Virus record (IMG/VR): IMGVR_UViG_3300022894_000002
Coordinates: 1 to 36,489 of that record
DNA length: 36,489 bases
DNA from: a virus
Lineage: Duplodnaviria; Heunggongvirae; Uroviricota; Caudoviricetes; Crassvirales
Strand: one strand, 5' to 3'
The notes beneath the pieces are model-generated. The model searched no databases. It saw nothing but the letters and a program-made list of their open reading frames with translations, and was not told where the DNA came from. Below are positions 1 through 36,489 of this stretch, piece by piece (positions within the stretch are counted from its first letter, which is position 1; each line of letters starts with the position of its first letter). Both the position numbers and the translations under genes were made by a program.

Positions 1-1602
1 TTTTTATTATTAGGAGGAACAGGTGTAGGTTATTCAGTTCAATTTAAACATATAGATAAACTACCTGAAATTAAAAAATCTACAAAATCTCAAAAATATT
101 TAGTTCAAGATAGTATTATAGGTTGGGCTGATGCAATTAAGCACTTAATGAAAAGTTATTTAGGAGAAAGAAATACTAAACCTAAATTTGATTTTTCTGA
201 TATAAGACCATTAGGTTCAAGATTAAAAACTGCTGGAGGAAAAGCTCCTGGTCCTGAACCATTAAAAAGATGTTTATTTGAAATTGAAAATATTTTAGAA
301 TCTAAAAATAATGGAGATAAATTAACTACATTAGAAGTTCATGATATTATTTGTCATTTAGCTGATAGTGTTCTTGCTGGTGGAATAAGAAGAGCAGCAC
401 TAATTTCATTATTTAGTGCTGATGATGAATTAATGTTAGGATGTAAATTTGGCAATTGGTGGGAATTAAATCCTCAAAGAGGTAGGGCTAATAATTCTGC
501 TGTTTTATTAAGACATAAAATTACTAAAACTTTCTTTATGAATTTATGGAAAAAAATAGAATTAAGTGGTTCTGGTGAACCTGGATTCTATTTTACTAAT
601 AATAGTGATTGGGGAACTAATCCATGTTGTGAAATAGCCCTAAGACCTTTTCAAATGTGTAATCTTTGTGAAGTTAATGTATCTAATATAGAATCACAAG
701 AAGATTTAAATAAAAGAGTATTAATAGCTTCATTCTTTGGAACTCTTCAAGCTTCTTATACTGATTTTCATTATTTAAGACCTATTTGGAAAAAAACTTG
801 TGAAAAAGATGCTTTAATTGGTATTGGTATGACTGGTATAGCTTCTATGGAAGTATTTAAGTATGATTTAGAACAAGCTTCATTATTTGCTAAAATAAAT
901 AATCAAGGTATAGCTCATAAAATTAATATTAATCCAGCAGCTAGAATTACTTGTGTTAAACCTTCAGGAACAACTAGTTGTGTTTTAGGTACTTCAAGTG
1001 GAATACATGCTTGGCATGATAAATTTTATATTAGAAGGATGCAAGTTTCTAAGAATGAAGATATTTATAAATATTTAATTAAAGAACATTCTTATCTACT
1101 TAAAGATCATTTATTAATTCCTAATTCAGCTGTAATTGAAATACCCATTAAAGCTCCTGAAGGATCTGTTTTAAGATATGAATCTGCTATAGATTTATTA
1201 GAAAGAGTTAAGAAAATTTCTGAAAACTGGATTAAACCTGGTCATATTTCTGGAGATAATTCACATAATGTTAGTGCTACTATTAGCATTGATAAAGATA
1301 GAATTTACTATGATTTATCTGAATATGATGAATTAAAGAAATCTTATGGTTGTGGTGAATGGATAAGAGTAGGTGAATGGATGTGGAAGAATAAAGAATT
1401 TTATAATGGATTAAGTTGTTTACCTTTTGATGGAGGAACTTATTCTCAAGCTCCTTTTGAAACTATTACTGAAGAAGAATATAATAAATTAACTAAACAA
1501 ATTAAATCTATTAATTTAAGTGAAATAATTGAAGAAGAAGATTATACTGATTTAAAAGGGGAATTAGCTTGTAGTGGACCTAATGGATGTGAAATAAAAT
1601 AA
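1..1602 (+). CDS. nrdJ: Class II (adenosylcobalamin-dependent, monomeric RTPR-type) ribonucleotide reductase, 5'-truncated by the window edge
   Basis: Frame +1 is open from base 1 (FLLLGGTGVGYSVQFKHIDKLPEI...), so the ATG at 148 is internal. Motifs: GGIRRAALISL, TNPCCEI (thiyl-radical Cys loop), CNLCEVN, TCVKPSGTTS and a C-terminal redox pair CSGPNGCEIK resembling the RTPR CxxxxC tail. Confidence 0.9.
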   Translation, partial: FLLLGGTGVGYSVQFKHIDKLPEIKKSTKSQKYLVQDSIIGWADAIKHLMKSYLGERNTKPKFDFSDIRPLGSRLKTAGGKAPGPEPLKRCLFEIENILESKNNGDKLTTLEVHDIICHLADSVLAGGIRRAALISLFSADDELMLGCKFGNWWELNPQRGRANNSAVLLRHKITKTFFMNLWKKIELSGSGEPGFYFTNNSDWGTNPCCEIALRPFQMCNLCEVNVSNIESQEDLNKRVLIASFFGTLQASYTDFHYLRPIWKKTCEKDALIGIGMTGIASMEVFKYDLEQASLFAKINNQGIAHKININPAARITCVKPSGTTSCVLGTSSGIHAWHDKFYIRRMQVSKNEDIYKYLIKEHSYLLKDHLLIPNSAVIEIPIKAPEGSVLRYESAIDLLERVKKISENWIKPGHISGDNSHNVSATISIDKDRIYYDLSEYDELKKSYGCGEWIRVGEWMWKNKEFYNGLSCLPFDGGTYSQAPFETITEEEYNKLTKQIKSINLSEIIEEEDYTDLKGELACSGPNGCEIK

Positions 1603-1603
1603 T

Positions 1604-1849
1604 ATGAAAAGAATTAAATTAACAAAACTATCAGATGATGCTTTTAATGGTAATCATCCAAATAATATTAATGAAGGATATACTAAAGAAGGTTATATGT
1701 TAATAGAACCAACTATAGGAGAAAATTTTAATCTTTATTATAGTAAAACAGAACCATTTTTTCATACTTCAATAGTTATTAAAGAATTAAATGAAAATAA
1801 TGAATTTAAAACATTATATTCTACTTATAAAATAGAATACTTAGACTAA
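1604..1849 (+). CDS. Hypothetical 81-aa phage protein (predicted small beta-rich domain)
   Basis: ORF starts 1 nt after the RNR stop and is TAATG-coupled to the next gene. No recognisable catalytic motif. Confidence 0.75.
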   Translation: MKRIKLTKLSDDAFNGNHPNNINEGYTKEGYMLIEPTIGENFNLYYSKTEPFFHTSIVIKELNENNEFKTLYSTYKIEYLD

Positions 1850-2190
1850 TGGAAGAAGGAAAGAAATTTGATAATAATAAATTACCTCTTGGAATTGTTA
1901 TAACACAACAATTTCCAAGAGCTTTAAAAGCTATTGCAGAAGTTAGTTTATATGGACACGAAAAATATGAATTAGATAATGATTGGGATAATTTTTCAAG
2001 AGTAGAAAATGCTGAAGAAAGATATTCTAATGCTATGTTTAGACATTATTTTGAAAAAAATTCAAATGATTTAGAGTCATTTAAAAGTCATTTGTCACAT
2101 GCAGCCTGGAATTTATTAGCAGAATTAGAAATTAAATTAAGAAAATTAGAAAATGATAATAATAAACCAGGAACAACAAAAAATAATTGA
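1849..2190 (+). CDS. dATP/dGTP diphosphohydrolase-domain (DUF5664-like) protein
   Basis: Family pattern G.KFDNNKLP...ALKAIAEVSLYGHEKY..DN..RV..AEERYSNAMFRH...D.ES.KSHLSHAAWNLL. Confidence 0.8.
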   Translation: MEEGKKFDNNKLPLGIVITQQFPRALKAIAEVSLYGHEKYELDNDWDNFSRVENAEERYSNAMFRHYFEKNSNDLESFKSHLSHAAWNLLAELEIKLRKLENDNNKPGTTKNN

Positions 2191-2458
2191 TTATTTAGTT
2201 TTATCAAATAATCATAACTATAATATAGTTAAAGCAGCAGAAGAATTTTCTGAATTGTGTACAGTTTTATTACAAAAGAATCTTAAAGATTATAAAGTTC
2301 CAGATCAAGAAGTAATTGATGAAATAGGAGATTGTATTATTAGATTAGAAATACTTAAAAAATTATTTAATCAAAAGAAAATACAAGAAAGAGTAGATTA
2401 TAAGCTAAGTAAATTTGAAGAGTACATTAAAGAAAATAAATATTTAAATCATATATAA
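2153..2458 (+). CDS. MazG-like all-alpha NTP pyrophosphohydrolase
   Basis: Acidic helices KAAEEFSEL and VIDEIGDCIIRLE match the ExxE...ExxD metal-binding pattern of the MazG superfamily. Overlaps the upstream ORF by 38 nt. Confidence 0.7.
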   Translation: MIIINQEQQKIIDYLVLSNNHNYNIVKAAEEFSELCTVLLQKNLKDYKVPDQEVIDEIGDCIIRLEILKKLFNQKKIQERVDYKLSKFEEYIKENKYLNHI

Positions 2459-2460
2459 TA

Positions 2461-2691
2461 ATGTTTACAAAAACAAATATAATAACAACATTAAATAATG
2501 CTACTAATAAAGCATTAGATATTTTTAATAAAACTATGACTGAGTTAAGTAGGATTAATACTTTAGCTCAAGAAAAAATAGATAGTAATCATGAAGAAAT
2601 AGGTAAATTAAATTTAGAAAATGAAGATCTAAATTCTTTATTAACTAAAAATGATAATACAATTAAGAGAATTAAAGGAATTATTGAATAA
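2461..2691 (+). CDS. Hypothetical 76-aa coiled-coil protein
   Basis: Heptad-like helical sequence; TAATG-coupled to the next gene. Confidence 0.7.
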   Translation: MFTKTNIITTLNNATNKALDIFNKTMTELSRINTLAQEKIDSNHEEIGKLNLENEDLNSLLTKNDNTIKRIKGIIE

Positions 2692-3533
2692 TGGAAATTA
2701 TAAAATATCCAGATAATACTTCTTATGTAAAAGTTAAGGAGTTTTTACCTGAAACAACATTTAGATTAAACAGTTATGAAGATTTATGGCATTTAAATCA
2801 ATATGTAGATGCTAGTTATAATTTTTGTAATACAAAATCAACTATTATTATACCTAATTTAATAGATGCTCAATCAGATAGGAGATTTGGTATTGGTGAA
2901 TCAAGTGGTTTAAAATTAGTATGTGATTTTTTAAATCAAATGAATGCTAATTTTAAAATATTTCATCCTCATAATCAAGAAGTAGTTGAAGCTTTAATAA
3001 ATAATTTAGAAATTATTGATAATGAGAAATTTATTAGGGAAGTTTTTTCAGAACTTTTAGAAGATAAAAGATATGATTTTGATTCAGAAGAATTAGAAAA
3101 TCAATTAATTTTAATGTCTTCTGATGCTGGTGGATTTAAACCTTTATCTAAACTTTGTGACAAACTTAGTTGGGAAGGTGAAATGTATTCTGCTTCTAAA
3201 GCTAGAAGTTGGGATGAAAAAAATGGTACTAAATTTATACAACAAATAGATAGAACAGATTTTAAAGGTAAAGACATACTTATAATTGATGATATTTGTG
3301 TATATGGAGGAACTTTTAAAGGTTTATCTAAATTACTTAAAGAAAGAAATTGTGGTAAATTATATTTAGCTGTTAGTCACATGACTGTACAAAATTTAGG
3401 AGAAGATTCTGTAACTAATTATTTTGATAGAGTATTTACAACTAATAGTAAATATGATTTTTATCAATATATAAATTGGAGTTCTGTAATTGAAAAAGAA
3501 ATTAAAAACTTAGAAATTATAAAATTATTTTAA
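2691..3533 (+). CDS. prs: Ribose-phosphate pyrophosphokinase-like protein (candidate Adps, ADPR-PP synthetase of NARP1)
   Basis: AQSDRRF loop, DAGG, PRPP-binding loop LIIDDICVYGGTF and KLYLAVSH. Lies next to a NAMPT-like gene. Confidence 0.85.
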   Translation: MEIIKYPDNTSYVKVKEFLPETTFRLNSYEDLWHLNQYVDASYNFCNTKSTIIIPNLIDAQSDRRFGIGESSGLKLVCDFLNQMNANFKIFHPHNQEVVEALINNLEIIDNEKFIREVFSELLEDKRYDFDSEELENQLILMSSDAGGFKPLSKLCDKLSWEGEMYSASKARSWDEKNGTKFIQQIDRTDFKGKDILIIDDICVYGGTFKGLSKLLKERNCGKLYLAVSHMTVQNLGEDSVTNYFDRVFTTNSKYDFYQYINWSSVIEKEIKNLEIIKLF

Positions 3534-3578
3534 ATGAAAGTATTACCAATATTAAACAGTGATAATTTATTAAAATAA
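3534..3578 (+). pseudogene. Dead remnant of the original 5' end of the NAMPT-like gene (MKVLPILNSDNLLK*)
   Basis: ATG immediately follows the prs stop. The first 10 codons match 4136-4165 (MRVLPILNAD) at 8/10 aa and 23/30 nt, then the frame diverges and stops at 3576-3578. Confidence 0.85.
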
Positions 3579-3579
3579 A

Positions 3580-3611
3580 TTTGTTTTATTGGATACATTT
3601 TATTATATTTG
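3580..3611 (+). promoter_or_regulatory. Bacteroidota sigma-A-type promoter (-33 TTTG / -7 TAnnTTTG)
   Basis: TTTG at 3580-3583, 20-nt spacer, TATATTTG at 3604-3611: exact consensus and spacing, 18 nt upstream of ATG 3630. Confidence 0.75.
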
Positions 3612-3629
3612 TATAAAATATATAAATGT

Positions 3630-4133
3630 ATGGAAGAAATTAAAACAAGAAAATGTTGTAAATGCTTAGAAATTAAGCTTTTAACTAAAGATTATTTTAC
3701 AGTTGATAAATGTGATAAAACAGGATTTACTTATTCATGTAAAATATGTAGAAGAATTAAACAAAAAGAGTGGAAATTAAATAATCCTGAAAAAATTAAA
3801 GCTTTAAATGATAAAAACGCTGCTAAAAGAAAGCTTTTCTATGATTCTCCAGAAGGTAAAATAAGCTCAAGAAGAGCACATTTAAAAAGAATGTATAACA
3901 TTACATTAGAAGAATATACTTTAAAATTAAAAGAACAAAATAATAAATGTAAAATTTGTTGTAGTGAAAATAGTTTTGATAGATATGGTGTATTAGCAGT
4001 GGACCATTGTCATACTACAGGAAACATTAGAGGATTACTTTGCTATAAATGCAATGTAGGATTAGGAAATTTTAATGATAATCAAGAATTATTAAAAAAA
4101 GCAATAAATTATTTAGAACAATATAAAAAATAA
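3630..4133 (+). CDS. Endonuclease VII-family (HNH-fold) homing endonuclease with N-terminal Cys4 Zn-finger
   Basis: CCKC...CKIC at the N-terminus; YNITLEEY...QNNKCKIC...LAVDHCHTTGNIRGLLCYKCNVGLG...LLKKAINYL. Start moved from TTG 3609, which lies inside the promoter -7 box, to the in-frame ATG 3630. Confidence 0.88.
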   Translation: MEEIKTRKCCKCLEIKLLTKDYFTVDKCDKTGFTYSCKICRRIKQKEWKLNNPEKIKALNDKNAAKRKLFYDSPEGKISSRRAHLKRMYNITLEEYTLKLKEQNNKCKICCSENSFDRYGVLAVDHCHTTGNIRGLLCYKCNVGLGNFNDNQELLKKAINYLEQYKK

Positions 4134-4135
4134 AT

Positions 4136-5638
4136 ATGAGAGTATTACCTATTTTAAATGCAGATAGTTACAAAATGCACCATTTTCAAATGTACCCAGA
4201 AGGTATGACTAAATTATATTCTAATATGACTCCTAGAAGTTATAACAGATTAGGATGTACTAAAAGTGTATGGTTTGGATTACAATATTACATTAAAGAA
4301 TATCTAATTAATCAATGGAATGAGTTATTCTTTAATAAACCTTTAGAAGATGTATTAAAAGAATATAAAAGATTTCATAAGTATTTTAGTTTTACTGATA
4401 TACCAACTGAACATATTGAAAAATTACATAAATTAGGTTATTTACCTTTAGAAATTAAAGCTTTAGAGGAAGGTAGTTTAGTTTTAGCAAGAATACCTTA
4501 TTATACAATAACTAATACTCATTCAGATCATGCTTGGTTAGTTAATTTTTTAGAAACTCAAATGAGTACAGTTATTTGGGATTTGACAACTAATGCTACT
4601 ATTAGTAGAATGTATAGAGAGTTACTTAATAAATATGCTTTAGAAACTACTGAAAGTACTGATGGAGTTCAATGGCAAGGACATGATTTTAGTCAAAGAG
4701 GAAGAAGTTCTGTTGAAAGTACTTTTAATCAAGCAGGTCATTTATTAAGTTTTACAGGTTCAGATACTATTCCAGCAGTATTAATGTTAGAAGAATATTA
4801 TGGAGGTAATATGGAAACTGAATTAATAGCTTCTAGTGTACCAGCAACTGAACATTCAGTTATGACTAGTTATGGTAAAGAAGATGAATTAGGTGCTTTT
4901 AAAAGATTATTACAACAATTTCCTACAGGAATATTATCAATAGTTAGTGATAGTTTTGATTTATGGAAAGTATGTACAGAGTATTTACCAACTTTAAAAG
5001 AACAAATATTAGCTAGAAATGGTAAATTAGTAATTAGACCTGATTCTGGAGATCCTGTAGATATTATTTGTGGAGATACTTTTAATATATATGGAGAATA
5101 TTTATCTCATGTAGATAAAGTTAATCCTTCATGTAAAGGAGTAATTGAACTTCTTTGGGATACATTTGGTGGAACTGTAAATAACCAAGGCTATAAAGTA
5201 TTAGATCCTCATATTGGAGCTATATATGGAGATTCTATAACTTTAGAAAGAGCTAAACAAATATGTGAAAAACTTAAAGCTAAAGGATTTGCTTCTACTA
5301 ATATTGTATTGGGGATAGGTTCTTATACTTTTAATTGTAATACTAGAGATTCATTAGGTATAGCAGTTAAATCTACTTATTGTGAAATTACTTCCCCAGT
5401 AACATCTACACAAGTAGAATCAAGAGAGATATTTAAAGATCCTATTACTGATGATGGTACTAAAAAGTCTGCTAAAGGTTTATTATGTGTAACTTTAGAT
5501 GATAATTTAGAAATGTGTTTGTTAGATCAAGTTAATTGGGAAACTGAGAAAAAAGGTTTATTACAAACAGTATTTTTAAATGGAAAATTAATTAAAGAAA
5601 CTAATTTACAAGAGATTAGAAATAGATTAAATAGTTAA
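4136..5638 (+). CDS. nadV: Nicotinamide phosphoribosyltransferase-like protein (candidate Namat of NARP1)
   Basis: NAMPT motifs in order: DSYK, HDFSQRG, GSDT, ATEHS, SIVSDSFD, IRPDSGDP, IYGDSIT, RDSLG.AVKST, KKSAKGLL. Confidence 0.92.
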   Translation: MRVLPILNADSYKMHHFQMYPEGMTKLYSNMTPRSYNRLGCTKSVWFGLQYYIKEYLINQWNELFFNKPLEDVLKEYKRFHKYFSFTDIPTEHIEKLHKLGYLPLEIKALEEGSLVLARIPYYTITNTHSDHAWLVNFLETQMSTVIWDLTTNATISRMYRELLNKYALETTESTDGVQWQGHDFSQRGRSSVESTFNQAGHLLSFTGSDTIPAVLMLEEYYGGNMETELIASSVPATEHSVMTSYGKEDELGAFKRLLQQFPTGILSIVSDSFDLWKVCTEYLPTLKEQILARNGKLVIRPDSGDPVDIICGDTFNIYGEYLSHVDKVNPSCKGVIELLWDTFGGTVNNQGYKVLDPHIGAIYGDSITLERAKQICEKLKAKGFASTNIVLGIGSYTFNCNTRDSLGIAVKSTYCEITSPVTSTQVESREIFKDPITDDGTKKSAKGLLCVTLDDNLEMCLLDQVNWETEKKGLLQTVFLNGKLIKETNLQEIRNRLNS

Positions 5639-5639
5639 T

Positions 5640-5915
5640 ATGAAAGCAACTAAAAAACCAATAACAATAGATTATTTTCCAATAGAAGATTATAATAATG
5701 AAGAATTACATAATTGGGTACAATCATTTGGTGATAAATTTGAAGACAAATTCTTTGAATTTGAAGCTGAAGGATTTATTCATTTGGAAGTAAATACATT
5801 AGAAGGTAGTTCTTATGAAATTACTACTGATGATGTTATAATTAGAGGTATTAAAGGTGAATATTATCCATGTAAAAAAGATGTATTTGAATTAACTTAT
5901 GATAAAATAGATTAA
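5640..5915 (+). CDS. Conserved small phage protein of unknown function (KKP...TLEG...IIRGIKGEYYPCKKDVFELTY family)
   Basis: The C-terminal motif matches a widespread phage family (TLEG...IIKGVKGEFYPCKPDIF..TY). Last gene of the + operon. Confidence 0.75.
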   Translation: MKATKKPITIDYFPIEDYNNEELHNWVQSFGDKFEDKFFEFEAEGFIHLEVNTLEGSSYEITTDDVIIRGIKGEYYPCKKDVFELTYDKID

Positions 5916-5954
5916 AAATTTTATATGATTAGTTTGTGCTTGCATATAAAAATT

Positions 5955-5986
5955 AAACCCTGAATTTTTTAAGTTCAGGGTTTTTT
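5955..5986. terminator. Bidirectional intrinsic terminator between convergent gene blocks
   Basis: AAACCCTGAA (5955-5964) pairs with TTCAGGGTTT (5974-5983). A T-run follows on + (5981-5986) and a T-rich tract follows on -. Confidence 0.85.
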
Positions 5987-5987
5987 A

Positions 5988-8900
5988 TTAGTTTCTTTGT
6001 TCTTCTAAACTAACATCTTTTCTTCCAATTTTATATAATTCAAAAGCTGGTTTAGCTAATGGAGTTATATCAGCAAATTCTTTAAGAATTCTATTATGTC
6101 CTTTAGAAGATCCTTTTTTAATTGTATAATCTCCTGTATATAAAACTTTAGGAATTATATAAGTAGCTTGAATAATATCTCCAATTGTTTTAGATAAAGG
6201 AATTGCATTTTTACCTAATTGATTGATTTGTTCTGGGCTATAAAAGAAAGTTAAATCCCCTGATGCTCTATCTAATAAAGTTAAAGCTAATTTAATCTGA
6301 GGTAATCTTCTTCTTAATTTATCTTTATCATCATCTCCTCCATGTAAAAAAGCATATAACATAGTTAATGTTCCTATTGATATTAATTCAATAGCCATTT
6401 TTCTCATGTTATAAACTTCAGATTCAGTTAATTTACCTTCTTTTAATAATTTTTTAGCATTAATTAAAGGTAATAATAAATTTTCAAAAGCTTGTTTAGG
6501 ATTTTTCCAATTCTTTAATACTAACCGGTTAAATGTTTTATAAGATCCCTCTATATCAGCTTGAAGTCTATTATCATACTGTTTAGTATTAAATCTTGCT
6601 TCATAAGCAGCTGGAACCCATTTTCTAAATTGTGATATTAATCTAAATAAAACATTTTGTTGAAGTGTTGCAGCTTCTTTAACTGAATATCTACCATGAA
6701 TTTTTTGATTTAATCTTTGAACTTTATCAGATAATTGTTGTTTTTCCTTTTTATCAGCATTTTTATATTTATCAGTTAATTCTCCATTAGAAGTTAAATA
6801 ACTTTCTTTAATCATTACAGCTAATAGAGTTCTTGATTGTAAGAATTTTTCACCAGATGTTTGCATAGAATACATTATCTCTTGAATTCTATCAGTAGTT
6901 AATTTTTTAGTACCAATTTCTTCAATGTCTGATTTAAGTGAATAATCCATTAATTCTTGTAAAGGATTTAATTCCTCTAATAATTTATTCATTACAGAAT
7001 CTCTATCAAAATTTTGTTTAAAAAATATTTTAGAAGCCTGATGTAATTGTTTAGTATTAAAAAATTGTCCACCAATTGCTTCAATAGTATTTGAAATATC
7101 TCCAAATATCCAGTTAGTTAAAGACGTTATTGGACTTAATGAAATTCTTAAAAGTGAATTATATTTAAGTAACAAATCAATAGCTTTAGTACCATCAACT
7201 ACAGTTTGAACTGTATTACCATTTTCATCAGTAGTTTCACTTTTAACATATTGAAATTGTTCTAACTTCATATTACCCTTAACTTGCATATCTATAACTT
7301 TATCAATCATATTATACAAATTAGTTTTTCTTCCAGGAATAGTTAATTTAGGATTATTAGATGTCTTAAATTGCCTTTCAATATAATTACCATTAACAAT
7401 CTTATAAGTTAAGCTTTCTTGTAATAATCTTAATTTAGGTAATATATCAGACATTTCTTTCTGATTGTAAGCAAATTTACTAAACTCAAATAAACTAGTT
7501 CCTAAATCAGAAGATTTTTCAGAAGCTGGAATATTTTTATGATATTCTAATGGTACTACATCAGATAAATTCTCTTCTTCAAAACCTTCTTTAATAATTC
7601 TTTCTTTAATTATAGATAAAGATTTAATTTTAGATTTTAAATCAGTTTTTCTTATATTTGGAATAAATGATTTACCTAAGTCTATTGGAAGATCTTTTTG
7701 AGCTTCTTCCATCTTAGATACATAAAAATCATAAAATTGTTTTAATTCTGGTGTACTTTGAATTTTATTCCAATTAGGATTTTCTTTACCATCATCAAAA
7801 TAAGGTTGAACTAATTTTAAAGTATTATCACTTTCTTGAACAAATAATTTATAAGTATTTTCTAAACTAGCCCCATTTTTTTTAGCATAATCATTTAATA
7901 ATTTAACCTTTCTTTCAATTTCATTTTTAGTTCTTTTAGTAAAAGTTTCTACTTTATTTTGAACACTTTTAATTAATGAACCAATTGTTCTACCAATATA
8001 ATTAGCTAAATCTGATAAAGATCCTGTTCCTTCTATCCTTTTAGATATATCAGTATCTTGATTTTCTATATCTTCTAAAGTAGGTTTAACTTTCTCAGTA
8101 GCAAACTCTTGAACTTCTTCTACTTTTAATTCATCAATAAAAGGTTTTAATCTATTTAATAAATCAGCACTATCATCTCTTAATTTATCAAAGTTACTAA
8201 AAGTATTAATAACATCTATTGAATGTTCTATATTTTTAGCAGTATCTTTAGCTGAACCTTCTTCTAATTCAATTATAAATTCTTCTACTTTAGATAAAGT
8301 TTCTTCACCTAATTCTCTAAACAAATCTCTATTTTGTAAAGTTTTAGCAGTATTAAATTTTTCTTTTAATTCATCTAATTCTTTTTCTAATTCTTCATAT
8401 TTGTTAGTACCTTCTTGTAATTTATTTAAGTTATTAGTTAATCTTTTAATTCTATTAGAGAAGTATATTTCTTGTTTAGTAAAAGCTGATTCTTGTTTTT
8501 CTTCATTTTTATTAGATTTTTTAAATTGAATTTCTTCTAAATTTTTTAATTGATTATTATATTTAGTATTAATTTCATTTATTTTATTAAGTTCTTTTTG
8601 AGTTAATATATAAATTTGTTCTGGTTCAAATACTAAATATTCTATTTGACCATCTATATAAGGTAATTCTACACCATCACCGAGTAATCCCTCTTTTTCT
8701 AAACCTTCTATAATACTTCTATAAACATATTCTTTATGATGTCTTTCTGGAGTATCTTGTTGAATATCTATTTCAGTTAATTCTTGTATATTTAAAATTA
8801 CAGGATGTAAATTTTTACCATATAAATTAGCAATTCTCTTAGATGGTGTAAATGAAAATCCTAATTGTGAAATAGGAGCATTAAAATTTGAAGCTCTTTT

Positions 8901-20900: not shown

Positions 20901-20996
20901 ATCAGTGGCTCCTTGTATAGGAGTTTTATCTAAATATTGTTCATATAAAGATTTTTTTTTATTATCTTCAAATAATTTATCTAATAATTTACCCAT
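5988..20996 (-). CDS. 5002-aa virion-packaged RNA polymerase polyprotein (crAss-like vRNAP) with helicase, ART-like and two zincin domains
   Basis: GGDYDIDK catalytic motif (D2613-D2617, nt 13146-13160), preceded by YRIPTQG, DAQGWIT and GTQFRKL. HEAFH at H1319, GKGGTGKT at G3275, HEFSH at H3858, YHGS at H4020. Gly/Ala-rich hydrophobic stretches near the N-terminus. Follows the cargo and muzzle genes. Confidence 0.9.
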   Translation of the reverse strand: MGKLLDKLFEDNKKKSLYEQYLDKTPIQGATDIQLGQYGVGDSQYDTDITPGNVSELESIRGQRQSRTAKVANAIPRLISKVGTEVAKTPAYLYAMGEAVATDKTLAETLDNAWLNTLEGLDQKTKQEFAIYKPKSVTEGNLWDNITSTSFWTDEGVDGAGFLIAMLAPGMALRGANIAGNLSKVGVGANTAKNIELGAGALMNSALESAAEAKGLVDQLKPQLMKLVEEGKITQEEANQRLGEAGKNSFLQNMALIAGPNFLMQKNLLGRFIPSKTALSEVTDEAGNLLKPIQLQGKELANQYAKEIGTNLFSEGFIEEGGQFAIENYNKKLALGQTNSDFVKGILESYGEALTSTEGQKSIFLGSFLGGLGSGASNIGKAKKDFEGKSQLYDLMQSNFNGFDKSISDLYTKDKEGNLTSELNPVKVKNFMQDIVKEHLSSQLKDTYATLDNKEAYDYISNQEFTKFALPYLQQEGGLQLLNKHIDQLSKKLIDNEKNQRGVDTTLDEVKYITNLKLKGQKLQKVVNSINSTLKVDIPAETPLQQAKVNEFTNRLKSTAIQETSKQLFLNDRINNLNLELVELEMGLSKDIPQNKIEADKIKNQIEKYNNELKSSIEKYNKIFDKEEQKKAFNISNEVEEQEEKVSEKETKEAIKTDVKQFAERIKNGEVLSTPEDQEFYTNNSKEIEKELQRLKKEDLTKPSESNIDEENINERAIITTEEKESKKALDPFKSENGWDGITFLINGEKYGIKSVDDNKYTLKNIKNNKEVVLTSENLLQFASRDITPSQDRFYTYVRNTENVAGHKFLPVTKKNNPELYEELLKLQDDELDFNNEVARQHDKIDSIYLVLLDSSGNQIKVDNKPLFTYMTRPERIDKSEILSEDKAKLVQLREEILALKKGTNQTLIITDKSKGTPQFEPKVNGERQSNPLIGTLYDNKNEIKLELVTQEAGKDYGFLSNGQIANPGKLYALKGKIAIDLIPRKLNEQEVDKLTELLEKRLKGESNISKEIEKLIFFGIGKKGINNYTVAVKEDKLYLGKDIVLTLDIFNPTLVKAYLLNSGKTVHINNKYGFKDGYIDILGNKHDSYQDYLVLGDNPLFGTDLKPKSEIQFRNQYLIYNPELKSDNLVTSQPEVNTESKEEEIKPFPTEASNLDPRKSEIEKRRQEDISNIIEGSNSDDSWYELKVDHSKRNLVKEKLDGKYWNYNDLVTKINAKYDAELAALEEENKGPYTKNAEIKIRKPRSKEGDFDKKNRLASVVKDKSELTQQEINWFKNNFPNIPLEKVKGLIDEQAFGQFLSSGKVLLSDEAPTGTLYHEAFHTVTQLYLTDKEVNNLYNEAKERTELKDNLDIEELLAEDFAEYKKTGKILKDSPVRNTLFRKLINFIKDLLNLPAKSIQDIYRRLDKGFYKNKKRTNRNQFSKLNKALKDKSEKFTKDLLDGMDAIFFKTLFLNNKTVIDSFQYVDAALNRVHDVITDLYEDVNNDYNYTISEELQDYVYDNWEIISNKWLERMNSLGANLKDFDLTKDYQENIIEEDNLPSKDENESVDSDENIKERSGEAYQEANLTSAKSKMFNSSKFLIRSLVQKDSKNNDVLSELGLSLTVQFDKTYNYLLKELTGLGWNYNNYYNKISELTKVKPEFNQILTRLLAPGQAVTMEQIMLQNQFVQDFNKNKATSYITLIEGDKIYQVDATQQATVDRIKDKWQSNLRYNSKQNVEGRLIFDYSKLKGLGNIKYLEGLGFTFSKETIKELEDNKEFSDAVTAIRNYITSNNGDVTTFFSGKELSGRLSTLAQLEAEFTPDTVELSYINSENKTVYSIGYNNFLSIIKNTINRVSNLTELYQELPHLKSVTTEGSLWLNKMFDKDGNKREGVQINLNLQDGVKNKDNEDAASTRKLSIGDKLIQDINSTLLNGLTNYIRASDKATEHTLNLSGYGKNQKLPVSIDELKDGFDSNTLKEIFRGYFKSEFKRIALFKINNLGKNIDQYQKAGNKWTIFSSILNSENKKFLENEIDELKLQDLDSIQLNNELDLTAQAFSETLDKDVIKFFEGYLFEQNKQLEENRINLTQGISSELKQYNLDQLVRALIVTDMINSIEQTKLFIGDMAFYKDLFKRTSSASGTKESCRVDNELHDWLNNNNKRLDKKLADGKINVSIFNDSTQQSDYIDEYIDSLVSSGINPELAKEQMKAYSEMDEGDAQGWITIDEFREFSIRLGKWDKYKEDIFDKLQNNKELTPGELSYFLPLKAQYFGPQDYKGLYAPAYHKYSLMPLIPQLVKGRNLEVLLKNMTENQIGYALFKTGSKVGTPVNSKGEANNFYTDKNNGEINTSNWTKQVISYKYLGLQQKSSEPKEKVIFGTQFRKLLFSNLYESGLVNEGFTGSKQLFEEYNKIIDDLIKVEKDKLIKELGLNPNNYTSEDVTKLVKLLQQEAKDRALPDNLIESLQSELIDGKYLLKYKFDSMVNKPKIDSMLMAIINSRLIRQKINGDALVQGASSGFEKTGNRKAGSNSSLKFYTNKGENGTTTHAECMVAMNKNYKPLLDKYGSLEALNQAIKDNKVDKRLLQLVGYRIPTQGLNSIDMLEIKEFLPETSGTLIVLPTEIVAKSGGDYDIDKMNIFRPKMDKEGNYIQTPENRIIEIATQILSNPTNFNALITPNSTKILTDLVDEIRWIEHKNSKPKYTGDITQYKKEVKDELNNIKYTEQLKLTTKTKQFQKFMLAKDMIGIAAIQNTHHIISQLVGLTLNKTYYIVDKKKPGQLIEKNRVISFEHNRGNNNTIDLGKTSDVEGKNRISEVISQIINATVDAAKDPFLFDLNMTLETLSTYTYLIRIGVPFDTVVYFMKQPIITKYLTELSVNQSMFLGSSNYVAKEQAKAIVKNEYKTNELIDISKVYNSEELKSYLIKENQQSEEFKANQLHILDKFLEYQDQSSMLSDAIKSTNYDTKGLGKNYGTSILQKDLEDKVFKDNFVNGIDRIKNNTFIGAFDQVDFSLSAYGQFYDIYNNKDLSNTVQNLINKINPFGDENKIKLRTLIENDLIQYITQNYGYNNITELQDKLFKTESVAKELLRIKNNPSNPDEIRIGKNMLIEELYPLINQSKQEKDNIKIYSRRYDTFKANQLTESFNELRQLDPVLAKNIMDVGIIQSGLNNSPITYLGLIPYDYYNELVKQSFLNFNKKNGAEDLYKFQALFLRENPKGIPKQGWIYGKNYDVNSKEDYVVIPETPVEVIKPVIANKYELFPGVFANKDQEIAIDKINNFLNSSDQEFLLAGKGGTGKTSIVNKAISEFKGNIVGATVADEARGILQESMKGKTTKTIASLLGLVPDFRQDSGELYFRVRNSEEEKEFRNNFKRDPIESADLVIIDESSMITNEILDLLLKLKRPTAKLIFMGDNHQLPPIGDINSPIFERLENTDNYSELTIRMRQKEESPILPVTDIYADNIDLLEQGKGVKKPTFTRIEKFDESTNQGVKYIKNNKELITEFVKDLKEGVNSKHVITVVARNETARLVSDAIRNELLDNPSEDYQIGEIIRVNQPYIVDKEIVLANGFKGKIIERENFKLLDKYEGYRLTVEFDSVDSKGNPIKAKKIIETLSQKDLPNFKKILSELGKDIKSRGLDFKSEKRAFATELYPLKEKIVDIGYNYAITSHKVQGSTYEITYVMEDDIMSFPDNTNGLTINRMMYTAISRPKTKLVIYSPSQEFTKEEYKSNPDIQYKKLEVQAIPLREDTKALYKEYNLLTNDGKIKIVPDTEKTKTWVKTLNQSPYYSFRLRNTPGGLRILIYPKQSNQLDLQFNREEGETEISKEVMQTLLDKLKDKLGIDYELTNESGDPYYSNNKVVIPTGNLTLETPLHEFSHGLFDSLEKFNPKLFNKLIKDILATEEGKQIEETVERLYPEDDNTNKQLKEIGVRALTEVAKKNINPKTGKPFLEVIKRLFYALKQMFRSIFGKDIKITDLNENTTLQELADMLTIGTGKIDLILINSREQIEINRTQELEKIVTDIFPNTQVKQILYHGSNENIEIFDKKKRASNFNAPISQLGFSFTPSKRIANLYGKNLHPVILNIQELTEIDIQQDTPERHHKEYVYRSIIEGLEKEGLLGDGVELPYIDGQIEYLVFEPEQIYILTQKELNKINEINTKYNNQLKNLEEIQFKKSNKNEEKQESAFTKQEIYFSNRIKRLTNNLNKLQEGTNKYEELEKELDELKEKFNTAKTLQNRDLFRELGEETLSKVEEFIIELEEGSAKDTAKNIEHSIDVINTFSNFDKLRDDSADLLNRLKPFIDELKVEEVQEFATEKVKPTLEDIENQDTDISKRIEGTGSLSDLANYIGRTIGSLIKSVQNKVETFTKRTKNEIERKVKLLNDYAKKNGASLENTYKLFVQESDNTLKLVQPYFDDGKENPNWNKIQSTPELKQFYDFYVSKMEEAQKDLPIDLGKSFIPNIRKTDLKSKIKSLSIIKERIIKEGFEEENLSDVVPLEYHKNIPASEKSSDLGTSLFEFSKFAYNQKEMSDILPKLRLLQESLTYKIVNGNYIERQFKTSNNPKLTIPGRKTNLYNMIDKVIDMQVKGNMKLEQFQYVKSETTDENGNTVQTVVDGTKAIDLLLKYNSLLRISLSPITSLTNWIFGDISNTIEAIGGQFFNTKQLHQASKIFFKQNFDRDSVMNKLLEELNPLQELMDYSLKSDIEEIGTKKLTTDRIQEIMYSMQTSGEKFLQSRTLLAVMIKESYLTSNGELTDKYKNADKKEKQQLSDKVQRLNQKIHGRYSVKEAATLQQNVLFRLISQFRKWVPAAYEARFNTKQYDNRLQADIEGSYKTFNRLVLKNWKNPKQAFENLLLPLINAKKLLKEGKLTESEVYNMRKMAIELISIGTLTMLYAFLHGGDDDKDKLRRRLPQIKLALTLLDRASGDLTFFYSPEQINQLGKNAIPLSKTIGDIIQATYIIPKVLYTGDYTIKKGSSKGHNRILKEFADITPLAKPAFELYKIGRKDVSLEEQRN
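8600..8990 (-). other. ADP-ribosyltransferase-like (ART-PolyVal-type) domain within the giant ORF
   Basis: LYHGS...F...LGFSFTPS..IA..YG...VILNI...DGV...IEYLVFEPEQIYIL, the pattern of polyvalent-protein ART domains. Confidence 0.72.
9150..9540 (-). other. Zincin-like metallopeptidase domain 2 (HEFSH) within the giant ORF
   Basis: ETPLHEFSHGLF (9411-9425) followed by KEIGVRAL and FLEVIKRLFYALKQMF, similar in layout to domain 1. Confidence 0.65.
9895..11290 (-). other. SF1B Dda/RecD-like helicase domain within the giant ORF
   Basis: Q motif DQEIAI, I GKGGTGKT (11151-11174), Ib KTIASLLG, II IIDESSM, III GDNHQLPPI, IV LTIRMRQ, V YAITSHKVQGSTY, VI MYTAISRP. Confidence 0.9.
12400..14700 (-). other. 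Two-barrel RNA polymerase catalytic region within the giant ORF (boundaries approximate)
   Basis: DYDID corresponds to the DFDID motif of Cellulophaga phage phi14:2 gp66. YRIPTQ lies about 35-40 aa upstream. Confidence 0.85.
16780..17160 (-). other. Zincin-like metallopeptidase domain 1 (HEAFH) within the giant ORF
   Basis: GTLYHEAFHTV (HEAFH at 17028-17042) followed by IEELLAEDFAEY, which supplies a candidate third Glu ligand. Confidence 0.78.
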
Positions 20997-22756
20997 TAAT
21001 TTGCTCTATTTTTAGATACTTCTGTTATTCCAGATTTTAATAATCCAGATTTCATTAATTTTTTTACTTCTAATTCTCTAATTTCTTCTAATGTAACTTT
21101 TTCTGAATTAACTCCATCTGTTAATACATATTCCCATTCAGGTTGTCCATTTTTATGTAATTTAGGTTTTACATCAATTATAAATCCATCTCCTAAATTT
21201 ACTTTTGCTGGTGCCAAAGATCTCCTTGCTTCATTTAATGCTTGTGAACCTTTAAATATATCCTGCATATTAGCATCAGGACTTATTAATACTCTTCTTG
21301 TATTTCCATTTTCATCTGGTACTTCAACATAATAAGCTCCCGCAACAGGTCCAGCTTGTGTAAATCCACCAATTCCTTTTTCTAATACTTTATTAAAATC
21401 TTCTTCAGTAATATCTAATTCATTTAATACTTCATCAAGGGTTCCATTAGATGTTCTTCCTTTTCCATCCCATAAATAGAAATTCCTTCCTTGTTTATCT
21501 TTAACTATACTTTTACCAATATCTTCTGAAGCATTTCCTGATATAGAATATAATTTACCAGATTCATTTGTTACAGATTTTTTATTTAATCTATAAACCT
21601 CAATAGTTTCTTTTGGATTTAAATTTTTAAATTCAGGATTGTTTATCTTTAATTGATTTATAAAGTCAGTTTGTTCTTTTAATTTTTGAGTATTTTCAGT
21701 TTTGTTTTTATTAGTTATAATTGGTGCATCATTATATAATGATGCTGATGTTCTTGTTACTGTTGGTTGATTATATGAAACTTTTAATGATCCATCTTTA
21801 TTAAATTCAAAATCCTTTGTTTCATCTTCAAATAAAGCATCTTGATTAATTCCTTCTGATTGTCTTGAAGTTGGTAATAATGGTTCTTCTATTTGTTTAG
21901 GGGCTTTAGATGTATAACTTCTACCTTGTTTTTGAGATTCTATATTTTTAGAATAATAACCTGGATATGAATTAACTAAATTTTCAACAATTTCATCATT
22001 AGTTAAACCTGCATTTTTTAATTTGTCATATCTAACAGATTGTTTATTAAATATTCCTTCACTTCCTTCAACTAAAGATTTAGCTAATTTTCTTACTTTA
22101 TCTCTTGTTATTTGTTCTTTAGATTGACTATTAACTGTACTATAATCAGTAAAAGAACCATCTGCATTAGGTACTCTATTCCAAGTTTCTTTTTCTAATT
22201 CTTTATCTAAATCTGATTTAATTCCAGAATACCAATCTTTAAAATCTTCTGTATAAGTTATAGGAGTTAATCCTTCATAATGTTTATCAAAGTCATCTAA
22301 ACTATAATTTGGGTTAATTCTATTCCAACTTTTAGTTTGAGGATTCCAACCTTGAGCCAATCCATTATCTAAAAATCCTGGATTATCTTTTAACATTTGT
22401 TTTACTTGAGGTGTATAAGAAGCATCTCTCTTAACTAATTGAACTTCTGGATTAGTATTAAAATGGTTTATTAAAGTTAAAGCTCTTCTAGAAGCATCTC
22501 TACTATTTAATTTACCAGTAGCTAATTCTTCAGAAATTTTATTAGCTTCTTGATTATAAGCTTGATTTAATCTTTGTGCCTCTAAATTAGTAGAATAACC
22601 TGGTTGAACATTAAAAGCATTTTTAGCTTGTTCAATACCAGCTAAAGCTTGATTATCTTCATTAACCATATCTTGTTGCATCTTATATATAAGATTAAGA
22701 TCTTGAGGAACAAAATCTGTTATATAAGGTTGACTACTTGCGTTAAAATATCTCAT
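20996..22756 (-). CDS. Putative internal virion (cargo/ejection) protein, 586 aa
   Basis: N-terminal YITDFVPQDLNLIY-type motif typical of crAss-like cargo proteins. Sits between the cargo-1-like gene and the vRNAP; TAATG-coupled to the vRNAP. Confidence 0.65.
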   Translation of the reverse strand: MRYFNASSQPYITDFVPQDLNLIYKMQQDMVNEDNQALAGIEQAKNAFNVQPGYSTNLEAQRLNQAYNQEANKISEELATGKLNSRDASRRALTLINHFNTNPEVQLVKRDASYTPQVKQMLKDNPGFLDNGLAQGWNPQTKSWNRINPNYSLDDFDKHYEGLTPITYTEDFKDWYSGIKSDLDKELEKETWNRVPNADGSFTDYSTVNSQSKEQITRDKVRKLAKSLVEGSEGIFNKQSVRYDKLKNAGLTNDEIVENLVNSYPGYYSKNIESQKQGRSYTSKAPKQIEEPLLPTSRQSEGINQDALFEDETKDFEFNKDGSLKVSYNQPTVTRTSASLYNDAPIITNKNKTENTQKLKEQTDFINQLKINNPEFKNLNPKETIEVYRLNKKSVTNESGKLYSISGNASEDIGKSIVKDKQGRNFYLWDGKGRTSNGTLDEVLNELDITEEDFNKVLEKGIGGFTQAGPVAGAYYVEVPDENGNTRRVLISPDANMQDIFKGSQALNEARRSLAPAKVNLGDGFIIDVKPKLHKNGQPEWEYVLTDGVNSEKVTLEEIRELEVKKLMKSGLLKSGITEVSKNRAN

Positions 22757-22759
22757 TTA

Positions 22760-24148
22760 TTATTGATTAAATACTGATTTAATACCTACTTCATAAGGAA
22801 CATAAGTTCCATTTTTTTCCCAAATCATTTCTCCATTTCCATCTCTGGTTAATTTATAACCATTTCTAGACATCAAAGATACTAAATCTTTTTGATTATT
22901 CCTAGAACTTTTTTCATTATTTATTGAACCTATCTTAGAACTCATATCTGACAAGCCTTTTGAAACAGCAGATCTAGCTGCATCAGTTTCTTGTTGTCTT
23001 GCAATAGCTTCTTGCATTTGAATACCTGCATTTTGAGAACCTGTTTGATTAACTATTCCTGTATTAATTTTATTATAATCTGATTTAATACCAGCTCTAC
23101 CCATTCCTCTAGTTATTCCTTCTTTACCAGTTAAACTATTCATTTGAGCTAAATATTCTCCAGAACTTGTTGCACTATTTCTAATAGCATTTTTAGCATT
23201 ATTAAAAGTAGTACTTGTAGTATTATTAAAACCAGTAATAGCAGGATTAGGATTAGCTAAATAAGGGTTAACTCTTTGAAAATCAACAGGATCTCCTCCT
23301 TTAACTCCTTGTAAAATGTTATAAGCATCTCCAGCTAATTGAGGTATAATATTTCCATAATTAGGTTTATTAGATATAGGATTGATACTTTGATTATCTG
23401 TAACATTTGAAGTTATAGGTATATTAGGAGTATTAATATTATTGTTATTATTAAAAGTTGGTTGAATTAATCCACTTCCAGAACTTACTGTTGGATTTGA
23501 AAAAATAGGTTCTGTTGAACCATCTAAATTAATAACTCCATTATCAGGAACCATAGCATTATTAAATCTTAAATCATTCATTAATAGTGCATTAGCTCTA
23601 GTATCACTTAATGGGTTATTAGGATCAAAATTATTTAAATATCCTCCTTTAGCATATTTCTTTTTTAATTTTCCACCACACATATATTTATTTGTTATAT
23701 CACTTAACATTAATGATTTTTTCATATTTTCTTGTTGATTACTTAATTTTTCTAATTCTAACTTTTTACCCATAGCATCTATTTTATCATTATCTCTAAA
23801 GTATTTTTTATCTATAGATTTACTTTTATTTGCAAAAGTTTGTTTTTTATTATAAGGAAGATTATTAGAGAATACAAAATCATTAATTATTGTTTCACCA
23901 TTCTCAATTTCATTATTATTAGATAATTGAATTCCACCTTCTGAATGTTCTAAACCTTTAGCTTGTATTAATTTACCTCCGTTCATAAATTGATTTTGTA
24001 CAAAGTTACCCGCTTTACTTCCTAACATACCTCCAATAGAAGTACCTATACCAGGAGCTATAAAACTCCCTAAAGCCATCCCTCCTATTGAACCTAGTGT
24101 AGAACCTAATTCTCCTCCTTGTTGATATTTATATGTTTTATTTTTCAT
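22760..24148 (-). CDS. Putative cargo protein 1-like ejection protein with glycine zipper, 462 aa
   Basis: Gly-zipper GSTLGSIGGMALGSFIAPGIGTSIGGMLG, four [YF]xxGGxL motifs and GLEHSEGG...EIENGET. Immediately downstream of the muzzle gene. Confidence 0.7.
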   Translation of the reverse strand: MKNKTYKYQQGGELGSTLGSIGGMALGSFIAPGIGTSIGGMLGSKAGNFVQNQFMNGGKLIQAKGLEHSEGGIQLSNNNEIENGETIINDFVFSNNLPYNKKQTFANKSKSIDKKYFRDNDKIDAMGKKLELEKLSNQQENMKKSLMLSDITNKYMCGGKLKKKYAKGGYLNNFDPNNPLSDTRANALLMNDLRFNNAMVPDNGVINLDGSTEPIFSNPTVSSGSGLIQPTFNNNNNINTPNIPITSNVTDNQSINPISNKPNYGNIIPQLAGDAYNILQGVKGGDPVDFQRVNPYLANPNPAITGFNNTTSTTFNNAKNAIRNSATSSGEYLAQMNSLTGKEGITRGMGRAGIKSDYNKINTGIVNQTGSQNAGIQMQEAIARQQETDAARSAVSKGLSDMSSKIGSINNEKSSRNNQKDLVSLMSRNGYKLTRDGNGEMIWEKNGTYVPYEVGIKSVFNQ

Positions 24149-24151
24149 ATC

Positions 24152-27100
24152 TTAATGTATTGATTGTCTGTAAAATGTTATTATTGGATGTATTATTAGT
24201 CTATAACCATCTAAATTATTGTAAACTATATCTGTTTGTAAATACATATCTCTTAATCTTGGTTTAGATAAAGTTGAATAGGTAGAGTTATTAACATCTC
24301 TTTGAATAGCTACTTTCCAATCTCTTTCCTTCTTAATTATATTAGTTTGAGGAATTAAATTAATTAAACCAGTATCTTGATTTTCTGTTCTATGTCTAAT
24401 TTGATCTATAGTTTCTAAGTTAAGTAGAGTAGAGTCATCATATAATTCAGTTTGAAACTGTTGATTATCCCAAACTTTAGTAGATAGTGGATTTTCATTT
24501 GTTAAAAAAGTTACACTACTTGGATATATTTCTCCATAGAGTTCTCCATAATTACCTTTATTATGCCAATAACAATCTTTATTTTCTGAACCAAATACTT
24601 TATAATTTAATCTAAAATATAATCTAGGTATAAAAGAATAATAACTTTCAAAACATTGCATCTTTTCATTATAACCTAAAGTAAAATTAGCTTCACTATC
24701 TGAGAAGGTAAAGTAAACTGTTTGATATTCTGTATCATAAACTCCTTGTACACCAACTCTATTTAAAGTTTGGTCTAACTTATTCATAAGATTAGTAGTT
24801 TGTTGTAACTTACTAAATAATCCTAAGTTATCTGAAATACATTCTAATCCTTCTCCTAACTTAAATAGTTTCTTTAAATTACCATCATAATGATAAATAG
24901 CTTGATTAGTATTTATAATAGCAAATTGATGAGTAGCTCCTGTTTCTTTAGTAATATAGTCATATCTAGAAAGTAATTTACCATTAGATAAAACAACTCC
25001 TCCATCTTCAGAATTAACAGCTCCTCTTTCATTAGTAGCAGCTATACCTATACCATTTGATTGATAGAAGAATAATTTATTCTTATTAACTACTAAATCA
25101 ATTATTTGTCCTTGAGTACCTTCAACATCTATATAATCTACAAATTGAAAATCTCTCCAACTATCTACTACTTCTCCATCAATTTTCTTTTTAGAGTGCC
25201 ATATCCTATTAGTATATTGATCTACTTCTGAGTTATATAAAAGACTTTCAGGGAAATACTTATTAATATTATATCTTTGATTAAATACTTCATTAAATTG
25301 AAAGTCTGATAGTAAGAACCTTTTAGTTCTTAATACATCTTTAGCTGGTTCTAATTTAATCTTAGTTATCTTCTCTTTAAGATTTCTTAGAAACTTTCTA
25401 ACAGGTCTTTTCTTTTCTTCAAGTTTAAACTCACTAGTTTCTTCTAATTCATCAGGACTAAGATTATTAATAACATGTTGACCTTCTCTTAATGTAAAGT
25501 TAAAATCAGCTTCACAAGGAAAGATTTCATATAATCCTTTCTTAGTTCTTAAAGCCTTTTGATAGCCTTCTGGATTAATCTGGTCATAGTAATAACAGTA
25601 ATTTACTGCTCCATAAGCACCTAAATAAGTATCTCCTAAATTAGCTTTAATTGAATAAGATTGATCTCCTACTCTTGTAATTAAAGAATAGAACTCACTA
25701 GCTGGTATATATTCATTATTAGCTCTACTTGAATATCCTATACCATTATATTGATTTTTAGAGTTAGGTCTATTGTAAGATACAGTAAAATCACCTCCAT
25801 AATCTATAGGTCTAATAGTATCTGCTGCATCATTAGCTTCTAAATTAAACTTATTAGATTCAGCATCTTCTATAGTGTAATCACTATAATTAGTTAAACC
25901 ATTTCCACCTAATTCTATATCTGTAACAAATATATGTTTCTTATCACCTATACCTAAAGCTCTTTCACCTTTACTAAATTTAGCTAAATATAAACCTAAT
26001 ATAATAGGATTAAATACTAATCCAGCTTCTCCTAATGTAACTAAAGCATCAGCTTCAAAAGTAGCTTTATTAGTAATTGAACCACTTGAATTAGTTGAAG
26101 GTAATTTATTAATATAACTATTAGATATAATAAAATCTAATTCTTCACTATTAGGAGCATAAGTTAATATACTATCAAAACCTGTACCTAGTAATTCAGC
26201 TGGTTTTAATACTTTTTGATTTTTTATACTAATTCTCCTAGAAGCTTTATCAGCTACTTTATCCCAAGTAAATTCATTACCTTGATACCATTTTCTAATA
26301 TAAGCTGAACTATCTATTGGGTTGTATATTCCTACAGTAGTATCTCTATGAACTTCATTAACTAACTTTGAGTTATTATTAAATCCTTGTATAGGTCTTA
26401 AAAAATCTCCAGTTCTGTATTTATAAGTATCAAAGTCTATAATAGGAGATATAGTATAACCTATATTACCACTTCCTTGTGGAGAGTTAATATTACTATA
26501 AGCAAAACCTTTACCTAAAGATAAAACATTTTTATGTAATCCAGCTACTTTTTTAGCAAATATATCAGCTAATTTTTCTTTAAGTAAGTTTCTTGTAAGT
26601 TCAATAACTCTTGGACCAAACAATTTAATAAGATTAGTAGCTGTACTAAATCCTGGTATAGCAGATAATATACCTTGCTTCTGATTAGTTACACCTTCCA
26701 AGATAGAATCTACCATATCAGCTAAGTGATCTGGATTAGTTAATCTATCTAAATTTGAATCACTTGAAGTTAATTTATCTGATATAAATTTACTAAAGGC
26801 TATACAAATTTTATCTACAACATTTTCTTTAATATTAAAAGGATCAAATCCTGTACCTCCTACTAAATTATCTAAAACTCTTTTAAGTAATGAAGTAGCT
26901 GTTCCAGCTATTAAAGCAATAGCTTCATCTTTACCAAATCCAGGTACTTGTTCTTTAAAGAATTGTTCAAATCCTCCTGTAACACCTGTACCAAATCTAG
27001 TTTTATCTTTAGCTTTTCTTTCTACATAAACTATTCTAAATCCACTAATATCTTCAGCTAAGTATTGAGGTACATTAACTTCAAATTCTACGTTAGTAGA

Positions 27101-28864
27101 ATACATATACAACTTACCAAAAGCATAGTTTGATAAAACACAATAAGAAGCTCCAAACTCATTAAAGTCTGGCATCTTAATATCACCTATCCAGTTAACA
27201 TAAGAAGCTTGACCTTTCTTGTTATAGAAAGTTATACCAAATCTATATACTTCACCTCTTTGCCAAGATACTTGACAACTAGCTTTATAAGGAGATTTAA
27301 ATGAACTAAAACTTCCATTATTATTATTTATATGAGTAGGAACAGATTGTAATAAATTACTTGTATCTACTTCAGTTTTAATAAAAGGAGGTTTATTACT
27401 TTGTGAATTACTATTAGTATCTACTACTAATTGAGTAGTACCAAAAGTATATTGTATATTTGGACCAGACCCTCCAGGGGTTAATCCATCAGCTTGATAT
27501 TTATATTGTTGGCTATTATACCAATCTTCAGGTGTACCACTTGGATTTAATCCAAAGATAGTACCACTATCATCATTATAAGGATTGATAACATCTAATA
27601 AAGTATTAACCGGATAATTACTCTCAGTAAATGTATTAGTAGTATTATCTAATTCATAAGTAGTAGCAGATCCTTCTTGATTAAATCTATAAGCCCTATA
27701 ATCTACATTTACTTTAAATTCAGTATTAGTAGTATTCGCAGTATATAAAGTGTTCTCTTTTATTTCAATAGTCTTAACTTTTTCAAAAGGAGAATATAAT
27801 ATATTAAAATCATCAAGATTTAATATAAAAGTATCATCATAAAGTTGTGTTAAACTATCTGTAAGATTCTCATATAGAGAAATTTCTTTGTAAGGAAATA
27901 CATATATTTCAGGTATATCAGGTTCACTATAATAAATTAAAGCATATTGAATCATTTGATAGTCATTATCTAACTTATCAATATAAAACTCAATACCTTT
28001 TTGCGAACTTTTTAATTCTTTAGTATCTACAGTAGCTTCTTTATCTGTTGAAAATTCAATAGTGTTACTTCTAGGATAATCTAATTCTGAGTTAAATTCA
28101 TCTCCTTCTATAACATCTATTAGATTACTACAAGTACTAAATCTTGTTAATACTCCAGCTTTACTTAATAACCTATAAGCTATTTGATATTTACCTTCAG
28201 GAAGATCTCCTGTAGTTAATTTTGCAATAACTGGTGTATCTAAATTAGCTTCTGATACAATATCTAAACTTCTAACAGGTGTTTCTATAACTGTTGTTAA
28301 AGGCCCAACTGTATTAATAGTTCTTAAAGGATTTCTATTATCAGCCCAATATAATCTTGAAAAGTTCTGATTTTCAAAATGACCTAATATCTTAGGTCTA
28401 AAGTTTAAATCAAAATTTAAGAATCTATTATACATTAAATGTCCTATAACTGTAAGTTGTGTACCTCCAGTTGCTCCAGATATATCATCATTTAAAAGAA
28501 AACTAAATCTCCAAATTTGACCATATCCTTTATCATTAGTATCTCCTACTGTATTACTAGTAGTAAATATAAAACATTGACCATTAACTTCTATTCCTCC
28601 AATAGGTATAAAATTTTCTTGCTCTGAAACAGTGATTGGATATTCTCCAGTAGTTTCATAAGTAGTTTGTGGTATAGTAGTAGGAAATATAACTTGTAAC
28701 TTAGTACCTTTCTTATTCTGAATAACAGCTGTACTTAATCCAGTATCAGTTAGAAGAGTAATATTTAAAGCACTTATATAATTACCTTTTTTATATACAG
28801 TTTTAGCTAAATCTTGATTTATACCAAGCTCAAATGTATTAATAGTTTTTTCTTCAATAGCCAT
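24152..28864 (-). CDS. Tail stabilisation / muzzle protein (crAss-like), 1570 aa
   Basis: N-terminal NTFELGINQDL...YISALNI, central WQRGEVYRFGITFYNKKGQ.S.V.WIGDIKMP, C-terminal SWRDFQ..DY.DV.GTQG.I..L and KPRLRD.YL. Position follows the tail-tubular gene. Confidence 0.8.
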   Translation of the reverse strand: MAIEEKTINTFELGINQDLAKTVYKKGNYISALNITLLTDTGLSTAVIQNKKGTKLQVIFPTTIPQTTYETTGEYPITVSEQENFIPIGGIEVNGQCFIFTTSNTVGDTNDKGYGQIWRFSFLLNDDISGATGGTQLTVIGHLMYNRFLNFDLNFRPKILGHFENQNFSRLYWADNRNPLRTINTVGPLTTVIETPVRSLDIVSEANLDTPVIAKLTTGDLPEGKYQIAYRLLSKAGVLTRFSTCSNLIDVIEGDEFNSELDYPRSNTIEFSTDKEATVDTKELKSSQKGIEFYIDKLDNDYQMIQYALIYYSEPDIPEIYVFPYKEISLYENLTDSLTQLYDDTFILNLDDFNILYSPFEKVKTIEIKENTLYTANTTNTEFKVNVDYRAYRFNQEGSATTYELDNTTNTFTESNYPVNTLLDVINPYNDDSGTIFGLNPSGTPEDWYNSQQYKYQADGLTPGGSGPNIQYTFGTTQLVVDTNSNSQSNKPPFIKTEVDTSNLLQSVPTHINNNNGSFSSFKSPYKASCQVSWQRGEVYRFGITFYNKKGQASYVNWIGDIKMPDFNEFGASYCVLSNYAFGKLYMYSTNVEFEVNVPQYLAEDISGFRIVYVERKAKDKTRFGTGVTGGFEQFFKEQVPGFGKDEAIALIAGTATSLLKRVLDNLVGGTGFDPFNIKENVVDKICIAFSKFISDKLTSSDSNLDRLTNPDHLADMVDSILEGVTNQKQGILSAIPGFSTATNLIKLFGPRVIELTRNLLKEKLADIFAKKVAGLHKNVLSLGKGFAYSNINSPQGSGNIGYTISPIIDFDTYKYRTGDFLRPIQGFNNNSKLVNEVHRDTTVGIYNPIDSSAYIRKWYQGNEFTWDKVADKASRRISIKNQKVLKPAELLGTGFDSILTYAPNSEELDFIISNSYINKLPSTNSSGSITNKATFEADALVTLGEAGLVFNPIILGLYLAKFSKGERALGIGDKKHIFVTDIELGGNGLTNYSDYTIEDAESNKFNLEANDAADTIRPIDYGGDFTVSYNRPNSKNQYNGIGYSSRANNEYIPASEFYSLITRVGDQSYSIKANLGDTYLGAYGAVNYCYYYDQINPEGYQKALRTKKGLYEIFPCEADFNFTLREGQHVINNLSPDELEETSEFKLEEKKRPVRKFLRNLKEKITKIKLEPAKDVLRTKRFLLSDFQFNEVFNQRYNINKYFPESLLYNSEVDQYTNRIWHSKKKIDGEVVDSWRDFQFVDYIDVEGTQGQIIDLVVNKNKLFFYQSNGIGIAATNERGAVNSEDGGVVLSNGKLLSRYDYITKETGATHQFAIINTNQAIYHYDGNLKKLFKLGEGLECISDNLGLFSKLQQTTNLMNKLDQTLNRVGVQGVYDTEYQTVYFTFSDSEANFTLGYNEKMQCFESYYSFIPRLYFRLNYKVFGSENKDCYWHNKGNYGELYGEIYPSSVTFLTNENPLSTKVWDNQQFQTELYDDSTLLNLETIDQIRHRTENQDTGLINLIPQTNIIKKERDWKVAIQRDVNNSTYSTLSKPRLRDMYLQTDIVYNNLDGYRLIIHPIITFYRQSIH

Positions 28865-29757
28865 TATAATAAATAATTATCTCTATTATTAAACCTGTTA
28901 CCAAAGGGCATCTGAGAAGCCTCTCCTAATCTTTCAAAGAAAGAAGCATGTCTATTTATTTTAGGAAGTAATTGTAAAGTTTGATTTTTCCAACTTTCTA
29001 ATTGGTCAATTGAAGGTTGATGTCCATGTTCATTAGCTTTACCCATATACCAAGAACATTGTTGTATAGAGTAATCATGAACAGCTTTAGTAATTTTATC
29101 TTTTCTTAACATTTTATAATCTAATTTTTCAATGATATACCATTGAACTGCAAGTTTATAAGCAATATCATCTGGAATCATTGGATAACCACAATCATCA
29201 ATTGGATAAGCTTTATAAGCAGCTAATATTTTACAATTAGAACTATCAAAATTTGTAATTATGTAATTATCATTTATTTTATAAGTAGCATCTATTGGAA
29301 ATGCTGATGTACCTCCTATATATAAATTTTTATTAAAAGCTACATTATAAGCATTACTAAAATTTATAACTGGATTACCATCAGCATCATAAGAAATAGG
29401 TACTTCAAAATTAGCATAAGAATTATTAACAGTACAATTACAATCTCCAGTACATTTACATGCTTTAAATATAGGATGAAAAGTTCCAGTAGATTCTCTC
29501 ATTGGAAATTGACCAGCTGGAGTTAAACCTGCTATTTGAACTCTTTGTTTCCAATCAGTAGGTAATTTATATTTACCTTTATGTCCAGTTAAACAAGTTA
29601 CTTTATCAATATATTGTCCAGGAACTCCTATTAAATCTAAAGCTTCAGCAGCCCATTGTATTAAATCATCTTCTATAAAATCAGATTGTTCATAACCTCC
29701 ATCTCTAATTACATTACCTATTACTTGAAAAACTGATACATATTTATCTACAAACAT
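28864..29757 (-). CDS. Tail tubular / ring protein (crAss-like), 297 aa
   Basis: N-terminal YVSVFQVIGNVIRD...DLIQWAAEAL, then YKINDNYIITNF, AYKAYPIDDCGYPMIPDD and WYMGKA. Directly upstream of the muzzle gene. Confidence 0.75.
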   Translation of the reverse strand: MFVDKYVSVFQVIGNVIRDGGYEQSDFIEDDLIQWAAEALDLIGVPGQYIDKVTCLTGHKGKYKLPTDWKQRVQIAGLTPAGQFPMRESTGTFHPIFKACKCTGDCNCTVNNSYANFEVPISYDADGNPVINFSNAYNVAFNKNLYIGGTSAFPIDATYKINDNYIITNFDSSNCKILAAYKAYPIDDCGYPMIPDDIAYKLAVQWYIIEKLDYKMLRKDKITKAVHDYSIQQCSWYMGKANEHGHQPSIDQLESWKNQTLQLLPKINRHASFFERLGEASQMPFGNRFNNRDNYLL

Positions 29758-30287
29758 TATTCATAAAATTTTAGGTTTATACCTTTTTTTATACATTCAT
29801 TAATAAATCTTTTATTAGTTCTACAAGGTATAAACTGATAAAAAGATTTACATGGTGTATTACTTTTTTTCTTTGACCAATGACATCTAAATTCATAACC
29901 GTCTGAATGTTTATTTTCATAAAAAACTAATTTTTTTAATTTTCTGGCTTCTGGATTTCTTAACCAAAGTTCTTTTGTTCTTTTATAATCAGTAGCTAAT
30001 TTACTTATTAATTTGTTATTAGCATCAATTTTATAGTTTCTTTTAAACTGTTTAATTCTTAATGTACCTAATCTACAAGGTAAATTAAATTCATGGCTAT
30101 TTAATACAATTTCTTTTTGATAAATAATTTCATTAAAATCTTTAAGTATTGATGTAAATAATTTTCTTTTAACATCATATTTAGAACCTTTTTCAATTAA
30201 TGATTGGTAATAAGTATATAAATCTATAGACTTAAAATCAGCTTTAATTTTACTTAATCCTCTTTTTGGTATATTTAAATCATCCAT
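29757..30287 (-). CDS. IHF/HU-like protein of the crAss-like structural module, 176 aa
   Basis: FNLPCRLGTLRIK (IHF-like FG.F.V strand), basic composition, TKELW...FYENKHSDGYEFRCHWSK; conserved position between the ring genes. Confidence 0.65.
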   Translation of the reverse strand: MDDLNIPKRGLSKIKADFKSIDLYTYYQSLIEKGSKYDVKRKLFTSILKDFNEIIYQKEIVLNSHEFNLPCRLGTLRIKQFKRNYKIDANNKLISKLATDYKRTKELWLRNPEARKLKKLVFYENKHSDGYEFRCHWSKKKSNTPCKSFYQFIPCRTNKRFINECIKKGINLKFYE

Positions 30288-30988
30288 TAATTAGCTTTAT
30301 TAGTTTGTACAGGATTATCTCTACCATCATTAGATGAATCATTAAATTGACTTTTTGGCATAAATTTATCAATTACCATTTGAGTAATAGCTGGAATCAT
30401 AGAATATTTGACAGGAAATGCCATATTGTCAGTATAACACTTTTCTCCATTAGAACAATCAGTAAACTCTGCCACATCTTCAGGATTTTCAAAAATTCCT
30501 TGAATGTTAACCTTTTTTAATCTGGTAATATCTTTACCTATGAAGTATAAATATCCATTATGTAAAAAGCATGAAACTTTATTACTTGTAAATGTATTAT
30601 ATCCTAAATAAGGAATTCTACTATATGGAACTATACTAAAAGGTTTTAATATTATTCCAACTGGTCCAACTCTTGTTAATAGCTTATTATAATTACTTTC
30701 AACTACAGAAGGTATTTTATCTACAGTTCTTAATATTTTTTCTCCTGTAGTTATACAGTCACATTCAGAACTATCTACAAGTTTAACATCAACACATTTT
30801 AGTGTTTGAATTGTTGAACTATCTGGAGTATAATTCTTGTTAAATTCTTGTTTTATTAATAAAGATCTTATTCCTAAGATATTAAACTTTATTTGAGCCA
30901 AAGAAATAGGCTCTTGAATTGTAGTCTTGGTTTTGACTAAATTCAATATATTGTATGAAAGCTGATTTAAGGTAGGTGTTAATTCCAT
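30287..30988 (-). CDS. Putative ring/tail-adaptor structural protein (crAss-like), 233 aa
   Basis: TLNQLSYNILN...IKF.I...RSLLIKQ...LRTVDKIP...NGYLYF...VNIQGIFENPEDV...FPV; position upstream of the IHF-like gene. Confidence 0.65.
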   Translation of the reverse strand: MELTPTLNQLSYNILNLVKTKTTIQEPISLAQIKFNILGIRSLLIKQEFNKNYTPDSSTIQTLKCVDVKLVDSSECDCITTGEKILRTVDKIPSVVESNYNKLLTRVGPVGIILKPFSIVPYSRIPYLGYNTFTSNKVSCFLHNGYLYFIGKDITRLKKVNIQGIFENPEDVAEFTDCSNGEKCYTDNMAFPVKYSMIPAITQMVIDKFMPKSQFNDSSNDGRDNPVQTNKAN

Positions 30989-31004
30989 TATATTTTATAA
31001 TAAA

Positions 31005-31036
31005 CAAAGATAGATCAATTATTTGAATTAACCAAG
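31005..31036 (-). promoter_or_regulatory. Bacteroidota sigma-A-type promoter driving the ring/muzzle/cargo/vRNAP operon
   Basis: On the minus strand: CTTG (31036-31033), 20-nt spacer, TATCTTTG (31012-31005), 16 nt before the ATG at 30988, in the only sizeable intergenic gap of the block. Confidence 0.65.
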
Positions 31037-31062
31037 TATTTATAAAAATATAATTGGTTTTA

Positions 31063-31662
31063 TTAGAACTTCTTTATTAAAGTAAGTTCTGCTTTTTTTG
31101 AAGGTATCTGATATCTAATATCAATATTAAACTTTTTAAAAGATAGTCCTACCACTGGAGCAACTCCAAATACAATTGTACCATCTGTAGGTAAACTTAA
31201 ACTACCTCCAAAATAAGGTTGTAATTTAGGTGTTTTATCTATTGTATTAGTAACTTTTATAGAGTCAATAATATGTAATTTTTTTTGATGAATAGTATAC
31301 TTAGAATGACTTCCAATAATATTATTCTTAAATAAAGTATCTACTCTAAAATAAGTAAGATTAGAATCTTCTTCTAAAGAAGTTATAGTTTTTTTAGTAT
31401 TATAATCTTTTAAAAAAGCTAATGTATCAAAAGGTTTATTTTCTGGTAAATAAGTATTATTAATTACTGTATAATCTTTCTTATCTAATTTAGATTCTCC
31501 TTCAATTTCTGATTTAATAATTATAGTATCTCTTGTATGTGAAATAGTTTGTTTTATATCATCTTTAGTAAATACTCTATACAATCCTATTGTATTTAAT
31601 AATAATAAAATTGCTCCTATTATTATTGATATTTTAGTTATTAAAGTTTTGTTGTCTTTCAT
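31063..31662 (-). CDS. Putative spanin-like membrane protein, 199 aa
   Basis: N-terminal TM (ISIIIGAILLLLNTIGLY), DT-rich periplasmic linker and C-terminal amphipathic beta-strands ending in Phe. Last gene of the lysis cassette. Confidence 0.5.
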   Translation of the reverse strand: MKDNKTLITKISIIIGAILLLLNTIGLYRVFTKDDIKQTISHTRDTIIIKSEIEGESKLDKKDYTVINNTYLPENKPFDTLAFLKDYNTKKTITSLEEDSNLTYFRVDTLFKNNIIGSHSKYTIHQKKLHIIDSIKVTNTIDKTPKLQPYFGGSLSLPTDGTIVFGVAPVVGLSFKKFNIDIRYQIPSKKAELTLIKKF

Positions 31663-31846
31663 CTTTGTTTTTAAATATAGAAAAGTAACCTCCAGCTGCT
31701 ATAATAGCTGATAATAGTAATTTCATTATAGTACCACTTGATAAAACAAAATTATCCCAATCTATGTTTATCCAGGCATTTGCTATAGCAACTATAAATC
31801 CAAGAAATGTTGCAAATAATGATCTTTGTTTTTTACTTAATTTCAT
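31634..31846 (-). CDS. Putative class II holin (2 TM), 70 aa
   Basis: Basic N-terminus, two hydrophobic helices and a charged C-terminus; ATGA overlap with the endolysin. Confidence 0.55.
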   Translation of the reverse strand: MKLSKKQRSLFATFLGFIVAIANAWINIDWDNFVLSSGTIMKLLLSAIIAAGGYFSIFKNKDERQQNFNN

Positions 31847-32346
31847 ATTGAAATATATTTGGCTCCAATAGGTTTATTTATTTCTAATTTTTGACAATCT
31901 TTAATTGATAATTTAAATGTTTTTTGAAAATGTGGAGTATCTGTTTTAGGTTTATTCCAATTACCTCCCCATTCCCAACCATATTTTAAAAATACTTCAA
32001 CTATTTCTCTCCAATCAGATTGATGATCTCCATCAAAATCTTTTATAGTATCCCAAGAAGCCTCTTTAATTCCATTACCATCTAAATCTACTAAAAGACA
32101 TACGTCTATTGCAAAACCATAATTATGGTAAGATTCTCCTCCTTTAGCCCAAGTAACTACTTTACCAGGTTTAGATCTTCCAATAGCATATAAATCATCT
32201 TGTTCTTTGTTGGTTCTTAAAGTATGTGTAAACCTACATTGAGCTGCTCCAGATAATCTATTACATATTTCAGTATATATTTCTAAAGCCTCTTCTTGTA
32301 CTTTAGGATGTAATAATTTAATTCTTTCTAAAGTTATTTTATCCAT
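31843..32346 (-). CDS. Endolysin, peptidase M15 family (L-Ala-D-Glu endopeptidase type)
   Basis: LRTNKEQDDLYAIGRS.PGKVVTWAKGGESYHNYGFAIDV...WGGNW...DTPHFQ, with the Zn ligands H, D and H present. No signal peptide. Confidence 0.92.
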   Translation of the reverse strand: MDKITLERIKLLHPKVQEEALEIYTEICNRLSGAAQCRFTHTLRTNKEQDDLYAIGRSKPGKVVTWAKGGESYHNYGFAIDVCLLVDLDGNGIKEASWDTIKDFDGDHQSDWREIVEVFLKYGWEWGGNWNKPKTDTPHFQKTFKLSIKDCQKLEINKPIGAKYISI

Positions 32347-32648
32347 TATTTTTTCTTTTTAAGTTTATTTTTAAAGAATTTTACTATATCTATACCTATT
32401 TTTAGTAAAGTTACAGTTCCTAAAGTTATTCCTACAAACTTACTTATCAAACCTAATAAACTAGAGCAAGCAGTAAATAATTCATTATGAACCAGATTAA
32501 TTAATCCTTCACCAAAACTAAAATTAGCTGAAATAGCTAATATAGATACTAAAGATTTTACATAGATGCTGGTATTCTCTAATCCAAATACTCTTAATGT
32601 TGCCTCAACAGCATCTTCTAAGTTTTCCATAAAATTGTGTTGTGTCAT
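32346..32648 (-). CDS. Holin-like membrane protein, 100 aa
   Basis: Two to three hydrophobic segments and a strongly basic tail (KFFKNKLKKKK); TAATG-coupled to the endolysin. Confidence 0.5.
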   Translation of the reverse strand: MTQHNFMENLEDAVEATLRVFGLENTSIYVKSLVSILAISANFSFGEGLINLVHNELFTACSSLLGLISKFVGITLGTVTLLKIGIDIVKFFKNKLKKKK

Positions 32649-33130
32649 TTTAATAAAATTGTTAATGTTAAGCTGATTATACTTATAATTGCAAAGATAA
32701 CTCTTTTTTTATAAGTATCAAATAATTTATTAGTTAATTTTTTATTTTTTTCTGTATTACCATCTGATATTAAATCTGTTGACTTATATGTTTGTTTATA
32801 AGTATCTTTATTTAATTTATTTCTAGTATAAAAATAAGCCCCTAAATGAAATAAAGGACTTATTGTTGATAAACTTATACCTAGAAATAATACTGCTAAA
32901 GGATTAATCTTAAAACAAGCTATAAGTAATATAAATATTAAAGTAGCTAATAAAGGTATTATAGTTATTTTATGTAATAATTTGCCTTCTTTATTCATTT
33001 TTTCTAAAGAGTCTTTTTTACCTAACCAATATTTTAACCAGTAATAATATAAATATCCCTCTATTTTACCTTTAAATAAAGATAATATTGAAACTAATAA
33101 AAAGCTAGTTAATATAAATACTATTTCCAT
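32645..33130 (-). CDS. Multi-pass membrane protein of unknown function, 161 aa
   Basis: About four hydrophobic segments (N-terminus, IIPLLATLIFILLIACF, LAVLFLGISLSTISPLF, VIFAIISIISLTLTILL). Confidence 0.7.
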   Translation of the reverse strand: MEIVFILTSFLLVSILSLFKGKIEGYLYYYWLKYWLGKKDSLEKMNKEGKLLHKITIIPLLATLIFILLIACFKINPLAVLFLGISLSTISPLFHLGAYFYTRNKLNKDTYKQTYKSTDLISDGNTEKNKKLTNKLFDTYKKRVIFAIISIISLTLTILLK

Positions 33131-33159
33131 TGTGAGTACATTTTATTGTGTTTCTAATA

Positions 33160-33393
33160 TTATGATTCTTCATCTCTGCTGTTGTCTGGCAACTCATTAG
33201 AGTTGTTAGAGCTATAGTTAAATATATTAATAAGAGCAATAATACCAAGTGCTTTAATTCCAATTTTCTTAAAAGTTTCATATACTGATTTTTCTGTATA
33301 AAGTTTACCTAACCATATTGCAATTATTACTGTTATTATTATAAGACCAGCAGCTATAAATTCATTAACTACTACCTTATTTGAGTTTATCAT
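33160..33393 (-). CDS. Small membrane protein, 77 aa (start reassigned to ATG 33393)
   Basis: ATG 33393 forms a TAATG overlap with the stop of the 61-aa gene. Two hydrophobic segments and a polar tail. Confidence 0.65.
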   Translation of the reverse strand: MINSNKVVVNEFIAAGLIIITVIIAIWLGKLYTEKSVYETFKKIGIKALGIIALINIFNYSSNNSNELPDNSRDEES

Positions 33394-33578
33394 TATTTGA
33401 ATCCTTTTCTTAAAAATACATAAGAAGCTCCTCCTGCTATTAATGGTATTGCATAACCAATTAAAAAAGGCCACTCAAATCCATTAATTCTATTATATTC
33501 AGCTAGTACTCCTATAAAGAATCCAGCTAAAGCTATTCTTACTACTGCACCATTTGATGTTTGATTTATTTTTTTCAT
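33393..33578 (-). CDS. Small 2-TM membrane protein, 61 aa
   Basis: AVVRIALAGFFIGVLAEY and WPFLIGYAIPLIAGGASYVFL, with a basic C-terminus. Confidence 0.7.
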   Translation of the reverse strand: MKKINQTSNGAVVRIALAGFFIGVLAEYNRINGFEWPFLIGYAIPLIAGGASYVFLRKGFK

Positions 33579-33582
33579 AGTT

Positions 33583-33807
33583 TTAATTATTTATTAGATT
33601 AATATAATCTTCTATTTCTTGTAATCTTTGAGCATCTACTTCATAACCTGTTTGAGAATTATGACTAATACTTAAAATATCTTTAGAAAAATCAGGAGTG
33701 AATCCATCTAAAGGATGAAGACCCATTGTTATAATAACAGAATAGGTTTCTTCATCAATTATTGTTTCTTTAGAGTAATTTGTTGTTACTAATTCATATT
33801 TTTCCAT
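33583..33807 (-). CDS. Hypothetical acidic 74-aa protein (possibly fibre-associated)
   Basis: Tightly packed ORF downstream of the fibre-like genes; no motif recognised. Confidence 0.65.
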   Translation of the reverse strand: MEKYELVTTNYSKETIIDEETYSVIITMGLHPLDGFTPDFSKDILSISHNSQTGYEVDAQRLQEIEDYINLINN

Positions 33808-33809
33808 TT

Positions 33810-34445
33810 TTATTTTTCAAATACAACTACATCAATTGGTAAACTAGCAATATTACTTGTAGTTGTGATTAAACTAATAATTCCTAAAAGATTATTTGTA
33901 TTAAAAGAGTAAGCATTAACTGTAAATCCTGTTGTAGTTACTGAACTAATTCTTACATATTGATTGGTAGCTGATTGTCCAGGAATACTAGCTTGTATAT
34001 TAGGAGCTACAGTAAAAGCTACTGGAAACGTAACTGTATAAACTCCACTACCATTAGTTGTTCCTGAATATGGTTCTATTCTTTTGATTGTAGGTATAGT
34101 AGGTTTGTTACTTAAATCATTATAACTACCAGACGTAGCTACAGTAGCTAAGCTTGGTTTTCCTGATAAATCAGTATAATTACCTGTTGTAGCAACTGTT
34201 GCTAACGATGGTTTATTTAATATTTTTGTTTTACCTGTACTAGCATTCCAATCAGGATTTTTTAAAATACTATCTACTACAGCTACTCTAAATTTAGTAT
34301 CTCCTCCAGTGTAATCTATATAAGTTACATTTGTTGGTACATCAGTTGTTGGTGTTGATTGTGCAACAAGAATTCTACTTGCTGTTTGTGAATAGGATAA
34401 TAACCCTGTTAATAAAAATACTAGTGTGATAATTGTTTTCTTCAT
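33810..34445 (-). CDS. Fibre-like protein with N-terminal Sec signal peptide, 211 aa
   Basis: MKKTIITLVFLLTGLLSYS|Q signal peptide; tail-fibre shaft repeats KPSLATVAT(T/S)G(N/S)Y(T/N)DLS; C-terminal beta domain (VTFPVAFTVAP...SVTTTGFTV) like fibre tip domains. Confidence 0.7.
   Translation of the reverse strand: MKKTIITLVFLLTGLLSYSQTASRILVAQSTPTTDVPTNVTYIDYTGGDTKFRVAVVDSILKNPDWNASTGKTKILNKPSLATVATTGNYTDLSGKPSLATVATSGSYNDLSNKPTIPTIKRIEPYSGTTNGSGVYTVTFPVAFTVAPNIQASIPGQSATNQYVRISSVTTTGFTVNAYSFNTNNLLGIISLITTTSNIASLPIDVVVFEK
34098..34214 (-). repeat. Two tandem 18-aa (54-nt) fibre-shaft repeats plus a partial third
   Basis: KPSLATVATTGNYTDLSG (34214-34161), KPSLATVATSGSYNDLSN (34160-34107), then KPT. 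Codons are diverged, so the repeat is conserved mainly at protein level. Confidence 0.85.
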
Positions 34446-34472
34446 TGTTTAATTTAAATTTATTGTGTGTTA

Positions 34473-36489: not shown

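Follow-up and report, generated by a model that had tools for sequence, protein, structure and literature searches.

Positions ~3564–4180 of the window very probably constitute a mobile, intron-less homing cassette composed of a promoter and hairpin, the gene for an Endo VII-type nuclease, and a diverged copy of codons 1–15 of the Namat gene into which it has inserted. The window, that is, the whole stretch of DNA analysed (36,489 nucleotides), covers the initial 36 kb of a virus record of 103 kb (G000), which is 74% complete. The original prediction of a homing element carrying a diverged gene start is largely supported by an empty allele on contig L112, by a foreign tract shared with locus L115 and by the fact that no intron is evident. 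The features concerned, all on the + strand, are the following.

2691–3533, +, prs-like gene, probably the Adps gene of NARP1 (PHROG 619, E 2e-34; PF00156)
3534–3578, +, stub ORF of 14 codons, the final four of which are junk
3534–3563, +, native Namat codons 1–10, left as the stub (27/30 nt to the intact start in L112, with the upstream prs end collinear with L112)
3580–3611, +, Bacteroidota-type promoter motif TTTG, 20-nt spacer, TAnnTTTG (pattern scan)
3593–3631, +, predicted RNA hairpin covering the nuclease start codon, its 5' arm overlapping the -7 promoter box
3630–4133, +, free-standing Endo VII-motif (DHHRN, F-CphI-like) nuclease of 167 aa (PF02945, E 4e-22)
4136–4180, +, replacement start, codons 1–15, brought with the nuclease (comparison with L112 and L115)
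4136–5638, +, intact Namat/Nampt-family gene of 500 aa, its body from codon 16 native to the lineage

The stop codon of the prs-like gene (3531–3533) abuts the ATG of the stub at 3534 (TAA/ATG), and the intact gene starts 602 nt 3' of that ATG. These coordinates bear out the earlier claim that a stub directly after the prs stop repeats the gene start: the two copies are identical at 23/30 nt and 8/10 aa, with five identical, three synonymous and two non-synonymous codons. The nucleotide figure alone is weak, because one control gene start also reached 23/30 nt elsewhere in this window of 26% GC. When the window is translated in all six frames, only the stub matches the working start at 8/10 residues, the runner-up reaching 5/10, and the likeness is non-random on the strength of this peptide match, the TAA/ATG position and the relatives described below. 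Elsewhere in G000 the native target region is not repeated (best 17/24). Whole-gene GC gave no signal of foreign origin, and GC3 is raised in codons 1–15 only, which are too few codons. Stubs of this kind are missed by annotation pipelines.

The closest homologue found of the Namat protein (P0121, 85% amino acid identity) is encoded on a syntenic contig, L112, without the nuclease at this site. There the original prs 3' end runs with the same TAA/ATG junction into an intact start, ILNSDSYKQFH, which is exactly the nuclease-less allele, with prs joined to a stub-like intact start, that had been proposed as a check. Identity to this L112 start is 27/30 nt for the stub but 22/30 for the working start of the window; being the closer of the two, the stub represents the native 5' end. 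L112 is the single close nuclease-less sister that was available and, at 85%, it is not near-identical. The working gene differs from it at 16/45 nt in codons 1–15, while the 85 codons that follow have 17/255 differences (Fisher p 9e-7), and identity resumes at His16. By this comparison the foreign tract of the working gene is codons 1–15 (4136–4180) only, a sharp 45 nt.

Working codons 9–15 are identical at 20/21 nt to the nuclease-linked start of L115, as compared with 10/21 for L112, although the gene body is 94% identical (281/300) to L112 and 78% (235/303) to L115, and the gene-body tree groups the window with L112 at 98% local support. We therefore conclude that the start travelled with the nuclease. 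Where the native sequence specifies Gln14-Phe15 the working start has Met-His, in addition to many silent changes. The residue after DSYK is Met in the window, L114 and L115, that is, in all three nuclease-bearing alleles of the DSYK clade; among 111 readable best homologues position 14 is Gln in 101 and Met in two, the L115 protein and the L286 allele. The latter (L286, 3001–3045) lacks the nuclease, encodes Ala9 and Met14 in Namat, and in its first 45 nt diverges locally from its neighbour L288 (34/45 vs 36–41/45 further on). Conversion followed by loss of the nuclease may have given rise to it, or it may be naturally resistant.

The earlier claim that the break falls at the Asp of DSYK is correct for the window, where the Asp10 break is real, while comparison within the family moves the true exchange boundary to codons 13–15. 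In the best-preserved stubs (L115, L026, L284 and Lbo-JY46) homology includes the Tyr or Lys of DxYK and continues for as many as two codons more, and in the window the downstream junction precedes His16; together these place the exchange point at codons 13–15, and the longer stub homology in relatives rules out Asp10 as a family-wide boundary. The Asp10 break of the window stub is probably later decay, a 9–10 nt deletion of native codons 11–14. On alignment to the L115 stub a gap opens right after the Asp codon and the match resumes on shared cassette-edge sequence; the multiple alignment backs this deletion, and pairwise aligners are ambiguous and place the gap less cleanly. With the boundary at 13–15, an uninterrupted allele built by joining 3534–3563 to 4166 onward would keep foreign codons 11–15 and is thus the wrong target substrate; it may be uncuttable.

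A protein search recovered about 20 full-length relatives of the nuclease, at 46–70% identity, which together with the window gave 13 independent readable loci: the window, L026, L114, L115, L199, L200, L279, L280, L281, L282, L284, L285 and the cultured phage Lbo-JY46 (L289). In all 13 the clade nuclease lies directly 5' of a Namat/Nampt gene; of 175 Endo VII loci outside the clade that are more distant, each followed by 300 nt or more of readable sequence, none shows this arrangement. The informative clade loci were obtained by exact-protein look-ups; when IMG/VR was queried with the nuclease on its own or with its alignment, all the Endo VII genes that came back were distant ones, none of them directly upstream of Namat. 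Viewed from the other side, the clade nuclease is upstream of one of the 80 Namat loci retrieved via the enzyme. Its absence at the site in L112, L286 and L288 makes its presence at this one site optional.

Clean ATG-led stubs occur in seven of these loci (the window, L026, L115, L282, L284, L285 and L289), decayed ones in three (L114, L199 and L200) and a trace only in L281, with no recognisable stub evident in L279 or L280. Each clean stub resembles the gene lineage of its own locus, not that of the window. Summed over the seven clean loci, stub and new start differ by 31 synonymous and 16 non-synonymous codons, and since these differences are mostly synonymous both copies must have diverged as working genes. 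The nuclease ORF overlaps the new start in L026, L114, L279 and L282. In L026 an extra ORF of 106 aa (2152–2472) lies between stub and nuclease, its ATG overlapping the stub stop codon. In several loci the last codons of the stub pair with a downstream inverted copy to form a hairpin (L199, 826–855; L200, 2914–2944; L281, 2940–2981; L114, 1986–2020; L289, 2510–2545); similar inverted repeats were seen by eye in L284 and L285 and are not evident in the window. These hairpins could serve in read-through attenuation, or could be an insertion scar or a vestigial P1-like helix.

In the nuclease tree, a quick tree in which support for the clade is just 84% SH-aLRT, the window, L114 and L115 form a well-supported group (97). 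The Namat tree (FastTree, residues after His16) is unrooted; on it the nuclease label needs eight changes, at least six of them forced by well-supported branches. This incongruence fits repeated invasion of several Namat lineages, loss, or both. Because the Namat tree has no root, we claim no donor lineage. The cassette of Lbo-JY46 (PP438436.1, 16079–18182; nuclease XAI97302.1) is whole, with a clean stub of 16 codons. The listed host of this phage is a cyanobacterium, yet its cassette has the Bacteroidota-type TAnnTTTG promoter box.

Between the two copies in the window lie the promoter and nuclease already noted, namely a Bacteroidota-type promoter motif and a PF02945 nuclease gene. The nuclease has an N-terminal CxxC...CxxC zinc finger and a C-terminal catalytic domain, the Pfam match covering residues 84–163 of 167, that is, the C-terminal half. 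D125, H126, H128, R134 and N142 and the zinc cysteines C107/C110 and C138/C141 are invariant in an alignment of 23 clade members, and identity to F-CphI is 38.5% over 96% of the length. A C-terminal motif is the mark of the endonuclease clade, not the resolvase clade (PMC6083498). On the invariant D-H-H-R-N residues and CxxC pairs, the C-terminal motif and the F-CphI match we therefore place the protein in the DHHRN endonuclease clade. Its catalytic residues are intact, and it would presumably cleave the nuclease-less allele site-specifically.

TTTG, a 20-nt spacer and TAnnTTTG is the Bacteroidota housekeeping promoter consensus. Its -7 box is found again ahead of most members of the clade, with a TAnnTTTG/A element 12–33 nt 5' of the nuclease ATG in eight other cassettes. 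A sigma-70 promoter scan was at chance level (8 found vs 8.8 expected) and no terminator was found. The hairpin would probably hide the nuclease start in read-through transcripts: in the window its prediction is weak (z -2.4 for a 56-nt segment chosen post hoc, weakening to -1.35 over a wider segment), and equivalent hairpins are predicted in L115, L282, L199, L200 and L281 (whole-leader z -2.6 to -4.8). T4 homing endonucleases have a late promoter within such a start-sequestering hairpin (PMC2988022).

The Namat-family protein scores 508 bits to the Namat of SPbetaL1 (9W5X) as against 229 to mammalian NAMPT, and in alignment its Asp10 and Tyr12 correspond to Asp13 and Tyr15 of Namat, which bind nicotinamide (PMC12774641). 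Its gene adjoins the prs-like gene. No PF01467 (Nmnat) match is present in G000, which is 74% complete. A Prs-like gene beside a Nampt-like gene closest to SPbetaL1 Namat is what this locus has in common with NARP1 (bioRxiv 10.1101/2024.02.11.579819; PMC12774641; PMC13586617). It differs in the selectivity-clamp helix (residues 395–405; window 5318–5350), which otherwise agrees with the motif and has Tyr at position 3, but at position 7 has Cys instead of the consensus aromatic; this Cys is common to the window, L112, L286 and L288, with Tyr in 60 of 84 surveyed alleles. The prs-like protein ends, as far as can be judged from sequence alone, ~25 aa beyond the final segment that could be matched to PRPS chains, which is consistent with the loss in Adps of the PRPS C-terminal alpha11-alpha12 module. 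The target is probably the Namat of NARP1, and by that assignment it is likely an anti-defence gene. As a NARP1 pair, the two enzymes would make NAD+ from ADPR and nicotinamide and rescue the phage from NAD-depleting defence.

Immediately downstream of Namat (5640–5915) is a gene of 91 aa belonging to PHROG 419, which has homologues close to prs and Namat in L026, L037 and L066. Farther on, the minus strand (5988–20996) carries an ORF of 5002 aa, a size typical of crAss-like virion RNA polymerase genes, with an apparent helicase Walker A segment inside.

L112 has undergone what appears to be the mirror-image event (4245–6000), with a LAGLIDADG-like gene (5075–5842) lodged in the 3' end of prs. 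On this contig prs ends in a foreign replacement tail, and its original 3' end is stranded downstream at 5839–6000, still abutting the Namat ATG and ~80% identical at the nucleotide level to the prs end of the window. In other phages further insertions interrupt Namat again at points farther downstream (L114, 2876–3425; L281, 4345–5144; L115, 2126–2916; L078, 4194–5308), one of which has a LAGLIDADG gene. The Namat gene thus looks like a hotspot for mobile nucleases; the phage NAD-rebuilding operon seems to draw selfish nucleases, and the replacement of the prs 3' end in L112 adds to the signs of this.

The anatomy of the cassette (a native stub, a foreign 45-nt tract, fidelity of the clade to one site, and horizontal spread) follows from sequence comparison, and suggests the following course of homing. 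During mixed infection the nuclease would cut a nuclease-less Namat in or near the DxYK-x-x-H codons (~codons 9–16), the most conserved part of the front of Namat. Repair off the donor genome would copy the cassette into the recipient, whose own first ~14 codons would remain upstream as a dead stub, and the donor start would join the recipient gene body just before the conserved His16. Namat would stay a single intact ORF with no need of splicing, so that the gene would still work. The cassette would spare itself by having the target split at the junction and the downstream copy altered (Gln14-Phe15 to Met-His, with the silent changes). The promoter inside a start-hiding hairpin probably delays translation of the nuclease, as in T4 homing endonucleases. 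Free-standing nucleases of phages mostly cleave a long way from the gene that encodes them (PMC2988022), so that the position of the cassette does not alone fix where the cut is made.

That the respelled tract gives immunity to its own nuclease is, on present comparisons, somewhat probable. It has a competitor in which the cassette homes as described, protection comes from the split site or from a cut elsewhere in the operon, and the respelling is just the divergence of an old donor allele; we rate this as a distinct possibility, though an unlikely one. It has a precedent in MobA, where polymorphisms alone gave no protection from nicking (bioRxiv 10.1101/2022.08.31.505936). The DGYK codons of L199, moreover, are identical in the remnant and the new start, so recoding of these codons cannot be a general protection; and nuclease-bearing alleles differ from one another in the residue that follows the Lys, the same residues being found in nuclease-less alleles of other clades. 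Against this, the replacement start and the gene body rebuild a contiguous target-like sequence, and codons 1–15 must differ if the cut is made there; Met14, rare among the homologues (two Met, 101/111 Gln), is present in all three nuclease-bearing DSYK-clade alleles. It is doubtful, although conceivable, that the nuclease acts as a phage-against-phage weapon which cuts the nicotinamide-pocket codons in the Namat of a co-infecting rival. If so, its best payoff would be in hosts with NAD-depleting immunity, and the altered, active-site-proximal Met14-His15 segment would have spread through phages as a natural home-and-rescue drive.

Three further explanations do without a homing cassette of this kind. 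Local tandem duplication at insertion (a target-site duplication), with the upstream copy decaying neutrally and no foreign start involved, would account for two similar copies flanking the nuclease, and stub and working start do share the sub-lineage ILN where the nuclease-linked starts of L114 and L115 have VLL. However, it is the upstream copy and not the working one that lies nearer the sister allele (27 vs 22 of 30 nt), the differences are mostly synonymous, and the L115-like codons 9–15 of the working start, at 20/21 nt to a distant nuclease-bearing phage, contradict it; we consider it very improbable. A group I intron, possibly degenerate, which splices the stub to the gene body has a negligible likelihood. 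DHHRN nucleases are often intron-encoded or intron-associated (PMC6083498), and in several relatives the DxYK codons of the stub pair with a downstream complement in a loosely P1-like manner. An Rfam search, however, gave no match up to E 5, and with 66 nt from codon 10 to the nuclease ATG and 2 nt from the nuclease stop to the new ATG there is no room for a ribozyme core. Namat has its own complete start, which the nuclease ORF overlaps in four relatives, and on Rfam, spacing and the complete start we reject the intron. Lastly, the Endo VII protein might be a Holliday-junction resolvase or another housekeeping nuclease whose position is incidental, it being the only PF02945 gene in a 74% complete genome. 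This is scarcely credible for a protein whose motif is C-terminal, like that of the endonuclease clade (PMC6083498), and which is absent at the site in the sister genome, found at one of 80 Namat loci and tied to one insertion site across divergent phages; a resolvase role was rejected on the motif, the optional presence and the single site.

Taking the region as a homing cassette, a clade of Endo VII-type nucleases acquires a predicted target, which sequence comparison narrows to a few codons. With an empty allele and a travelling tract, the locus documents a nuclease inside a conserved gene which has neither intron, intein nor split protein. In the literature covered, which took in few subscription journals, no paper came to light that describes either an Endo VII clade dedicated to Namat or a homing endonuclease at the Nampt gene of a crAss-like phage. 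Because the cassette, clean stub included, is present in cultured Lbo-JY46, this phage opens cleavage, immunity and homing to direct test.

In atp6 and rps3, too, there are elements that replace the C-terminus and pair a nuclease gene with a duplicated terminal piece of the host gene. The free-standing GIY-YIG genes of fungal mitochondrial atp9 are alike in this respect (PMC7487136); all these are organellar elements of other nuclease families. Homing by free-standing genes, nucleases of the DHHRN family and elements that bring along a replacement for part of their target are already known, the last from MobA and fungal atp9; since the general principle is known, the present cassette extends homing biology and does not overturn it. 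With intronless homing by the Seg and Mob nucleases of T4 (PMC2988022) it shares a free-standing mobile nuclease, a resistant flank that is co-converted and a promoter in a start-sequestering hairpin. The genes of the T4 enzymes lie mostly between other genes, and cleavage takes place hundreds to thousands of bp away, whereas the cassette is located within its presumed target, where the gene start is now present in duplicate. F-CphI of cyanophage S-PM2 (PMC6083498) is likewise free-standing, has a C-terminal D-H-H-R-N motif and lies beside a conserved target gene; its own target is psbA, guarded by a group I intron (collaborative homing), whereas the cassette has no intron, presumably targets Namat and supplies a replacement gene start. 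HomeR engineered gene drives (PMC7968924) offer only an analogy in that they cut an important gene and insert a drive with a replacement piece, and from these the cassette differs in being natural, phage-borne and protein-guided. MobA of T4-like gene 39/60 (bioRxiv 10.1101/2022.08.31.505936) is also a free-standing nuclease inside a conserved gene, with a diverged homologous region that bears a new start and takes the place of the target segment. It is an HNH enzyme, its gene 39/60 yields two needed chains with tails, 55–75 nt have been deleted, and immunity involves a 50-nt ribosomal bypass. The window cassette, in contrast, has an Endo VII nuclease and a continuous ORF of 500 codons specifying one chain, and it keeps the old start as a stub.

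Follow-up and report, generated by a model that had tools for sequence, protein, structure and literature searches.

A 5002-residue predicted cargo protein of an uncultured crAss-like phage aligns in gene order with phi14:2 gp67, gp66 and gp65

The most abundant human gut phages are the crassviruses, whose cargo does not show in the cryo-EM atlas. In Cellulophaga phage phi14:2 three cargo proteins, gp67, gp66 and gp65, are encoded by separate genes annotated as virion proteins detected by proteomics, and gp66 (PDB 6VR4) is the injected early RNA polymerase (RNAP) (Drobysheva et al., preprint). Fusions of such proteins are already in the literature, and RefSeq crAss phages carry polymerase-helicase proteins of 4774-4946 residues. 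In the gut phages cr118_1 (gp14, YP_010110531.1, 4946 aa) and cr50_1 (gp059, YP_010110216.1, 4774 aa), one ORF joins a gp67-like part, a zincin with HEAFH, an RNAP with DFDID and a C-terminal SF1 helicase.

Two other groups of giant virion proteins invite comparison. Polyvalent proteins of phages and conjugative elements were described by Iyer, Burroughs, Anand, de Souza and Aravind in 2017, in a paper that does not mention crAss phages (PMC5512222). These virion-delivered giants combine an RNAP with zincin-like metallopeptidases, relatives of anthrax lethal factor, and with ART-PolyVal domains, the virion RNAP of Roseovarius Plymouth podovirus 1 being an example with an ART (PMC5512222). Coliphage N4 gp50, a tail-ejected virion RNAP (vRNAP) of about 3500 aa, consists of an N-terminal domain, a polymerase and a C-terminal region that opens with HExxH, and it has been asked whether three crassvirus proteins match its parts (PMC13434306). 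Here we describe a further variant of the crAss cargo fusions, a predicted 5002-residue protein.

The reading frame and its three modules

The window is the whole stretch of DNA analysed, 36,489 nucleotides from a single 103,491-bp IMG/VR virus record (CheckV completeness 74%). The phage is uncultured, and the cargo role of its 5002-residue protein is predicted from sequence. A first-pass annotation had described one uninterrupted 15-kb ORF of 5002 residues, and the ORF listing and translation confirmed it: the frame starts with ATG, shares one base with the stop codon of the preceding gene and has zero internal stops (Table 1). Its DNA is A+T-rich (24% G+C overall), so 5002 stop-free codons would be impossible by chance. 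G+C stays at 0.23-0.27 throughout and the skew is uniform, and a chimeric join is thus not indicated. The same protein also occurs, on a 103.5-kb contig, in a public protein collection. The hairpin past the stop codon is likely a two-way terminator.

Table 1. Positions of the fused reading frame, its modules and its motifs in the window
Feature	Position in window	Strand	Remarks
Whole ORF, fused cargo protein	5988..20996	-	5002 aa, stop codon included
gp67-like N-terminal module, aa 1 to about 1210	17367..20996	-	End mapped from split relative L018
Gly/Ala-rich segment, moderately hydrophobic, aa 160-178	20463..20519	-	Kyte-Doolittle 1.33
INAKYDAELAALE motif copy 1, aa 1215-1227	17316..17354	-	End of gp67-like module
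Zincin 1, aa 1250-1480; HEAFH 1319-1323	16557..17249	-	Glu 1334, 1341, 1356 conserved
Two-barrel virion RNAP module, aa about 1500-3215	11352..16499	-	phi14:2 gp66 orthologue
Catalytic DYDID, aa 2613-2617	13146..13160	-	Aligned to gp66 DFDID 1361-1365
SF1B Dda/RecD-like helicase, aa about 3240-3705	9882..11279	-	Motifs I, Ia, II, III, V, VI
Zincin 2, aa 3790-3990; HEFSH 3858-3862, Glu 3912	9027..9629	-	506 homologues
ART-PolyVal-like ADP-ribosyltransferase domain, aa 4017-4129	8610..8948	-	His 4020, Glu 4119
INAKYDAELAALE degenerate copy 2, INTKYNNQLKNLE, aa 4142-4154	8535..8573	-	Between ART and C-terminal module
gp65-like helical C-terminal module, aa 4160-5002	5991..8519	-	Homology to phi14:2 gp65
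Hydrophobic helix aa 4867-4885, then conserved acidic cluster HGGDDD	6342..6398	-	Kyte-Doolittle 1.49
Hairpin, 13-bp stem	5955..5983		Between convergent genes, directly past ORF stop codon

An assembly or sequencing error might in principle have merged three real genes through lost stop codons or frameshifts, since the contig is a lone metagenome-derived one and the region is split in most crAss phages. However, the composition is uniform along the ORF, and fusion at both junctions is shared by 18 proteins of the family, counting this one (at least 17 public relatives, each an independent case), a recurrence that rules out a sequencing artefact; we give the error reading next to no weight.

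By alignment, the ORF is a collinear fusion of orthologues of phi14:2 gp67, gp66 and gp65, with module borders that coincide with gene borders in split relatives. The middle module, about 1220-3700, holds zincin 1, the RNAP and the helicase in that order. Residues 40-634 align with gp67 residues 49-666 (E=1e-55, 28% identity, BLASTP) and residues 4480-4921 with gp65 residues 856-1343 (E=2e-9), and these collinear alignments bear out the earlier proposal that three proteins are fused. The polymerase lies between the two, at the end of the structural operon, as in crAss-like phages. The three modules and their order are those of phi14:2, with the catalytic DxDxD motifs aligned, at an identity of only 21-28%. 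phi14:2 differs in that it lacks the helicase, zincin 1 and the ART.

Gly and Ala make up 20-21% of residues 1-400 and 6-13% of other regions, in agreement with the Gly/Ala-rich N-terminal region noted at first pass. The two most hydrophobic 19-mers of the protein are residues 160-178, conserved with phi14:2 gp67 and family-wide, and 4867-4885, the latter in keeping with the hydrophobic segment earlier reported in the C-terminal region. This second helix aligns with the hydrophobic helix and acidic cluster at the C-terminal end of gp65, with G4887, D4889 and D4890 conserved. The C-terminal module has 35-58% identity to relatives; in a wider sense the gp65-like part, about 3700-5002, takes in zincin 2 and the ART-PolyVal domain, together with a coiled region and the helical domain conserved at the C-terminus. 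For residues 1-1700, searches of Pfam, PHROGs and PDB sequences returned nothing. Channel formation, also ascribed to this protein at first pass, was not supported; the literature gives the channel to the two smaller upstream cargo proteins (PMC10172136). The two ORFs upstream of the 5002-aa gene showed no similarity to phi14:2 gp68 and gp69 by BLASTP.

Enzymatic domains and the proposed cargo role

The RNAP core with DYDID was verified: the polymerase matches PDB 6VR4 at E=1.7e-46, in two segments over gp66 residues 863-2021 (phmmer), and D2613, D2615 and D2617 of the DFDxD signature are invariant in 12 relatives. The fourth residue of the motif is Ile, one of the two (Ile or Val) typical of this signature. 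The two-barrel gp66 was its sole match, none being found to polymerase families of T7/N4 type; a PHROGs search with the RNAP piece returned nothing, and tblastn with the polymerase module gave matches in crAss phages only. The SF1 helicase reported from about residue 3240 is likewise confirmed. It scored 68.2 bits to Pfam AAA_30 (cut-off 27), 56.9 bits to AAA_19 and 26.1 to UvrD_C_2, just below the cut-off of 27.4, and it matched PHROG 325 (E=8e-61) and PDB entries 9kwf and 8jx6. Its motifs occur in order at 3275 (Walker A, GKGGTGK), 3298, 3366, 3396, 3653 and 3688. The helicase follows the RNAP immediately, an arrangement shared by at least 10 relatives and by the RefSeq proteins of cr50_1 and cr118_1.

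The ART-like domain placed at about 4020-4120 was recovered as PF18760 (ART-PolyVal), with 37.7 bits for the domain alone (cut-off 31.2) and 28.3 bits within a 1902-aa piece; 23 of its 30 Protein Atlas neighbours belong to the ART-PolyVal family set. Of the H-Y-D/E triad on strands 1, 2 and 5, His 4020 and Glu 4119 are present. At the strand-2 position a Ser (GFSFT) replaces the usual Tyr, and this position is variable among relatives. Domain-wise AlphaFold modelling, suggested at first pass, succeeded for zincin 2 (pLDDT 82-95) but not for the ART, whose dedicated AF2 model was poor (pLDDT 57) and whose part of a joint zincin 2-ART model was also of low confidence. A VIA search with these low-confidence ART models gave a best Z of 4.4 (PARP16, 3.6; the anti-CRISPR protein 6kyf, 3.5). 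Neither a profile nor a single sequence of the ART gave a match in the PDB, a word-indexed search with the ART alone found no homologues, and related-locus searches with single domains gave few or no loci. The motifs (HEAFH 1319, DYDID 2613, HEFSH 3858, YHGS 4019, IELISIGTL 4869) all lie where the first pass had placed them.

With RNAP, helicase, two zincins and ART in one ORF of the structural operon, the earlier analogy to polyvalent proteins is apt. The polymerases differ, being N4/T7-like and single-subunit in the polyvalent paper and two-barrel and QDE-1-like here (PMC5512222). N4 gp50, too, has an unrelated polymerase fold and is without helicase or ART, and the likeness to N4-like (Schitoviridae) virion RNAPs is architectural only. 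Among crAss phages, cr118_1 and cr50_1 differ in that the gp65-like protein (1667 and 1386 aa) is encoded on its own by the gene that follows, a Cys pair marking this junction, and by Pfam neither has an ART or zincin 2 there. Both junctions are fused in public triple fusions, among them P0019 (5136 aa, from NCBI, carrying a helicase) and P0015 (5322 aa, carrying copies of zincin 2 and ART), which have 36-57% core identity and likewise lack junction Cys. Giant fusions are common in the clade, so that the architecture given at first pass stands but is less unusual than was implied. The survey proposed for the identical domain set found no case: none of 56 relatives has helicase, zincin 2, ART and a gp65-like C-terminus in one chain. 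Inserts in other relatives are AlkB-like, histidine phosphatase, NADAR, kinase-like and DUF7831 domains and an intein.

Taken as a whole, the protein is likely cargo packaged in the virion of a divergent crAss-like phage (Crassvirales), with three RNAP-associated proteins joined in gene order. Packaging, ejection order, a disulfide chain in relatives, cooperation of helicase and RNAP, and the ART target are steps that we infer. Several copies would be packed into the capsid and driven out of it before the DNA, unfolded and with the N-terminus leading, to refold in the cell. The polymerase would then transcribe early genes from single-stranded template provided by the fused 5'-3' helicase, and the ART would modify a host target with NAD+. 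As a counterpoint to cooperation of helicase and RNAP, phi14:2 gp66 functions without a fused helicase.

Terminal cysteines and a conserved element at module ends

Cysteine makes up 0.04% of the 5002-aa protein (family median 0.027%) versus 1.8-2.9% in neighbouring metabolic genes. The phi14:2 trio is likewise nearly Cys-free, and this near-absence, shared with proven virion proteins of phi14:2 and crAss001, gives indirect support to the view that the protein would be packaged in the virion and injected. The few cysteines of the split forms, phi14:2 and crAss001 among them, lie at the protein ends, at the C-terminus on one side of a junction and at residues 3-6 on the other. A Cys occurs within the last five residues in 34 of 39 upstream proteins and at residues 2-7 in 130 of 150 downstream proteins, and there are 68 adjacent low-Cys pairs with Cys on both sides. 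In phi14:2 these are C1797 of gp67, C3 and C2179 of gp66 and C3 of gp65, and in crAss001 C2339 of gp47, C5 and C2404 of gp50 and C5 of gp49. None of the 18 triple fusions has a junction Cys. The restriction of terminal Cys pairs to places where the chain is split is new and, among the sequences compared, statistically overwhelming. It also speaks against merged genes here, as gene-end cysteines of unfused forms are missing from this protein and from every triple fusion.

Split inteins behind the junction Cys were rejected because intein halves would not fit into the 1-8 residues between the cysteines and the ends. A cause at the nucleotide level or in translational coupling was rejected too, since crAss001 gp47, gp50 and gp49 keep the terminal-Cys rule despite gp47 being on the opposite strand.

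To our knowledge, no cargo disulfide has been reported. crAss001 virions contain many inter-subunit disulfides (PMC10172136). The cysteine pattern suggests that the cargo trio travels as one covalent thread, whose links are disulfides where the genes are split and peptide bonds in this protein. In split phages each disulfide would join the C-terminal Cys of one protein to the N-terminal Cys of its successor, all other cysteines would have been purged so that the chain can unfold, and the parts would come free in the reducing cytoplasm. Fusion by peptide bonds probably hard-wires the head-to-tail chain that split phages would make through their terminal cysteines. In the fused clade, release would fall to zincin 1, which is near-universal at the fused junction 1.

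A further candidate component is the INAKYDAELAALE motif, an element of 13 residues (39 nt) found at module ends, whose synonymous sites are also conserved. In the relative P0169 a canonical copy stands immediately behind the ART. An internal-promoter reading of the 39-nt element was dropped because a promoter scan within the ORF found fewer sites than in shuffles; the element may mark module ends for processing or recombination. The full model, a disulfide thread in split phages and peptide bonds with zincin 1 release and a INAKYDAELAALE signal here, is offered tentatively, as somewhat less probable than not.

Zincins and the fate of the chain

Both zincins claimed at first pass are well supported. 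In zincin 1 the H, E and H of the motif are invariant across 12 full-length and 30 domain sequences; in zincin 2, H3858, E3859, H3862 and E3912 are invariant. The two are linked by hhalign (E=3.4e-5, probability 72%). The zincin 2 model resembles anthrax LF (VIA Z 6.5), the Certhrax N-domain and PPEP (5.6-5.8), all within a modest Z range of 5.6-6.8; Foldseek of the zincin 2-ART model against the PDB gave no match at E<=0.001, and its weak matches were enriched in zincins.

One reading of these domains, to which we assign a little under an even chance, is that the protein is a self-processing polyprotein. The zincins would cut the junctions after synthesis, packaging or ejection, yielding gp67-like, RNAP-helicase and gp65-like/ART proteins that would work as the phi14:2 trio does. 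Self-processing has been proposed by Iyer et al. 2017 (PMC5512222) and by Drobysheva et al. Both zincins retain HExxH and a downstream Glu, and both sit near a module start, just past a junction. Zincin 1 is present in 74 of 79 proteins fused at junction 1 versus 6 of 14 split ones (Fisher p=2.7e-5, a value that ignores kinship), and stand-alone gp67-like proteins are nearly all without a zincin. A search of the genome for S77 and S78 prohead proteases gave none. However, zincin 2 occurs in 12 of 24 fused forms and is about as common in split forms, no conserved site was found at junction 2, and split proteins that need no cut retain zincins, as in phi14:2 gp65 (HEIMH 245) and crAss001 gp47. 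N4 vRNAP is intact in virions despite its HExxH domain.

The N4 case is the model for the other reading, an uncut tethered machine in which the zincins would be effectors or regulators; this we regard as plausible, though on the doubtful side. The gp67-like part would stay with the channel or membrane, the RNAP-helicase, flexibly tethered, would work in the cytoplasm, and its regulation or anchoring would fall to the gp65-like part. N4 vRNAP is built of an NTD, an RNAP core and a CTD with the HExxH in its first subdomain, and a linker keeps the RNAP anchored to the membrane (PMC13434306); this order of parts is matched here. The linkers of the fused protein are long, of low complexity and unconserved, and recurrent fusion and fission in the family suggest that linkage is tolerated. 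On the other hand, the two polymerase folds are unrelated (two-barrel versus T7-like), which makes this an analogy only, and the association of zincin 1 with fusion argues for cutting. Reduction of disulfides in the cytoplasm would part the proteins of split phages, which suggests that separation is the normal end state. The odds that the whole chain is cut later are roughly even, and if it is cut at all, the likeliest enzyme is zincin 1, which lies just past junction 1.

The gene settles the order gp67-like, RNAP, gp65-like, and it shows that effector domains, the ART among them, occupy defined slots in the cargo. It also ties an SF1B helicase by fusion to a polymerase that favours single-stranded templates in vitro. 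The terminal-Cys rule leads to a model of a redox-cleavable cargo chain, which would be open to direct testing in phi14:2 and crAss001, both of them cultured, and bears on how the giant cargo proteins of crassviruses may be packed, ejected in order and activated.

Module structure of the giant reading frame

The first-pass annotation had described a single reading frame with a series of catalytic motifs. This was confirmed by the ORF listing of the window, in which one frame with an ATG start and no internal stops carried HEAFH, DYDID, HEFSH and the other motifs at the residues it had named (see table). The start of this giant ORF shares one base with the stop codon of the gene before it. G+C across the giant was 0.23–0.27 with uniform skew, and the source genome is one IMG/VR virus record of 103,491 bp.

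The giant was collinear with a run of three neighbouring virion proteins in Cellulophaga phage phi14:2, each marked in the phi14:2 record as a structural protein detected by proteomics. Residues 40–634 matched gp67 (E = 1e-55), residues from about 2077 to 3200 matched the virion RNA polymerase (RNAP) gp66 (PDB 6VR4; E = 1.7e-46), with DYDID aligned to the catalytic DFDID, and residues 4480–4921 matched gp65 (E = 2e-9), including a hydrophobic helix and the acidic cluster behind it. The tblastn matches of the middle part came solely from crAss-like phages, all below 30% identity. Gene borders of split relatives, mapped onto the giant, placed junction 1 (gp67-like/RNAP) at ~aa 1200–1220 and junction 2 (RNAP-helicase/gp65-like) at ~aa 3680–3715. 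Thus, the helicase is part of the polymerase module, and zincin 2 and the ART domain are part of the gp65-like module.

Features of the giant ORF and its surroundings (positions in the window)
Feature	Residues in giant	Window	Strand	Remark
Giant ORF	5002 codons	5988–20996	-	
INAKYDAELAALE motif, copy 1	1215–1227	17316–17354	-	end of gp67-like module
HEAFH	1319		-	zincin 1
DYDID	2613		-	
GKGGTGK	3275		-	
HEFSH	3858		-	zincin 2
YHGS	4019		-	
Predicted ART		8610–8948	-	
INAKYDAELAALE motif, degenerate copy	4142–4154	8535–8573	-	after ART
IELISIGTL	4869		-	
13-bp hairpin				after giant's stop codon, between convergent genes
586-aa ORF		20996–22756	-	0 Cys; upstream of giant
462-aa ORF		22760–24148	-	1 Cys; Gly-rich hydrophobic stretch at start
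Prs-like and NAMPT-like pair		2691–5638	+	convergent with giant

Residues 1–400 were Gly/Ala-rich, and the top two hydrophobic segments lay at aa 160–178 and aa 4867–4885. The earlier interpretation was supported in part; the proposed channel-forming role was unsupported. Bayfield et al. (PMC10172136) give channel formation to gp45 and gp46 of crAss001. Upstream of the giant lie two ORFs as cysteine-poor as the giant itself, which are likely the counterparts of gp45 and gp46, judged by position only; BLASTP of both against phi14:2 gp68 and gp69 was uninformative.

The helicase matched Pfam AAA_30 (68.2 bits) and AAA_19 (56.9 bits), PHROG 325 (Dda-like, E = 8e-61) and SF1B helicases in PDB, and motifs I, Ia, II, III, V and VI were all found. 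The search with zincin 2 found 506 homologues, for the most part close to the N-terminus in proteins of 1.2–3.2 kaa, with H3858, E3859, H3862 and E3912 invariant. Its AF2 model (pLDDT 82–95 over the domain) had as top structural matches the Certhrax N-domain, anthrax lethal factor and Pro-Pro endopeptidases (Z 5.6–6.8); polyvalent-protein metallopeptidases have likewise been linked to lethal-factor-type folds (Iyer et al., PMC5512222). The HExxH of zincin 1 did not vary among 12 full-length and 30 domain sequences, the Glu downstream of it was conserved, and hhalign aligned the two zincins (E = 3.4e-5) with their HExxH and Glu columns in register. Against PDB, the zincin 1 profile gave PPEP matches alone, all non-significant.

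The predicted ART scored 37.7 bits against PF18760 when searched alone (cut-off 31.2) and 28.3 bits within a large piece, and 23 of its 30 neighbours in the Atlas fell within the ART-PolyVal family set. With a local profile, this domain was also detected in further giant RNAP proteins and in gp65-like proteins that stand alone. The alignment blocks were VYHG[ST], G-x-[Y/S/F]-F-[ST] and E-[YF]-x-V-F-E-P-E-Q; the giant keeps His 4020 and Glu 4119, with Ser in place of Tyr. Fold prediction gave no confident model of this domain. The phage encoding this NAD+-consuming predicted ART also carries an NAD+ salvage pair (Prs-like and NAMPT-like).

Fused and split relatives, and the question of cleavage

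The public protein collection held 56 giant relatives of 3.2–5.45 kaa, of which 17 were fused across both junctions, including one of 5136 aa (P0019) in which the helicase is present too. None of the 56 had precisely the giant's set of domains in a single chain. In RefSeq, one protein each of cr50_1 (4774 aa) and cr118_1 (4946 aa) joins zincin 1, RNAP and a C-terminal SF1 helicase, and the gp65-like gene is separate and next in order. The usual layout among 80 IMG/VR loci was a gp67-like–zincin 1–RNAP protein with a separate zincin 2/ART/gp65-like protein, ART being present in about a dozen. Among the inserts in relatives were DUF7831, an AlkB-like oxygenase that follows the RNAP and a histidine phosphatase embedded in the gp67-like part; precomputed Pfam matches added NADAR, AAA_33 and an intein. 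Because fused forms occur in RefSeq, public proteins and IMG/VR loci, polyproteins that unite crassvirus cargo with the virion RNAP and share features of polyvalent proteins are an already known kind.

P0034, a relative of 4571 aa, had precomputed Hint and homing-endonuclease Pfam matches (PF05203, PF05204, PF14528), which suggests an intein inside this giant RNAP fusion protein. In cr108_1 (NC_055878.1; locus L001, 15138–15429) the RNAP is annotated as two CDS, gp054 and gp053, ~290 nt apart, and gp053 begins within the catalytic motif (...YDIDK); this break at the active site may reflect an intron, a frameshift or the way the region was annotated. In loci L064–L092 (IMG/VR sample 3300045988) the RNAP region appeared as many short ORFs under table 11, consistent with stop-codon recoding, which occurs in some gut crAss lineages.

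It had also been proposed that the zincins cut the giant into pieces, and we consider this about as probable as its opposite. Zincin 1 was present in 74 of 79 RNAP proteins fused at junction 1 vs 6 of 14 split ones (Fisher p = 2.7e-5, kinship ignored), a zincin was absent from nearly all stand-alone gp67-like proteins, and a search of the genome for an S77 or S78 prohead protease found none. However, zincin 2 was found in 12/24 fused forms, no larger a share than among split ones, and zincins are retained in split proteins. The N4 vRNAP, moreover, stays whole. Its parts follow the same NTD-RNAP-CTD logic and include an HExxH domain (PMC13434306). In crAss001, the zincin forms the C-terminal end of gp47, the gp67-like protein (locus L213, 6120–13145; HExxH at aa 2157 of 2341), and is not at the start of the RNAP protein, so the split point relative to zincin 1 differs between lineages.

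A linker motif and the terminal-cysteine rule

The motif INAKYDAELAALE also occurred in phi14:2 gp67 (aa 1339), in loci L038 and L094–L173 and in many relatives, with sometimes five copies per protein in an otherwise unconserved, low-complexity linker. Searched for with a degenerate DNA pattern, it turned up in at least 119 IMG/VR contigs (a few estimated by chance), and all 84 instances examined were in frame in large Cys-poor ORFs. Synonymous sites were conserved far past codon bias (ATC 70% vs 9% background, CTA 51% vs 10%), and the choice of GCT or GCA was site-specific. This conservation suggests constraint at the nucleotide as well as the protein level. The motif may act as a signal for processing or docking, or as a linker through which modules are exchanged by recombination. 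The string had no match in papers.

The giant has 2 Cys in 5002 residues (0.04%) vs 1.8–2.9% in adjacent metabolic genes, and its family has a median of 0.027%. These few cysteines are not randomly placed. Among giants ending after RNAP or helicase, 34 of 39 had a Cys in the last 5 residues, often their sole one, and 130 of 150 stand-alone gp65-like proteins had one at residues 2–7 (estimated chance expectation <1). None of 18 triple fusions had a C-terminal Cys, and eight had no Cys at all (kinship ignored here too). The four cysteines in the 5398 residues of the phi14:2 proteins are gp67 C1797 (the last residue), gp66 C3 and C2179 (of 2180) and gp65 C3; in crAss001, gp47 C2339 (of 2341), gp50 C5 and C2404 (of 2412) and gp49 C5 follow the same rule. 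At the split junctions of the three RNAP-associated cargo proteins (L002, L003, L004 of phi14:2, L213 of crAss001 and L005–L211), the upstream protein had a C-terminal Cys and its downstream partner one at residues 3–6; fused forms lacked these pairs. Cys flanked the junction on both sides in 68 pairs of neighbouring large, low-Cys ORFs among all the loci fetched; no such pairs were found where the gp67-like gene borders the smaller cargo genes upstream. A nucleotide-level cause acting at gene junctions was ruled out, since crAss001 gp47 keeps the rule from the opposite strand.

The terminal-cysteine rule is new here and goes unmentioned in the literature searched. On its simplest reading, which we infer from sequence, terminal Cys pairs would chain the three cargo proteins of split phages head-to-tail in the virion, and in fused forms peptide bonds would take the place of these links. 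Virions of crAss001 contain many inter-subunit disulfides, none being reported for the unresolved cargo (PMC10172136). The main value of the giant is comparative: it anchors the module order, gives Rosetta-stone support for helicase-polymerase cooperation and, by comparison with its relatives, reveals the terminal-cysteine rule.
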